Counted from the first letter of the stretch, positions 1-64,000 are shown. The stretch is 64,000 nt of DNA from a bacterium (GCA_965200245.1 CBDATS010000005.1:576001-640000), one strand, 5' to 3'. Notes: generated from the letters alone by a model not told the origin. Numbers and translations are program-made.

Positions 1-1173
1 ATCGCTCTGGAAGCTGGCGACCTTAAGAGCGTGAGCTTTCACGCGGGCATGCCGGGCGAATCGGCACGAATAACGAACGTATTGGACTCCGTCGAGCCCC
101 TCTACAAAGTGAGCGGGTACTCATGTGCCTTTCCAGGATTCATGGGCCCCTCCAAGACCGCGGGCGAAGGCCGCACCCACAAACTCGCTGGGATGTGCGT
201 CATCAGTTCCACGCATTTCCTAGGGCCCATGACGGGCATCATGAGCTTTCGCGAAGGGATTATCGACATGTGCGGCCCTGGCACAATTCATTGTACGAAT
301 TCAGAGACCGCGAATCTCGTCGCCTGCTACGAACCGCTGGAAGGCACCTCGAACGAAGCACACGATGACGCCGTACGTCTTGCAACACTCAAAATAGCCT
401 CCCGGCTGGCCGAACACACGAAGGATATAGAGCCCACGCGGGTCGAGACGTTCGAACTCGCAGATGTCGACCCCGCTCTTCCTCGCGTCGTTTATGTCGA
501 TCAGATCATGCACCAAGCTTCCATGGTGCAGACTTTCATGTACGGCAAGAACTTTGGGGATTCACTCCCCACCCTCATTCATCCGAACGAGATGCTCGAC
601 GGCGCGGTCGTTGGAGCGAATTACAAGACGCAGCAGAAGGCACCGACCTACCTCCATTGCAACAAGCCGCTCATATACGAACTCTACCGCCGCCACGGAG
701 CGGATATCAATTTCACAGGAATGATCATTACACGCGGCCACCACGACAACCAAGCCCTTAAGGAACGCTCGGCGCAATACGTGGCCAAGCTCGCAACGCT
801 CCTAAAGGCCGACGGCGCGGTTCTCGCCTTCGAGGGTGGCGGCAATTCCACGGTGGACTATTGGCTCACCGTCCAAGCACTCGAGCAGATGGGTGTACGT
901 GCTGTGCCTATCATCTACGAGGTGGGCCGGCCAGGCTCGGGCGAATTCCCGCTCGTCTTTCACGTGCCGGAAGCCGACTCTATCATCTCCAAGGGCATGC
1001 AGGGGGAGCGCATCGCCGCCCCGGCAGTGGAGCGTGTCATCGGCTCGGAAATCGTTGATTTCTATAACGGCAGGAGCTACAACGTCCGCGAAGCGTTCAC
1101 CCTGTCAGACAGCGACTACTACGCAAACGAGTGGGCGCGGGACATCAACCACATGATTGGCAAGGCGTATTGA
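1..1173 (+). CDS. Glycine/sarcosine/betaine reductase component B subunit (GrdE/GrdG/GrdI-like), 5'-truncated by the window edge
   Basis: The frame is open from base 1. It carries family-like segments PGESARITNVLDSVEP, EGIIDMCGPG, LPTLIHPNEMLDGAVV, LYRRHGADINFTG, KERSA and EGGGN, and lies directly upstream of a GrdB-like gene. Confidence 0.85.
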   Translation: MALEAGDLKSVSFHAGMPGESARITNVLDSVEPLYKVSGYSCAFPGFMGPSKTAGEGRTHKLAGMCVISSTHFLGPMTGIMSFREGIIDMCGPGTIHCTNSETANLVACYEPLEGTSNEAHDDAVRLATLKIASRLAEHTKDIEPTRVETFELADVDPALPRVVYVDQIMHQASMVQTFMYGKNFGDSLPTLIHPNEMLDGAVVGANYKTQQKAPTYLHCNKPLIYELYRRHGADINFTGMIITRGHHDNQALKERSAQYVAKLATLLKADGAVLAFEGGGNSTVDYWLTVQALEQMGVRAVPIIYEVGRPGSGEFPLVFHVPEADSIISKGMQGERIAAPAVERVIGSEIVDFYNGRSYNVREAFTLSDSDYYANEWARDINHMIGKAY

Positions 1174-1335
1174 GGGCAGGAAGGTCAATATGAGCATGCG
1201 TGAGAAGATGGAAGGCCGGGAGTCGTTGACAAGACAACCGCGTATGGTGCGAAAATACCGAAACACAACAGAAACCGTGAATATCAATTGCATATATAAA
1301 ATGGCTTTGGGTGAATTCATCCCTTGAGGCGAGAC

Positions 1336-2652
1336 ATGAGCACTAAATTTCGGGTCGTTCACTATTTGAACCAGTTCTTCGCTGGAGTGGGGGGCGAGGA
1401 TAGGAGCGATCATCCTGCCTCCGTCCTGCCCGGCCCCGTCGGCCCCGGCGTATTACTCGACAAGATATTAAAGGAGGAGGCTGAAGTCGTCGCCACGGTC
1501 TTTGCGGGCGATGGCCATTTTGCCGAAAACGAGGCGTCCTGCGCCACAGCAGCGTTCGCACTCATCAAGGAGCACTCACCCGATCTCCTTATCGCAGGCC
1601 CCGCCTTCAACGCCGGGCGCTACGGGCTCGCCTGCTCCGCCATCTGCCAATCAGCACAAGAGGCGGGCCTTCCCGTCGTCACCGCCATGCACCCGGAGAA
1701 TCCTGGTTTTCCCGCCGCAGGATTCGGTGTTCACACCGTTCCCACCACAGACTCTGCCATCGGCATGGAGGAAGCCCTTGAGGCCGTCGCCCGCCTGGGG
1801 CTCAAGCTCGTCCGGGGTGAGAAGATCGGAAGCGCCGCAGACGAAGGCTATCTCCCGCGCGGTATTCGCTATAACGAAATCGCCGAGTTCCCGGCCTCGC
1901 GACGCGCCGTCGATATGGTCCTGAAGAAAATCCGGGGCGAACCCTACCAGAGCGAACTCGATGTTCCCGTCCTTGAAGAGATAGTGCCTCCAGAACCCGT
2001 TGCCGATCTCAAAAGGGCCCGAATCGCCATCGTATCAGAGGGCGGTATGGTGCCTCCCGACAATCCTGATCGCTTTTCCGGATCGAGAAATGAAAACTGG
2101 GCCACGTATTCCCTGGAAGGAAAAGACGCCCTGCCGGGCGGTGCGTTCATCTCGATACACGGCGGCTTCAACACCGTGTTCGTGAACGAGGAGCCCGACC
2201 GCATGCTCGCCGTCGACGCCTTTCGCAGGCTCGAGAACGAGGGTGAGATCGCAGCGCTCCACGATGATTTCCTGAGTACTTGCGGCAACGGCGGCGCCTT
2301 CACCACCATGGACGGCATCGGCCGAGCCTGGGCCGCAGAATTGAAGAAGGCCGGGGTGGAGGGCGTCGTTCTCCCCGCCACGTGAGGAACCGGCACGCGC
2401 AGCGGGGCTGCGCTGGCGAAAGCTTTGGAAAGAGAGGGCATTCCTACCGTCATTGTCACCTGTCTGCCCGATGTGGCGCGTGACATCGGGGTTAACCGGA
2501 TCGTCAACAACCGCGCCGGGCACTTCCATCATCCTTTTGGCGATCCGTCCCGGACCCCCGAGGCCGAGCGAGAATGGCGCCTGGGCGCGGCTCGCGCGGC
2601 CGTCTCGACGCTTACCAAAACAGTGGACGGCCCCACGGTATTCGAGTACTAG
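1336..2652 (+). CDS. Glycine/betaine/sarcosine/D-proline reductase family selenoprotein B (GrdB-like); TGA 2383-2385 read as selenocysteine (codon 350)
   Basis: N-terminal RVVHYLNQFFAGVGGED, plus IAGPAFNAGRYG and SIHGGF. The in-frame TGA is followed by GTGTRSGAALAKALEREGIPTV...HPFGDP, the normal GrdB C-terminus, to TAG 2650-2652, giving 438 aa. The ORF track splits this into 1324-2385 and 2425-2652. Confidence 0.9.
2386..2413 (+). promoter_or_regulatory. Putative bacterial SECIS element
   Basis: Perfect GC stem gcgcagc(2397-2403)-ggg-gctgcgc(2407-2413) with a G-rich loop, separated from the in-frame TGA by 11 nt. Confidence 0.7.
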
Positions 2653-2805
2653 GCAAAATACTACGACGCCCGGCACGAGCAGCACACAGGAGAGCCGCTT
2701 TGTCAGACAAGACGGCAATCAGGTGAGTCGTGATTTCCGAAAACCATTTCCTGTCAGTCGGCAAGCGTCGGCAAGCCGTGATCGCTCCTCCCGAACCATC
2801 CCGCT

Positions 2806-3786
2806 TTATACCGTCACCCCCAGCGCTTTTTTTGCGGCGTCGACGACGTTGGTGACGTTGGGGAGCACGAAGTCCTCAAGACGGGGCTCGAAGGGAATGG
2901 GCGCGTCCAGGGCGGCCACGCGGCCAATGGGGGCGTCGAGATAATCGAAGGCTTCCTCCTGAACGGCTGCTGATATCTCCGAACCCACGCCACTTCTCAG
3001 GTGACCTTCCTCTACGATAATGCAGCGGTTCGTTTTCCGAACCGATTCAGCGAGCGTCCCCGTATCGAGCGGGGCGATCGTCCTGGGGTCGACGACTTCG
3101 GCACTGATGCCTTCCTTTTCGAGTTCATCCGCCGCCGCCAGGCAGTTGTGCACCTGATAGCCCACGCCGATGAGGGTGATGTCACTGCCCTCCCGCTTCA
3201 CGTCGGCCTGGCCGAAAGGGATCAGGTATTCCCATTTGGGCACACGGCCCTTGATCTTGTAGAGCATCTTGTGCTCCACGACGAGCACGGGGTTGCCGTC
3301 GCGGATCGCCGTGCGCATCAGGCCCTTGGCGTCCGCAGGGTCGCTCGGCACTGCCACCCTGATCCCCGGAATCTGCATGAACCAGGCCTCCAGGCACTGG
3401 CTATGCGTGGGGCCGTACTGCACGCCGCCGCCGCCGGGGGTGCGCACGACGAGAGGCACGCTCAACTGCCCGCCCAGCATATAACGCAGCTTGGCTGCCT
3501 GGTTAATGAGTGGGTCCATCGCCAGCATGATGAAGTCCATGAACATGATCTCGACGACGGGCCGGTAGCCCGCCATGGCGGCGCCCACGCCTGCACCCAC
3601 GATCCCGAGTTCACTGATGGGCGTGTCACGTACCCGGTCTTTCCCGAATCTGTCCGCCAGCCCCTTCGTCACACCGAAGACGTAGGCCAGTTCCACATCC
3701 TCGCCCATCACGATGACGCGCTCGTCGCGCTCCATTTCTTCGTGATGGACTTCGTTCAACGCATCCACAAAAGTGATTTCTCGCAT
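2806..3786 (-). CDS. Acetoin/pyruvate/2-oxoacid dehydrogenase E1 beta subunit
   Basis: MREITFVDALNE..., VRDTPISE, HSQCLEAWF, EVVDPRT, DYLDAPI. The start was reassigned to ATG 3786; the upstream part of the 683-aa ORF is a shadow frame over E1 alpha. Confidence 0.92.
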   Translation of the reverse strand: MREITFVDALNEVHHEEMERDERVIVMGEDVELAYVFGVTKGLADRFGKDRVRDTPISELGIVGAGVGAAMAGYRPVVEIMFMDFIMLAMDPLINQAAKLRYMLGGQLSVPLVVRTPGGGGVQYGPTHSQCLEAWFMQIPGIRVAVPSDPADAKGLMRTAIRDGNPVLVVEHKMLYKIKGRVPKWEYLIPFGQADVKREGSDITLIGVGYQVHNCLAAADELEKEGISAEVVDPRTIAPLDTGTLAESVRKTNRCIIVEEGHLRSGVGSEISAAVQEEAFDYLDAPIGRVAALDAPIPFEPRLEDFVLPNVTNVVDAAKKALGVTV

Positions 3787-3839
3787 GTCACCTTTCTCCA
3801 GTTTTTCCTGAATGGCACCGCGCCGGGGGACGGGAGCCA

Positions 3840-4829
3840 TCAGGCGTATACGTCCTCGAGCGCAGATTCGAGCGTGGCTTCCGGACTCTGCTCCGCAAAC
3901 GCGATGGCGTCGTGGAGTTCCCTGTCCACGGCCTTGAGGTGCGCTTTCTTCTGCGCTTCCGTGAGTTTCAGCATATCCGCCGCAATCGTCAGCGGATCGC
4001 GCTTTCTCCATTCGTCCACCTCTTCTTTCGTGCGGTAGGGACCGAACTGGGGATCGCCACGCGAGTGTCCGAAAAAGCGGTAGGTCTTCGCCTCGATGAG
4101 GCTCGGACCTCCTCCCTCGCGCGCCCTTCGCACCGACTCGGCGGTCGCCTCGTAGACGGCCACCACGTCCATGCCGTCCACCGTCACGCCGGGGGCGTTG
4201 TAGCCCTGCGCGCGCACGCTGATGTCCTTCACGGCGGTGGATCGCTCGACGTGATAGCTTACCGCATAGTGGTTGTTCTCGCAGAAGAAGATGACCGGCA
4301 GTTTCCAGATCGCGCACAGGTTCATCGACTCGTGAAAACTGCCCTGGTTCGAGGCGCCGTCGCCGAAGAAGACTACCGCCACGCGCCCCAGGCCTTCCAG
4401 CTGATAGGCGAGACCCATGCCCGTAGCCATCGGCATGTTTGCCCCCACGATGGAGTGCGCGCCGTAGTGGCCCTTCGAGATGTCGGCGATGTGCATGGAA
4501 CCGCCCCGCGCCTTGCAGAGGCCGGTGGACTTGCCGAGAAGCTCGGCCATCATCTCGGGCATCCGGGTACCCTTGGCGATGGAGTGTCCATGGCCCCGGT
4601 GGGTGGTCAGGATGGCGTCGTCCTCGCCCAGCGCCGCGCAGACGCCGACCGAGCACGCCTCCTGCCCGATGCTCACGTGAACCGCCCCCTTCACCTGCCC
4701 CGCCATGAAAAACTCGTCCGTCTTCTCTTCGAAGCGGCGGATGCGCAGCATGTTGCGGTACATCGCGTTCAAGTCTTTTTTCGTCAGCCTTTTCGGCTTC
4801 GTTGACCTTCTTCTCGTCCTGGTGGCCAC
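3840..4829 (-). CDS. TPP-dependent dehydrogenase E1 alpha subunit (acetoin/pyruvate type)
   Basis: GQEA, THRGHGH, GGSMH, TPP motif FGDGASNQG...ENN, YRFFGHS. Confidence 0.93.
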   Translation of the reverse strand: MATRTRRRSTKPKRLTKKDLNAMYRNMLRIRRFEEKTDEFFMAGQVKGAVHVSIGQEACSVGVCAALGEDDAILTTHRGHGHSIAKGTRMPEMMAELLGKSTGLCKARGGSMHIADISKGHYGAHSIVGANMPMATGMGLAYQLEGLGRVAVVFFGDGASNQGSFHESMNLCAIWKLPVIFFCENNHYAVSYHVERSTAVKDISVRAQGYNAPGVTVDGMDVVAVYEATAESVRRAREGGGPSLIEAKTYRFFGHSRGDPQFGPYRTKEEVDEWRKRDPLTIAADMLKLTEAQKKAHLKAVDRELHDAIAFAEQSPEATLESALEDVYA

Positions 4830-4954
4830 GGCCTCCTCCTCCCGGCGACTTCATCACAATGCAGTTGTTGAAATATCACGAAAAAATGATTTCCAGAACT
4901 TCAGGAGTACCACATGGGGCGGTGACGGTCCAATCAGAGCGCGCCGGATGAGGC

Positions 4955-5629
4955 TCAGTCGGGATTCGCTGCGTAGCGCAGAAACAACTCATCCCCTTCC
5001 TGCCTGATCTCCACAAGCGTAAGGCCCAAAAATTCACCTGAGCGAAAGCCCGATCCGTCCATGAGTGTCGGAGCGGATGCTCCTCCCGCCAGCCAAGGAG
5101 TGAGCGTCACGTGAAATTCGTCAATATAACGGGCGAACTCCCATATCAACACCCCCCCTCCTTCGAGAAGCACCCGCCTCACCCCCTGCTCCGAGAGATA
5201 GGCCAGCACCTGGACAGCGAGAGCACCCGCTTCATCCAGAAAAACGATTTGCGCCCCCTCGGTGTGGACTTTTTTGAGGTGTCGCGCACCTTCCGGCGTC
5301 GTGAATATGAGTCGTTCAACCTCATCCGCGGAAAACCATGGGAGTTGATCGGGGAAAACGCCGCTTTTCGTGATCAACGCGTTCGTCGGATGCGGCGGCA
5401 GACCGCGTTCCGTGCGGTCGCGGACGAGGGATTCTTTGCGAACTCTAGCGGGATGGCGCGCAGCCCGGAGCGTCTCGCCGCCCCACACCACGATGTCAGC
5501 ACCGGCTCTTAGACGGTCCATCTCCAAGCGGTCCGCTCCCGTGCCCAGCGAGAAATCCTTGCGATCATGGCTCGCGATTTTCCCGTCGAGCGTCATAGCT
5601 AGATTCGTGTATACGAAGGGTTTGTCCAT
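4955..5629 (-). CDS. RibD C-terminal domain / pyrimidine reductase (DHFR-like) protein
   Basis: NLAMTLDGKIA, LRAGAD, VLLEGGG, PWLAGG. Confidence 0.85.
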   Translation of the reverse strand: MDKPFVYTNLAMTLDGKIASHDRKDFSLGTGADRLEMDRLRAGADIVVWGGETLRAARHPARVRKESLVRDRTERGLPPHPTNALITKSGVFPDQLPWFSADEVERLIFTTPEGARHLKKVHTEGAQIVFLDEAGALAVQVLAYLSEQGVRRVLLEGGGVLIWEFARYIDEFHVTLTPWLAGGASAPTLMDGSGFRSGEFLGLTLVEIRQEGDELFLRYAANPD

Positions 5630-5737
5630 GAAAATTCTCACTCAAGGTTGTGATTCGCCCGTATAAGGCAGTAAAGTTCCCTATCATCTCGTCTTCATGA
5701 AAACGGACATTCCTCAGGCATAAGGAGAGAAAAGACC

Positions 5738-6388
5738 ATGGGAGAATTCGACCAAAGGGTAGACCTTCCCGCTCTCGATTTCCAAAAGCTCAACATCGGC
5801 CCTTACAGCAACAATGTATACGTGCTCACATGCAAGGCGACGAAAGAATGCGTCATCATTGACACCTCCTATTCCGCCGAGCCGATTCTCGCTGCATGTG
5901 AAGGCGCGACACCGAAATACATTCTACAGACCCATTGCCACGGCGACCACATCGACGCGCTCGACGAGGTGCGCAGCCGCACAGGCGCATCCCTGGGCCA
6001 GCACGCCGAGGACGCACGGGAATTCGGCATCAACCCCGATTTCACCATCGCGGACGGCGAAGAGATAACTTTTGGTGAGATCACCCTCAAGGCCATCCAC
6101 ACACCCGGCCACTGCAAGGGCATGCTGATGTTCTATTTTCCGAGGCACTGCGTCTGCGGAGATACTATTTTCCCCGGTGGTCCAGGCAAGACCTGGAATC
6201 ACGAACAACTGCTCACATCGCTCGACTCCATCGAAAACAAGGTGTTTGCCCTGCCGGATGCTACGGTTCTCTACCCCGGCCACGGGGCAAACAGTACCGT
6301 CGCGCAGAGTAAGGAGGAAGTCGCCGGATTCCGGGCTGCAGGCAGGCCGAGGCCGGATGAATTCGGCGACGTGACTTGGGATAGCTAG
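5738..6388 (+). CDS. MBL-fold metallo-hydrolase (glyoxalase II-like)
   Basis: THCHGDH, HTPGH, GDT and YPGHG motifs; AAGGAG RBS. Confidence 0.9.
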   Translation: MGEFDQRVDLPALDFQKLNIGPYSNNVYVLTCKATKECVIIDTSYSAEPILAACEGATPKYILQTHCHGDHIDALDEVRSRTGASLGQHAEDAREFGINPDFTIADGEEITFGEITLKAIHTPGHCKGMLMFYFPRHCVCGDTIFPGGPGKTWNHEQLLTSLDSIENKVFALPDATVLYPGHGANSTVAQSKEEVAGFRAAGRPRPDEFGDVTWDS

Positions 6389-6471
6389 ACAATATAACAC
6401 AGCCGGATGAACCCGGCGCTCGCGATTGCTTCGCGCGGCTTGGAACGACTAATTGAGATAGGGGTCATACA

Positions 6472-6864
6472 ATGATTTCAGCCAGCATTGCATTCGATCA
6501 CGTGCACGTCATCAGCAAAGATCCCGAGGAGAGCGTGAACTGGTTCGTCGAGAACCTGGGGGGAGAGCGCGGCGAGGGCGTCATATTCAAGGGAGCGCCA
6601 CAGGTTCCGGTGAAATTCAACGGTGCCACTGTTATCGTTCGCGGTGAAAGAACGGGCGAGAGCGCAGGCGAGAAGAGCGGCCTCGAATGGGGGACGGATC
6701 ATTTCGCCTTCGTGGTCTCGGGTGATTTCGACGCCTACTGCGAGGACCTAAAGAAGAAAGGCGTGAAATTCACCGTGGAGCCAGTGCAATTCAACCCGAA
6801 GACTCGCATCGCATTCATTGAGGCACCCGATGGCGTCAGCATCGAACTGCTGCAGAGAACTTAA
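6472..6864 (+). CDS. VOC (glyoxalase/bleomycin resistance) family protein
   Basis: FDHVHV, DHFAF, FIEAPDGVSIELLQ. Confidence 0.88.
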   Translation: MISASIAFDHVHVISKDPEESVNWFVENLGGERGEGVIFKGAPQVPVKFNGATVIVRGERTGESAGEKSGLEWGTDHFAFVVSGDFDAYCEDLKKKGVKFTVEPVQFNPKTRIAFIEAPDGVSIELLQRT

Positions 6865-6901
6865 TGTTGAAGGATTCATCCGCACTGAACGGTGATCCGC
6901 G

Positions 6902-7969
6902 TTGAAAAGAAATGGTTTTCACCTTGCGCGAATCGCAGCATTATGTCTGCTGATAGTTGTGTTCGGCTGGACGGCCGCTCTGATTTCGCATGCCCAAAAC
7001 ACGCGCGCGCAGGAAGAATTACCCCCGGAGCCACCTCTTGGCCTCGACGACATACCCGTGCCCGAGAACAACCCCATGACGCAGCCCAAAATCGAACTCG
7101 GAAGATTGCTCTACTTCGAGAAACGCTTCTCCGGCGACGGGAAGGTCTCCTGTGCGACATGCCACATGCCCCGGCGCGGATTCTCGAACGCACGCCAGTA
7201 TGGAATCGGCTTCGACGGCAGGCTCACGCTCAGGAACGTGCCCACCGTCATCAATGCCGCCTATAACGAGTCCCAGTTCTGGGACGGGCGCGCTGGCAGC
7301 CTTGAGGAACAGGCTAAAGGACCGATTCTCCACCCGAGCGAGATGGCCTCTAGCGAGGAGAAAATCGTCCGCACACTTGAGGCAATACCCAAATACCGCC
7401 AAAGGTTCAAAGAGGCGTTTGGGGGCTCCGACATCAATCTCGAACGCGTGGCGCAGGCCATCGCCACATTCGAGCGCACCCTGATCTCGGGAAATTCCCC
7501 TTTCGACCGATGGAAATACGGAGACGACCAATCCGCGCTCCCTTCCCGGGCACTAAAGGGTTTCGAGGTCTTCAAAACCAGGGGCAAGTGCGTGAAATGC
7601 CATCTCGTCGATGAATTCAGTGCGCCCTTCACGGACAATAAGTTCCACAATCTAGGCGTAGGTATGGACAAGAAGACCCTGGAGATCGGACGAGAGAGGA
7701 TCACCCAAAAAATCAGGGATCGGGGGAAATTCAAAACACCCACGCTTCGACACATCACACAGACGGCGCCCTACATGCATGACGGCCGCTTCGCCACACT
7801 GGAAGAGGTGGTCGATTTCTATGACAAGGGAGGCCACCCGAACCCCAATCTCGACCCGGACATTAAACCTCTCAATCTCACAAAGACCGAGAAAGAGAAC
7901 CTTATTGCTTTCATGGGCACGCTCACGGGTGACCTCCCCGAAGTCAAGGTACCCGAGTTGCCGAAGTAA
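6902..7969 (+). CDS. Periplasmic di-heme cytochrome c peroxidase / MauG-like protein
   Basis: Signal peptide, CATCH and CVKCH heme motifs, QFWDGRA, FERTL, FKTPTLR, PYMHDG. Confidence 0.92.
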   Translation: MKRNGFHLARIAALCLLIVVFGWTAALISHAQNTRAQEELPPEPPLGLDDIPVPENNPMTQPKIELGRLLYFEKRFSGDGKVSCATCHMPRRGFSNARQYGIGFDGRLTLRNVPTVINAAYNESQFWDGRAGSLEEQAKGPILHPSEMASSEEKIVRTLEAIPKYRQRFKEAFGGSDINLERVAQAIATFERTLISGNSPFDRWKYGDDQSALPSRALKGFEVFKTRGKCVKCHLVDEFSAPFTDNKFHNLGVGMDKKTLEIGRERITQKIRDRGKFKTPTLRHITQTAPYMHDGRFATLEEVVDFYDKGGHPNPNLDPDIKPLNLTKTEKENLIAFMGTLTGDLPEVKVPELPK

Positions 7970-8043
7970 GGCTTTTTCGGCAAACTTATTTTCGCAACCA
8001 CCCGAGACGATTGGAGAGTTCAAGGACCTCCCGCATGACACAC

Positions 8044-8754
8044 ATGAAAAAACCATTCTCCCTCGCGCTTGCAGGAGTTTTATCTTTCCTCCTCACGCCC
8101 CCTACCTTATATGCAGCGGATGTGGACGACGGGAAATCCATTTTCCAAAACAAAAACTGCGGAAGTTGCCATACCTTGAAAGGCCCTGAAACCAGGATAC
8201 CCCCACCTTCGCGTCACGGCATAAAGGGTCCCACGCTCTGGTATGCGGGCAGCAAATTCCAACCTGGTTTTCTGGTGAAATGGCTCGCAAAACCGGAGCC
8301 TTTTCGGGGCGTCATCTACGAAACCATGAAGCGGGGCAAATACTCGCACCCCGTCCTCCCAAAGGAAGAGGCACCGGAGGTAGCAGCATATCTCGAAAGC
8401 CTGAAAGATCCCGAAATGCCCGTAGGTGTCGTTGTGCGCTGGAAGAAAATCCCAAGAAAGGTACTCCGGCGTGCGAGGATTTTGTTTCAGAAAAAACAAC
8501 CCTGCTATTCATGCCATATGGTCTCGATACGTAAAACGGTCTACCGGACGCGCATCAAGGTGGGCGGCCACAGCGCACCCAATTTCATAGAGGCGGGCCA
8601 CAGGCTGAACCCCGATTACATCGTGGCCTTTCTGAAAAAACCGGAACGCTACAACCCCAACGGCAGAATGCCCGTATATGGAGACAAGGCGTTCACGAAA
8701 CTGAGCGAAAAGGATTTCATCGCGCTCGCCGCCTATATTGCGAGCTTCAAGTGA
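8044..8754 (+). CDS. Periplasmic di-heme cytochrome c (NcgB-like)
   Basis: Signal peptide; CGSCH and CYSCH; KGPTLWYAGSKF...WL; RLNPDYI...MP. The stop codon overlaps the next start (GTGA). Confidence 0.85.
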   Translation: MKKPFSLALAGVLSFLLTPPTLYAADVDDGKSIFQNKNCGSCHTLKGPETRIPPPSRHGIKGPTLWYAGSKFQPGFLVKWLAKPEPFRGVIYETMKRGKYSHPVLPKEEAPEVAAYLESLKDPEMPVGVVVRWKKIPRKVLRRARILFQKKQPCYSCHMVSIRKTVYRTRIKVGGHSAPNFIEAGHRLNPDYIVAFLKKPERYNPNGRMPVYGDKAFTKLSEKDFIALAAYIASFK

Positions 8755-9176
8755 AATTTCTTTCCCTATCAACAACACTCTTACTCGCTCTCGTTACGTC
8801 GACCGTGGGCACTCCCCTCACAGGTGCTCAAGAACCCACAAGCCGTGTGAGCGCGCAAGAGAATTTCGGCTGGTACTGCATTCAGTGCCACGGCCCCAAG
8901 GGAGACGGCAAGGGAGTCAACAATACCAAGAAACTGCCCGTGAGTCCCCGTAATCTTACCGACGGCAAGGACATGGCCCAGTTCTCGGATGAAGACATGG
9001 TGCGTACCATCACCCACGGAGGCGGGGCGAGCGATCTCTCCCCCATCATGCCACCGTGGGGCAATGTGTTTACAAAACAAGAGATTCGTGATTTGGTGGC
9101 CTTGATACGCAAGATGTGCAACTGCCGCTTCGATCCCAAGGCGAATGAGGCATTTTTGAAACGACAAAGCCGCTAG
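8751..9176 (+). CDS. Mono-heme cytochrome c (NcgC-like)
   Basis: Signal peptide; YCIQCHG, GDGKG, PRNLT, MPPWG, C-terminal CNC. Confidence 0.88.
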   Translation: MKFLSLSTTLLLALVTSTVGTPLTGAQEPTSRVSAQENFGWYCIQCHGPKGDGKGVNNTKKLPVSPRNLTDGKDMAQFSDEDMVRTITHGGGASDLSPIMPPWGNVFTKQEIRDLVALIRKMCNCRFDPKANEAFLKRQSR

Positions 9177-9187
9177 GTTCCCCAGCT

Positions 9188-10153
9188 ATGCGCAAGATTC
9201 TCATCACGCTCGCCATACTATTGCTCTCTGTTCCCGCTCCTGTCCTTGCAGCGGGGGAACGGATTCTCGTCACGAATACGCGCGACGGCACACTGAGCGT
9301 CATCTCGCGCGATACGCACGAGGTCATCAAGACGATTCCCGCGGGCAGAAAGGCGAACCGCCTCTCTCTGGCACCTGATGGGCGCCACGCCTATATTATC
9401 AACGACGGCAGCGCCTTCGTGCGCATCTTCGACACGCATACGCTCAAGTTCGTCCGCCGTGTACGCGCGGGGCGCGACCCATACAACCTCGCGTTCACGC
9501 CCGACGGCGCGCTCGCCTATTTCGTGAATACCTATTCGGACAATGTGACGATCCTCGACGTCACAGCACTCAAGATCATCGGCCTAATCAAGCACGGGGG
9601 AAACAATCCGGTGAACATCAAGCTAAGTCCCGATGGCCGCTATGCCTTCGTGGCGAACGAGTTGAGCGAGGATGTCTCCGTCATCGATCTCAAGACGAAA
9701 AAACCGATCAAGCAGATAGAGGCAGGCCACTACATTGAGGGCATCGACGTGACACGCGACGGTAAGCGGCTCTATATCATGAATGGAGAGCGGCATTCCT
9801 ACAGCGTGGTCGACTTGGACACATTCGAAATCATCCGGATCATCAAACTCTCCGGCGAGCCGCACGATGCCCTAATCACGCCGGACGGGAAATTCCTTTA
9901 TGTCACCCTCCCGCACAGGAACCGGGTGTCGGTCTTTTCGCTCCCCACGCAAAAGCGCGTCGCCAACGTGAGGCAGGGGATTCGGCCCGACCTCATCGCC
10001 TTCACGCCAGACGGTGCGCTCGCCTATGTAACGAATAGGGATTCGAAAGAATTGTTCGTGATGGACGCCAAAACACACCGAAACATCCAGAAAATCCGCG
10101 TGGGAAACGGCGCGCACGGTGTACTCGTAGTGCCTGCCCCACCTACGAATTAA
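9188..10153 (+). CDS. Exported YVTN-family beta-propeller protein (about 7 blades)
   Basis: Signal peptide; repeated (S/T/A)PDG-x-x-(A/L)Y-V-x-N...VSVID units; 11 bp downstream of the cytochrome gene. Confidence 0.88.
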   Translation: MRKILITLAILLLSVPAPVLAAGERILVTNTRDGTLSVISRDTHEVIKTIPAGRKANRLSLAPDGRHAYIINDGSAFVRIFDTHTLKFVRRVRAGRDPYNLAFTPDGALAYFVNTYSDNVTILDVTALKIIGLIKHGGNNPVNIKLSPDGRYAFVANELSEDVSVIDLKTKKPIKQIEAGHYIEGIDVTRDGKRLYIMNGERHSYSVVDLDTFEIIRIIKLSGEPHDALITPDGKFLYVTLPHRNRVSVFSLPTQKRVANVRQGIRPDLIAFTPDGALAYVTNRDSKELFVMDAKTHRNIQKIRVGNGAHGVLVVPAPPTN

Positions 10154-10613
10154 GGCTTCCGCTTCATTAACGGCGCAAGTTACTTTTTGTCTTCGTGCAT
10201 CATATGCGGGATGCGACTCCCACTCCCGAATAACTTCCCCAGGAGGGAAAAATGGCGCAGTCGAAGTACTGACGCTCTAGTTTCGGCCACGCACCCCTTG
10301 ATTTCGCTCCTAATAGTCGTCGGACGATGCCTGCTTATCTGGTACGAACTGAAACTGATGCAGTGTGGAACCGATAGAAGAGAAACAAAAAAGCACACAG
10401 TTGCACGAACGAACAATTGCTGCATTGAATTAACCGCCACCGAGAAGCGATAAGAACTCTGGAAACCTTGATCGAAAAGAACGTCGCAGTGAGCGAAGAG
10501 AAAGGTCGCCGCTTTGCCTGATTTCCTCGGCATTCCCTATAGGGTCACGAACCTTTGTCGATGGAAAACTCACTTGCCCTCACAGGCCAGTGTGTCGTAC
10601 GACTCCGGCGGTC

Positions 10614-11498
10614 TTAATAACCCTCGCCTGTGGCACAGCGAAAGCCGATTTTGTTGTTCGTATAATCGGGAGAGCGGTGGTAGCGGTTGTGGGCCGTAGC
10701 CCAAGCGACAGGGCTGCCCCAGGACGCGCCGCGCACGACTCGCGTTTTCCCCTTCGCGGGGCCGTGCGGGTCGCGCTCGGCCATTTTCCTATAAGCTTGC
10801 GAACGATAGCGGTCGGCCACCCATTCCCAGACGTTGCCGGACATATCAAGCGCGCCAAAGGGGCTTGCGCCTTTCGGGAAACGGCCCACGGGTGCTACAC
10901 CGGGGAATCCATCCTTGCCTCCCTTCAGGTTGGCTCTCATCGCCTCGCGCATCTTGCCCCAAGGGTAGCGCCTCCCGTCTCCGCCGCGTGCCGCGCGCTC
11001 CCATTCCGCCTCTGTTGGCAAGCGCCTACCCGCCCACCGACAATAAGCTTCCGCATCGACCCAACTCACGTGAGAGACGGGTTGCGTTGGTATAGTTTTC
11101 CAACTCGATTTCGATCCCTCGGGTCGTTGCCAGTCCGCGCCCTTCGTCTTTCGCCAACTGCCCTTCCCCTTCCTGAGGGAAGCATCCCAAGTCCAGGACC
11201 ATTTCCGTTTCTCGGCCGTCGTTTTGTATCCAGTCTGTGCGACGAAGTTCGCGAAGCGCTCAGCCGTCGCTTCCTCCCGGTCGATCCAGAAACCCGAGAC
11301 GAAGATTTTCCGTGGCGGGCGTTCGTCCTTATCGCCCGATTTATCCCCCATCACGAACCACCCAGATGGAACGTACACAAGCGTCGCGCCGTCAAAGCCG
11401 GACACTCTCTGCTTGACCTGTTGCGCCTCTACAAACGAACCGGTGATACCCAGGAAATTGGTTAGGATCAGACAAACAAGAAATCGTGGGGGAAACAT
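10614..11498 (-). CDS. Formylglycine-generating enzyme (SUMF1/PvdO/NirV) family protein, exported
   Basis: Signal peptide; FVMG, RRLPTEAEWERAARGG, YPWG, DMSGNVWEW, GFRC. Confidence 0.9.
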   Translation of the reverse strand: MFPPRFLVCLILTNFLGITGSFVEAQQVKQRVSGFDGATLVYVPSGWFVMGDKSGDKDERPPRKIFVSGFWIDREEATAERFANFVAQTGYKTTAEKRKWSWTWDASLRKGKGSWRKTKGADWQRPEGSKSSWKTIPTQPVSHVSWVDAEAYCRWAGRRLPTEAEWERAARGGDGRRYPWGKMREAMRANLKGGKDGFPGVAPVGRFPKGASPFGALDMSGNVWEWVADRYRSQAYRKMAERDPHGPAKGKTRVVRGASWGSPVAWATAHNRYHRSPDYTNNKIGFRCATGEGY

Positions 11499-11565
11499 AC
11501 GCGCTCTTATTTCCTTGTTACTGGCGATGAAGAGCGAATCGAAAACACCCGAGACAAACGAAAAG

Positions 11566-11994
11566 CTAGTCCCTCAGCGGGTCTCTTGGGTCGTCCACGA
11601 ACGTCGTGCCCGCTGCTTCCTTGTTAGGCATCGCTCCGTAGGTGAATATCAACTCCGCCGGCTCGTCCACGCTCGGATTCTCCTGGCCGTGAATGCAGCC
11701 GCAGGGAAAATAGACGAAGTGGCCGACGGGAACCACTTTTCTCTCAATCTCCTCCCCCTCTTTCCAGTAGATGTTGATAGGGCCTTTCACCACATAAATT
11801 GTGGTATCGCAGTTCTTGTGATAGTGCAGCGCATTGCGGCCTCCAGGGGGGATGATGGTCCTTCCCATCGTGATGGTATCTGTTCCCGTTGTTTCCCGGT
11901 TCACACCCCAGCGGATGTCATAGGGCGGTTCATAGGCCTTATCCTCGTCTATGTCGAGAGAATTTACGACTTGCGGTATCGGCAGATCCGCCAT
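11566..11994 (-). CDS. Cupin domain protein
   Basis: LHYHKNCDTTIYVVKG ... FPCGCIHGQEN cupin motifs; GGAGG RBS. Confidence 0.85.
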   Translation of the reverse strand: MADLPIPQVVNSLDIDEDKAYEPPYDIRWGVNRETTGTDTITMGRTIIPPGGRNALHYHKNCDTTIYVVKGPINIYWKEGEEIERKVVPVGHFVYFPCGCIHGQENPSVDEPAELIFTYGAMPNKEAAGTTFVDDPRDPLRD

Positions 11995-12038
11995 GTGCTC
12001 ACCTCCATAAATGTGGGCAAACCCAGATTGTTCCCACC

Positions 12039-13265
12039 CTATCCCTCGGGTGAAGTCGTCCAGGATACGATGTCCTTCTCTCTCAAGTCCTCGAGTTCCT
12101 CGGCCCCCATGCCGAGCAAATCGCCCAACACCTCTCTCGTGTGCTCTCCCAAGTAGGGCGCACGCTTATACTTTATCTCCGTGCCCGGCAACGTGATGGG
12201 CGGAGCCAAGAGCTTTATCTTTCCCGCCGCGGGGTGATCCACCTCCACAATCATGTTGCGCGCGAGAGTTTGAGGATCTTCCATTGCCTGTGTCACGGTG
12301 TTCACTGGCGCGAAAGGCACGTGTCCCTGGAGCAGAACGGTCCACTCCGCGTTCGTTTTCCCCCGGAACGCACGTTCAAGGATATCAAGCAGAGCCTCGC
12401 GGTTCTCGAAGCGATCCTGGGCCATCCTGAAGCGCGGGTCTTCGGCGAGTTCCGGCATGTCCATGCGGTCGACGAGAATGGGAAAGAAACTCTGCTTGAG
12501 GCAAAGCACACTTATCCACCCGTCTTTGGTCTCGAAATTCTGCGCGGGCACCATAGAGGGATGCGCGCTGTGGGAGAATTTCTGTGGCGTATAGCCGCAG
12601 TTGAGCGTCCAGGTAGCCATGTAGGCAAGTTGCACCAAGGCACCGTCCATCAGCGCCACGTCAACATCCCTCCCCCTTCCGGTTCGGTTCGCCTCCCAGA
12701 GCGCGGCCAAAAGGCCGACGAGCGATATGAAACCGCCCGAAAAATCCACGAAGCTCACACCCGCCTTGGTGGGGGGGCCGTCAGGCTCCCCTGCCAGGTA
12801 CATGATGCCCGTATATGCTTGCATGAGGTAGTCATAGGCTGGCTCACCAGCTCTGGGACCCGTCATCCCGTATCCCGAAAGGAAACAGCACACAATCTTC
12901 TCGTTGTAGGGGCTTAAGTGCTTGTACGTGATTTCGAGTTTCTCGGGCGCCGTGCCCCTGCAATTCGCATAGAGCGCATCCGCTTTGGGGACGAGCCTGC
13001 GCAGTATCGCTTTGCCCTCTGGCGTGCGAATCCGGAGCGCGACGCTTTTCTTGTTGCGGTTTAAAGACTGGAAATAATAGCTGTCGTTATTCGGAAGTGA
13101 ATAAGGGGGGACAGGCCGTGCAGAATCGCCACCCACGGCGTGATCCTCTATCTTGATGATTTCCGCCCCCATGTCCGCCAACAGTTGCGAGGCCAGCGGT
13201 CCCGCGCCAAACTGCTCCACCGCCAGTATCCGAAGTCCCTCCAGCGGTAGTTGACCGTCCATCAA
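12039..13265 (-). CDS. Class III CoA-transferase (CaiB/BaiF family)
   Basis: LEGLRIL, AGP, LADMGAEIIKIE, NRNKKS, catalytic-type D in VDFSGG, APYLGEHT. Confidence 0.93.
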   Translation of the reverse strand: MMDGQLPLEGLRILAVEQFGAGPLASQLLADMGAEIIKIEDHAVGGDSARPVPPYSLPNNDSYYFQSLNRNKKSVALRIRTPEGKAILRRLVPKADALYANCRGTAPEKLEITYKHLSPYNEKIVCCFLSGYGMTGPRAGEPAYDYLMQAYTGIMYLAGEPDGPPTKAGVSFVDFSGGFISLVGLLAALWEANRTGRGRDVDVALMDGALVQLAYMATWTLNCGYTPQKFSHSAHPSMVPAQNFETKDGWISVLCLKQSFFPILVDRMDMPELAEDPRFRMAQDRFENREALLDILERAFRGKTNAEWTVLLQGHVPFAPVNTVTQAMEDPQTLARNMIVEVDHPAAGKIKLLAPPITLPGTEIKYKRAPYLGEHTREVLGDLLGMGAEELEDLREKDIVSWTTSPEG

Positions 13266-13529
13266 TCAAACCCTTTCCCGAATTTCCGACCGAGCAGTTC
13301 ACGCTGCCACGCAGTACGAACCCTTAGTAATATCAACGCTTTCGAGCCCAAGTACGTTCATCTTCATTCCTGAGCACAATGAGGGTATTACAAAACGTGG
13401 TGAAAGTATATTTGCGGTTTCTATTGCGCCGCGTATTTTGCTACAGTTTGCTTTGTATCGACTTGATCTTCAGTTTTCAATTCACCCGAAAGGCTGAGTC
13501 TTTCATCATTTCAGGGAATACATTTATTT

Positions 13530-14276
13530 ATGGTCACTAAAATATCGATTCAAAACTTAAGAAAAATCTATGATACCCCCGAAAGGCGGGTTCATGCCTT
13601 GGAAGGTGTGAACCTCGACATCGAGGACGGCGAGTTCATTTGCTTCGTGGGGCTTTCAGGCTGCGGAAAGACGACGTTGCTCAACATGTTGGCGGGTTTC
13701 GTCGAAATCACCGCGGGGACAATTACTATGGACGGAAAGCCACTCACACAGGACTACGACAAAGGCGTCGTCTTCCAGGAATACGCCCTCTTCCCGTGGC
13801 GCACAGCTAGGCAGAACGTGGAATACGGCCTTGAGATCAGAAACGTGCCCGAGGGGGAGCGCAAAAGAATCGCATTAGACTTCTTACGCCTCGTTCGCCT
13901 CGAGGAGTTTGCAGAATTTTACCCCCACAGCCTCTCGGGTGGCATGCGCCAGCGTGTAGCGGTGGCGAGAGCCATGGCGTTCGACCCGCAAATTCTCCTG
14001 ATGGACGAACCTTTCGGAGCGCTCGACGCCCAGACGCGCGAAGAGTTACAAGAATTGACCGTCGACGTATGGCAGAAAACGAAAAAAACGATTCTCTATG
14101 TCACACACAACCTGAGCGAAGCCGTCTACCTTGGGAACCGGATCGTGATTTTCGTTCCGAATCCGGGAAGGATCCGCGAGATCGTGAAGGTGGATCTGCC
14201 CAGACCCAGGGATGACCTCGCACCCGAGTTCATCAAACTACAACGAAGAGTCAACGATTTGATTCGCGATTTTTAG
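13530..14276 (+). CDS. ABC transporter ATP-binding protein, NitT/TauT (SsuB/TauB) family
   Basis: GLSGCGKT, VVFQEYALFPW, LSGGMRQR, LLMDEPFGALD, VTH. Confidence 0.95.
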   Translation: MVTKISIQNLRKIYDTPERRVHALEGVNLDIEDGEFICFVGLSGCGKTTLLNMLAGFVEITAGTITMDGKPLTQDYDKGVVFQEYALFPWRTARQNVEYGLEIRNVPEGERKRIALDFLRLVRLEEFAEFYPHSLSGGMRQRVAVARAMAFDPQILLMDEPFGALDAQTREELQELTVDVWQKTKKTILYVTHNLSEAVYLGNRIVIFVPNPGRIREIVKVDLPRPRDDLAPEFIKLQRRVNDLIRDF

Positions 14277-14289
14277 AGAGGAATTTTCC

Positions 14290-15213
14290 ATGCAGACATC
14301 CCAGGCAGCATCCGCTCCGCCGTCGCTGGATGAGAAGAAAAAAGTGAAATCGTCTCTCTTGGTGAAGCTGAGACCTATTTACCCGTTCATCGTCATCCTC
14401 GCCATCTGGCAGGTCGCAGCCATGCAGGCCAGAGGCAACCAAGGAAGGCTCTTCCCGACCGTGGACGCGATTGCCTACCGGGCTTGGGAACTCATTACGG
14501 ACCCCCTGTTCCGGGAACTGGCTGAAAACCCGAACCTCGACCTCATGGGTCAATTCTGGAAACTCCTGGAGAGTCCGATACTCCTCCACACACTAAACAC
14601 AGCGTGGCGACTACCGTTCTCGTTCTTCATCGCCGCTATCGTCGGCACCATCGTGGGCATTCTGATGGGCCGCTTCGCCTTCTGGGAATCGTTCTTCGTC
14701 CCTCTTCTCTCGGTGCTACTGCCGATTCCGGCCATTGCGTGGACACCTATCGTTGTCATCTGGTCGGGTTTGGGGAACAAGACGGTCATTGTCATCACCG
14801 CTTTTGCTTCGTTCCTGCCTATCGCCATGGCTGTCTGGACAGGAGTGAAAACCGTGAACCCAGTATGGATACGCGCGGCCCAGTCGATGAACGCGGACAA
14901 GATGACGATTTTCCGTACCGTCGTACTGCCCGGTTCACTGCCGATGATTCTTAGCGGCATGCGCATCGGCTTGGCACGCGCTTGGCGCGCTGGCGTCGGC
15001 GCCGAGGCGTTCGCGGGCATCCGCTGGGGACTTTCGGCCGGAATCTTCGACGCGCAGGAATACCTCGACATTGCGTTCATGATGGTCGCTCTCGGCGTTC
15101 TCGGCCTGTTTGGCTTCGTTCTGGAGAAAGCGCTCTTCCAGCCCATCGAAAGCCGCACCGTAATTCGCTGGGGGATGATGGAAGCGATGGGCGCGCAGGA
15201 CAAGAAGGTCTAA
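14290..15213 (+). CDS. ABC transporter permease, NitT/TauT (SsuC/TauC) family
   Basis: Hydrophobic helices, PIPAIAW, EAA-like RAAQSMNA, VVLPGSLP. Confidence 0.92.
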   Translation: MQTSQAASAPPSLDEKKKVKSSLLVKLRPIYPFIVILAIWQVAAMQARGNQGRLFPTVDAIAYRAWELITDPLFRELAENPNLDLMGQFWKLLESPILLHTLNTAWRLPFSFFIAAIVGTIVGILMGRFAFWESFFVPLLSVLLPIPAIAWTPIVVIWSGLGNKTVIVITAFASFLPIAMAVWTGVKTVNPVWIRAAQSMNADKMTIFRTVVLPGSLPMILSGMRIGLARAWRAGVGAEAFAGIRWGLSAGIFDAQEYLDIAFMMVALGVLGLFGFVLEKALFQPIESRTVIRWGMMEAMGAQDKKV

Positions 15214-15239
15214 CCAAATAAATTTCAAATTACCAGGAG

Positions 15240-15268
15240 CCGGGGGTGCGTTGCGTACCCCCGGTTTT
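15240..15268 (+). terminator. Intrinsic terminator after the permease
   Basis: ccgggggtgcg-ttg-cgtacccccgg followed by tttt. Confidence 0.7.
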
Positions 15269-15412
15269 CGTGCAGAAAGATGATTTCCTACACGCGTTAC
15301 TGCCGTTATATTTTTGGGGAACCCTACGGCGTGAACTAGAGACAGCATAAAGAAACAGGGATCAAGAGAAGAGGCATCCTGCAAATGCAGGATTGAACCA
15401 AAAAACCGACTC

Positions 15413-15480
15413 AAGAACAAGAAACCCCCGGGAGTTTCGCGCCCCGGGGGGGGGGGGGGGTTCGTGCTTTTTCTTGTTCG
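15413..15480. terminator. Probable bidirectional terminator between convergent genes, containing a G15 run
   Basis: An A-rich flank and cccccggg arm pair with a cccggggg(G15) arm and T-rich flank, immediately downstream of the SBP stop codon. Confidence 0.55.
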
Positions 15481-15484
15481 TTGA

Positions 15485-16474
15485 CTAGTTGTAGCCGATA
15501 TCTTTCGCGGCCTTACGTAGGATGGAGTCATCCAGCCAAGGAATCTTCGTGAAGTCGGGGCGGCTCTTGATCCAGCCGAGCTTAATCTGCTTGTCGCCCA
15601 TGTCGTTCAGGTAGTTCTTTACCCGATCGGTAAGGAAAACCTCGGTCTTGAGCTTCTTGAGAGCCTTGAGCGTCGTGCTCACCTTGGCCTTGTCGCCCAC
15701 CTCGTTCAGCGCCTTGGTGTAAACCTTCGCATATTTCTTGGGGTCGTTTTTCAGCAACTGGTGCGCCTTCAGCCAGCCCTTGAAGTACTTGTAGATCATA
15801 TCGGGGTGCTTCTTGATGGTTTGGGGGTTGCCCACATGCATCATGCTCGTGTTGTCGTATTTACAAAGATCCTCAAGGTAGCGCACTATGCCCTTCTCAC
15901 GGGCGATTTCACCTTGCGGTTCACCGATCATAGCCGCTTGAGCGGCGCCGGACACCAAAGCTGCAATGCGCTCGGTAGTGCGGACGCTCAGAAGAGGGAA
16001 GTCCGAACTCTTGAGGCCATAAGCGGGAATGACGTAGGACTGGAAAGCAAAATCCGTGCTCGTACCCTTCTTGTTGGCGAATACCGAACCCTTGAGGTCC
16101 TTCAGGCTCTTCGCTTTCGAATTCGCGGGCACGATGATGTTGATAGCGGCGCAGATGTTCGCCGTCACTCCGATGGCCGTTATTTTGGCACCCTTGGATA
16201 TAGCCGTGGTGAAGGGCGAGAAACCCGTGGTACCAGTATCCAGGTTGTTCTGAATAATGGCATTGCGCATCAGCTTGCCCTGTTTGAAGTGGCCGATCGA
16301 ATACTTGAGGCCTTCTTTTTTCCAGTAGCCCATGCGGTCGGCGAGGATTTCATAAGAACCCCACATGCCACGGTGCGCGCCGACACGCAACGAAGCCGAA
16401 TCGGCGGGCGTGGCCACTACGAACGTGCTTGCCACAAACGCGGCGGCCAATACAAAACCAACAAACCTTTTCAT
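15485..16474 (-). CDS. ABC transporter substrate-binding protein (SsuA/TauA/NMT1-like)
   Basis: Signal peptide, GYWKKEGL, SLKDLKG, KGTSTD, IGEP; AAGGAGG RBS. Confidence 0.88.
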   Translation of the reverse strand: MKRFVGFVLAAAFVASTFVVATPADSASLRVGAHRGMWGSYEILADRMGYWKKEGLKYSIGHFKQGKLMRNAIIQNNLDTGTTGFSPFTTAISKGAKITAIGVTANICAAINIIVPANSKAKSLKDLKGSVFANKKGTSTDFAFQSYVIPAYGLKSSDFPLLSVRTTERIAALVSGAAQAAMIGEPQGEIAREKGIVRYLEDLCKYDNTSMMHVGNPQTIKKHPDMIYKYFKGWLKAHQLLKNDPKKYAKVYTKALNEVGDKAKVSTTLKALKKLKTEVFLTDRVKNYLNDMGDKQIKLGWIKSRPDFTKIPWLDDSILRKAAKDIGYN

Positions 16475-16664
16475 GCCTGTTCCTCCTTCAAGTGAATGAA
16501 AACTGCCATAGTAAAACTAAAATATTACGGAAAAACGCAAGATCTTCGGAGCAGGAATTCTCACTATGACGGAAACCTATACCAGCGGTTCAAAGCCTCC
16601 TCTCAAGCTGTGAAAAGAGATAACCTGCCCAAAATGAACTCCGTTTTCACGTAACCATGAGATT

Positions 16665-16696
16665 ATTATACAACATGCGCAGAGAATACAACATGC
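16665..16696 (-). promoter_or_regulatory. TATAAT -10 box overlapped by an 11-bp direct repeat (candidate operator)
   Basis: On the minus strand GCATGTTGTAT occurs at 16696-16686 and 16678-16668, and TATAAT at 16670-16665, about 190 bp upstream of the SBP start. Confidence 0.5.
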
Positions 16697-16732
16697 AAGG
16701 AGGTTGTTCCGTTGCCTCTTCTGCGTCGTCAG

Positions 16733-17318
16733 GTTGTAGCCGATGTCTTTCGCGGCCTTGCGGAGGATGGAGTCACCCAGTCAATGGAAATTCATGAAGT
16801 CGGGGCAACTCTTGCTCCAGCCGATCTTGCTCTGCTTGTCGTCCATGTCATTCAGATAGTCCTTTACCCTGTTCGACAAGAAGAACTCGGAGTTGATCTT
16901 TTTCACGACCTTTAGAGTGGTGCTTACCCTAGCCTTGTCGCTCACCTCGTTCTGCACCTTGGTGCAGGCCTTAGCGTCGCTAATAAGTAACAGATGAGTC
17001 TTCAGCCAGCCCCTGAAATTCTTCCAGAAGAGTTCGGTGTGCTTCTTGATCGCCTGTGGATTGCGGATTGCCCACGCGCATCATGCTCGTGTTGTCGTAC
17101 CTGAAGAGAACCCGGGAATAATGAACCTGTCTCATGAGCGATTTCACCCGGTGGGTCGCCGACCGTGGCTACCTTGGCGGCGCCGGACATCAGCGTGGCA
17201 ATGCGCTTGGTGACGCAGACCGCTCAAGAGCGGGAAGTTCGATCTCCCGATGCCAAGCGCGGGAACGACGGAGTACAGGAAGACAAAATCCGTGCTCGCG
17301 CCCTATCTTGTTGGCGAA
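16733..17318 (-). pseudogene. Decayed paralog of the 3' ~590 bp of the adjacent substrate-binding protein gene
   Basis: Colinear DNA similarity to 15488-16081 (e.g. encodes DSILRKAAKDIGYN); Trp codon changed to TGA at 16781-16783; several indels; 5' part missing. Confidence 0.9.
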
Positions 17319-17384
17319 CAAGGGTAGTTTGTCCATTTCGTCGAATGGCTTTTTGGGATATGGAAAATTCCGGGCGCAATAATA

Positions 17385-17462
17385 TGGCGGGGCTGACGGG
17401 ACTCGAACCCGCGATCTCTGGCTTGACAGGCCAGCGCGATAACCAATCTTCGCTACAGCCCC
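17385..17462 (-). tRNA. tRNA-Asp (GTC)
   Basis: Acceptor GGGGCTG/CAGCCCC, anticodon arm CTGGC-CT GTC AA-GCCAG, GGTTCGAGTCC T-arm, encoded CCA. Confidence 0.97.
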
Positions 17463-17490
17463 CATGGGAATACCGCCCGAAGGATGTCGG

Positions 17491-17520
17491 TTTATAGCTT
17501 GCTCTCGGGTCGGAAGTCAA
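17491..17520 (-). promoter_or_regulatory. Sigma70-type promoter for tRNA-Asp
   Basis: TTGACT-18 bp-TATAAA, ending about 28 bp upstream of the tRNA 5' end. Confidence 0.6.
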
Positions 17521-17580
17521 CACGAAAAAACTACGTTCCACTTCAAAAGTACACCGAAATTCCATAGAGTGAATCTTCGC

Positions 17581-18657
17581 TCAATCCAGTATCGAACCAA
17601 GAGATTCCCCCTCCGCGAGCCGCACCACCCCGTTCTCGGTTATAAGGGCGTCCACGAAACGAGCAGGCGTCACGTCGAACGCGGGGTTGAAGACGCGCAC
17701 ATCCTCAGGCGCGACACTCACGCCGCCGAAGGATCGGACCTCCTCCTCGGGGCGCTCTTCAATGGGAATGTCCTCCCCCCCTTTCGCCTCGTTGTCAATG
17801 GTGCTCGTCGGCGCCGCCACGTAGAAGGGAACACCGTGCTCCCTAGCGAGCACAGCGAGGCTATAGGTACCAATTTTGTTGGCGAAGTCGCCGTTTGCGG
17901 CCACGCGGTCGGCGCCCACGACAATCGCGTCTATCTTGTCCAGACGCATACAGTGCGCGGCCATGCTGTCTGTGATGAGCACGACGGGAATGCCATCGCG
18001 GCTCAACTCCCAGGCGGTTAGGCGCGCTCCCTGCAGAAAGGGTCTGGTTTCGTCCACATAGACTTCCCGTACCCGTCCATCCCGGAACCCGCTGCGAATC
18101 ACCCCGCCTGCCGTGCCGTAGCCTGCGGTCGCCAACACACCCGCGTTACAATGTGTAAGAACGCTACTCCCTTCCAGTAGCAAAGCGGCGCCCAAATCGC
18201 CTATCCGGCGACAAATTGCAGCATCTTCCTCGTGCATCACTTTGGCCAAGCGAAGGAGTTCTTCAGCTAGCGTTTCGGGCGCGGAGTCACATTTATCGAC
18301 GTGTGCCATTATTTTTTCAATCGCCCAGAAGAGGTTCACCGCCGTGGGGCGTGTGGCGGCGAGCAACCGCACCGCCCGTTCGAGTGCCTCATGCTGCGCA
18401 TCGGCACCCAAACCCGCATGACGGGCAGCAGCCAGGGCAATGCCGTAGCCCGCCGCTATCCCGATGGCGGGCGCGCCTCGTACCGCCATGCTCCTGATGG
18501 CTTCGACCACCTCATCTTCCGTGCGGCACTCGAGATACGTCTCCTCACGGGGCAGTTTCCGCTGATCAAGCAAAACAAGCGCATCGTCTCGAAACGCAAT
18601 ATGGTGAAAGTTTCCCTTAGTCTCTTTTTGCCCGTTCATTCCAGTCCTCTCATTCAT
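17581..18657 (-). CDS. mtnA: S-methyl-5-thioribose-1-phosphate isomerase
   Basis: LLDQRKLP, VRGAPAIG, TRPTAVNL, LTHCNAG, ETRPFLQGARLT, NKIGT, NPAFDVTP. Confidence 0.95.
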   Translation of the reverse strand: MNERTGMNGQKETKGNFHHIAFRDDALVLLDQRKLPREETYLECRTEDEVVEAIRSMAVRGAPAIGIAAGYGIALAAARHAGLGADAQHEALERAVRLLAATRPTAVNLFWAIEKIMAHVDKCDSAPETLAEELLRLAKVMHEEDAAICRRIGDLGAALLLEGSSVLTHCNAGVLATAGYGTAGGVIRSGFRDGRVREVYVDETRPFLQGARLTAWELSRDGIPVVLITDSMAAHCMRLDKIDAIVVGADRVAANGDFANKIGTYSLAVLAREHGVPFYVAAPTSTIDNEAKGGEDIPIEERPEEEVRSFGGVSVAPEDVRVFNPAFDVTPARFVDALITENGVVRLAEGESLGSILD

Positions 18658-18714
18658 TACTTCATAAGAGCGAACGCCTCCTGTGCCACCACGTTCAGGA
18701 TGTCATTTACCTCA

Positions 18715-18945
18715 TTAATAACTCAACCTAAAGATTTCCACGCGTTTTTGCGCAAGTCCGCGTCTCTGGCAATCCGTATGACGCTCGTTGGTATTTTCGT
18801 TGTCCGGGTAGCAACTCGATGTACTACTAGTTGGCAGCGCCGTCAGCCGCACCCTGAGGGTGCCGTCTCGCACTCCACTGATTTCCATTTTGAATGAGTT
18901 CGACTGGGGACCCAAACCTCAATGCTGGATCGGTTTGCCTCCTCG
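18715..18945 (-). pseudogene. Frameshifted DUF167 (YggU/UPF0235) gene remnant
   Basis: Pieces IEVWV, KMEISGVRDGTLRVRLTALP, KIPTSVIRIAR and KRVEI fall in different frames, in the canonical position after yggT-divIVA. Confidence 0.7.
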
Positions 18946-18955
18946 CGGAGGCCGA

Positions 18956-19540
18956 TTACGACGCATCACTCTCTGCTTTCTGGTTCAACGTAATGACGTT
19001 TTCGCTTTCTTTATCGGGGGCGTCTTCACTTTGTTCATCCATGAGGCTGTTGAGGTCGACTCCCATTCGGACGCCCTGGATTTCCAGAGTTCGAATCTGA
19101 GAGAGTAACGTATCGTAAATATCCGCCAGAATCTTCTCCCTTCCCTCCGTCAACTCCGTAATTTCCCCGCGCAGCTTTTCGACGTCTTTTTCGGCTTGCG
19201 CGCTAATCCTGTCGGCCTCTGCGTTAGCCTTCTCGACGATCTGCCCGGCTTCGGTTTCCGCTTTCTCCACCAGTTCGCCAGACCTCACCGTAGCTTGGTC
19301 CCTGAGTTCATTCACGGAGATGAGGATTTTCTGCAGATTGGCATGCTCTCCCCTCAGGCGATTGTACTGCTCGAACAAGTCCTTGCATTGCAGGCTAAGT
19401 TGTTCGTTCTTCCGTTCTAACTCATCCAGGGAATCGGCCACCTTAAACAGGAAAGTATCAACTTCGATACGGTCGTAACCCCGTATCTTACTTGAAAAAC
19501 TATGTCCCCGAACCTCGTTGCCAGTATACTTCATCTCCAC
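18956..19540 (-). CDS. DivIVA domain-containing coiled-coil protein
   Basis: N-terminal FSSKIRGYDRIEVDTFL followed by a long coiled coil. Confidence 0.88.
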   Translation of the reverse strand: MEMKYTGNEVRGHSFSSKIRGYDRIEVDTFLFKVADSLDELERKNEQLSLQCKDLFEQYNRLRGEHANLQKILISVNELRDQATVRSGELVEKAETEAGQIVEKANAEADRISAQAEKDVEKLRGEITELTEGREKILADIYDTLLSQIRTLEIQGVRMGVDLNSLMDEQSEDAPDKESENVITLNQKAESDAS

Positions 19541-19555
19541 CGCCCTAGGTGAAAA

Positions 19556-19858
19556 TCATCGCAACATGTTCGCCAGATCAAAGATACTTTGAACCAGGAA
19601 GCTTTGCAAAAAGAAGATGATCAACAACAATACTATCGGGCTCGCGTCAATGCCCCCAATATCAGGCATCCGGTAGCGTACGGGAGCCAGTATCGGCTCC
19701 GTCAGGCGGTATAGTATCTGGACTATCGGATTGTAGGGATCAGGGTTCACCCACGACAGGAGCGCACGAATGATGATGATCCAGATGTAGATAGTGAGCA
19801 GATAGCTGAGAATCACGCCAATTCCGTACATGAAATTCGATATCAGGAACACCGCCAC
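19556..19858 (-). CDS. yggT: YggT family membrane protein
   Basis: LSWVNPDPYNPIVQ, TEPIL, GIDASP. Confidence 0.93.
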   Translation of the reverse strand: MAVFLISNFMYGIGVILSYLLTIYIWIIIIRALLSWVNPDPYNPIVQILYRLTEPILAPVRYRMPDIGGIDASPIVLLLIIFFLQSFLVQSIFDLANMLR

Positions 19859-19876
19859 CCCCTCTGAAGAATCAGC

Positions 19877-20683
19877 CTAGCCACGACCTAGCTCCTCACT
19901 CCGGCGAGCGGCATCGTACACGGCGTTCATAACAGCGGAGCGGAGCCCCCCGCGTTCAAGCGCGTACAAACCGGCGATGGTCGTTCCTCCGGGTGATGTC
20001 ACCATGTCTTTCAAACGGCCCGGATGCTCGCCCGTCTCAAGCAGCATCCGCGCGGAACCTAGAACGGTTTGGGCTGCTAGCAGCACCGCCTTCTCACGCG
20101 GCAGGCCGACCCTCACCCCACCGTCGGAAAGCGCCTCAATGAACTGAAAGACGTACGCAGGCCCGCTGCCCGATAAGCCCGTCACGGCATCCATGAGTGA
20201 TTCAGGCACAACTACCGCCTTGCCCACGGATTCGAGAAGCTCTGTCGCCTGCAGTAAATCCGCTTCCGATGCCCCGCCACCTGCAGACAACCCCGCAGCA
20301 CCTTCTCCTACGAGGGCAGGCGTATTCGGCATCACACGGATAATGCGCGCCTCATCACCCAAAATTACCGTAAAACGGCTTGTAGGCACACCTGCGACGA
20401 CAGAAATTAAGAGTGGGTGGTGCGCCAAGGTGTCTTTCAGCCCATTCAGAACAACGTCAAGCACCTGCGGCTTCACGGCAATCACGACCTTTTGCGCCTC
20501 GGGGACTGCCTCCGTCCCATTAGACACCACGCGAAACCCAGACGTTCTCCCCAGATATTCGGCGCGCTCGACCAGAGGCTCCGCGATGACGATATCTTCG
20601 ACTTTCGCATAAGCGGAGTTCACCATGCCCAAGGCGAGCGCTTCGCCCATGTTGCCGCCGCCGACTATGAGGATTTCCGACAT
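19877..20683 (-). CDS. proC: Pyrroline-5-carboxylate reductase
   Basis: GGGNMG, AVKPQ, RVMPNTP, SGSGPAY, VTSPGGTT; start reassigned to ATG 20683. Confidence 0.95.
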   Translation of the reverse strand: MSEILIVGGGNMGEALALGMVNSAYAKVEDIVIAEPLVERAEYLGRTSGFRVVSNGTEAVPEAQKVVIAVKPQVLDVVLNGLKDTLAHHPLLISVVAGVPTSRFTVILGDEARIIRVMPNTPALVGEGAAGLSAGGGASEADLLQATELLESVGKAVVVPESLMDAVTGLSGSGPAYVFQFIEALSDGGVRVGLPREKAVLLAAQTVLGSARMLLETGEHPGRLKDMVTSPGGTTIAGLYALERGGLRSAVMNAVYDAARRSEELGRG

Positions 20684-20775
20684 TGAGAAAAACCTTCCGT
20701 ATCCAGAATCAGAATCACTCCGACCACCAGAGCCGTTCCATCCTACTGAAACCGTCACCCCGATTCAAATTCCGC

Positions 20776-21483
20776 TCAGTTCGCTCCCCTTGGTCCGAAA
20801 ATAGCCGTGCCGATACGTACGAGCGTCGCTCCCTCGGCTATCGCGACTTCAAAATCGTTCGACATACCCATCGACAACTCCCGAACACTCGAAAAGCTCG
20901 CGTCCAACGCTTCATCCCGCAATTTTCTCAACAACCTGAAATGCGGGCGGCTCTCCTCTGCCTCCCGACCCAGGGGAGGGATGCACATCAATCCGATCAC
21001 ACGCAGGGCTTCCAGCACGGACGTCTCTTTAATCAGCGTCAGCGTATCAGAGGGAGCGACACCACCCTTTTGGGCTTCTTCACCGGTGTTCACCTGAATG
21101 AATACTTCGAGCGGGCCTTTCCCCACCCCCATCACACGCTTGTTCAACTCTTGTGCCAAGGCGAGCGAATCGAGCGATTCCACCACGTCAAACAACCCGG
21201 GCATGGCGCGGGCCTTGTTTCTTTGCAAACTGCCGATAAGATGCCACTTTGCTTTCTTAGCCATTTCAGGGTCTATTTCGTCCTTCTTACGCTGGGCTTC
21301 CTGCGCCCTGTTCTCGCCGATGATTTCGACGCCCGCCTCGATAGCCTCGACGACACGATCGGGTGGCTGGGTCTTGCTCACGGCAAGAATACGGATTTCA
21401 TCCGGATTCCGGCCCGAGACGCCAGCAGATTCCGTTACGCGCTCCTTTACCATTTCGTACCGCCGCCCGATTTCGCTCACCAC
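20776..21483 (-). CDS. yggS: PLP homeostasis protein
   Basis: AVSKT, GENR, WHLIGSLQRNK, LSMGMSND, VRIGTAIFG. Confidence 0.95.
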   Translation of the reverse strand: MVSEIGRRYEMVKERVTESAGVSGRNPDEIRILAVSKTQPPDRVVEAIEAGVEIIGENRAQEAQRKKDEIDPEMAKKAKWHLIGSLQRNKARAMPGLFDVVESLDSLALAQELNKRVMGVGKGPLEVFIQVNTGEEAQKGGVAPSDTLTLIKETSVLEALRVIGLMCIPPLGREAEESRPHFRLLRKLRDEALDASFSSVRELSMGMSNDFEVAIAEGATLVRIGTAIFGPRGAN

Positions 21484-21490
21484 ATACCTC

Positions 21491-22288
21491 TCACACTGTT
21501 ATCCATATCGTCGAGAGCAGTCGCCCGGTGAGGGGACCTTCGCGGCGATAGGAGAAAAATCTCGATGATTCAGAAAACGTGCACGGCCCTAGCGCTCCGA
21601 TCCGGTCTTCGGGAATCCCTGCCGAGATCAACTGGAGTCTCGCCGCCAGGGGAAGGTCCAACAACCATTTGTCCTGTCCTAAGGGGGCTGAGAAATCTCT
21701 CCAGTTCGGGTACCTCTTGCGAAACGGGGGAAGGCACTCCTTGCCCACCTCGTATTGCTCCCCTGAAATGGCGGGGCCGAGAGCGGCTCGCATGTCCAAC
21801 GGGTCGCAGCCGTATTCCTCCCGCATCCGCTCAATGGTCGTCGGCAAAACACCGCATGCGACCCCTTTGCGTCCCGCATGCACGGCGGCGACGGCCTTTT
21901 TGCGGGCGTCCGCGATAAGTACGGGAAGGCAATCTGCCGTCTGAACCGCCACTCCCAGACCCTTGGCGTTCGTGATCAGGGCGTCGCCGCAGACTCTTCT
22001 ATCCGGGGAAACCCGCTCGGCTACGACAACGGCGCACCCGTGCACTTGCTTTACTTCCACCAAACGCCCTGCCGGAAAGCCGGCGGCTTCAAAAAAACGC
22101 CTTCTGTTCTCCGCTACGTTTTCTGGAACCTCTCCCTTAGCATGCCCGAGGTTCAGTGAGCGAAACAGGCCATCGCTTACCCCGCCTCTGCGGGTGCTGA
22201 ATCCATGGCGCAGGAAGCGGAGTTCTTCGAGCAGGGGCGAGCCGAGAAATTCGACGCCGCCAGACTCATGGCGATCCAAAGAATTCAT
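21491..22288 (-). CDS. pgeF: Peptidoglycan editing factor PgeF (YfiH)
   Basis: HGFSTRRGG, QVHG, TADCLPVL, HAG, FFSYRR. Confidence 0.93.
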   Translation of the reverse strand: MNSLDRHESGGVEFLGSPLLEELRFLRHGFSTRRGGVSDGLFRSLNLGHAKGEVPENVAENRRRFFEAAGFPAGRLVEVKQVHGCAVVVAERVSPDRRVCGDALITNAKGLGVAVQTADCLPVLIADARKKAVAAVHAGRKGVACGVLPTTIERMREEYGCDPLDMRAALGPAISGEQYEVGKECLPPFRKRYPNWRDFSAPLGQDKWLLDLPLAARLQLISAGIPEDRIGALGPCTFSESSRFFSYRREGPLTGRLLSTIWITV

Positions 22289-22416
22289 CCGAAACCCATC
22301 CCGGACGACGGGAAATCAATCAAGAATGTCTTCATACGCTCCTTGCACGGCACCCATTATAAAGAGAGGCACATGACACCACAAGAAACGGGCCCTCCCG
22401 CACGAGAAAGGTGGGG

Positions 22417-22440
22417 CTGGGGGAGAATATTCTCCCCCAG
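22417..22440. repeat. Perfect 24-bp palindrome downstream of ftsZ
   Basis: ctgggggagaat-attctcccccag is its own reverse complement. Confidence 0.85.
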
Positions 22441-22507
22441 TCGCGTCCATGGGGAATGCGTCGTTAGCCCAAAGAGAGGTCCTCCCAGCCTAGCGACGAC
22501 AGGGGGG

Positions 22508-23656
22508 TCAGTCAACCTGCCTGCGCAGGAAGGTAGGCACGTCCAGATCGTCATCCTCCAGATTGTCCGTAACTCCGGATGAAGCCCCATTGTTCTTCAT
22601 CCGGATATACGCGGGAACCGAGATTTTTCCGCCCACGGTGCCCGTGGCTTCCGATTCCAGCGGTGGCACTTCACGAATCGATTCCCGCCCGAATCCCGTC
22701 GCAATGACGGTCACGCGAATCTGGTTGTCCAGGTTCGCGTCAATCACCGAACCGAATATGATGTTGGCCTCTTGGTGCGCTTTTTCATGGACGAGTTCGC
22801 ACGCCTCGTTCACTTCATAGAGCGAAAGATCCGCACCGCCACTAATGTTTATGAGCACGCCCCGGGAACCCTCGATAGTCCCCTCCTCAAGCAGCGGGCT
22901 GTTGATGGCGTTTTGCGCGGCAATGACGGCGCGATTTTCTCCCTGACCTGTACCGCTCCCCATGAGTGCCTTGCCACCCATATCGCGCATGATGGTGCGT
23001 ACATCGGCGAAATCAAGATTAATGAGGCCGGGGGTTGTTATGAGGTCAGCGATTCCCTTGCACGCATGCAACAATACGTTGTTCGCCTTCTCGAAGGCTT
23101 CAGTCATCGGCGTAGACCGCTCGACCATGCCCAGGAGACGCTGGTTAGGGATAGTGATGAGCGTGTTTACAGCATCGCGCAATTCCTCGATCCCCTCCTC
23201 TGCCTGTTTCATCCGTCGCGGCCCTTCGAATCCAAACGGTTTGGTGACGACGCCTACCGTCAGCACGCCCGCTTCTTTCGCGATGCGTGCGATGACGGGC
23301 GCGGCACCCGTGCCCGTGCCGCCACCCATGCCTGCGGTAACGAACACCATCTCGAGGTTTTGCATGAATTCCAAGAGAACTTCTGTATCCTCCAGGGCTG
23401 CCTTCCTGCCGACTTCGGGGTTACCGCCAGCTCCCAATCCGCCCGTCAACTCATGGCCGATCTGAATTTTCTCGGTCGCGATAGAACGCTCCAGTACCTG
23501 GGCGTCCGTGTTGGCAGCTACGAACTGAACACCCTCCATACCCGCCGCGATCATGGTATTGACAGCGTTGCCGCCGCCTCCTCCTACGCCGACTACCGCG
23601 ATTCTCGCGCTGCACGGCGCCTCCTGTTCCAGTGTGAAAAATGTTGAATCACTCAT
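22508..23656 (-). CDS. ftsZ: Cell division protein FtsZ
   Basis: [25 protein letters not shown]-terminal DLDVPTFLR. Confidence 0.98.
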
Positions 23657-23701
23657 TGTCCCCCCTTCGATCCTGGAAAGCGCCACCGCCTTCCCTTACA
23701 A

Positions 23702-24943
23702 TCATTTGAAAACGCTGGCCAAAACATGGCGGATTTTTTGTGTCGTTTGGCGAATTGGGCCATGCGCCGCCCCGTTCGTTAGTCCACGGCGCCTCGGGAT
23801 GCCAGATTTCATGGCGTAAATCACAAGGCCCACGGCGGTGGAGTACATCGGTCCATTGACCATATCCACCAGCCCACTAATGCCGCCGGGAACGCCCAGC
23901 CTCACCGGAAGCTGCAGCACGTTTTCGGCGAGTTCATCGGAACCCTCGATAATGCTCGCCCCTCCCGTGAGCACGACGCCTGCAGGTAATAGATCCTCCA
24001 TACCGCTTTTCTGTATCTCGCGGCGGATAAGTGTCAGTATCTCTTCCATACGGGGTTCAATAATTTCTGCGAGCATCTGCCGGCTCAGTAGACGCGGCTG
24101 GCGTCCGCCCACACTGGGTACCTCGATCTCCTCATCGTTCGATATCCGGGTTGCCAAGGCACAACCATGTTCCTGCTTGATTTGCTCAGCCTGGTAATCC
24201 GGCGTCCTAAGCCCTATCGCCATGTCCCTCGTGATATGGCTGCCACCCACGGGGACGACGGCCGAATAGCGCAGCGCTCCCCCGCTAACGACGGCGACAT
24301 CCGATGTGCCACTTCCGATATCCACTATTGCTACGCCCAGATCTCGCTCATCATCGCTCAGAGCCGCCAGCGAGGAAGCGAAAGGCTGAAGCACCAGTCG
24401 TTCTACAACCAAGCCTGCCCGCTTAACGCTATGAGTAATGTTCTGAATCGCGGGGATGGACCCCGTCACCACGTGGACCTTGCATTCCAGGCGAACGCCA
24501 GCCATACCCGCAGGCTCAGTGACACCCTCCTGATCGTCCACGATGTATTCTTGCGGCAGCACGTGGATGATTTCGTGATCTGCCGGCATCGTGACGGCGC
24601 GCGCTTGCTCGACAACACGATCGATATCCTCTTGCGTCACAATCTTGTTCTTGATGGCTACGATACCATTGGTGTTGAAGCTACGGATGTGGCCACCAGC
24701 CACGCCCACGTATGCGGAGCGAATGGGCGAACCGCTGATGAATTCCGCTTCACTCACCGCCGTTTGGACTGACTCCACCGTCTGGTCGATGTTCACCACA
24801 AAGCCCCGGTTGAGTCCTTTCGAGGCGGTTTTACCCAGCCCCACGATTTCCAAGGATCCGTCCTCGTTCACCTCGGCCACGACCACACAGATTTTCGATG
24901 TGCCGATGTCCAAACCCACCAGCACGTCGTTCTGTTTGCTCAT
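23702..24943 (-). CDS. ftsA: Cell division protein FtsA
   Basis: GLDIGTSK, DIGSGT, VLTGG; start reassigned to ATG 24943. Confidence 0.97.
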   Translation of the reverse strand: MSKQNDVLVGLDIGTSKICVVVAEVNEDGSLEIVGLGKTASKGLNRGFVVNIDQTVESVQTAVSEAEFISGSPIRSAYVGVAGGHIRSFNTNGIVAIKNKIVTQEDIDRVVEQARAVTMPADHEIIHVLPQEYIVDDQEGVTEPAGMAGVRLECKVHVVTGSIPAIQNITHSVKRAGLVVERLVLQPFASSLAALSDDERDLGVAIVDIGSGTSDVAVVSGGALRYSAVVPVGGSHITRDMAIGLRTPDYQAEQIKQEHGCALATRISNDEEIEVPSVGGRQPRLLSRQMLAEIIEPRMEEILTLIRREIQKSGMEDLLPAGVVLTGGASIIEGSDELAENVLQLPVRLGVPGGISGLVDMVNGPMYSTAVGLVIYAMKSGIPRRRGLTNGAAHGPIRQTTQKIRHVLASVFK

Positions 24944-25854
24944 CCTTTCTTCCCTCCATCCTTTGTGAGTGGCCGAACGATAACCCTGTCGGGAAATCTC
25001 AAATCGAACTGCAGGCCGCCCGCTCCGAGTTCTTTCTGCCGGAGAACATCGTCCGCAACGGCCCGAAGCCGTCCGGCCTGGCTCTCCATTTTCTCTGCAC
25101 TGACCATAAGTTCCACCTTGCTCTCCGGGGCGCGAAGCCGCAGCTGATCCGGGCTGGAATTTCGGACGGCAATGCACTCGCCTCGTATTACCGGAGAATC
25201 CTGGAATAAATGGGCTGCCTCTATGGAGCGAGCCAGCCGCGGGTCGCGAATAACATCTCCTGGCCGCCAGCGACGCGAAGCGAATCCCTCAACCACGGGC
25301 AAGCATCCGGCGACTGACGCCAAAGATTTGCCAAGCACGACGCCCTCCTCATCCACCATGAGGGTTTCACCACCCATGATGTACGCGACGGGCTTGCGTT
25401 CGATGATGTTGACTTCGAGGAAATGGGGCGGACGCATGCGCACGCTCGCCCGTTTTATCCACAGATGGGCGGCCACGCGCGCGCGTATGGCCGCCAAATC
25501 GGCGTCGAATAAGTTCATACCCGGCTCGACACTCATGAGTTTCACGATTTCCTCGGTGCGAAGCGCCCGCTGTCCCTTCACCTCCACCTTACTCAGTTCG
25601 AAATGGCGACTGCTTTTCGCCCATTGGACCGCATGTCCACCCAAAAGAAGCACCTCCACGAAAACCAAAATCCCGATCGCGGGCCATAGCCAGTTTCCGC
25701 CTGTCCTCTCCTTACGCTGTAGTCTGACGCTTTTAGGGGCATTCGGTTCGATGTCTACCTCACGGAGCCCGTGATGTTCGGCCACTTGTGCTAGATTCAG
25801 GACGACTTCCCGGCTTCCGTCTTTCCCTCCCCATCTGAATGATAAACGCCTCAC
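24940..25854 (-). CDS. ftsQ: Cell division protein FtsQ/DivIB
   Basis: Single TM helix, POTRA-like region, IERKP, DLRFPDRVIVR; position between murB and ftsA. Confidence 0.88.
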   Translation of the reverse strand: MRRLSFRWGGKDGSREVVLNLAQVAEHHGLREVDIEPNAPKSVRLQRKERTGGNWLWPAIGILVFVEVLLLGGHAVQWAKSSRHFELSKVEVKGQRALRTEEIVKLMSVEPGMNLFDADLAAIRARVAAHLWIKRASVRMRPPHFLEVNIIERKPVAYIMGGETLMVDEEGVVLGKSLASVAGCLPVVEGFASRRWRPGDVIRDPRLARSIEAAHLFQDSPVIRGECIAVRNSSPDQLRLRAPESKVELMVSAEKMESQAGRLRAVADDVLRQKELGAGGLQFDLRFPDRVIVRPLTKDGGKKG

Positions 25855-26804
25855 GCCGGATCCTCCCCAATGATGTTCAACTCCAGGATCAACTCAATGC
25901 CCCTTTTCTGAAAAATTACCCCTTTCACCTCATCAATGAGCGCCAGAACGTCCACTGCCGTTGCACCGCCGAGGTTCACCATGAAATTCCCATGCACTTC
26001 GCTCACTTGCGCACCGCCAATGCACATACCCTTAAGGTCCGCCGATTCGATGAGCATGCCCGCGCGCTCACCGGGCGGATTCTTGAAAATGGAACCCGCA
26101 CATGGCACGCCCCAGGGCTGGCGCTCCCGCCTTTGAACAGCGCTTCGCCTCAATTGCTCCCTCAATGCGCCAGCGTCCGCAGGCCGCAGCGAAAAACGAA
26201 CGGAGAACACGATGCCCGGTACGGGCAACTCGGCCTTCCGATACGAGAAGCAAATATCTTTCGCGGGGAGCCGCTCGGGAGCACCTTCACCCAGAGGCAT
26301 CCAGCGAATGCTCTCTACGGAGTCTTCGATATAAGATTCAGCGGTTCCTGCGTTCATGGCCATCGCGCCGCCCACGGTGCCGGGAACCCCAGCCAGACAT
26401 TCGGTTCCCGCCCAGCCACGCTCAGCGGCGAAGCGCACCACCGCCGGAATCTTCTCTCCCGCGCCCGCATCGAGCAGTACATGCTCTTCGTTCTCCTCGA
26501 CCACTTCGATTCCCCGGAAACCCTTCGCAAAAGCAATAACTACCCCGCGAACGCCTCCGTCACGCACCAAGGTGTTGGCGCCTCCGCCCAGAACCGTCAT
26601 CTGCAATGCTTCGCTCCGGCATCTCTCGACCAATGCCACGAGCTCGTCTTCCGTCGCGGGCAGCGCGAGAGCGTCCGCCGGACCACCCACCTGGAATGTT
26701 GTGTAGGCAGCCAACATTTCACCGAAAAGTATCTCGCAATCGAGACCCTTCAGTTTCTCCGCCACCTCAAGCGCCATAACTTCCTCCGCTAACCCGATGT
26801 TCAT
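25851..26804 (-). CDS. murB: UDP-N-acetylmuramate dehydrogenase
   Basis: TTFQVGGPA, GVPGTVGG, MNAG, FSYR, GSIFKNP, HGNF. Confidence 0.96.
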   Translation of the reverse strand: MNIGLAEEVMALEVAEKLKGLDCEILFGEMLAAYTTFQVGGPADALALPATEDELVALVERCRSEALQMTVLGGGANTLVRDGGVRGVVIAFAKGFRGIEVVEENEEHVLLDAGAGEKIPAVVRFAAERGWAGTECLAGVPGTVGGAMAMNAGTAESYIEDSVESIRWMPLGEGAPERLPAKDICFSYRKAELPVPGIVFSVRFSLRPADAGALREQLRRSAVQRRERQPWGVPCAGSIFKNPPGERAGMLIESADLKGMCIGGAQVSEVHGNFMVNLGGATAVDVLALIDEVKGVIFQKRGIELILELNIIGEDPA

Positions 26805-28231
26805 ACCGCTTCCTCGGATTTTTCGTCTCTGGCTTCCAGTTTAGCGATCAACTCCCGACTCACTTTCCAGACGTCACCTGCACCAAGCGTGAGAACGATG
26901 TCGCCACTTCTCGCCTCCTCGAACAGGCGATTCACAGCCTCTTCCAAGCCACCTGTCGCCTCGCAGTTCTTGTGACCGTGCGCCCTGATGCCTTCGGCGA
27001 GTTTTGCAGAACTGACTCCATCGATGGGCGCTTCGCCCGCGGCGTATATAGGCGCGACGAGCACCCTGTCGGCATCGTAAAAAGCAGTGTGGAAGGCTTC
27101 TTCGAGGTGATGCGTTCTCGTGTATCGGTGCGGCTGAAACAATACCACCAGGCGGTTTTCTGGCCATGCCTCGCGGACGGCGCGGAGCGTGACCTTGATC
27201 TCTTGGGGGTGATGCCCGTAGTCGTCGAAAATCGTGACGCCAGATTTTTCGCCGATCTGTTCCAGGCGGCGGCCGATCCCATCGAATTCGTAAAGTCCTC
27301 TTTGGATGTCCGCGAAGGAAACGTCGAACTCCATTGAGACGGCGGCGGCGGCCAGGGCATTGTACGCGTTATGGCGTCCAGGCATGGTCAATTGTATCTC
27401 GCCGAGGCGTTCCCCCCTTTTTTTTACGCCGAAAACCGCTTGGCCGTTCTCGTAGCGGAAATCCTCTCCTATATAATCTGCCTGGGTACCAAAGCCATAG
27501 GTGACAAACTGCTTCTCCACGTGGGGAATGAATTCCTGAATCGCTGGATGATCCAAGCACAAGACCGAGAAGCCGTAGAAGGGCACCTTGTTCACGAATT
27601 CCAAGAACGCGGTCTTGATGGCATCGTAATTCTCATAAAAATCAAGATGCTCCTCGTCGATGTTTGTCACGATCGCAATCGTGGGAGTCAGCCGCAAGAA
27701 CGTGCCGTCGCTCTCGTCAGCTTCCGCCACCAGATACTCTCCCTCGCCCATTCGTGCGTTCGATCCCAAGGCATTGATGCGCCCGCCTACGACCACCGTG
27801 GGGTCAAGGCCGCTGGCTGCCAGAACCGCCGCGATGAATGACGTAGTGGTCGTCTTGCCGTGCGTGCCCGCGACGCCGATGCTGTATTTCATGCGCATAA
27901 GTTCGGCCAACATCTCCGCACGCCTTATGACGGGGATTTTCCGTCGCCTCGCTTCGGCAACTTCCACGTTAACGGCCGTAACCGCCGAGCTGTAAACCAA
28001 AACGTCAGCTCCAGCCACGTTCTCCGCCTTGTGGCCCAGCACCACCCGGGCGCCTAAGCCCCGAAGTCGGAAAATCGCCTCGTTGCTCGTGATGTCCGAG
28101 CCGCTGATCTCATAACCCAGGTTCAGCAAGACCTCGGCGATGCCGCACATGCCCGTGCCGCCGATGCCCACGAAATGAACACGCCTTGAGTGCCTGAACA
28201 TAGCGTGCTTGGTGTATGGTCTTGCTATCAC
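26801..28231 (-). CDS. murC: UDP-N-acetylmuramate--L-alanine ligase
   Basis: GIGGTGM, GTHGKTTT, EADESD, DDYGHHP, FQPHRYTRT. Confidence 0.97.
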   Translation of the reverse strand: MIARPYTKHAMFRHSRRVHFVGIGGTGMCGIAEVLLNLGYEISGSDITSNEAIFRLRGLGARVVLGHKAENVAGADVLVYSSAVTAVNVEVAEARRRKIPVIRRAEMLAELMRMKYSIGVAGTHGKTTTTSFIAAVLAASGLDPTVVVGGRINALGSNARMGEGEYLVAEADESDGTFLRLTPTIAIVTNIDEEHLDFYENYDAIKTAFLEFVNKVPFYGFSVLCLDHPAIQEFIPHVEKQFVTYGFGTQADYIGEDFRYENGQAVFGVKKRGERLGEIQLTMPGRHNAYNALAAAAVSMEFDVSFADIQRGLYEFDGIGRRLEQIGEKSGVTIFDDYGHHPQEIKVTLRAVREAWPENRLVVLFQPHRYTRTHHLEEAFHTAFYDADRVLVAPIYAAGEAPIDGVSSAKLAEGIRAHGHKNCEATGGLEEAVNRLFEEARSGDIVLTLGAGDVWKVSRELIAKLEARDEKSEEAV

Positions 28232-28250
28232 TTCAGGGATCCTTTCCTCA

Positions 28251-29336
28251 TCACGCAGCCTTCACCTGTTGACGGCACAAAGCAGCCACAGCTTCAGAGG
28301 CACTCGCGCGGGCGAGTGATTTCGTCCGCTTCGACATGGAGACGAGCTTTCCCCGTTCCGCTTCGTATTCAAGCCAGATGTCCGCAAGAACACGGCCGTT
28401 CAAGTCTTCTTGAAGAATCATCCGCGCCGCATCGCGTTCGGCGAGATAACGCGCGTTCGCTTCCTGATGCCCATGAGTGGCACTTGGCAATGGAATCAAC
28501 ACAGCAGGCAACGCCATCGCGGACAACTCTGCCACGCTCACCGCGCCCGCGCGCGAACAACACACCTGCGCCCAGCGATAACGATCAGCCATATCGTACA
28601 GATAAGGCGCCACGTGCGCCTGCGCGCCTGCCACTTCATAAGCCGCACGCACACGGGGGAAATCTGCCTCTCCCGTCTGATGCACGAACCGTATTTTTTC
28701 GAGCGCGTCTCCAAGTAGGGGTAGCGCCTCCATAACCGCCTCGTTGATGGCCCGCGCCCCCTGGCTCCCACCAAAGATGAGCACCTTCAAGGGGCCATCC
28801 CAGGAACCTTCACCGCGCTCGAAACTTTCCGAAAACTCGCTCCTGAGCGGCAGTCCCGTCTCGACGATTTTTCCGCGAGCGAAGCCTTCGTCGTGCACAG
28901 GCAATCCCACGGCTACACTGGACGCAAAGCGCGACAGCAAACGATTTGCCACACCGGGAATCACGTTTTGTTCGATCAGGACAATCGGCCTATTCCAAAG
29001 TCCGGCCGCTGCGACCAAGGGAACGCTGGAGTAGCCACCCAACCCCAAAACGACGTGGGGACGAAAGCGCCTGAGGATTCCCATCGCTTGACAGACTCCA
29101 TAGCTCATCATGGCGAGAGCCCCGATTTTCTGGCCCCGGGAACGCCCCAGAACACCTGCCGAGGCAATCGCTTGAAACGGCAGATTCTCGCGTGGCAAAA
29201 CCCTGGCCTCAATCCCGCGGGCAGCTCCCACGAACAGAACCTCGTTTGAGTTGTCTTCCGCCAGCCAAGCCCTTGCCACCGCAATGCCCGGATAGAGGTG
29301 TCCGCCCGTGCCGCCACCCGCGACGAGAAGTCTCAT
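28251..29336 (-). CDS. murG: Undecaprenyl-PP-MurNAc-pentapeptide GlcNAc transferase
   Basis: GGGTGGH, EQN, GGSQGA, RAGA, HQEANA. Confidence 0.97.
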   Translation of the reverse strand: MRLLVAGGGTGGHLYPGIAVARAWLAEDNSNEVLFVGAARGIEARVLPRENLPFQAIASAGVLGRSRGQKIGALAMMSYGVCQAMGILRRFRPHVVLGLGGYSSVPLVAAAGLWNRPIVLIEQNVIPGVANRLLSRFASSVAVGLPVHDEGFARGKIVETGLPLRSEFSESFERGEGSWDGPLKVLIFGGSQGARAINEAVMEALPLLGDALEKIRFVHQTGEADFPRVRAAYEVAGAQAHVAPYLYDMADRYRWAQVCCSRAGAVSVAELSAMALPAVLIPLPSATHGHQEANARYLAERDAARMILQEDLNGRVLADIWLEYEAERGKLVSMSKRTKSLARASASEAVAALCRQQVKAA

Positions 29337-30520
29337 GTGCGTATCCTCCTGCGGAGAACCGCCTTCCGCTCGCGCGGCAACAAACCTTCCGCCGCGTCAA
29401 TCGGACTGCCCGATCCGGATGGCTTGGGTGCCTGATTCGATAATTCGATGGAAATCAACAATCCCAAAGAGATGAGCGTAAACACCAAAGACGATCCGCC
29501 CAGACTGATTAGGGGCAGCGGTATGCCCGTAGTGGGCAGAAGACCCGTCGCCACCGCCATGTTCAGGAAACCCTGTGCTACAACCAGAAAAGTCAGGCCC
29601 GCCGCCATCAGGGCAGTGAAGGAATTCTCACAGCGCATGGCAATTTGAAAGCCGCGCCAGAGCAGGACTACGAAGGCCGCCGCAACGCACAAGGCACCGA
29701 TAAGCCCCATTTCTTCGCCCACAACAGCGTAGATGAAATCCGTATGGGGCTCGGGCAGATAGAAGAGTTTTTGCTTGCCCTCGCCCAGGCCGAGTCCCGC
29801 GAGTCCGCCCCGCGCGACCGCCAACTGCGACTGGATGAGTTGATAGCCCGCCCCTTTCGCCGCAGAGAAAGGGTCCCAAAAAGCAAATATCCGCTTCATG
29901 CGCCAAGGCGCAAAAATCACCATACCGAGCAGGACGCTCCCCGTAGTGAATGCACAAACACCTAGGTGGAGCGGTCTCGCACCCGCTAGAAACAACAAAA
30001 CGCCAACCACAGCGGCGACCAGAGTCGCCGTGCCTAAATCCGGCTGTAGCAGGATGAGAACGAGAATTATTCCTGAGAAACCAACCGGAGGCAGAAATCC
30101 GAAGAGCCAATCGTTCAAGCTCTCGCCCTTGAGCGCCAGGAAGTGCGCCATAAAGATCACCAGCCCTACCTTCGCAGCTTCGGCTGGCTGAAACGATGTG
30201 GAACCCAGCATCAGCCACCGTTGCGCGCCGCCCGCCTCTCTTCCGATTCCTGGCGCTAACACCAACAGTAGCAACAAAATAGAGGCGAACATCAAAGGGT
30301 ATGCGATTTTCCGCAGGCGGAGAGGATCCGTTTTGGAAATCGCCAGCATACAGGCGAAGCCCAAGACGGCCCATAACACATGGCGCTTCACGAAATAATA
30401 TGCATCGCCATACTTGTCGAGTGCAAGAATATGGCTCGCGCTGAACACCATGACGACGCCGAAGGCCACGAGTCCAAGCGAGATGAAAAAGATGACAGGG
30501 TCGATGCGTTTGCGAATCAA
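29333..30520 (-). CDS. ftsW: Putative peptidoglycan glycosyltransferase FtsW
   Basis: QPAE, QPDLGT, YLPEPHTDFI, GEEMG, GGSS. Confidence 0.96.
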   Translation of the reverse strand: MIRKRIDPVIFFISLGLVAFGVVMVFSASHILALDKYGDAYYFVKRHVLWAVLGFACMLAISKTDPLRLRKIAYPLMFASILLLLLVLAPGIGREAGGAQRWLMLGSTSFQPAEAAKVGLVIFMAHFLALKGESLNDWLFGFLPPVGFSGIILVLILLQPDLGTATLVAAVVGVLLFLAGARPLHLGVCAFTTGSVLLGMVIFAPWRMKRIFAFWDPFSAAKGAGYQLIQSQLAVARGGLAGLGLGEGKQKLFYLPEPHTDFIYAVVGEEMGLIGALCVAAAFVVLLWRGFQIAMRCENSFTALMAAGLTFLVVAQGFLNMAVATGLLPTTGIPLPLISLGGSSLVFTLISLGLLISIELSNQAPKPSGSGSPIDAAEGLLPRERKAVLRRRIRT

Positions 30521-31914
30521 CTCTCATCCCTCCACATCAACTCCTGTGCCATTCGGCGGAAGATGTCGCCCCGATGGGCGTAATCGCGAAACTGATCGAA
30601 ACTCGAACAAGCGGGCGAGAGGAGAACCGTATCGCCTGCTTTCGCTTCTTCATGCGCGATACGGACGGCTTCATCCAGCCTTGTTGCATAAATAATCGGC
30701 GCGCACCCATCAAAAAACCGGCCGAAACGCTCCGCCGCCTCGCCGATGAGGAACATTCGCCGGACCTTCTTCTCCACTACGGTGCGCAAGGGCGCGAGGT
30801 CGCTGCCCTTATCCACGCCCCCAGCGATGAGAAGCACATCTCCCGGCACGCTCTTCAGACTCATCGCCGTGGCACCTACGTTCGTACCCTTGGAATCGTT
30901 CACCCAGCGAACACCCTCCGCTTCGCCGACAACCTCCATACGGTGGGGCAGACCCTTGAAACTGCGAGCCACACTCGCCATCGCACCTGAGTCCACGCCC
31001 AGAAAACGCGCCGCCGCGCACGCGGCCAGAAAATTATCGAGATTATGAAAACCGGAAACCAAAAGCTCATCCACGCCGCAAACGTGCGTCGAAACGGCAC
31101 CGTCGGACAAGAACACCTCTCTGCTCTCGATGTAAGCACCCCGGCTGACACGCCCTTTCCGGCTGAATGCCAAGACGCTCTGTGCGCCGGGCGTCATGTA
31201 GCGCGCCGCCAGAGGATTGTCGGCATTCAGAACCTTGGCGTCCCCTTCCCCTTGATTGGCGAACAACCTCGCCTTTAGATCGGCATATTCATAGATATCC
31301 GGATGCCTATCGAGATGATCAGGCGTCACGTTGGTCATCACGGCCACTTTTGGCTTGATGGTAGGCGCCCATTCGAGTTGAAAGCTACTCACCTCGCCGA
31401 CAATGAAATCGGCCTCGTCTCCTTCGGCTTCAACCACCTCGACGAGCGCACGTCCGATATTTCCGCCCACCGGCGCGCAAAAACCACCTTCCTCCAGAAT
31501 TCGTCCGAGCATCGTCGTGACCGTCGTCTTCCCGTTCGTTCCGGTGACGGCGACGATGGGTGCGGAACAAAGCCTACAGGCTAGTTCCACCTCGCCAATC
31601 ACTTCAGCACCCGACGCCTTCGCCAGCGCGATGTAGCGATTCGTCGCAGGTATCCCAGGGCTTACCACCAACAGGTCGCACTCCTTAAAACGCGCCTCGT
31701 CGTGGCCGCCTAGTTCAAGCACCACGCCTGAAGGCAAATGATCGGCCAAGCCTGGAATCTCATCCAGGTCCGTAGCCACCACCTTCGCGCCCAGACGCAC
31801 AAGGGCACCCGCCGCGGCGATTCCACTCTTGGCCATTCCCATGACGAGCGCTCGCCGCGCAGGCAACGCTTCTATCCATGCCGTGGCTTTTTCGTCCAAA
31901 ACCAGATTCCTCAT
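30517..31914 (-). CDS. murD: UDP-N-acetylmuramoyl-L-alanine--D-glutamate ligase
   Basis: SPGI, TGTNGKTT, EVSSFQL, DHLDRH, NDSKGTN, SPACSSFDQF; start reassigned to ATG 31914. Confidence 0.96.
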   Translation of the reverse strand: MRNLVLDEKATAWIEALPARRALVMGMAKSGIAAAGALVRLGAKVVATDLDEIPGLADHLPSGVVLELGGHDEARFKECDLLVVSPGIPATNRYIALAKASGAEVIGEVELACRLCSAPIVAVTGTNGKTTVTTMLGRILEEGGFCAPVGGNIGRALVEVVEAEGDEADFIVGEVSSFQLEWAPTIKPKVAVMTNVTPDHLDRHPDIYEYADLKARLFANQGEGDAKVLNADNPLAARYMTPGAQSVLAFSRKGRVSRGAYIESREVFLSDGAVSTHVCGVDELLVSGFHNLDNFLAACAAARFLGVDSGAMASVARSFKGLPHRMEVVGEAEGVRWVNDSKGTNVGATAMSLKSVPGDVLLIAGGVDKGSDLAPLRTVVEKKVRRMFLIGEAAERFGRFFDGCAPIIYATRLDEAVRIAHEEAKAGDTVLLSPACSSFDQFRDYAHRGDIFRRMAQELMWRDES

Positions 31915-32996
31915 CTCAGTTTCAGCGTCGCCAAACTCATCAGGGCTAAAACAACCGCCACTATCCAAAAACGGACTGTCACCTTGGGTTCGGACCAACC
32001 CTCTTCCTCGAAATGGTGGTGCAGCGGCGCCATGCGGAACGCGCGCCTACCGGTGAGCCTGAAGGAGACCACCTGCACAATGACCGAAAGCGTCTCCAAG
32101 ACGAACAAACCGCCCACCAAGAACAAGAGGAGTTCCTGCTTGATTGAAAGCGCCACCGTAGCCAGCAGCGCGCCCAGGGAAAGCGCGCCTACGTCGCCCA
32201 TAAAGACCTGCGCCGGATACGCGTTGAACCACAAGAATCCAAGTCCCGCGCCGAAGATCGCACCGCAGACGATGGCTAATTCCCCCGCGCCCCGAACATG
32301 GAGAATCAGCAGATACTTCGAGATTCCCGCATGGCCCGAAACGTAGCTGAAAACGAAATAAGCGCCCGCCGCAATCAGCAGCGGGCCGATAGCAAGACCA
32401 TCCAGACCATCCGTGAGATTCACGGCGTTGCTCGTCGACACAATTACCAAAGCGGCGTAGGGCACAAACCAAATCCCGATATCGGGCTGGACGTTCTTTA
32501 AGAAGGGGAGCATGACGACGGGCTTGAAATCCATCCCCACAAAACCGCTGTACAGGGCGTAGCCCACGACGAGGCCGATGATTCCTTGTGCCAGGAACTT
32601 CATGGCGGGTCTAACACCGTTTTTGTCCTTCAGCATCACTTTCTTATAATCGTCCCAGAAACCCAGCAAACCGTAGGTGAGCAGAACGAACAGGGATACC
32701 CAGATGTAACCGTTCGTCAGATCATTCCAGAGCAGAACTGGTACCGACACGCAAAATAGAATGAGTAGCCCCCCCATCGTCGGCGTTCCTTTTTTCGCCA
32801 TGTGACTTTGGGGGCCATCTTCGCGGATTACCTCGCCGATTTGACGCTTCTGCAGATACCGAATCAGGCGTGGCCCGAGCAGCAACGACATGACGAGAGC
32901 GGTAAGCACTGCCATCGCCGTCCTGAACGTGATGAAACGAAACACGTTTAGCGCCGCGATCGACTGACTCAAAGAAATGAAAGCGGAATAGAGCAT
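31911..32996 (-). CDS. mraY: Phospho-N-acetylmuramoyl-pentapeptide transferase
   Basis: KKGTPTMGG, DDY, NAVNLTDGLDGL, FMGDVG, APLHHHFE. Confidence 0.98.
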   Translation of the reverse strand: MLYSAFISLSQSIAALNVFRFITFRTAMAVLTALVMSLLLGPRLIRYLQKRQIGEVIREDGPQSHMAKKGTPTMGGLLILFCVSVPVLLWNDLTNGYIWVSLFVLLTYGLLGFWDDYKKVMLKDKNGVRPAMKFLAQGIIGLVVGYALYSGFVGMDFKPVVMLPFLKNVQPDIGIWFVPYAALVIVSTSNAVNLTDGLDGLAIGPLLIAAGAYFVFSYVSGHAGISKYLLILHVRGAGELAIVCGAIFGAGLGFLWFNAYPAQVFMGDVGALSLGALLATVALSIKQELLLFLVGGLFVLETLSVIVQVVSFRLTGRRAFRMAPLHHHFEEEGWSEPKVTVRFWIVAVVLALMSLATLKLR

Positions 32997-34411
32997 TAAA
33001 TTTCGAGCTCCTCGATCACGCGTTCCATCATCATCGAACGCGACCCCTTCACCAAAACCCAGTCGCCTGAGAGGAGAGTTCCGGCCAGCGCGGAAGCGGC
33101 CTCTTCCGGCGTATCGAAATTCATGAGTCGGGCATCGTCCATGCCCGCCCGAAGCGCCTCATCGGACGCAAACCTCATCAGTGGCCCCACGCCCACGAAC
33201 AAATCCACACTGCAAGCTGCAAGCTTCCGACCTATGTCGCTGTGCGCGCTCTCGGCCGCTGGCCCCAGTTCTGCCATGTCGCCCAGAACCGATATGAGCC
33301 GCCCGCCACCCCTGAGAGCGCTCGCTGTCTCAAGCGCCCGGGAAACGGACTCCGGATTCGCGTTGTAGGAATCATCCAGCAGTTGAACACCCGGGTGTGT
33401 GGGTATCTCGCGCGCCTGCAACCGCATTTTGGGTAGAACCGCCCTGGAAAGTCCGGCGGTGACTTCGTCCAGGCAGATGCCCAGCACAGACGCGCAAGCA
33501 GAGGCTGCGAGCGCATTCAGGACGTTGTGACGTCCGAGCGCATCGATTTGCATCTCCCTTTCGCCCTCGGCGCAGCGGAGCCAAAAACGCGTGCCTCCCG
33601 TTGTGATTTGGATGTCGTCCGCCCAAAAATCGCTTTCCTGCGCAAACCCGAAACGAATCACACGCCCGCCCCTCGCCTCGAATCTCACGGCCAGAACGCG
33701 GCTGTACTCATCTTCGTTCGAAAGCACTGCCACGCCACCTGCAGGCATCGCTTCGAGAATCTCGCCTTTCGCATCGCGCACCGTCTCGACGCTGCCAAGC
33801 CCTTCGATGTGCGCAGGCCCCACATTCGTGATGACGGCGATTCCGGGGCAGGTGATTTCGGCGAGTCTCCTGATCTCACCGGCCTCGCTCATCCCCACCT
33901 CGAAGACGGCGTATGCATGTTGTTCTCCGAGGCGAAGGACCTGGTGCGGCAGCCCCACCAGATTGTTGAGGTTCCCATCGCTCTTGCAGACCTGGCCTGC
34001 CGTTGAAAGCGCAGCCGCAATCATCTCCTTCGTCGTCGTCTTCCCGTTGCTGCCCGTCACTCCCACCACAGGAATAGCGAAACGGTTCCGATACGCACGC
34101 GCTAAATCGCCCAAGGCCCGCAGTGTGTCCACGACCTCGACGATGAAAACCGTATCTCCGGCCGAAACATCTGTTCCTTTTTCCACGACGACGCCCGCCG
34201 CTTTTTTCTCAATCGCCTGGTGCAGGAACTCCGCGCCATCGAAATTGAGGCCTTTGAGCGCGATGAACAGATCGCCCGCTTCGAGCGTGCGCGTGTCCGT
34301 GCTCACGCCAGCGATGTGGGCAGGGGCGTTTCCACTGATGAGTTTCCCGCCCGTCGCCTCTGCGATCTCGTTTGCGCCAAAAACAGCTGTCATCGTTTCC
34401 ACCCCTGTCAT
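32996..34411 (-). CDS. murF: UDP-N-acetylmuramoyl-tripeptide--D-Ala-D-Ala ligase
   Basis: TGSNGKTTTK, NLNNLVGLP, DSYNANPES, GDMAELG, KGSR. Confidence 0.96.
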   Translation of the reverse strand: MTGVETMTAVFGANEIAEATGGKLISGNAPAHIAGVSTDTRTLEAGDLFIALKGLNFDGAEFLHQAIEKKAAGVVVEKGTDVSAGDTVFIVEVVDTLRALGDLARAYRNRFAIPVVGVTGSNGKTTTKEMIAAALSTAGQVCKSDGNLNNLVGLPHQVLRLGEQHAYAVFEVGMSEAGEIRRLAEITCPGIAVITNVGPAHIEGLGSVETVRDAKGEILEAMPAGGVAVLSNEDEYSRVLAVRFEARGGRVIRFGFAQESDFWADDIQITTGGTRFWLRCAEGEREMQIDALGRHNVLNALAASACASVLGICLDEVTAGLSRAVLPKMRLQAREIPTHPGVQLLDDSYNANPESVSRALETASALRGGGRLISVLGDMAELGPAAESAHSDIGRKLAACSVDLFVGVGPLMRFASDEALRAGMDDARLMNFDTPEEAASALAGTLLSGDWVLVKGSRSMMMERVIEELEI

Positions 34412-35904
34412 TTCTCGTATCCAGCGATGCGGAGCGCCTCACGAACTTCTTCATGATCATCGAACGGCGTGCGCTGGGTTCCCAGAATCTGATACGTCTC
34501 GTGCCCCTTGCCTGCGATGACCACGGCGTCTCCCTCGCTTGCCTCGGCGACGATGGCACGAATCGCTTCGCGCCTGTCGAGAATGCTGCACCAGTGCCCG
34601 TCACTCCCCGGCACCAGAGCAGCACCTGCTTCTACTTCTCTCAGAATCAAGGCGGGGTCTTCCGTACGCGGATTGTCCGACGTCATCACCACGTAATCGC
34701 TCGCCCGCAGGGCGGCAGCGGCCATGAGAGGCCGTTTCTTTCTGTCCCTGTCACCCCCGCAACCCATGAGAGTGAGGATACGCTTCTCTGTAATGGGCCG
34801 GGCAAACTCCAGCACGCGGGCCAACGCGTCCTCAGTGTGAGCGTAATCCACTACCACAAGAAAGGGCTGGCCTGCGTCTATCTTCTCGAATCGCCCGGGT
34901 ATTTTCTCCAAAGACACGATGCCCGCGGCGACTTCTTCAGGCGTCAACCCCTGCGAGAGACACGCCGCTGAGGCGGCCAATATGTTACTCAGGTTGTGAC
35001 GTCCAATAAGCGCTGTTTCTATCTGCACCAATCCACTGGGCGTACGCATCTGGAAATCCATACCCGAAGACGAACTCAAAAGGTTTTCCACGCCAAGGTC
35101 CGCCTTGGCATCTAGAGCATATGTCCAGAGGTTCCCCCTCGCCTCCACCGCGATTCTCTGCCCGTAGATGTCGTCTGTGTTGACGATTGCATTAGCAGGT
35201 GAGAACTCCTGGAACAACTTTAGTTTCGCCCGAAAATATGCCTCCATGTCGCCGTGAAAGTCGAGATGGTCCTGGGTGAGGTTGCTGAACACCGCAGCTT
35301 GAAACTCGCATCCGAGCAGTCTGTCCAGAACCAGCCCATGGCTCGACACTTCCATCACGGCATGGGAAGCGCCAGCTTCTGCCATGCGGCGCAGATACTG
35401 CTGAAGGTCGGGGCCTTCCGAGGTAGTGCGCGGCTCCTCAAACACTTCATCGCCCACACGGTAATGAATTGTACCCATCAAGCCGGTTCGCCTGCCCGAG
35501 GAGCGGAGAATCGCGTCGATGAGAAACGCCGTGGTCGTCTTGCCGTTGGTGCCTGTGACGCCGATGAGCGCTAACTCACCTGAGGGATGACCGTAAAACG
35601 CATCGCCGATGCGCGACACAGCCTCGCGGCTCGAAGGCACGACGAACTGAGGCGTCTCGGGGGAAACACCTTCGATTTTTCTCTCGACGACGAGGGCGGC
35701 GGCACCCTTGGCAAGTGCGTCTTTGGCGAAATCGTGCCCATCAGCTTGAAAACCCGCGACTGCGACGAAGACATCGCCCGGCTGCACAAAGCGCGAATCG
35801 TAGGCCACGCCAGTGATTTGTGCGGCAAAATCGCCGCCTGCCCTCTCTCCGGGCATCGCGCTTGTCAATTCCTCGAACGAAGCGTTTCTCTCATACACGA
35901 CCAT
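34408..35904 (-). CDS. murE: UDP-N-acetylmuramoyl-L-alanyl-D-glutamate--meso-DAP ligase
   Basis: TGTNGKTT, MEVSSH, DYAHT, GCGGDRD, DNPR (DAP-specific motif), AGKGHE. Confidence 0.96.
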   Translation of the reverse strand: MVVYERNASFEELTSAMPGERAGGDFAAQITGVAYDSRFVQPGDVFVAVAGFQADGHDFAKDALAKGAAALVVERKIEGVSPETPQFVVPSSREAVSRIGDAFYGHPSGELALIGVTGTNGKTTTAFLIDAILRSSGRRTGLMGTIHYRVGDEVFEEPRTTSEGPDLQQYLRRMAEAGASHAVMEVSSHGLVLDRLLGCEFQAAVFSNLTQDHLDFHGDMEAYFRAKLKLFQEFSPANAIVNTDDIYGQRIAVEARGNLWTYALDAKADLGVENLLSSSSGMDFQMRTPSGLVQIETALIGRHNLSNILAASAACLSQGLTPEEVAAGIVSLEKIPGRFEKIDAGQPFLVVVDYAHTEDALARVLEFARPITEKRILTLMGCGGDRDRKKRPLMAAAALRASDYVVMTSDNPRTEDPALILREVEAGAALVPGSDGHWCSILDRREAIRAIVAEASEGDAVVIAGKGHETYQILGTQRTPFDDHEEVREALRIAGYEK

Positions 35905-35912
35905 CACTCCGC

Positions 35913-37781
35913 TCAACGCGCCGCATCCCATAATGCCGCCTGCACATGATCACCATGCAGATAGCGGCGCACTTGCTTCGCGGCGTCCAGAATCTTCTCT
36001 CCCATCGCCTTATCCTCATGCTCCAAACCCGTATGAACTCGATCCAGAGGGCTCGAATCCGCGATCTGCAGAATCCTTGCTCCTTTTTGAGGAACGCGCA
36101 TGTAGCGCAGCGCCTGCCAGGCGATGCGCCGCCAAACCGGAGCCGCGACCGTGCCCCCCCACGCGCCTCCAGGCGCCTTTCCCTCATCAAAGATAACGAT
36201 GAGAGCGAAGCGGGGGTTCTCGAAAGGAGCGAAGCCTACGAACGACATAATGAAATTCGATCGACTGTATCCTCGCTGGCCCGGAAGAACCTTCTGCGCC
36301 GTGCCCGTTTTTCCCGCGGTGCCATAGCCCAGAATTTCGGCCTTTCTACCCGTACCCTCGGCCACAACCTTCCGCATCAGGGCGCCGAGACGTTTCGCCA
36401 CGAGGGGAGAAAGGACACGTCTGAGTTCGTGCCTTTTGGCCAGCAGTACCCTCCTGCCGTCACGTTCGATGGAATCGTGCAAAACGGGCCTAGGCATCAG
36501 CCCGCCGTTCGCCACCGTAGCCACGGCCATCACCATTTGTAACGGGGTGACGGCCACCTCTTGGCCAATAGATACTGCCGCCAGTGAGGTTTTCGACCAT
36601 TTCTCCGTCGGGCGAAGCACTCCCCGGGCTTCGCCAGGGAAACGGATTCCCGTCTTTCGGCCGAAACCGAATCGATCCGTCATGATGTAGAATTGATGTT
36701 TGCCGATATCGCTCGCCATCTTGAATGTGCCGATGTTCGATGATTTCACGATTACCTCTTCGGCGGTTAGCCAGCCGTATCCTTTGGGATCCCGGAGGGT
36801 GTAGCGTCCTCCTCCAAACTTGTAGATACCGTTTTCGGCGAAATATTTTTTCGAGAGTGATTCGCCCGCCTCAAGATAGGCCGCCGCCGTTATGATCTTG
36901 AACGTCGATCCAGGTTCGTAGAATTCCTGGATGGCAGGTTCTTTCCAACGGGATGCACCGTAGAGATTATACGTGTTGGGGTTGAAACTCGGCACAGACG
37001 CCATGGCCAGGATTCTTCCAGTGTGAGGTTCGACCATCACTCCGATGGCGCGCCGCGCACGCACTCGGCGAAGTTGGGCACTCAACTCCTTCTCGACGAT
37101 ATATTGCAACACCCCGTCGATGGTGAGACGAACATCCGCACCTGGGCGCGGGGCTACGAGTACCCGCTCCTCAGGATGAACCGACCTACCTTTAGCATCG
37201 CGCTCGATGCGAATGCGGCCCTCTCGCCCGCCCATGTACTCTTGATAGGATTGTTCCACGCCATAAATGCCCGCATCGTCGATACCCACGAAGCCGACCA
37301 GAGACGATGCGAGTTCACGTTTGGGATAAAAACGCCTGCTTTCGTTAACAAAGCCCAAGCCAGCGATCTTCAGATTCTCGATTTCCCTCTGCTGATCGGG
37401 GTTGATCTTCCGCTTGAGCCAAACGTACCGTCGGCGTCCATTTAGTTTTTCGAAATACTCTCGCGTCGAGCCGCCGAGAATTTTATTGAGCGTCAACGAA
37501 GCCCTTTGGGGATCGGCCACTTCCCTGGCGTTGGCATAAAGAGAAGGCGCGTTAATGCTCACCGCCAAAGGCCTTCCCCTCGCGTCAACAACATCTCCTC
37601 GCCTAGGGCGCACAACGAGCGTGCGGCGCAACTGGCGTTCTGCATATGCCACGAGGTGTTCGCGGTCCCGTATTTGGATGATGAAGAGCTTGACACCCAA
37701 CATGCAAAATCCGAATACAACCAAGGAACCGCATATCATCAAGCGGTGAGAGAAGCCATGCGTCATGGGCTGACCTGTCAT
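35913..37781 (-). CDS. ftsI: Division transpeptidase PBP3
   Basis: TM anchor, RRGDVVD, SxxK (STFK), SSN, KTGT; start reassigned downstream of ftsL. Confidence 0.94.
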   Translation of the reverse strand: MTGQPMTHGFSHRLMICGSLVVFGFCMLGVKLFIIQIRDREHLVAYAERQLRRTLVVRPRRGDVVDARGRPLAVSINAPSLYANAREVADPQRASLTLNKILGGSTREYFEKLNGRRRYVWLKRKINPDQQREIENLKIAGLGFVNESRRFYPKRELASSLVGFVGIDDAGIYGVEQSYQEYMGGREGRIRIERDAKGRSVHPEERVLVAPRPGADVRLTIDGVLQYIVEKELSAQLRRVRARRAIGVMVEPHTGRILAMASVPSFNPNTYNLYGASRWKEPAIQEFYEPGSTFKIITAAAYLEAGESLSKKYFAENGIYKFGGGRYTLRDPKGYGWLTAEEVIVKSSNIGTFKMASDIGKHQFYIMTDRFGFGRKTGIRFPGEARGVLRPTEKWSKTSLAAVSIGQEVAVTPLQMVMAVATVANGGLMPRPVLHDSIERDGRRVLLAKRHELRRVLSPLVAKRLGALMRKVVAEGTGRKAEILGYGTAGKTGTAQKVLPGQRGYSRSNFIMSFVGFAPFENPRFALIVIFDEGKAPGGAWGGTVAAPVWRRIAWQALRYMRVPQKGARILQIADSSPLDRVHTGLEHEDKAMGEKILDAAKQVRRYLHGDHVQAALWDAAR

Positions 37782-37801
37782 GGGCGGCAGGAGGAAGGTG
37801 G

Positions 37802-38164
37802 TTATTCCATGCTTCCGAGCCCAATTTCCACATACACTATTTGCTCGGGTTCCGGAAAAACCATTTCCAATTTTTTTCGTGCAATCGACTCGATACGATC
37901 CAACTGCCGAAGCGCGGCCACTTCTATCCGCAAGACGCGCCTCTCCTGCAGCAACTTTTCCCTTTGACTTTCCAAATGCGCAAGGTGGTAGCCGATCTTC
38001 ACCATTTCCAGATGCGGCCACACCAAAGCGGCGGCACTGCACGCGATAAAAGTGATGCACAGGCCAACCTTTAACAGCGAAACGTCCGTGCCTGTGGACG
38101 CCTTGTCGTAAAAACGCGCAGTGAATTTTTCCCGCCAACCGCGTCTGCTTTTTGAGCGCCTCAT
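37802..38164 (-). CDS. ftsL: Cell division protein FtsL
   Basis: Short protein with a TM helix and leucine-rich coil (RIESIARKKLEM), between rsmH and ftsI. Confidence 0.85.
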   Translation of the reverse strand: MRRSKSRRGWREKFTARFYDKASTGTDVSLLKVGLCITFIACSAAALVWPHLEMVKIGYHLAHLESQREKLLQERRVLRIEVAALRQLDRIESIARKKLEMVFPEPEQIVYVEIGLGSME

Positions 38165-39165
38165 TCCCCAGACTTCCCGAGGCGCTCGGCGGCACGCAGT
38201 TTCGCACTGCGGCTACGCGGATTTTCCCTCACTTCCGATGTATCAGGCCGTACGACCCTGCGCGTCAGAATTTCGAGGGTCGGAGCCTCGCCGCCCGAAA
38301 GTTCGCGGAAGAGATTCTTGACGATTCTATCTTCCAGCGAATGAAAGCTGATGACGACGATGCGTCCGCCCGGACGCAGGATATCTACCGCATCGCGCAG
38401 AGAACCCTCGAGTGTCTCTATCTCGCGGTTCACAGCGACCCGCAGTGCCTGAAATGTCCGGGTCGCGGGGTGGATGCGCCAACGCCTCCCGCTGCGGCCG
38501 CTCCTTCTGACTGCGACCGAGGCAATGAGCGATGCGAGTTCATCGCAACGCTTCAGGCCGCCATGCGCGCGCGCCCGCCCGATAGCGCGCGCGATGGCGC
38601 GGGAGTGGCGCTCTTCTCCGTATCGATAGATGAGATCAGCGAGTTCTTTTTCAGATAATTGCTCGATCAGGTCGCCCGCTGTCGTTCCCTGTGTTTGATC
38701 CATTCGCATATCCAAAGACTCGGGAGCGTCCATGCGAAACCCGCGGCCAGGCGTGTCGAGTTGCATCGCAGAGGGGCCGAGATCGAACAAAACGCCGTCG
38801 ACCGCCTCATGACCCTCCGCCTTTACGATGCGCTTTATTTCACCATGATGTGCGTGATGAATTCTGGCGGCAGACCCGTATTTCGCCAGCCGCTTCGTAC
38901 AGATATCGACGGCATCCCTGTCCCGGTCACAGCCGATCAGCACACCCGATGGCTGAACCGCATCCAAAACCGAAACGCCATGTCCCCCTCCGCCCAAGGT
39001 AGTATCTAAGAACACAGCGCCCGGAGATGGCGCCAGGAAGCGCAAAACCTCCTGAACCATGACCGGAACGTGAGATGCCGTCCTTTCCACGTTTTCACCG
39101 CAAAAGATTTCTTCTGCGACATATTCGCTTGAAATGTTTTTTTCCAGTGCGGCAAACACCCCCAC
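38161..39165 (-). CDS. rsmH: 16S rRNA m4C1402 methyltransferase
   Basis: HVPV, DTTLGGGGH, LDMRMD, HPATRTFQALR, SFHSLEDR, NPRSRSAKLR. Confidence 0.97.
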   Translation of the reverse strand: MGVFAALEKNISSEYVAEEIFCGENVERTASHVPVMVQEVLRFLAPSPGAVFLDTTLGGGGHGVSVLDAVQPSGVLIGCDRDRDAVDICTKRLAKYGSAARIHHAHHGEIKRIVKAEGHEAVDGVLFDLGPSAMQLDTPGRGFRMDAPESLDMRMDQTQGTTAGDLIEQLSEKELADLIYRYGEERHSRAIARAIGRARAHGGLKRCDELASLIASVAVRRSGRSGRRWRIHPATRTFQALRVAVNREIETLEGSLRDAVDILRPGGRIVVISFHSLEDRIVKNLFRELSGGEAPTLEILTRRVVRPDTSEVRENPRSRSAKLRAAERLGKSGE

Positions 39166-39182
39166 TCCCCCTTAAGCCCGCA

Positions 39183-39641
39183 TTAAAATTCGAATTCGAT
39201 CAAATCTTCAGCAGACTCCTCTTCGGTAACCCCGGGCCCCCCATCATCTACCTCACCCATTTCCTCGTTCCATTTCGCCTTGTCCCAAATCTCCAGCCTG
39301 TTTTCGATGCCCGCGACAACGGCATCCTTTTCGATAGAAGTTTTTGCGCGCAACTCAGCGGGCAGGAGAATTCTGCCCTGCCGGTCGAACTCGCAAGATT
39401 CAGCGCGGCCATAGAGTCTTCTGAGCGTACGCCGAACCTCTTTCGAGGCTGTAGAGAGTTCCTCAAGTTTCTCGCTGAATTTGCGTTTCCATTCCTGAAC
39501 GGGATAAACGAAGATACAACCATCCTTGGTGATGAGAATGACCTGATCGCCATATGTGGCGCTTAGGTGCTCCCTGAACCTCGCCGGAATACTGACGCGG
39601 CCTTTTGCATCCACCGTTACTGGATGGGCACTGATGAGCAT
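39183..39641 (-). CDS. mraZ: Transcriptional regulator MraZ
   Basis: DAKGRVSIP and DRQGRILLP repeats, LEIWD; ATG 39641 preceded by AGGTGAG. Confidence 0.95.
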   Translation of the reverse strand: MLISAHPVTVDAKGRVSIPARFREHLSATYGDQVILITKDGCIFVYPVQEWKRKFSEKLEELSTASKEVRRTLRRLYGRAESCEFDRQGRILLPAELRAKTSIEKDAVVAGIENRLEIWDKAKWNEEMGEVDDGGPGVTEEESAEDLIEFEF

Positions 39642-39653
39642 CTCACCTGTAAC

Positions 39654-39680
39654 TCCCACTTTATCCCATAATTTCCCACT
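39654..39680 (-). promoter_or_regulatory. MraZ operator (three TGGGA direct repeats at 10-bp period)
   Basis: Minus strand GTGGGAAATT-ATGGGATAAA-GTGGGAG between the promoter and the mraZ start; matches the known TGGGN-repeat MraZ box. Confidence 0.8.
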
Positions 39681-39691
39681 GAATATTACCC

Positions 39692-39720
39692 TTTATACTG
39701 CGAGGCCAAGTGCCTGTCAA
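39692..39720 (-). promoter_or_regulatory. Sigma70 promoter of the dcw operon
   Basis: TTGACA-17 bp-TATAAA with very AT-rich upstream DNA. Confidence 0.8.
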
Positions 39721-40459
39721 CAGAAAATTTTAGAAAATCAGTAAAAACAAATGTTTTTAGCAGAAAAGTCAGGAAAAATATCATGTATTTTACGACAAAA
39801 TCGTGCTATTTTCAGTGGAATTATTTAATATATAACATTAATAAAATATTATAATATATTGAATTTATTTAATTAAAAAAATTAAGTGGGTTGAAGTGGG
39901 GTGAAATTAAAAACATCAGGGTAAAAGGAGTATTCTTTGTCAATAAGGGAAAAGAGCAAGCGTCACTGTTCTCGACGATTTCTCTCGTGGCGCCAAGTGC
40001 GTATGTCTCGCCTTTGTTTGTGTCCGAATTGCAGGGAAACGCGTGATGTCCTGTGTAACACACAGGACCACGACGGCCAGAAAAACCCCCAGAATTATTC
40101 CAGCAAAATATAAAGCAACAGAAACCAAACAAGTATACTAATGCCCATCTCGCAGACTAGAGGGCCGGGAGAATATCCAACCGCCGCCCGGCGTTTCCTG
40201 GGCAGATGGAGACGAGATGAGAAGTATGCCATCGCCGCGCGTCTTTTGAGAGTCGCTGGGCTTCAGGGCTTCAATACGCTGTACGTGCGGATTGAATATC
40301 AACGAGTGGCCCCCCCCCGCGCACATATTCCGACAGGCGCGCATCATTTCCAGGTTTGGGGATTCAAGGGAAAGACAAGGAGAGAGGCGCGATATCCCTC
40401 TCAATGGGGCGATACCCCTTCAGAACGAGACCCCGAGGCATCCACCCCATTGAAAGGAA

Positions 40460-41332
40460 TCAAAAACAATGTTCTTCCGCCGGAAACATGCCTTCCCGCA
40501 CTTCCCGGCAGTAACGATCCAGTGCGTCAGTGGTCATGCGCCCCACATCCGCGTATACCTTGACGAATTTCGGCGTGAAATCGTTGAACAGGCCAAGCAT
40601 GTCGTGGGTGACGAGCACCTGACCGTCACAATCGGGGCCTGCTCCGATGCCGATAGTGGGGATGTCGACTTCACGCGTTATACGGACTCCCAAGACCGCT
40701 GGTATACCTTCGAGCACGATGGAAAACGCGCCGCTCTCCTGCACTGCCACTGCGTCGCGCAGCACCTGATCCGCTTCCTCATCTGTTTTTCCCTGCACCT
40801 TGAAACCGCCGAAGGCATGAACACTCTGGGGCGTGAGACCCACGTGCCCCATCACGGGAATCTGGCTGTCCACCACCGCACGAATCTCGTCCTTGACGCG
40901 AACGCCGCCTTCTAACTTCACCGCTTCAGCGCAGCCTTTCTGGATAAGACAACCTGCGTTCATGACGGTGTCACGCGCATTGACGCCGAAGCTCAGAAAC
41001 GGCAGATCGGCGACAAGCAACGCTTTGGGGTTCGCACGGCTCACCGCGCGGGTGTGGTGTACCATGTCGTCCAAAGTCACCTTCGTCGTGTCGGGATAGC
41101 CCAAAACCACCATGCCCAGACTGTCACCCACAAGAATGACGTCCACATCGGCATCATCCACGAGTTTCGCTGTGGGGTAGTCGTACGCTGTGACGGAGGT
41201 GATCTTCTTTCCACCCTTTCGCGCACGAATGGTGGCGGTGGTGACTTTTCTACGTGTTTTCTTGTACGCGCCGTTTCCGTTGATCGAATTTCTACCGTTG
41301 GAATACAGTTTCTCAAGGCTTTTTGTGCTCAT
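40460..41332 (-). CDS. panB: 3-methyl-2-oxobutanoate hydroxymethyltransferase
   Basis: TAYD, LVGDSLG, VKLEGG, GHVGLTPQ, IGIGAG, GQVLV. Confidence 0.97.
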   Translation of the reverse strand: MSTKSLEKLYSNGRNSINGNGAYKKTRRKVTTATIRARKGGKKITSVTAYDYPTAKLVDDADVDVILVGDSLGMVVLGYPDTTKVTLDDMVHHTRAVSRANPKALLVADLPFLSFGVNARDTVMNAGCLIQKGCAEAVKLEGGVRVKDEIRAVVDSQIPVMGHVGLTPQSVHAFGGFKVQGKTDEEADQVLRDAVAVQESGAFSIVLEGIPAVLGVRITREVDIPTIGIGAGPDCDGQVLVTHDMLGLFNDFTPKFVKVYADVGRMTTDALDRYCREVREGMFPAEEHCF

Positions 41333-41467
41333 GGTCGCTCCCTCCATGGGTGAACGCCTGCAGGAAATTGACTTCGATGCCAAATTTTTTCGTTCATGTG
41401 TCCAAGGCCATCAGCTCTCGGCACAGTTTACCAAGATCAAACACTCTCCTCGCCGGCAAGATGCGAA

Positions 41468-42427
41468 TTACTTTTTGCGCTGCATGGAATCTTGTTCATG
41501 GGACAATACCTGATAATACAACGATTTATGGGTTGAAAACAAGACACCTCGCGCATCTGCGCGCTCAATGAAGCGTCCCGTGATTTCGCGGATTTCACTT
41601 CGGCGGCCTCGCATCAAATCCTGCCACATCGAATTTCTGTTGCCAGCCGTGGCGCGGGCAGTTTCGCGAACAATTTCGAGAACATCAAGCGCCATGCCTT
41701 CTGAGTCAATGAGTGCTTGCAATTCTTCCGCCAGAGCGTCCACAAGCACGGCGGAGGCGCGTGTTTCCAGCAACTCGCCGTTTCTGAGTTCAAGCGCAGT
41801 TCCCAAGGTATTGATAACGGCGTTGGCTACTGCCTTTCTCCATTCCGCCTCCTTGCCGTCTTGTTTTTGTCGGACCCGAATCCCCAAAGGCTGCAGAAAT
41901 TCCGCTAACCGCCCCACCAACTGGGCGTCCCTAGCTGCTCCCGGCTCGGGCGCCAAAGTGACGTCCAGCGCACCGAACTGGTTTACGTGTCCCGGTTTTG
42001 TGATTTCCGCTCCCGTATTGACGAGACCTCTCACGACCCCGCGCTTCTGGAAGGAGAGCGGGAGGTCTTTACAGACGTCCAATCCATTCGAGAAAACGGC
42101 CGTGATCGTTTCACTACCCATCGTTTCGAAAAATTCATCAGCCGCCTCTGCAATTCGACCCGCCTTCACGGTGAAGAAAAGGTGCGAGGCTATAAGCTTT
42201 ACGGCTCCCTTGCATACCCGTGGTCGAGCGGTATAAGTCACCTCGCCGTGAATATGGACGCCGTCTTTTTCAATTTCATCCAGATGCGCGGAAGTTTCCG
42301 AGCTTGAATTCGCGGAACCTACCAGATAAACGCAACTCTCGGAAAGGTTTTTCTGCAACTGCGCCGCAAGCATGGTTCCCATAGCACCGGGGCCAGCAAC
42401 AACGATGGCTCGAGTATTTTCTGTCAA
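41468..42427 (-). CDS. panE: 2-dehydropantoate 2-reductase
   Basis: GPGAMG, WRKAVANAVIN, NSMWQD, SEIREITG; adjacent to panB. Confidence 0.88.
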   Translation of the reverse strand: MTENTRAIVVAGPGAMGTMLAAQLQKNLSESCVYLVGSANSSSETSAHLDEIEKDGVHIHGEVTYTARPRVCKGAVKLIASHLFFTVKAGRIAEAADEFFETMGSETITAVFSNGLDVCKDLPLSFQKRGVVRGLVNTGAEITKPGHVNQFGALDVTLAPEPGAARDAQLVGRLAEFLQPLGIRVRQKQDGKEAEWRKAVANAVINTLGTALELRNGELLETRASAVLVDALAEELQALIDSEGMALDVLEIVRETARATAGNRNSMWQDLMRGRRSEIREITGRFIERADARGVLFSTHKSLYYQVLSHEQDSMQRKK

Positions 42428-42436
42428 GAGTCACAC

Positions 42437-43297
42437 CTAGCTGCCAAGGGAGCGCCAGAGGAGCAAAACACCCACGAAGATGAAGATGAAGGCCAGGAAC
42501 ATCTTCATCTTCTCACCGTCGACGCGGTTGTTGATAAAGGGGGATGTCTGACCGCCGCAGGCAACCGCGGGAATCGTCATGAACAGGATGTTCCAGTGCA
42601 CGTTCACCTCGTCGGAATAAAACACGTAGGCGTGCACCAAGGTGGCAGGCAACACCGTAGCGAAGACAATAAGAATTCCCGTGCCCACAGCGACGCGGAC
42701 AGGCAGTTTGTCCTTCACGATCAGGGCTGTGGTCGTGAGTTCACCAATGCCGACGCCTGTAAACCCCACGAGAACACCGCCAAAGGCCGACCAGCTATAT
42801 CCGAAGACCCCGTGTTCGTAACGGTACCAATACTTTCTGCCAGCCGTATCCATGCGGGTGGGTATTCCGGCACCCTCCATCTGTTCCGCCTCTTGGATTC
42901 CTCCCTGAAAGTAAGCGAACAGCATGGCAACCGAGAGAAACACCATCATCCCGCCCAGAAAACCCAGAATAAGCTCAGCAGGCACCGAATGGGCTAGGAA
43001 GCCAAACGCCATACCAACGGGAACGGACACGACGAGCACTTTCTTGGCGATAGCGTAATCGACCAGCCCTCTCCTCATATAGCCGATGAGCGCGCTACCG
43101 AAACCGAAAGTCTTGATGAAAAGCGCCAAGAATACGGCTTCCAGCGGAACGATAGTCACCCCCGCCGCCCACGGAAAGAGGAGGACGAATATGGGCACAA
43201 AGAAAACCGCGCTCCCCACGCTCGTGCTCGTCGCCGTAAGGCACACGCAAAACGCGATGGGTAGCATCCACCAGAACTCGAAAATGTATTCTATCAA
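42437..43297 (-). CDS. TSUP (TauE/SafE) family membrane transporter
   Basis: Two-repeat multi-TM protein with G-rich GGVLVGFTGVGIG and AVGT. Confidence 0.8.
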   Translation of the reverse strand: MIEYIFEFWWMLPIAFCVCLTATSTSVGSAVFFVPIFVLLFPWAAGVTIVPLEAVFLALFIKTFGFGSALIGYMRRGLVDYAIAKKVLVVSVPVGMAFGFLAHSVPAELILGFLGGMMVFLSVAMLFAYFQGGIQEAEQMEGAGIPTRMDTAGRKYWYRYEHGVFGYSWSAFGGVLVGFTGVGIGELTTTALIVKDKLPVRVAVGTGILIVFATVLPATLVHAYVFYSDEVNVHWNILFMTIPAVACGGQTSPFINNRVDGEKMKMFLAFIFIFVGVLLLWRSLGS

Positions 43298-43386
43298 GGC
43301 GCCGGTCTTCCTTTATGAAGAACTATTGAGCACAAAACATCAAATCGACTTATGAAGCCGCAGCGGGGAGACAGCATGATCCACCA

Positions 43387-44265
43387 TCAGGAAGCAACGC
43401 TTCCCCGGCGGATGGCCTCGCCCATGCGCACCGCCTCGACGGCCGCCCCCACGTCGTGGGTGCGTATCATGTCCGCACCGCCGACGACGGCGAAAGCCTC
43501 GGCGACTTTCGAGCCAATCAACCGCTCTCCCGCCGCCTCGACGCCCGTAATCACCCCGATGAAACGCTTTCTTGAAACACCGACTACAAGGGGTCGGCCC
43601 AAACCCCTCAGCATATCCAGTTGTCTCAATATCTCAAGATTGTGATTCCAGGATTTCCCGAAACCGACGCCCGGATCGATGAGAACCGAACTTATGCCGT
43701 CGCGTTCGGCCTGAAGCACACTTTCTCGCAGATAGTCGGACAACTCGCCCATGAGGTCTGCGTATTCAGGATTCTCTTGCATTGAGCGCGGCTCGCCCTT
43801 TATGTGCATGGCGACGGCCGCTGCGCCGAACTCGGCGATCACCTCGCGCATATCGGGGTCGTGAAGACCGGTGATATCGTTCACTATATGAGCACCTGCC
43901 TCAAGTGCCACTCTCGCCACACCGGCCTTGGACGTATCCACCGAGACGAGGGGGCCATTTTCCATATCCATTCGCTCTAGAATCGGAAGTATCCGCCGGA
44001 TTTCCTCCACCTCGCCTACTCCACTCGATCCGGGCCTGGTGCTCTCACCGCCCACGTCGATGACGTCAGCACCCTCATCCCTCATCCGCGCGATCTGCTC
44101 AAGCGCTGCATGTAGGTCAAAAAACTCCCCGCCATCCGAAAAGCTGTCGGGTGTGACGTTCAGAACACCCATAACCTGCACCCGCTCGAAACCAAGCTCG
44201 CGTCCACGGCACTTCACGGCGGGCGCGGGAGACCACTTCTCAGGCGCGAAGCGCAGACCATCCAT
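43387..44265 (-). CDS. folP: Dihydropteroate synthase
   Basis: MGVLNVTPDSFSDGG, GGESTRPG, DPGVGFGK, SRKRF, RTHDV. Confidence 0.96.
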   Translation of the reverse strand: MDGLRFAPEKWSPAPAVKCRGRELGFERVQVMGVLNVTPDSFSDGGEFFDLHAALEQIARMRDEGADVIDVGGESTRPGSSGVGEVEEIRRILPILERMDMENGPLVSVDTSKAGVARVALEAGAHIVNDITGLHDPDMREVIAEFGAAAVAMHIKGEPRSMQENPEYADLMGELSDYLRESVLQAERDGISSVLIDPGVGFGKSWNHNLEILRQLDMLRGLGRPLVVGVSRKRFIGVITGVEAAGERLIGSKVAEAFAVVGGADMIRTHDVGAAVEAVRMGEAIRRGSVAS

Positions 44266-45698
44266 CACAGGAACACCCCGGGCGGAAACGCGCTGCCGCT
44301 TTCGACGATTCGTTCCTCGCTTACCCAGCGGCGCCTGAGTTCGCCGGCAAGGAACATCGACCCTATGATAATAACGAGGTCGTTTTCCCCAGCCCCTTCG
44401 AGCGCTTCGTCGAGCGCCACCCATGCGTCGATACGCTTCTCCACGTCGGCGGCCCCTGCCTCTTCGAGGGCGTGCGCGAAAACATCTGGTGAGAGGCCGG
44501 GTCTTGGCGCGCTCGCCGGCGGGAGCGTGACGAAAAACCTGTCGCCCACAGGAGCGAACACTTCCGCCATCCCATTGAAATCTTTGTCGTTCACTGCCCC
44601 GAGAACAAAGATGAGCCGATCGAACGTCCAGTTCGAGACGCCCTCTACCAGTGCCTGCGCCTTATCCCGGTTGTGCGCGCCGTCGAGCAGGACCACAGGG
44701 TTGGACTGCACCAGTTCCATCCGACACGGCAGGCGCGCCGAAGCGATACCCCACCGCACATCACGCTCTCCTAGGCCCAACAGCCGGCATGCTTCGGCGG
44801 CGAGGCCCGCGTTTTGTGCCTGATGGGCACCGGGCATGGCTGTCGAGAGAGTCTCCCACCGGGCGCCGTCTTCGAACGCCAGATCGAAACTAGCGCTATC
44901 GGGTCGTAAGGCGAGGTTCTCGACACGGGGCGGAGGATAAAGGAGAGCATCACGCTCGAAGGCGACACGTTCGATTTCAACGTGCGCCTCGGGTGGAACG
45001 ACCTGCAAGATAACGCGGCCTTTTTCCGTGATGATACCCGCCTTGTCGCGCGCAATCTGTGCAATGGAGTCGCCGAGCAAGTCAGTGTGGTCCAGCCCGA
45101 TTGAGGTGATCATGTCGAGGACGGCGGGTCCCACAGCGTTCGTAGCGTCGAACGCACCGCCTAAACCCGCTTCAAGAACGAGGTATTCGCACTCCTCTTC
45201 TTTGGCCATCAAAAGCAAAAGCGCGAGCGTCGCTTCAAAAAACGATGGCGGCCCAAACTCTGGTTCTCCCGCCATTTGCGCGACGGCTTCAGCAAGACGC
45301 CTCGCGCATCGCCCGATCAGGCCTGCTTCGGCGAAACGGCCCCGAACCCAGAAACGCTCGATGATGGAAGTGAGATGAGGCGAGAAAAAAGCCGCCGTTC
45401 TCTTGCCCGACGCCAAGAGGGACTGTGCCACCATGAGCACAGTCGAGCCCTTCCCACTCGTGCCTACGACGTGGACGACCGATTGCCCCTGCCCGGGCAC
45501 TTCGAGGATTTCGAACAATCGCGCTGCGCGTGCGAGCCCCGGGCCTTCTACCTTGATACCGCGAGGATCGAAACGCCTACGCCAGGATTTCTTGGGAAGC
45601 GCGGCCAAGACGCTCAGAAAAACCTCGATCCGCCGTAGCGTCTCCGTAGGGGCTAGCGATTCTTCCAGAATGGGGGGAGCGAGAATATCTCGGGACAT
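44265..45698 (-). CDS. folC: Folylpolyglutamate synthase / dihydrofolate synthase
   Basis: VGTSGKGS, SPHL, EAGLGG, DATN, LDH, DGAHN. Confidence 0.93.
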   Translation of the reverse strand: MSRDILAPPILEESLAPTETLRRIEVFLSVLAALPKKSWRRRFDPRGIKVEGPGLARAARLFEILEVPGQGQSVVHVVGTSGKGSTVLMVAQSLLASGKRTAAFFSPHLTSIIERFWVRGRFAEAGLIGRCARRLAEAVAQMAGEPEFGPPSFFEATLALLLLMAKEEECEYLVLEAGLGGAFDATNAVGPAVLDMITSIGLDHTDLLGDSIAQIARDKAGIITEKGRVILQVVPPEAHVEIERVAFERDALLYPPPRVENLALRPDSASFDLAFEDGARWETLSTAMPGAHQAQNAGLAAEACRLLGLGERDVRWGIASARLPCRMELVQSNPVVLLDGAHNRDKAQALVEGVSNWTFDRLIFVLGAVNDKDFNGMAEVFAPVGDRFFVTLPPASAPRPGLSPDVFAHALEEAGAADVEKRIDAWVALDEALEGAGENDLVIIIGSMFLAGELRRRWVSEERIVESGSAFPPGVFL

Positions 45699-45699
45699 C

Positions 45700-47241
45700 T
45701 CAATGTCTGAAATGGCGTCTGCCCGTGAAGACCATGGCGATATCGTGCTCGGCCGCTGCCTGGATAACTTCTTCATCGCGCATGGATCCACCCGGCTGGG
45801 CTATCGCCTTCACGCCGTGAGAGGCAGCGGTGTCGATTCCGTCTCGGAACGGGAAAAAGGCATCTGACCCCAAGGCGCATCCTGCAAGCGGCAAAACGGC
45901 GCGCTCTGCAGCCAGTCGGGTGGAGTCTACCCGACTCATCTGGCCCGCGCCAACGCCAACCGTACCATTCTTGTCGGCCATGACGATGGCGTTGCTCTTC
46001 ACGTGGCGTGCTACACGCCAAGCGATCCTGAGTGCTTTTTCCTCATCCATAGAAGGCGCGCGAGAGGTGACGACCTCCCAGCGAAACTCCTGCTCCGAGA
46101 GGCTATCGCGCTCCTGCATTAGCACCCCGCCGGGTATCGAGCGCACTTCCAGCCCGGCGGGTCCGGAATCGCCCCCTAAGCCGTCCATCCGCAGGATTAT
46201 CAGATTCTTTTTTTTCCGCATGATGGCGAGCGCTTCATCATCGAAACCGGGAGCGACAACCACTTCGACGAAGAGGCTTCGCATGGCCTCGGCAGTTTGC
46301 GCGGTAACTTTACGGTTATAGCCGATCACGCTGCCAAAGGCCGAAACTGGATCACACACGAGCGCACGCTCATAAGCGGTCTCTTGGGTATCGCCCAAGC
46401 CTACGCCGCACGGATTGGTGTGCTTGATAATGGCGCAGCCTATGCCTTCGAGATCATGCGCGAGTTCGGCGGCACTGGCAGCGTCCAGAAGATTATTGAA
46501 GGAGAGTTCCTTGCCGCCCAGAACTTCCGCGTCACAAAGAGAAAAACCGCCCCGGGCACCCAAGCGATAGAGCGCGCCCTTCTGGTGTGGATTCTCCCCG
46601 TAGCGAAGCGTCTGAACGCGCTCGAGATCTATCGCAATACGCTCATGAAGTTTGTCTCCCTCGCCATTATCCAGATAACCGGAAATAGCGGCATCATAGC
46701 TCGCCGTGTGGCGAAACGCCTTCAAGGCCAGACCGGTCAGCCAGTCGGACGGAAAATCCCCGCCGTTTCGGACGTGGGCGATGGCGTCAGGGTAATCGCC
46801 TGGATCTACGAGCACAGCCACGCGGCCATGGTTCTTTGAAGCTGCGCGCACCATGGTGGGACCGCCGATGTCAATTTGCTCAATCACCTCCTCACGCGTG
46901 ACACGGGGCTTGGCTGCAACCTCCCGGAAGGGATAGAGATTCACAGCCACCAGATCGATGGGCACGATGTCGTTCGTCAGCATCTCCTCTCTTTGCTCGG
47001 GAAGGAGCGCCAATATGCCCCCCAGCACTTTGGGATGAAGCGTCTTGACGCGCCCGCCCATAATTTCGGGATGCCCCGTATAATCGGAAATCTCCCGTAC
47101 GGAAACGCCCTCATCGCGCAACGATTTCGCCGTACCGCCCGTGGAAAGCACCTCCCAACCTGCCTCGACCAAAGCGGCGCCCAGTCCCACGGCACCTCGC
47201 TTGTCGCTCACACTGATGATAGCGTGGCGTTTCTCGCTCAT
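45700..47241 (-). CDS. purH: Bifunctional AICAR transformylase / IMP cyclohydrolase
   Basis: SVSDK, GRVKTLHP, IDIGGP, RYGENPHQ, KSNAI, SDAFFPF, RHFRH. Confidence 0.98.
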   Translation of the reverse strand: MSEKRHAIISVSDKRGAVGLGAALVEAGWEVLSTGGTAKSLRDEGVSVREISDYTGHPEIMGGRVKTLHPKVLGGILALLPEQREEMLTNDIVPIDLVAVNLYPFREVAAKPRVTREEVIEQIDIGGPTMVRAASKNHGRVAVLVDPGDYPDAIAHVRNGGDFPSDWLTGLALKAFRHTASYDAAISGYLDNGEGDKLHERIAIDLERVQTLRYGENPHQKGALYRLGARGGFSLCDAEVLGGKELSFNNLLDAASAAELAHDLEGIGCAIIKHTNPCGVGLGDTQETAYERALVCDPVSAFGSVIGYNRKVTAQTAEAMRSLFVEVVVAPGFDDEALAIMRKKKNLIILRMDGLGGDSGPAGLEVRSIPGGVLMQERDSLSEQEFRWEVVTSRAPSMDEEKALRIAWRVARHVKSNAIVMADKNGTVGVGAGQMSRVDSTRLAAERAVLPLAGCALGSDAFFPFRDGIDTAASHGVKAIAQPGGSMRDEEVIQAAAEHDIAMVFTGRRHFRH

Positions 47242-47244
47242 GGG

Positions 47245-48489
47245 TTATGCTTCCTCCCGGCGCACTTCGTATCCTTCCTGCAACAATATCTGTATCAGAT
47301 TTTCGAGATGCTCCCGCCCGCGAACCTCCATATGAAGAGTCGAGAGTGTATGGTTGATGGGCACTTCGGTCGAAAGCCTGTCATGTTCGATGTGGATGAT
47401 GTTCACCCGGCAATCGGCCACAATTTTGGAAAGTCGCATCAACGCGCCGGGCACGTCGTGCAGCGGTACCTGTATCCGTGCGTAGCGGTTCGCGAGTGCC
47501 AGCCCCTTGCCGATGATGCGCGAGAGCAAGTTGACGTCGAGGTTCCCGCCACTGATCAGGGCAACCACCTTGCCGCTTACCCTGGTTTTCCTCTCGATGA
47601 GCGCCGCCAAGGAAGAAGCCCCCGCCGCCTCGCTCAGCATCCGTTCACGTTCCAGCAGCCCCAAGATGGCATTGGCCATCGCATCGTCGGAGACCGAGAC
47701 CACCTGGTCCACCAGGTCCTGAATCAGCGGGAAACAAAGTTCTCCGTTTCGCTTGACGGCAATCCCATCCGCAATCGTCTGGACGGTTTTCGATTCGACG
47801 ATTCTACCTGCATCGAGCGAGCGAATGAGTGCAGCGGCCCCCTCGGCCACCACGCCAATCAAGCGCACGTCGGGCTTTCTGGTCTTCATCACCGCTGCGA
47901 GACCTGAGATGAGGCCACCGCCGCCTACTGGCACGAGGATGGTCCCCACATCGGGCACGTCTTCGAGTATCTCAATGCCGAGCGTACCCTGGCCCACAAT
48001 GACGTCGGGGTGATCGAAAGGTGGGATCATCGTCAATCCGCGATCTTCCTCGTAAGAGCGCGCACGCGCATAGGCGTCATCAAACGATGTGCCGAACAGT
48101 TCCGTCTCAGCACCCAAAGCGCGAACGGCGTCCAGCTTGGTGTTCGGAGTCGCTTCGGGCATCACGACGAGCGCCCTTACGCCCAACTGCTTGGCAGCGA
48201 AGGCCACACCTTGGGCGTGGTTTCCCGCGCTCGCAGTGACGACACCCCACTGAAGCTGTCCAAGTTCGAGTTTCTGCAGGGCATAGAGAGCACCGCGTAC
48301 CTTGAACGAGCCCGTGCGCTGGAAGTTTTCCGGCTTGAGATATATTTCAACACCCAATTGCTCGGAAAAATTCTCGCTGAGACGGGCGGGAGTCGGCCGC
48401 AAATACGGTGATATCGCTTCCGCCGCCCGAACTGTTTCGGAGGCAATAAGCGTTGGTTCCAACGCTTTTTGTGACACATGGGATTCCAT
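47245..48489 (-). CDS. ilvA: Threonine ammonia-lyase with C-terminal ACT domain
   Basis: TGSFKVRG, SAGNHAQG, GGGGL, SGGN, ACT domain DVPG; start approximate. Confidence 0.92.
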   Translation of the reverse strand: MESHVSQKALEPTLIASETVRAAEAISPYLRPTPARLSENFSEQLGVEIYLKPENFQRTGSFKVRGALYALQKLELGQLQWGVVTASAGNHAQGVAFAAKQLGVRALVVMPEATPNTKLDAVRALGAETELFGTSFDDAYARARSYEEDRGLTMIPPFDHPDVIVGQGTLGIEILEDVPDVGTILVPVGGGGLISGLAAVMKTRKPDVRLIGVVAEGAAALIRSLDAGRIVESKTVQTIADGIAVKRNGELCFPLIQDLVDQVVSVSDDAMANAILGLLERERMLSEAAGASSLAALIERKTRVSGKVVALISGGNLDVNLLSRIIGKGLALANRYARIQVPLHDVPGALMRLSKIVADCRVNIIHIEHDRLSTEVPINHTLSTLHMEVRGREHLENLIQILLQEGYEVRREEA

Positions 48490-48638
48490 TCGTCCGTGTT
48501 TTCCTTTGTCCTGTGCGAGCGAAAAAGCGCTCTTATCACCCCGGCACCCACCCGTCTTCAAACGGCCAGCCTTTATTCAAGCATCGGGAGACGCGAAGCA
48601 GGTGTTGCCTCGGCATGCAACGCACGCCTGAACATATT

Positions 48639-49004
<366 letters not shown>

Positions 49005-49079
49005 AGATGTTTCATTTGCCAGCACCACTGTCTGCACTATTGTCGATCAGTAAGCAATGAGGTGCTCGCTTACCTTTTA

Positions 49080-49493
49080 TCAACTCTCTGCACCTTGGAT
49101 GGCGCGATTGGCGGCGGAGTCGGCAGCCATGTTTTCACCTCGGGGCACGTGGCGTACATCGACGGACGTGAATTTCCTGGCCGTCTCTTTCGCCTGTTGA
49201 TACAAGGACTTGAGAGACGCGTTCTTGACTCGATACTCACCGCTCCACTGTCGCGCCATGAGTTCGGAATCCGTCACAATTTCCACGCTTGATGCATTGA
49301 GCATCGCCGCGCGCTCAAGACCCAACAAAAAAGCCTGGTATTCGGCCGCGTTGTTCGTCGCTATTCCGAGAAATTTCGTTTCCTCGGCCACGAAATTGCC
49401 CGCATCGTCATACAAAAGCGCGGCAGCACCCGCAGGGCCGGGATTGCCCCGTGCGGCGCCGTCCGTATAAATCCGCAGGTGTCCTCCCATCAT
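49080..49493 (-). CDS. rnhA: Ribonuclease HI family protein
   Basis: YTDGAARGNPGPAG, TNNAAEY, DSEL, HVPR..N..AD. Confidence 0.93.
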   Translation of the reverse strand: MMGGHLRIYTDGAARGNPGPAGAAALLYDDAGNFVAEETKFLGIATNNAAEYQAFLLGLERAAMLNASSVEIVTDSELMARQWSGEYRVKNASLKSLYQQAKETARKFTSVDVRHVPRGENMAADSAANRAIQGAES

Positions 49494-50242
49494 TCGGCGT
49501 CCACCGCAGGCAAACTCAACTCCACGCTCTCGCCCTCCTCATGGTAGTAGAGGATGCGCTTGCAATTCGAACACGTGTATATCTTGTCCTCTGAGTCCCG
49601 TATTTCCAAAAAGCGCTTGATGGTCTCCGCCATGCGGCAGCCCTGGCAGGTGCGATTGACGACGGCGCAAACGGCCAAACCTTTGCGTGATTTCCTCAAG
49701 TTGCGGTAGCGTTCCATCCACTCCCGGCTTATGTCGCTTGCAAGCGCTTTCGACTTTTCGAGGAGTGCGTTTAACTCACGCTCGAATTCCGCGAGACGAT
49801 TTTCATATTTCTTGACCTCTCCTCCCACCTTGCCCCGGGCTAAATCCAACTCGCCACGTGCGTCCGCAAGCTTTTCCTCGTGCGCTGGCATGCTCTCCAT
49901 AATACCAAGGACGATATCCTCTAGTGCGCTGATGCGTTCTTGATACCCCACGATCTCCGCTCCCAGTGCGCGGTATTCCTCATTCGTCTTGACGAGTGTC
50001 TGCTTGCCACGCGTGTCCCTAAGCTTCTGATCAAAGGACTGAATTTCACCCTCCGACTCGCGCAATTTCTTCCTGGCGGCTTCGACTTCCCTCTCGATTT
50101 CCTCTACTGAGGACTCAAAGCTCGTCATGTAGCACTTTTCCTTTTCGATGGAGGCGGGAATCTTGGCAATCGTATCGCGGCATCTATCTAGCTGGACGTC
50201 AATCGCCTGAAGCTCCATCAAGGCCGTCAGTTCCGGGTGCAC
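49490..50242 (-). CDS. Coiled-coil protein with C-terminal C4 zinc ribbon (DUF164-like)
   Basis: LQAID...long coiled coil...CQGC...CSNCKRIL. Confidence 0.88.
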   Translation of the reverse strand: MHPELTALMELQAIDVQLDRCRDTIAKIPASIEKEKCYMTSFESSVEEIEREVEAARKKLRESEGEIQSFDQKLRDTRGKQTLVKTNEEYRALGAEIVGYQERISALEDIVLGIMESMPAHEEKLADARGELDLARGKVGGEVKKYENRLAEFERELNALLEKSKALASDISREWMERYRNLRKSRKGLAVCAVVNRTCQGCRMAETIKRFLEIRDSEDKIYTCSNCKRILYYHEEGESVELSLPAVDAE

Positions 50243-50287
50243 TGCGCCGTACTCCTCGCATCGTCAGGTTATTGAGCAGAATTCGCG

Positions 50288-50362
50288 TGGTGGGCCCACC
50301 TGGATTCGAACCAAGGACCAGCCGGTTATGAGCCGGCGGCTCTACCGCTGAGCTATGGGCCC
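50288..50362 (-). tRNA. tRNA with CAT anticodon, probably tRNA-Ile2 (lysidine-modified)
   Basis: Acceptor GGGCCCA/TGGGCCC, anticodon arm GCCGG-CT CAT AA-CCGGC, encoded CCA. No initiator features; location after rpoD is typical of Ile2. Confidence 0.9.
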
Positions 50363-50488
50363 CGATAGCAACGCGACAGCCAAGAGGTATCCACCGGGAA
50401 AGCAGCGCTTCCTCCACTTCGGGTACCGCCTGTTCGCTGTGCATATATGACCCCGCGCGCACAATGTCAATCGCGCTAGGTTTCCGAC

Positions 50489-52279
50489 TCAGGCTTCCTC
50501 TTCGATAAAGCTCTTGAGCTTCTTGCTCCGCGAGGGATGGCGGAGTTTCCTGAGTGCCTTCGCTTCGATCTGGCGGATGCGCTCGCGTGTCACGTCGAAA
50601 TCCTGACCCACTTCCTCAAGCGTGTGCTCGTTCTCCGCGCCGATACCGAAGCGCTTGCGCAACACCTTCTCCTCACGCGGGCTCAAGGTCTGGAGCACCT
50701 TCTGGGTCTGTTCCTTGAGGTTGATCTTGATGACGGAATCCTGCGGCACTTCGGCCTTCTTGTCCTCAATGAAGTCGCCCAGTTGGCTATCCTCCTCCTC
50801 GCCGATGGGCGTCTCAAGACTGATAGGTTCCTTGGCAATCTTGAGTACCTTGCGTACCTTGTCAACTGGCATGTCCATCTTCTTGGCGATCTCCTCGGGC
50901 AGCGGTTCGCGCCCGAGTTCCTGGATAAGCTGCCGCGAGGTTCGGATGAGCTTGTTGATGGTCTCGATCATGTGCACGGGAATGCGGATCGTCCGCGCTT
51001 GGTCAGCAATCGCCCGGGTGATGGCTTGGCGAATCCACCAAGTGGCGTAGGTGCTGAACTTGTAGCCGCGCTTGTATTCGAACTTGTCCACCGCCTTCAT
51101 CAAACCGATGTTGCCCTCTTGGATCAGGTCCAAGAACTGGAGCCCCCGGTTCGTGTATTTTTTGGCGATGCTCACGACGAGGCGCAGATTCGCCTCGGCG
51201 AGTTCTTTTTTCGCTTGGCGATCTTTGCGGCGGCCGCGGCGAATCATCTTCAGGGAGTTCTGAAGGTCCTCAAGCGAGGCGCCCGCCTCTTTTTCTGTCG
51301 TGCGGATCTTGCGGCGCACGTTTTTGATGCGGCGATCGTATTCGACGAGAATACTGACGGGGATACGCTTCTCCCCGACCGTGCGGATCGCCGGACCACC
51401 GTTCTTGCCCTTGGACTTCGTAACCTCGCGGATCACGGCGCGCAGCTCAGATTCCTCCATTTCCACTTGGCGCAGATATCCCCCGATCTCTTCTTGATAC
51501 TTGCGCATCGTCTCCACATAGGACTTCACGCGCTCAGCGATGCTGTCAACGCGCTCGGGTCGCAGGTTCATTTCACGGATGCAGGTCGCCACCCTGTCAT
51601 GCGCTCTCTGCACTATGACGGGCTTGTCCTTTTCCGCTTTTTTCTTGTTTAGGTTGCGGAGCTGCGTTTTCAACCTAGTCACGAGCTTGAGTATGCGTCG
51701 CTTGTCTTCTTCGTAGGTGGGCTTTTCCCTCTCTTCATCGTCTGAGGCCGCCTCGTTGGTGACGACGACGAGTTCGGTCACGCCGATCTCGCCTTTCTTG
51801 AGCTCCTCCGCTAATTCCAAAACGGCGTCGATCGCCACCTGTGTGCTCACCGTAGCCTGGCAAACTTCGAGTTGCCCCTCCTCAATCCTCTTAGCGATGG
51901 CGATTTCGCCCTCCCGGCTCAGCAGGGGAATCTGCCCCATCTCGCGCAGGTACATACGCATGGGGTCGTCGGTTTTTCCGTAGGTGGAATCATCGAAGGA
52001 ACTGATCGTCTCTGTGCTCTCCTTCTCCTGGCTAACCGACTCGCTTTTCTTCTTGGCAGCGCGCTTCTCCGCCGACTCGCTGTCAAGAATCTCGATGTCC
52101 ATGTCGCTGAAGAGCACCATGATGTCGTCAATGACCTCGGGCGAGGTTACATCGGGCGGTAAAACGTCGTTCACCTCTTCATAGGTGAGGAAGCCCTTCT
52201 CCTTCCCAAGATCGATAAGGTTCTTGACGTCATCCACCTGGTTCGCTTTTTTCGTCTGCGTCGCTTGCGCCAATGTCAC
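50489..52279 (-). CDS. rpoD: RNA polymerase primary sigma factor
   Basis: Region 1.1, [41 protein letters not shown]. Confidence 0.98.
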
Positions 52280-52347
52280 CCTCCTTATATCCGGCCAGGC
52301 AATCCGGCCACTACGAACCCATGAAAGTCAAAGTTTCCCGAAACGCT

Positions 52348-54231
52348 TCAACGTGGAGAGGCCATTCGCTGCCTCTCGCGCAGAAGCGCGTTTTTCCGCT
52401 CCAGCAAATTCCACACGTTGGGGGAATCCTCCCCCTCCTCCTTACGTGTCTGTTCGATACACTTGAGTATATCTTGTTCCGCCTTTCGGCGGCGGCGTTC
52501 CTTGAGCTTCTCAATGCAGTCGAAAAGTTCCGCCTCCACCTCATCGGGCTCCGCCTCAACGACGGCCAACTCGACCACCAAGGAGCGCGCGGCAGGGCTC
52601 TTCAGCCTATCCGCGATGTAAGCCGCCGTGAGCGAGGTAACATCCTGCGATTTCATAAAAGAGAGAACCTCGCCGATCGCCTCGTCGGTTATCAGACCGC
52701 CCGGTACTTCGGATGCCAATTCCGGCTTGATGAGCAGAAGCTGGAGGACGTCCACCTCTACTTTTGGGCGTCTAAGGTTCTCCCCGAGCAGATTGACCTG
52801 TTTTTCTCTTGTGGGTGTTCTTTCCCGGGCATTTTCCGCCAGCAATCTCTTCACCATGGCCGTCAGCGTAGGATACGGAATCCCGAGTTGATCCTCCAGC
52901 AAGGCCAAATATTGGTCCTGAACGCTGCGGTGGCAAGTCCCGAGTATGGGCAAGAGCCGCTGGACAGCCTCGATTTTCTCGGCTTGGCTTGCGCCTGCAG
53001 AGATTCCGGCCATCGCTCTCTGGACGGTGTTTTCCAGAATGCCTTGCGCTTTGGCGAGTAGATGCGCGAAGTCCTTCGCTCCGTTTTTACCCAAAAACGT
53101 GTCGATGTCGCGCCCCTCGGGCAGGTTCACCACCTTGAGACGCAAGGCTCCCGCCCCGCCGCGGTCAATAAAATTCTTGCGCAGCACGTCGCTCGCCACA
53201 AGCAGATCGGGAGCACCCGCAAGGCCAAGCATCCGTCCCGCTACCGATCCCGCGCGCTCTGAGGCCGCGAGTCCCGCCGCATCGGAATCGAAGACGAACA
53301 CGAGTTCCTCGGCGTGCGCGCGGAGACTCCTGATGTGTTCGGCGGTCAACGCTGTACCCAGCGGCGCCACGACCTCCCTGAAGCCGTGCTGCCAAAGCGA
53401 TACGACGTCGAAATAGCCTTCCGTCACCAAGGCGCGCTTTTTCTCGCGAATCGCCTCCCTGCACTCGTAAAAGCCATAGAGCGTCCTGCCTTTCTTAAAG
53501 AGTGCGGTATCCGGCGAATTCACATATTTCGCCGTGGCGTGGCGCGAGTCGCTGTCAGGCAGCGAACGCCCACCAAAGCCCACTACCTCGTCCTCGTGGT
53601 TGCGGATAGGGAACATGATACGGTCCCGGAAGCGATCATAATAGCCACTACCATCCTCGCGCCGCACCGCGAGTCCCGCTTCTGCGAGGTCGCCAGGATA
53701 CACCCCTCTCTCACCTGCGGCGTTGATGAGGGCGTCCCAGCGCGGAGGTGCAAACCCGATTCGAAACCTCTCGACGGCTTCACCCGAAACGCCACGCTCA
53801 TCCAGATACCGGCGGCCCCTCTCGCCGGAGTTGCTCCTGAGCGTAGCTTGGAAAAAATCGGTCGCCAGGCGATTTGCGGCCCGAATCTTCCCGCGCATGT
53901 CGGGCTTTTGCGAACTTCGACCGGAGGGTTCCTCATAACGGGATATGTCGATCCCCTGGCGCTTTGCCAAGCGCGAGAGCGCCTCGGGGAAAGTCATGCC
54001 CTCGTGCTGCATGAGAAACTGAAAAACGTTGCCCCCCGCCCCGCAGCCGAAGCATTTGTAGATGCCCATGCGCGGGTTCACGTTGAAAGAAGGCGTTTTC
54101 TCATCATGGAACGGGCAAAGCCCCTTGTAGTTTGTTCCCGCCTTCTTGAGGTGCACGAACTCGCCGATGACGTCTTCTATCGGAGCACCATCTCTTATCT
54201 GATCGACAACTTCTTCAGGAATTCTTCCCAT
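52348..54231 (-). CDS. dnaG: DNA primase
   Basis: CPFHDEKTPSF...CFGC, KYVNSP, EGYFDV, FDSDAAG. Confidence 0.97.
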   Translation of the reverse strand: MGRIPEEVVDQIRDGAPIEDVIGEFVHLKKAGTNYKGLCPFHDEKTPSFNVNPRMGIYKCFGCGAGGNVFQFLMQHEGMTFPEALSRLAKRQGIDISRYEEPSGRSSQKPDMRGKIRAANRLATDFFQATLRSNSGERGRRYLDERGVSGEAVERFRIGFAPPRWDALINAAGERGVYPGDLAEAGLAVRREDGSGYYDRFRDRIMFPIRNHEDEVVGFGGRSLPDSDSRHATAKYVNSPDTALFKKGRTLYGFYECREAIREKKRALVTEGYFDVVSLWQHGFREVVAPLGTALTAEHIRSLRAHAEELVFVFDSDAAGLAASERAGSVAGRMLGLAGAPDLLVASDVLRKNFIDRGGAGALRLKVVNLPEGRDIDTFLGKNGAKDFAHLLAKAQGILENTVQRAMAGISAGASQAEKIEAVQRLLPILGTCHRSVQDQYLALLEDQLGIPYPTLTAMVKRLLAENARERTPTREKQVNLLGENLRRPKVEVDVLQLLLIKPELASEVPGGLITDEAIGEVLSFMKSQDVTSLTAAYIADRLKSPAARSLVVELAVVEAEPDEVEAELFDCIEKLKERRRRKAEQDILKCIEQTRKEEGEDSPNVWNLLERKNALLRERQRMASPR

Positions 54232-54261
54232 TCCACCACCCTCATCCCGAAAAACAGAAAA

Positions 54262-56613
54262 TCAGCGCAGGGCCAACTCTACATTCGTAACACCCCAGCC
54301 ACCTTCTTCGGGCCGGGCAGGACCGAACTTCGACACCAAAGCGTGTTCCTTCAGACGCTCGGAGATGACCTTGGAGAGCACTCCCTCTCCCTTTCCGTGA
54401 ACGATGCGAACCGATGCAATGCCCACAAGCGCTGCGTCGTCGAGATATTTGTCCACCATCTCGATGGCACGCTCGGCGCGCACGCCGCGCACTTGAAGCT
54501 CGGGTGAGAAATCGTCTCCCCTCGATAAAACATCGTGCGTTACTGTACTTCTCTGGGCGGGCGCGACCGGCGTGTCGACAACTTCGACAACACTGCAGGA
54601 TAACCGCAGGGATTTACCGTTCACTGATACAGTCAGTTCATCCTCCCCGTGCAGGGCGGATACCTCGCCCGTACAGTTCATGAGCGGGATGCGCACCCTT
54701 TCTCCCACGCGGAGCGAAACCGGTCCGCATGCCACCGCCATTTCCTTTTTCACGGGAAGCGCTTCTTCAATCCGGGCACTCATCTCGCGTATGCGCTCGC
54801 GCGCGATTCGCTTGGCTTTCTCCATTTCGATGGACTCACGCATCTCGCTCAGGAGTTCATCCGCCCCACGCCTCAAATCTTTGAGGAAACGGGCCGCCTC
54901 GTCGCTTCTTTCGCGCGCCTCCTCATTCACTTGGCGCGCGATTTCCGTCTCACGCGTTTCGAGCCGCGCCTGCCGGATAGACAGTTCGGTTTCTTTTTCT
55001 TCTATCTCGCGCTGGCGGTCGGAGAGACTCGCCATGAGGCGATCCACCTGGACGGGACCTTTCAGAAGAAGTGTTCCGGCGCGCGCCAGCACGGACTTGG
55101 GCAAGCCCATCTTCTCTGCCACCGACATGGCATTGCTCGGACCGGCCGTCCCCATGCGTATCCGATAGGTGGGTGAAAGATCCTCTACATCAAACTCCAC
55201 CGATGCGTTCTCGGCGTGCGCTGCCTGATAGGCATAATGCTTGAGCGCGTCGTGGTGCGTCGTCACGATGCAAAGCGCACCGCTCGCCGCCAGATGCTCA
55301 AGTACAGAGACGCCGATGGCCGAACCTTCTGCTGGATCGGTACCGGATCCAAGTTCGTCAAGGAGCACAAGCACACCCTCTCCCGCTTCGCGAACGGCAC
55401 CCGAGACGCGGGCCATGTGGCCCGAAAAGGTGCTCAGGTTCTGTTGAATATCCTGCTCATCGCCGATGTCAGCGACGAGCGTCCTGACGATGGGCAGCGC
55501 GCTCTCGGGCGCAGCCGGTATGGGGACACCGCACTGGTGAAGCGCCACGCAAAGGCCCACAGTCTTGAGCGCTACCGTCTTGCCGCCCGTGTTGGGTCCC
55601 GTGATGAGGAGTTGGCGAACGCCCTCCCTCCCGACTTGCAGATCGATGGGCACCGCCTGTTCTTTCGGGACTGCGCCGACTCCCGCCGTGAGCAGCGGAT
55701 GGCGCGCGGCTTTCAGTCGAATGCTGCCGTCCACGCTCGCCTGAGCACGTGCGCCGCGCCAATCGACTCCCAAGCGTGCCTTCGCCCAGATGAGATCGAA
55801 CGTCGCCAGAAACTCAACCAGACAGGCAATAGACTCGCGCGCCACCATGACCTCCGCAGTCAATTCGCGCAGGATTCTATCCACCTCCACTCGCTCGGCT
55901 TCGCGCTCCTCGGCGATGGCGTTGTTCAGGAGCACCGCCGAGAGAGGCTCGACGAACAGCGTCTCTCCACTCGAAGAGCGATCCTGTATCACGCCCTCGA
56001 ACGAGCGGCGGAAAACCGTTTTGGCGGGAATCAGATACCGCTCGCGTCGCTGAACAATCAAATTTTCCTGAATTGCATTCGGATGAGCAGCCATAACCCT
56101 ACCGAGCAAACGGCGTATCTCGGCCCTGAGCGCACGCTGTTTCACCCTTGATTCTTGAAGCTTGAAACTCGCATCGTCACGCACCTCGCCACGTTCATCG
56201 AGGATGCGCTTGATTCGCGCGGCCAAGGGATACTGCATATCCACGCCGTGAATGCGCATCCTCAGCTTGGGTGACCGTTCGGCGCATTCTTCCACGAAAC
56301 GGCGTACGTTGGAAGCGAGATTCAGCATTGAGAGAATCGAGAGGAATTTCTCACCTTCCAGGTTCCCGCCCCGACGTCTCACATCCTCAAGCCATGCTTC
56401 GGGGTTGTCGAATGCGGCCAGAGGTATGTACTCCCCTGCGCCTAAAAGCGCCATGGCTTCATCAGTCTCATCAAGCAGGGTATTAACCTCGCGAGACGAA
56501 GTGAGCGGAACGAGCGCTGCGCCTGAATTCGCACCGGGAACGGAGGCGCAGCGATCTTTCAGCAAATCCAAAACATTTTTGAATTCAATGCTTTGCAGTG
56601 TTCGACTATCCAT
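54262..56613 (-). CDS. mutS2: Endonuclease MutS2
   Basis: TGPNTGGKT, DIGDEQ, LSTFSGH, DELGSGTDP, C-terminal Smr domain HGKGEG. Confidence 0.95.
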   Translation of the reverse strand: MDSRTLQSIEFKNVLDLLKDRCASVPGANSGAALVPLTSSREVNTLLDETDEAMALLGAGEYIPLAAFDNPEAWLEDVRRRGGNLEGEKFLSILSMLNLASNVRRFVEECAERSPKLRMRIHGVDMQYPLAARIKRILDERGEVRDDASFKLQESRVKQRALRAEIRRLLGRVMAAHPNAIQENLIVQRRERYLIPAKTVFRRSFEGVIQDRSSSGETLFVEPLSAVLLNNAIAEEREAERVEVDRILRELTAEVMVARESIACLVEFLATFDLIWAKARLGVDWRGARAQASVDGSIRLKAARHPLLTAGVGAVPKEQAVPIDLQVGREGVRQLLITGPNTGGKTVALKTVGLCVALHQCGVPIPAAPESALPIVRTLVADIGDEQDIQQNLSTFSGHMARVSGAVREAGEGVLVLLDELGSGTDPAEGSAIGVSVLEHLAASGALCIVTTHHDALKHYAYQAAHAENASVEFDVEDLSPTYRIRMGTAGPSNAMSVAEKMGLPKSVLARAGTLLLKGPVQVDRLMASLSDRQREIEEKETELSIRQARLETRETEIARQVNEEARERSDEAARFLKDLRRGADELLSEMRESIEMEKAKRIARERIREMSARIEEALPVKKEMAVACGPVSLRVGERVRIPLMNCTGEVSALHGEDELTVSVNGKSLRLSCSVVEVVDTPVAPAQRSTVTHDVLSRGDDFSPELQVRGVRAERAIEMVDKYLDDAALVGIASVRIVHGKGEGVLSKVISERLKEHALVSKFGPARPEEGGWGVTNVELALR

Positions 56614-56934
56614 AGAGTATCGTCCACGGATAAATGATTCACAACAAAATCATGTGCTTCGTCCCGGCGTGGGGACTGGTCGCGTATTCCAAAAATCTCG
56701 CTTGAAAATCAGGCTGTCCTCGTCCAGCGTCCCCGTCTTGAAAATCCGCAGAAACGCCAGTGGGGCGAAGTATCGCTTAGAATCCTTATCGTCAGTCGTT
56801 CTTCCAGATGTGACTAAGACCGAGATGTCCAAACAAAATACGGGAGACTCCCTGCGTCATCCCACATCGTTTTGAGAATCAACCGTTAAAAAAACAAGCG
56901 ACGCAGAGCGCACACTAACCCGTTATTAAAAGGC

Positions 56935-56963
56935 AATATAGGAACCAAAACGAAAATTGTCAA
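56935..56963 (-). promoter_or_regulatory. Sigma70-type promoter upstream of mutS2-dnaG-rpoD
   Basis: TTGACA-17 bp-TATATT. Confidence 0.65.
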
Positions 56964-57028
56964 GCTTAGTGAAAGTAATAGAAATGTCCTGTCCACACAC
57001 CGAATCGCGTAACCAAGCTGCAAAAGCC

Positions 57029-57703
57029 CTATCTTTCAGATTCGGGTCTTCCACCGCGCCCGAATCGGCGAGCGAGCTCCGCAAAAACCCGCCCTGGAGG
57101 CACACCGCGCACGGCCATGCCCACCAAGGTGTGGAACCACAAGTCGGCCACCTCGTTCGCTACCGCGTCGGGGTCCTCTTCTTTCATCGCCATGACAACC
57201 TCGGCGGATTCCTCATCTATCTTCTCCAGCACCCGTTCCCCGCCCTTGGCAAACAGGCGCGCCACGTAGCTCGAATCCGTATCGCCCGCCTCTTTCCTCT
57301 CAAGAATGAGGCGATACACCGATTCGAGCAGGTTGTGATCGAAGTCAAAAACTGACTCGCCTTCTTCTCGTCCGGGCAACGGGATTTCCGTGAAAAAACA
57401 AGACATGCGGTTCGTGTGGCAGGCTAGCCTGTCGGGCCTTACGATGAACACCAGGGCATCGGAGTCACAATCGAGCCTCGCAGATACCAAGCGGAGATAG
57501 TCTCCTGAGGTCTCGCCCTTGTGCCAAAGTTGCCGCCGGGAGCGGGACCAGAAGTGGACAGTCCCCTTCTCCAGTGTGAGGCGCAACGATTCTTCGTTCA
57601 CCCAAGCCAAGGTCAGCACCTCACCCGTACCGGCGTCCTGACAAATGGCGGGGGCCAGACCCTGCTCGTTCCATTTGACCTCGGGGATTTCCACCTTGCT
57701 CAA
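57029..57703 (-). CDS. hisIE: Bifunctional PR-AMP cyclohydrolase / PR-ATP pyrophosphatase
   Basis: WSRSR, KGETSG, DCDSD, ACHT, SYVARL, EESAE, DLWFH. Confidence 0.96.
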
Positions 57704-58470
57704 AGCCTCACCTCCACGCCGCGTTCTCGCAGATAGACCTTCACCTCCTCAACCGAGTAATCGCCGAAATGGAATATTGAGGCAGCCAAAACGGCGTCGG
57801 CGCAACCTACTTCCACACCCTCGTAGAGATGCTCCAGATTTCCCACCCCGCCCGAGGCAATAACGGGAACGCCCACCCGCTCGGCTATCGTGCGCGTGAG
57901 GACCAGATCATAACCGTCCTTTGTACCATCCCTGTCCATACTGGTCAGGAGAATCTCGCCCGCGCCCAGCGCGCATGCCTCCTCCGCCCAAGTCACGGCG
58001 TCCTTGCCGGTGGGACGCGATCCGCCGTGTGTGAAAGCCTCCCACCGGGACGCGTCCGCATCGCCCGAGACGCGCTTGGCATCTATAGCACAGACGATGG
58101 TGGAGCTTCCGTAGCGCTCCGCCGATCGCTTGATGACGCCCGAATCCCTAAGCGCCGCGCTGTTGATACTCACCTTGTCTGCACCTGCTCTGAGCAGATC
58201 GCGCACATCTTCCTCTTCTCGCACGCCACCGCCCACAGTCAGGGGAACGAACACCCGCTCCGCCGTGCGGCGGACCATGTCAAGCAGGGTGCCGCGCTTT
58301 TCCTTCGAAGCCGTGATGTCGAGAAAGCAGATTTCATCCGCTCCCATCTCGTCGTAATGAGCAGCGCACTCCACGGGATCGCCTGCGTCGCGCAGACCCT
58401 CGAAATTCACACCCTTCACCACGCGGCCTTCCTTCACGTCGAGACAGGGGATGATTCGCTTCGCTAGCAA
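57700..58470 (-). CDS. hisF: Imidazole glycerol phosphate synthase cyclase subunit
   Basis: [35 protein letters not shown]. Confidence 0.98.
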
Positions 58471-59189
58471 GAGAGTAACTCCATCGCCTTTGAGAAATCC
58501 ATGGTTCCCTCATACAGGGCACGTCCCACAACGGCGCCAATGACACCTTTCTCCTCCAGAGAAATGAGCTTCTCCACATCCTCTAACCTGCTCACCCCGC
58601 CCGCAGCGATAATGGGCAAACCGCAAGCTTGGGCCAAGGAAGCGGTGGGGTCCGGGTCGAAACCCTCCAACGTGCCGTCGCGTCTGATGTCAGTGAAGAT
58701 GATACCCGCAAGAGGAAGGTGCGCGAAGCGGTTCGCGAGCAATTCAGGCGACACCGAATTCCTCTCCTCCCAGCCCGAAATTCTGACTTCTCCGTCTTTG
58801 GCGTCGATGCCCAACAAAATCTTGCCGGGGTGCTCCATCGCGGCGGATTCCAGGAACACAGGATTTCTGAGCGCGCTCGTACCAAGGATAATAAAGCTCG
58901 CCCCCGCCTTAAGCACAGCTGCGAGTGAATCTTCTGATCGCACGCCGCCGCCGAACTCCACAGGAACATTCACGGCCTCCGCCACCTGCGCGAGGATGTC
59001 GATGTGAGCAGGCACGCCATGAAAAGCGCCGTCCAAGTCGATAAGGTGAAGTCGCTTCGCACCCTGCTCCACCCAGTGAATCGCCCAAGTCACAGGGTCG
59101 TCGCCGTAGACGATCTCGCGCCCTTTCTGGCCCTGTATGAGCCTCACGCATTTGCCGTCTTTCAGATCGACCGCCGGAATGAGAAGCAA
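58464..59189 (-). CDS. hisA: ProFAR isomerase
   Basis: [32 protein letters not shown]. Confidence 0.96.
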
Positions 59190-59332
59190 AACGCCACCCC
59201 TGAGATGAAGTCCGCGTTCGTGTTGCGCCTCTCATTAAACCCAAACAGGATTTATTGCAAACGCTCGTGAGAATTTGTTGCGCAAAGAGGGCAACGCGCG
59301 CACAAGATGACCCACCCCAAAAGGGTCAACCT

Positions 59333-60001
59333 CTATACAGATGAGGCTTTATGCGCAATACAGATATCGACGAATTTTCTCAAAATGCTCAGACCCAGCT
59401 TGCCGCTTTTTTCGGGGTGGAACTGGGTAGCGAAGAGGTTTCCCCGGCGGACACTGGCGATGAAAGGAACACCGAAATCGCATGTCGCCGCAATCCAGGG
59501 ACGCGCGGCTTCTGAAGGCTCCGCGTAGTAGGAGTGGACAAAATAGAAATGCGCACCACCCGGCAGATCCGAGAGAATCGGGGATTCATTATGAAATTCA
59601 GGCTGGTTCCAACCCATGTGCGGGACCTTGAGCGGCAGCGCAGAACTGTTTTCCGTCATCCCATCGGGGAAGCGTCTCACGCGCCCGGGGAGGATTCCCA
59701 AGCCTGGTGTGGAACCGAATTCCTCACTTTCCTCGAAAAGAATCTGAAGCCCCAAGCAAATTCCCAAGTAGGGCACACCCTTTTCTATGGCAAGGCGCAA
59801 AGGCCCTGTGAGACCGGCATCCTCCAGGGCACGCATGCAATCGGGGAAACCACCCACCCCTGGGAGGATCAGGCCTTTAGCGGCGCTCAAAACCTCGGGA
59901 TCGTCGCTCAGCACCGCCTGCGCGCCGACTTTGACCAGAGCATTCCTTACGTTCAGAACGTTTCCCATGCCGTAGTCGACCACGACGATCTCTGCCGTCA
60001 T
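59333..60001 (-). CDS. hisH: Imidazole glycerol phosphate synthase glutaminase subunit
   Basis: DYGMGN, LPGVG, GICLG, PHMGWN, FHPEKS. Confidence 0.97.
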   Translation of the reverse strand: MTAEIVVVDYGMGNVLNVRNALVKVGAQAVLSDDPEVLSAAKGLILPGVGGFPDCMRALEDAGLTGPLRLAIEKGVPYLGICLGLQILFEESEEFGSTPGLGILPGRVRRFPDGMTENSSALPLKVPHMGWNQPEFHNESPILSDLPGGAHFYFVHSYYAEPSEAARPWIAATCDFGVPFIASVRRGNLFATQFHPEKSGKLGLSILRKFVDICIAHKASSV

Positions 60002-60038
60002 CCCGCTCCTCATAGTGATGGGTTACTGGAAAATAGCT

Positions 60039-60641
60039 TCATAAAGCGCCCTTGGTACTGGGCACGCTCTTATCTCTCGGATCGAGCGAGACGCCTGCGC
60101 GCAACGCCCTCGCAAAACCCTTGAACACTGCTTCGACCATGTGGTGACTATTGTCCCCGTAGCAAACCTCGACATGGAGGTCGACACCCGCGTGGGTGAC
60201 CACCGACCAGAAAAACTCGCGCACGAGCGAAGTATCGAACTCACCGATTTGGGCTTCCGGAAATGAAGCTCGGAAGATGAGGTTTGCACGGCCGCCAAAA
60301 TCCGCCGCCACGTGAACGAGCGCATCCATCATGGGCAGACGCACATCGGCGTAGCGGTTAATGCTCGTTCGATCTCCCAATGCCTTCGCAAGCGTCTGCC
60401 CGAGGATAATGCCTACATCCTCCACCGTATGGTGGCCATCGACGCCCAAATCTCCTTTGCCGCTAACAGTCAAGTCCACCAGTCCGTGGCGGGCTATCTG
60501 GGCGAGCATGTGATCGAAAAAACCGATTCCCGTGGCAATTTCGGCCTCACCTGCGCCGTCGAGGTTAATAGCAACAGAAAAGTCGGTTTCCATCGTCTTT
60601 CTGCTCACGCGGGCTATTCTCTGTTTAGCTCTTGCAGTCAC
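60039..60641 (-). CDS. hisB: Imidazoleglycerol-phosphate dehydratase (monofunctional)
   Basis: GFFDHML, HHTVED, NSHHMVE, PSTKG; no phosphatase domain. Confidence 0.96.
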   Translation of the reverse strand: MTARAKQRIARVSRKTMETDFSVAINLDGAGEAEIATGIGFFDHMLAQIARHGLVDLTVSGKGDLGVDGHHTVEDVGIILGQTLAKALGDRTSINRYADVRLPMMDALVHVAADFGGRANLIFRASFPEAQIGEFDTSLVREFFWSVVTHAGVDLHVEVCYGDNSHHMVEAVFKGFARALRAGVSLDPRDKSVPSTKGAL

Positions 60642-60733
60642 CTTCTCTCTCCCGGCGGAATAGAATCTCTGTGAACACGCCACCTCAAAGCAGTACGATC
60701 ATGCTTGATCCGCACCCATTCCGCCAGTGTCCT

Positions 60734-62029
60734 TTAAGAATCGCCACGCCTCAAGCGCAACGCGCGCGCGTGGGCGGGTAAGCCTTCCAGATCAGCGAGT
60801 CTCGCTGCCGGTTCAGCCAGTCGCACAACGGCAGCCTCATCGAAACTCACCTTGCTCGTCCATTTGATGAAATCATACACCCCGAGCGGCGAGGCGAAAC
60901 GCGCTGTGCCTCCTGTGGGTAGTACGTGATTGGGGCCTGCAATATAATCGCCCAAAGGAACCGGACTCCACGGTCCGCAGAATACCGCGCCCGCGTTGCG
61001 AATCCCTTTGCCCGCCTCTTCCGCGCGCTCCAACAAAATCTCCAAGTGTTCGGGTGCAAGCATCTCCGAAATTTTGATCGCCTCCTCACGCGAAGCCACC
61101 TCGATAATCGCGCCGCGATTCTGCAAAGCCTGCGCTATCTCCGCACTCCTCAAAGCGGAACGCAACTGGCTTTGTACTTCCCGCTCCAAGGCGTCAGCTG
61201 TCTCCGCTCCCACACAAATGCCCACTGCCATCGCCTGCACGTCGTGCTCGGCTTGAGCGAGCAAGTCCGCAGCCGCCCATTCGGCCAGCGCCGCATTATC
61301 CAAGAGTACGACCACCTCACTCGGCCCGGCCTCCTTGTCGATCTCCACGCGCCCGCGCACGATGCGCTTCGCAGCGGCGACGTATACGTTGCCCGGGCCC
61401 ACTATCTTGTCCACACGTGGGACGCTCTTCGTCCCATAGGCCAATGCAGCGATCGCCTGCGCGCCGCCAACGGGCACGACGCGCGTCAGACCCGCCAGAG
61501 CCGCCGCCGCCAGCACGGCGTCGGGGACTTTGCCGTCTGAACCCGGCGGGGTGCAAAGAACCAACTCCTTCACACCCGCGACACGCGCGGGAACGGCGTT
61601 CATAAGCACCGTAGAGGGATAGGCCGCAGTGCCGCCCGGCACATAGAGGCCCACGCTCGCGAGTGCAGTGGGCTCGAGTGATAGCCGCTCACCAGACGTC
61701 GGCTCAAGCGTGATCGCAAAGGGAACCTGCGCCTCGTGGAACGCGCGAACCCGCTCCTCAGCGAGTTTCAGGGCGGCTAATGTCTCGGTCGGTAATTCAC
61801 CTAACGCACGCGCCATCTCTTCAGGACCAATGACAAGGTTCTCAGGATCGAGAGATATACCGTCGAACTCTTGCGTCAACTCGACCAGAGCATCATCCGC
61901 ATCCTTTCTCACGCGTTCTATGATTGCGCGCACACCAGGCTCGACACAGGAAAACGCGTCCTCTCCGCTCAAGGAGAGGCGCTCGATCTCCTCAATGAAA
62001 TTCTCAGACCCGCAATTTATACGCTTCAC
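60734..62029 (-). CDS. hisD: Histidinol dehydrogenase
   Basis: YVPGG, GGAQA, GPGN, QAEHD, APEHL, GPNHVLPT. Confidence 0.97.
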   Translation of the reverse strand: MKRINCGSENFIEEIERLSLSGEDAFSCVEPGVRAIIERVRKDADDALVELTQEFDGISLDPENLVIGPEEMARALGELPTETLAALKLAEERVRAFHEAQVPFAITLEPTSGERLSLEPTALASVGLYVPGGTAAYPSTVLMNAVPARVAGVKELVLCTPPGSDGKVPDAVLAAAALAGLTRVVPVGGAQAIAALAYGTKSVPRVDKIVGPGNVYVAAAKRIVRGRVEIDKEAGPSEVVVLLDNAALAEWAAADLLAQAEHDVQAMAVGICVGAETADALEREVQSQLRSALRSAEIAQALQNRGAIIEVASREEAIKISEMLAPEHLEILLERAEEAGKGIRNAGAVFCGPWSPVPLGDYIAGPNHVLPTGGTARFASPLGVYDFIKWTSKVSFDEAAVVRLAEPAARLADLEGLPAHARALRLRRGDS

Positions 62030-62736
62030 GACTTCTCCTCGCCCGAGGGCGGTTCCGCGCTGTTTTCGAAACGGTTAGCGGCGGGGGGAATAGCTCCCTT
62101 CAACTGCTCAATGATGGCGCTCAATGTCTTGTAGTTCGTCTTTAAACTCGCGCGGTTGGCGATGAGCTTCGCCGTCGCGCTGAAAATCTCTCGAATCGGG
62201 ACCAGTCCATTGGCCCGAAGCGTTCCGCCGGTGTCAACCAAATCCACGACGATGTCCGCCACCCCCGTGGCGGGCGCGATCTCCACGTTACCGTAAAGGC
62301 GGACGATTTTGGCCTGAATCCCCATCCGAACGAAAAAGCGGGTGGTGATGACCGGAAACTTCGTCGCCACACGCAACGAGAGTCGCCCGCTCAAGTCCTC
62401 CCAAGCAACACCCTCTGGTGCCGCGACCATGAGGCGGCACGGTGCGATGTTCATGTCCAGTGGTTCATACACGTCACGCCCCTGTTCGAGGAGCACATCG
62501 CGCCCGATGATGCCCAAATCCGCCGCCCCGCGCTCAACGTAGATAGGAACGTCATGATTCCTCAGAATCAAAATTCGTATGCCTGTATCGGGGTCCCGTA
62601 GAATGAGCTTTCGGGACTTGTCTGATATCGGCTTCGACAATACGCCCGCCTTTACCAGACATTCGGTGGCTTCAGAGAAAATTCTTCCCTTGGGCAGGGC
62701 GATGATCAATTCTTTGTCCCCGTTCTCTTCCATCAT
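62026..62736 (-). CDS. hisG: ATP phosphoribosyltransferase, short form
   Basis: ALPKGR, ADLG, VATKFP, VEIAP, DTGGTL; no C-terminal regulatory domain. Confidence 0.95.
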   Translation of the reverse strand: MMEENGDKELIIALPKGRIFSEATECLVKAGVLSKPISDKSRKLILRDPDTGIRILILRNHDVPIYVERGAADLGIIGRDVLLEQGRDVYEPLDMNIAPCRLMVAAPEGVAWEDLSGRLSLRVATKFPVITTRFFVRMGIQAKIVRLYGNVEIAPATGVADIVVDLVDTGGTLRANGLVPIREIFSATAKLIANRASLKTNYKTLSAIIEQLKGAIPPAANRFENSAEPPSGEEKS

Positions 62737-63992
62737 GACTCCACTTCACGCCGGATACCCGCACCAAGTACCCGCAACCTTTCCTCAAACCGCTGATATC
62801 CCCTGTCGATATGATATGCGTTGCGGATGATGGTTTCTCCGCTAGCCGCCAGCCCCGCCAGAACCAGCGAGGCGCTCGCTCTCAAGTCCGTTGCCGTCAC
62901 CGAAACACCCGCGAGATGCTCCACACCCTCGACATGCGCCGTCCGGCCGTCGATATGAATTCGCGCGTTCATTCTGGCGAGTTCGGCGGCGTGCATAAAG
63001 CGGTTTTCGAAAATGGTCTCCGTGATGACGGAGGTTCCCTCCGCAAGCGTCATCAGTGCCATAAACTGAGCCTGCAAATCAGTGGGAAAACCGGGATAGG
63101 GCGCTGTCTTGACATTCACGGGTCGTACGGAGCCGTTGCTCTGCACACGAATCCAGTCTTCTCCTTCGGATATATCGAGGCCAGCCTCGATGAGCTTGAG
63201 TGCCAATGCGTGTACTTGTTCCGGCTCGCAATTCGTAATTTCCAAATCTCCTCCCGTGATGGCAGCCGCTATCATTAGGGTTCCCACCTCGATGCGGTCG
63301 GCGGGAACGGCCACATCGTATCCCGACAGCGACTCTACTCCTTCTATCTCAATAACGGGCGTGCCCGCACCGCTCACCTTCGCACCCATTCGGTTCAGCA
63401 AATCAGCGAGCGTGACGACCTCGGGCTCCAAAGCCGCATTTTCGAGAACTGTGGTCCCTTTCGCCAACGTGGCCGCCATCATCAGGTTCTTCGTCCCCGT
63501 AACTGTCGTGAGATCGAACGAAATGTGCGCGCCTGCGAGTTTTCGGGCCTTCGCTTCGATGTAGCCCTGTTCTATCTCGATCTCCGCTCCCATCGCGCTC
63601 AGACCCTTCAAATGCTGATCGACGGGTCTCGCGCCGATGGCGCAGCCTCCCGGAAGTGAGACGCGCGCCGAGCCAAAACGCGCGAGCAAGGGACCAAGCA
63701 CTAGTATGGAAGCCCGCATCGCCTGCACGAGTTCATAGGGCGCGACCCCGCCGGTGATGTTCGTGGCGTCCAAGGAGATGTGCCCGAGCGATTCTTCGCG
63801 TGTATCTACGCCGAATTCCCCCAGGAGTTTCAGAATCGTCTTCGTATCGCGCAAGTTTGGGACTCTACGCGCATGGCTCACCCCATCGGCCAGGATGGCG
63901 GCGGCCAGAATTGGCAAAGAAGCGTTCTTGGAGCCCGATGCCTCGGCCTCTCCACGCAGTGGAGAACCTCCTTGGATTCGAAATTGCTCCAC
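62733..63992 (-). CDS. murA: UDP-N-acetylglucosamine 1-carboxyvinyltransferase
   Basis: GSKNA, LPGGCAIGARP, PGFPTD, FENRF, DLRA, HIDRGY. Confidence 0.98.
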   Translation of the reverse strand: MEQFRIQGGSPLRGEAEASGSKNASLPILAAAILADGVSHARRVPNLRDTKTILKLLGEFGVDTREESLGHISLDATNITGGVAPYELVQAMRASILVLGPLLARFGSARVSLPGGCAIGARPVDQHLKGLSAMGAEIEIEQGYIEAKARKLAGAHISFDLTTVTGTKNLMMAATLAKGTTVLENAALEPEVVTLADLLNRMGAKVSGAGTPVIEIEGVESLSGYDVAVPADRIEVGTLMIAAAITGGDLEITNCEPEQVHALALKLIEAGLDISEGEDWIRVQSNGSVRPVNVKTAPYPGFPTDLQAQFMALMTLAEGTSVITETIFENRFMHAAELARMNARIHIDGRTAHVEGVEHLAGVSVTATDLRASASLVLAGLAASGETIIRNAYHIDRGYQRFEERLRVLGAGIRREVES

Positions 63993-64000
63993 GACCTATG

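Follow-up and report, generated by a model that had tools for sequence, protein, structure and literature searches.

Subunit B of the glycine, sarcosine and betaine reductases (GrdB, GrdF and GrdH) is recognised by a UxxCxxC motif that starts with its selenocysteine (Sec), a rule from Wagner et al. 1999 as cited in the available text of PMC6778437. The locus studied here raises the question of whether a member of this family can do without both cysteines, and what kind of enzyme it would then be. We analysed one stretch of bacterial DNA of 64,000 nucleotides, called the window below. A GrdB-like selenoprotein gene lies on its + strand at positions 1336..2652 and encodes 438 amino acids when TGA is read as U. 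Its sole in-frame TGA (2383..2385, + strand) is the codon for selenocysteine U350 and is found at the same place in relatives. Positions 2371-2412 translate as L-P-A-T-U-G-T-G-T-R-S-G-A-A, and the active-site motif U-G-T-G-T-R-S-G-A occupies 2383..2409 of the + strand, with G353 at 2392-2394 and S356 at 2401-2403. In this place the annotated references, GrdF of Peptoclostridium acidaminophilum and GrdH of Enterococcus gilvus, have S-T-U-G-T-C-T-R-C-G-A. An earlier note on this DNA had described the motif as U-x-x-G-x-x-S in place of UxxCxxC, with both cysteines lost and Sec and a hairpin kept. The translation confirmed this reading: the UxxCxxC motif is absent, no Cys stands at +3 or +6, and a SECIS-like hairpin is present at 2397..2413 of the + strand.

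The protein belongs to the selenoprotein B superfamily. It combines UGA at the conserved active site with a SECIS hairpin, and its genome (G000) encodes tRNA-Sec, SelA, SelB and a Sec-containing SelD. The scores against Pfam PF07355 (GRDB) and NCBIfam TIGR01918 (various_sel_PB, residues 6-437) were 397.5 and 417.8 bits, respectively, above the cut-offs of 22 and 65.45. The scores against the GrdB equivalog TIGR01917 (387.6; cut-off 602.2), the GrdF model NF040794 (415.8; curated cut-off 800), the GrdH model NF040795 (353.9; curated cut-off 775) and the PrdB equivalog TIGR04483 (84.3; cut-off 300) were all below the cut-offs. The best-scoring family models were GrdF for this protein and GrdG for its GrdE-like partner, with scores at about half of the cut-offs. 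Since the protein falls below every curated cut-off for a glycine, sarcosine or betaine B subunit, the new substrate suggested in the earlier note is plausible on sequence grounds.

All 35 matches, drawn from 25 of 41 related genomes, have a single TGA, positioned identically. In comparisons with seven orthologues, dN/dS was 0.11-0.22 for the codons 5' of the UGA and 0.05-0.11 for those 3' of it, and the latter range indicated that the 88 codons 3' of the UGA are translated. Sequence comparison showed an intact gene under strong purifying selection, with a UGA that is evidently read through. Contigs from public sponge-metagenome runs contained the operon with 0 differences, although this assembly may itself derive from one or more of these runs. 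In two RNA libraries, contigs matched pieces of all four operon genes with 0 differences, and one of them spans the UGA. They are a weak sign that the operon is expressed, a hint that could also stem from DNA.

The hairpin, GCGCAGC-GGG-GCUGCGC, has a 7-bp stem 3' of the UGA and was found by single-sequence folding and by RNAalifold. It is made of the codons for R355, S356, G357, A358, A359 and L360. In the RNAalifold consensus from 26 distinct clade sequences, two stem pairs had both partners changed in a compensatory way (from G-C to A-U in L053, L079 and L085; from C-G to U-A in L054 and L055). A single base separates the Cys codon TGC from both the Gly codon GGC and the Ser codon AGC. The codon at +6 sits in the 5' arm of the stem, and its change from TGC to AGC is mirrored on the 3' arm, where the canonical G-S-A becomes G-A-A. 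This matched change indicated that the protein motif and the RNA hairpin constrain each other.

T-U-G-T-G-T-R-S-G-A was identical in all 46 locus rows, which share 58-100% protein identity and represent 26 distinct DNA versions. This agreement goes far past what chance would give, so the substitutions are not unique to this sequence, a possibility that the earlier note had left open. One additional locus is on a contig that ends after U-G-T-G. The clade formed by these rows was present in 30 of 51 genomes of the phylum by a tally of identities and motif reads; all 30 belong to one family of 42 genomes, and none of the nine genomes outside it has the clade. The same bacterial family contains two further paralogues, both cysteine-less. 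One with U-G-S-G-T-R-S is 48% identical and occurs in three genomes, where separate grdA and grdC genes accompany it and a TctCBA transporter follows it. A Ser/Ser one with U-G-T-S-T-R-S is 40% identical and occurs in five genomes. Motifs were read from DNA because most relatives in the protein database end at Sec, with 349 amino acids. The C-terminal 139 residues, searched against 1.84 billion representatives, gave 108 matches, mainly short fragments or PrdB-like proteins.

A quick maximum-likelihood (ML) tree was built from 52 rows after the motif columns were removed. All 18 Gly/Ser rows formed one clade (SH-aLRT 96), and the four Ser/Ser rows formed another (100). Both clades are nested among non-clostridial proteins, in a group with support of 97 that includes 12 canonical rows; GrdF and 14 clostridial-type proteins are outside this group. 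Joining the Gly/Ser and Ser/Ser rows into one clade was not rejected (AU test, p 0.563). A second phylum was reached through a Rokubacteria-titled locus, and 32 of its 121 genomes have relatives. The residues at +3/+6 in its 32 rows, two of which are the same gene, were CC in 16, GC in 7, GS in 4, SC in 3 and CG in 2. Among the non-clostridial relatives as a whole the motif is widely varied, with CC, GC, SC, CG, GS and SS all represented.

A degenerate DNA pattern of the motif, run over metagenome contigs, matched at least 122 stretches. Among the matches listed, 120 of 122 were GrdB relatives with the motif, at 36-92% identity (median 45%). A FastTree phylogeny of 128 distinct sequences included 50 metagenome rows that were picked by motif, and it therefore informs on clustering, not on frequency. 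In this tree, 69 of 71 Gly/Ser rows fell into one 72-row clade, whose remaining three rows read U/C-G-T-G-T-R-C. Across these sequences, U-G-[T/S]-G-T-R-S-G-A was shown to mark a deep, widespread and nearly monophyletic subfamily, and the conserved UGTGTRS clade that the earlier note had asked about was recovered in both trees. Our literature search found no paper describing a Gly/Ser-type subfamily and none pairing 'Nitrospin*' with 'glycine reductase'. The main text of a sponge metaproteome paper (PMC6081418) makes no mention of glycine, betaine, sarcosine, selenium, Nitrospin* or haloacetate terms.

The gene is the last of four. In the window and the 15 kb upstream of it on the same contig, the gene order is grdC, grdA, grdE-like and grdB-like. 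The four-gene set recurs in other genera, and the flanking genes differ between genera; when these flanks were compared, no conserved clue to the substrate was found among the neighbours of the Gly/Ser clade. GrdC scored 576 bits against NF040746 (cut-off 450) and has the conserved KAS-like Cys254. GrdA scored 198.4 against NF040748 (cut-off 130), has an in-frame TGA and carries E-C-F-V-U-T (CxxU) as do P. acidaminophilum and E. gilvus GrdA. Both proteins are canonical, and the CFVU motif of GrdA gives no indication of the different reductive partner that the earlier note had considered. Thioredoxin and thioredoxin reductase genes were not found in the window or within 15 kb upstream of it. 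One TrxB above the cut-off, a housekeeping thioredoxin reductase, is encoded elsewhere in the genome. The host genome also encodes a haem-copper oxidase.

The partner subunit differs from GrdG at the processing site. The 3' part of the GrdE-like gene occupies 1..1173 of the + strand; the full gene (G000:C5:575890-577173, 427 amino acids) starts 111 bases before the window. The full protein scored 351 bits against Pfam PF09338, identifying it as the non-selenoprotein subunit of protein B. Its score was 253.7 against NCBIfam GrdG (cut-off 780) and 131 against FarE (NF053623; cut-off 675), the second-best NCBIfam match. Its N244-Y245-K246-T247 lies at 619..630 of the + strand, and Asn244-Tyr245 (619-624) aligns with Asn241-Cys242 of the annotated P. 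acidaminophilum GrdG, the self-cleavage and pyruvoyl site. In Clostridioides difficile GrdE, a pyruvoyl group is reported at the N-terminus of the peptide aa242-266 in the available text of PMC9908766. GNYK[T/S] was found beside Gly/Ser-type GrdB in two phyla, and in the canonical relatives from this phylum the site reads G-F-[C/S]. The replacement of Asn-Cys by Asn-Tyr suggested that the GrdE-like protein, and with it the enzyme, probably lacks the pyruvoyl carbonyl group used for the amine Schiff base in glycine and sarcosine reductases. There is a small chance that the conserved Thr/Ser two residues past the Tyr serves as an alternative self-cleavage nucleophile.

Protein C of the glycine reductase complex consists of GrdC and GrdD, and only GrdC was found here. 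A search with NF040747 at E<=1e-10 detected GrdD in none of the 51 phylum genomes, and GrdC was detected in 35 of 51. The only weak GrdD match in G000 is PlsX, which adjoins FabH and is the sole PlsX-family gene of this genome. G000 is a MAG with 95.8% completeness and 8% estimated contamination, and four of the genomes searched from its genus consist of a single contig. GrdD is also missing from relatives within the phylum that have the canonical U-G-T-C-T-R-C, indicating that the GrdD-less state is wider than the cysteine-less state. The lost Asn-Cys site of the partner and the absence of GrdD are stronger anomalies than the cysteine-less motif itself.

Whether the motif implies a different chemistry was judged against the known members. 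In the available text of PMC10838667 and PMC6778437, the CxxC is regarded as protection of Sec against oxidation and not as a catalytic group. PMC10838667 describes FarB/FarE of Cloacibacillus porcorum as a pair that feeds a shared GrdA/GrdC system: CxxC is missing after the Sec of FarB, and FarE has no processing cysteines and is thus no proprotein. D-proline reductase PrdB belongs to the same superfamily, and its Sec opens the same helix; an annotated Terrisporobacter PrdB reads U-G-T-C-H-R-S (UxxCxxS), and the second Cys is therefore already dispensable in a named family. PrdB differs in being about 240 amino acids long, matching the C-terminal domain only, and in its partner PrdA, and the TIGR04483 score of our protein is 84 against the 300 required. 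The earlier note had proposed a mechanistically distinct subfamily. Of this proposal, the conserved and nearly monophyletic subfamily stands. The distinct chemistry is unsupported, given the guard role assigned to CxxC, FarB without CxxC, the UxxCxxS of PrdB and the varied motif of the relatives. As for the variant being already characterised, no paper on the subfamily was found, although FarB has been published without CxxC, as the available text describes it.

On balance we favour, with slightly better than even confidence, a Grd-type reductase encoded by four genes, two of them for selenoproteins, in which our protein is the Sec subunit of a substrate-specific protein B. Such an enzyme would work without a Schiff base and would have given up the Cys guard. 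Without a pyruvoyl group, a primary or secondary amine would not be activated as a Schiff base, and the mode of action would resemble that of the betaine and fluoroacetate reductases. Placed where a helix begins at its N-terminus, the U350 selenolate would attack C-alpha of an X-CH2-COO- compound in which X already leaves readily; candidates are halides and quaternary ammonium or sulfonium betaines. The Sec of GrdA would then receive the carboxymethyl group, and GrdC would accept it as an acetyl thioester. Release as acetate or acetyl-CoA, not acetyl phosphate, would follow; this route for the acetyl unit in a GrdD-less system is pure conjecture on our part. GrdA would be re-reduced by thioredoxin. 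The UxxCxxC cysteines would be an accessory guard of Sec outside the core chemistry, dispensed with in the Gly/Ser branch, leaving Sec as the sole nucleophile. Against this reading, the GrdE-like protein matches the GrdG model (253.7 bits) better than the FarE model (131 bits), and no substrate clue is conserved next to the Gly/Ser clade. In addition, betaine reductase GrdH retains UxxCxxC despite its unprocessed partner GrdI, indicating that loss of the pyruvoyl site alone does not explain the loss of the cysteines.

We advance more tentatively a broader proposal. Gly/Ser-type GrdB, the unprocessed GNYK[T/S] partner, GrdA and GrdC alone may form a distinct and widespread selenoenzyme system of oxygen-respiring soil, marine and sponge-associated bacteria, which would reductively cleave a compound outside the glycine, sarcosine, betaine, proline and fluoroacetate set and yield acetate or acetyl-CoA in place of acetyl phosphate. 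Example substrates are sulfonium and arsonium betaines, other quaternary osmolytes and natural haloacetates. If true, it would represent Grd chemistry beyond Stickland fermentation, with Sec acting without any neighbouring thiol.

An ordinary betaine- or sarcosine-type reductase acting on a known substrate, e.g., glycine betaine, would account for the locus if the motif were non-essential and its Gly/Ser form had arisen by drift, whether neutral or specific to the lineage. We consider this unlikely. GrdF and GrdG are the best model matches, GrdA and GrdC are canonical, and the runs containing this DNA carry sponge-metagenome labels. The free variation of the motif in non-clostridial relatives, as in the 32 rows of the second phylum, also speaks for it. 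However, the scores reach only about half of every curated cut-off, and the Gly/Ser type forms a separate deep clade and not scattered drift. Betaine reductase GrdH/GrdI of the P. acidaminophilum type is close in plan, with a Sec subunit, an unprocessed partner (GrdI, according to the available text of PMC10838667), no Schiff base, and GrdA and GrdC. The annotated GrdH, in contrast, keeps both cysteines in U-G-T-C-T-R-C, and our protein scores 353.9 against 775 with NF040795. The E. gilvus betaine locus is trxB-trx-grdA-grdC-grdD-grdI-grdH-BCCT, whereas the operon here has no grdD, trxB/trx or BCCT carrier; no adjacent BCCT/OpuD carrier was found, unlike in the E. gilvus and P. acidaminophilum loci. 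GrdF/GrdG and GrdB/GrdE of P. acidaminophilum and Clostridium sticklandii share length, domain order and Sec position with our pair, but they have UxxCxxC and Asn-Cys where U-G-T-G-T-R-S and Asn-Tyr are found here, and they fall outside its clade.

The thiols might instead have moved. In a rewired relay, the cysteines partnering Sec would be GrdB Cys316 or Cys376, GrdE-like Cys135 or Cys257, or those of a separate thioredoxin-like protein, and a selenenylsulfide would form with another partner. Throughout the two closest Gly/Ser clades these four cysteines do not vary, and canonical relatives lack them. A DUF255 thioredoxin-like gene lies directly upstream of the Ser/Ser paralogue in all four loci with enough flank. 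The 3D structure was modeled using AlphaFold2 from 49 aligned relatives (mean pLDDT 90.9). In the model, U350 follows strand 343-347 and is the last residue ahead of helix 351-366, with G353 and S356 in the first two turns of this helix. Cys316 of STCGNG (2281..2283, + strand) comes just after strand 307-314 in the beta-alpha unit preceding that of U350, and Cys376 of VTC (2461..2463, + strand) is at the end of strand 371-375. Cys316, U350 and Cys376 are each predicted to lie just past one of three consecutive parallel strands. From this topology, the two cysteines could plausibly be neighbours of U350. Among solved structures, no sequence relative was found, and Foldseek gave only generic two-Rossmann periplasmic-binding-protein-like matches (TM about 0.2).

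Conservation argues against such a relay. The four cysteines are common by descent within one clade and are hence not independent evidence. Cys316 is confined to the two closest Gly/Ser clades. Among the metagenome matches listed, position 316 is mainly Thr or Val, with Cys in about 31 of 120 Gly/Ser-type proteins; position 376 reads 'TC' in about 76 of 120, and many have Ser or Ala there. In the second phylum, Thr replaces Cys257 of the GrdE-like protein. The earlier note had asked if another Cys (STCGNG, IVTC) lies near the Sec: by the modeled strand topology both may well lie nearby, yet they are conserved only in part of the subfamily. A general relocation of thiols is not supported, and we regard the relay as rather improbable.

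A haloacetate reductive dehalogenase, removing halide as proposed for FarB/FarE, is very unlikely. The resemblance is nevertheless specific. FarB, known here by its description, and FarE are of the GrdB/GrdE type and show the same double loss of the CxxC and of the processing cysteines of the partner. As far as the available text of PMC10838667 goes, they provide a precedent, in that this double loss is known once before and for a substrate unable to form a Schiff base. FarE is also the second-best NCBIfam match of the GrdE-like protein. That match, however, scores only 131 against a cut-off of 675, and the operon and the genes flanking it include neither farA (MFS antiporter) nor farC (radical-SAM), the neighbours of farB/farE. 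In a tree built without a FarB sequence, the clade falls among non-clostridial Grd proteins. Host lineage and habitat differ as well, and GrdD is present in Synergistota according to a figure legend of PMC10838667 but was not found here.

A decaying gene or an assembly or sequencing error has a negligible chance, even with a GrdB homologue lacking the motif called 'likely a pseudogene' in the available text of PMC6778437 and with a MAG of 8% estimated contamination, as it is refuted by the unchanged motif in all 46 locus rows, which come from many assemblies, the dN/dS of 0.05-0.22, the covariation in the SECIS hairpin and the 0 differences in run contigs.

The existence of a large, selected branch that retains Sec and lacks both cysteines makes UxxCxxC unsafe as a test for functional GrdB outside clostridia. 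The branch unites three departures, namely no CxxC, no Asn-Cys pyruvoyl site and no GrdD, in organisms that also encode a haem-copper oxidase. Together they point to an unrecognised substrate and product-release route in a selenium family known so far from anaerobic amino-acid fermentation and one dehalogenation. The branch also offers a natural experiment on the role of cysteines beside a catalytic selenocysteine.

The cysteine of the C-G-D motif (Cys57) is nearly invariant across GrdB proteins. In the GrdB-like selenoprotein of the window, this position is occupied by alanine (V-F-A-G-D-G; codon at 1504-1506, + strand). The replacement was limited to the host genus, and other members of the same clade kept the cysteine. 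The SECIS stem of the gene (2397-2413, + strand) is formed by the codons of the active-site motif itself, and the Cys-to-Ser change at +6 was accompanied by a compensating codon change in the stem two to three residues downstream. A short relative (P0123, 273 aa), found by searching with the C-terminal 139 residues, reads T-A-T-T-G-T-G-T-R-S-G-A-A; Thr replaces Sec, and the rest of the Gly/Ser motif is present.

Directly downstream, on the opposite strand, a gene encodes a 683-aa protein (2806-4857, - strand). Its residues 360-671 carry a pyrimidine-binding and a C-terminal domain of the transketolase type (E1 beta-like), and no Pfam match at E≤1e-4 was found in its first 350 residues. In a distant relative, E1 alpha- and beta-like pieces likewise lie near a canonical grd cluster (L066:14623-16015). 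Close to the grd genes, 6902-7969 encodes a di-haem cytochrome c peroxidase and 8011-8754 encodes c-type cytochromes; the cell-division genes ftsZ and ftsA are at 22.5-25.2 kb (22508-25177, - strand).

Elsewhere in the source genome, three short ORFs (184-194 aa) matched the GRDB profile over its C-terminal portion alone. These frames, L002 (C8:244993-245391), L003 (C4:784599-785138) and L004 (C4:1532214-1532600), contained no internal stop. Their products are of the PrdB-like or "GrdB-like without Se" type. The selenophosphate synthetase gene selD (match at C8:72779-73741, - strand, within L097, C8:71279-75241) has a single in-frame TGA; therefore, SelD is probably a selenoprotein itself.

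A DUF255 thioredoxin-like gene (PF03190, ~500 aa) was located upstream of the Ser/Ser paralogue (U-G-T-S-T-R-S) in all four loci with enough flank (L087:11455-12969, -; L088:6857-8362, -; L089:33-1463, +; L090:9770-11284, -). Neither grdA nor grdC was found near the paralogue in these loci.

The second Gly/Ser paralogue (U-G-S-G-T-R-S; L065:5843-13691, + strand) comes with a grdA and a grdC of its own. Upstream are genes for an IclR-type regulator and for an ABC transporter, and downstream come those for a tripartite tricarboxylate transporter (TctC, TctB and TctA). The TctC, TctB and TctA genes suggest that a carboxylate is imported.
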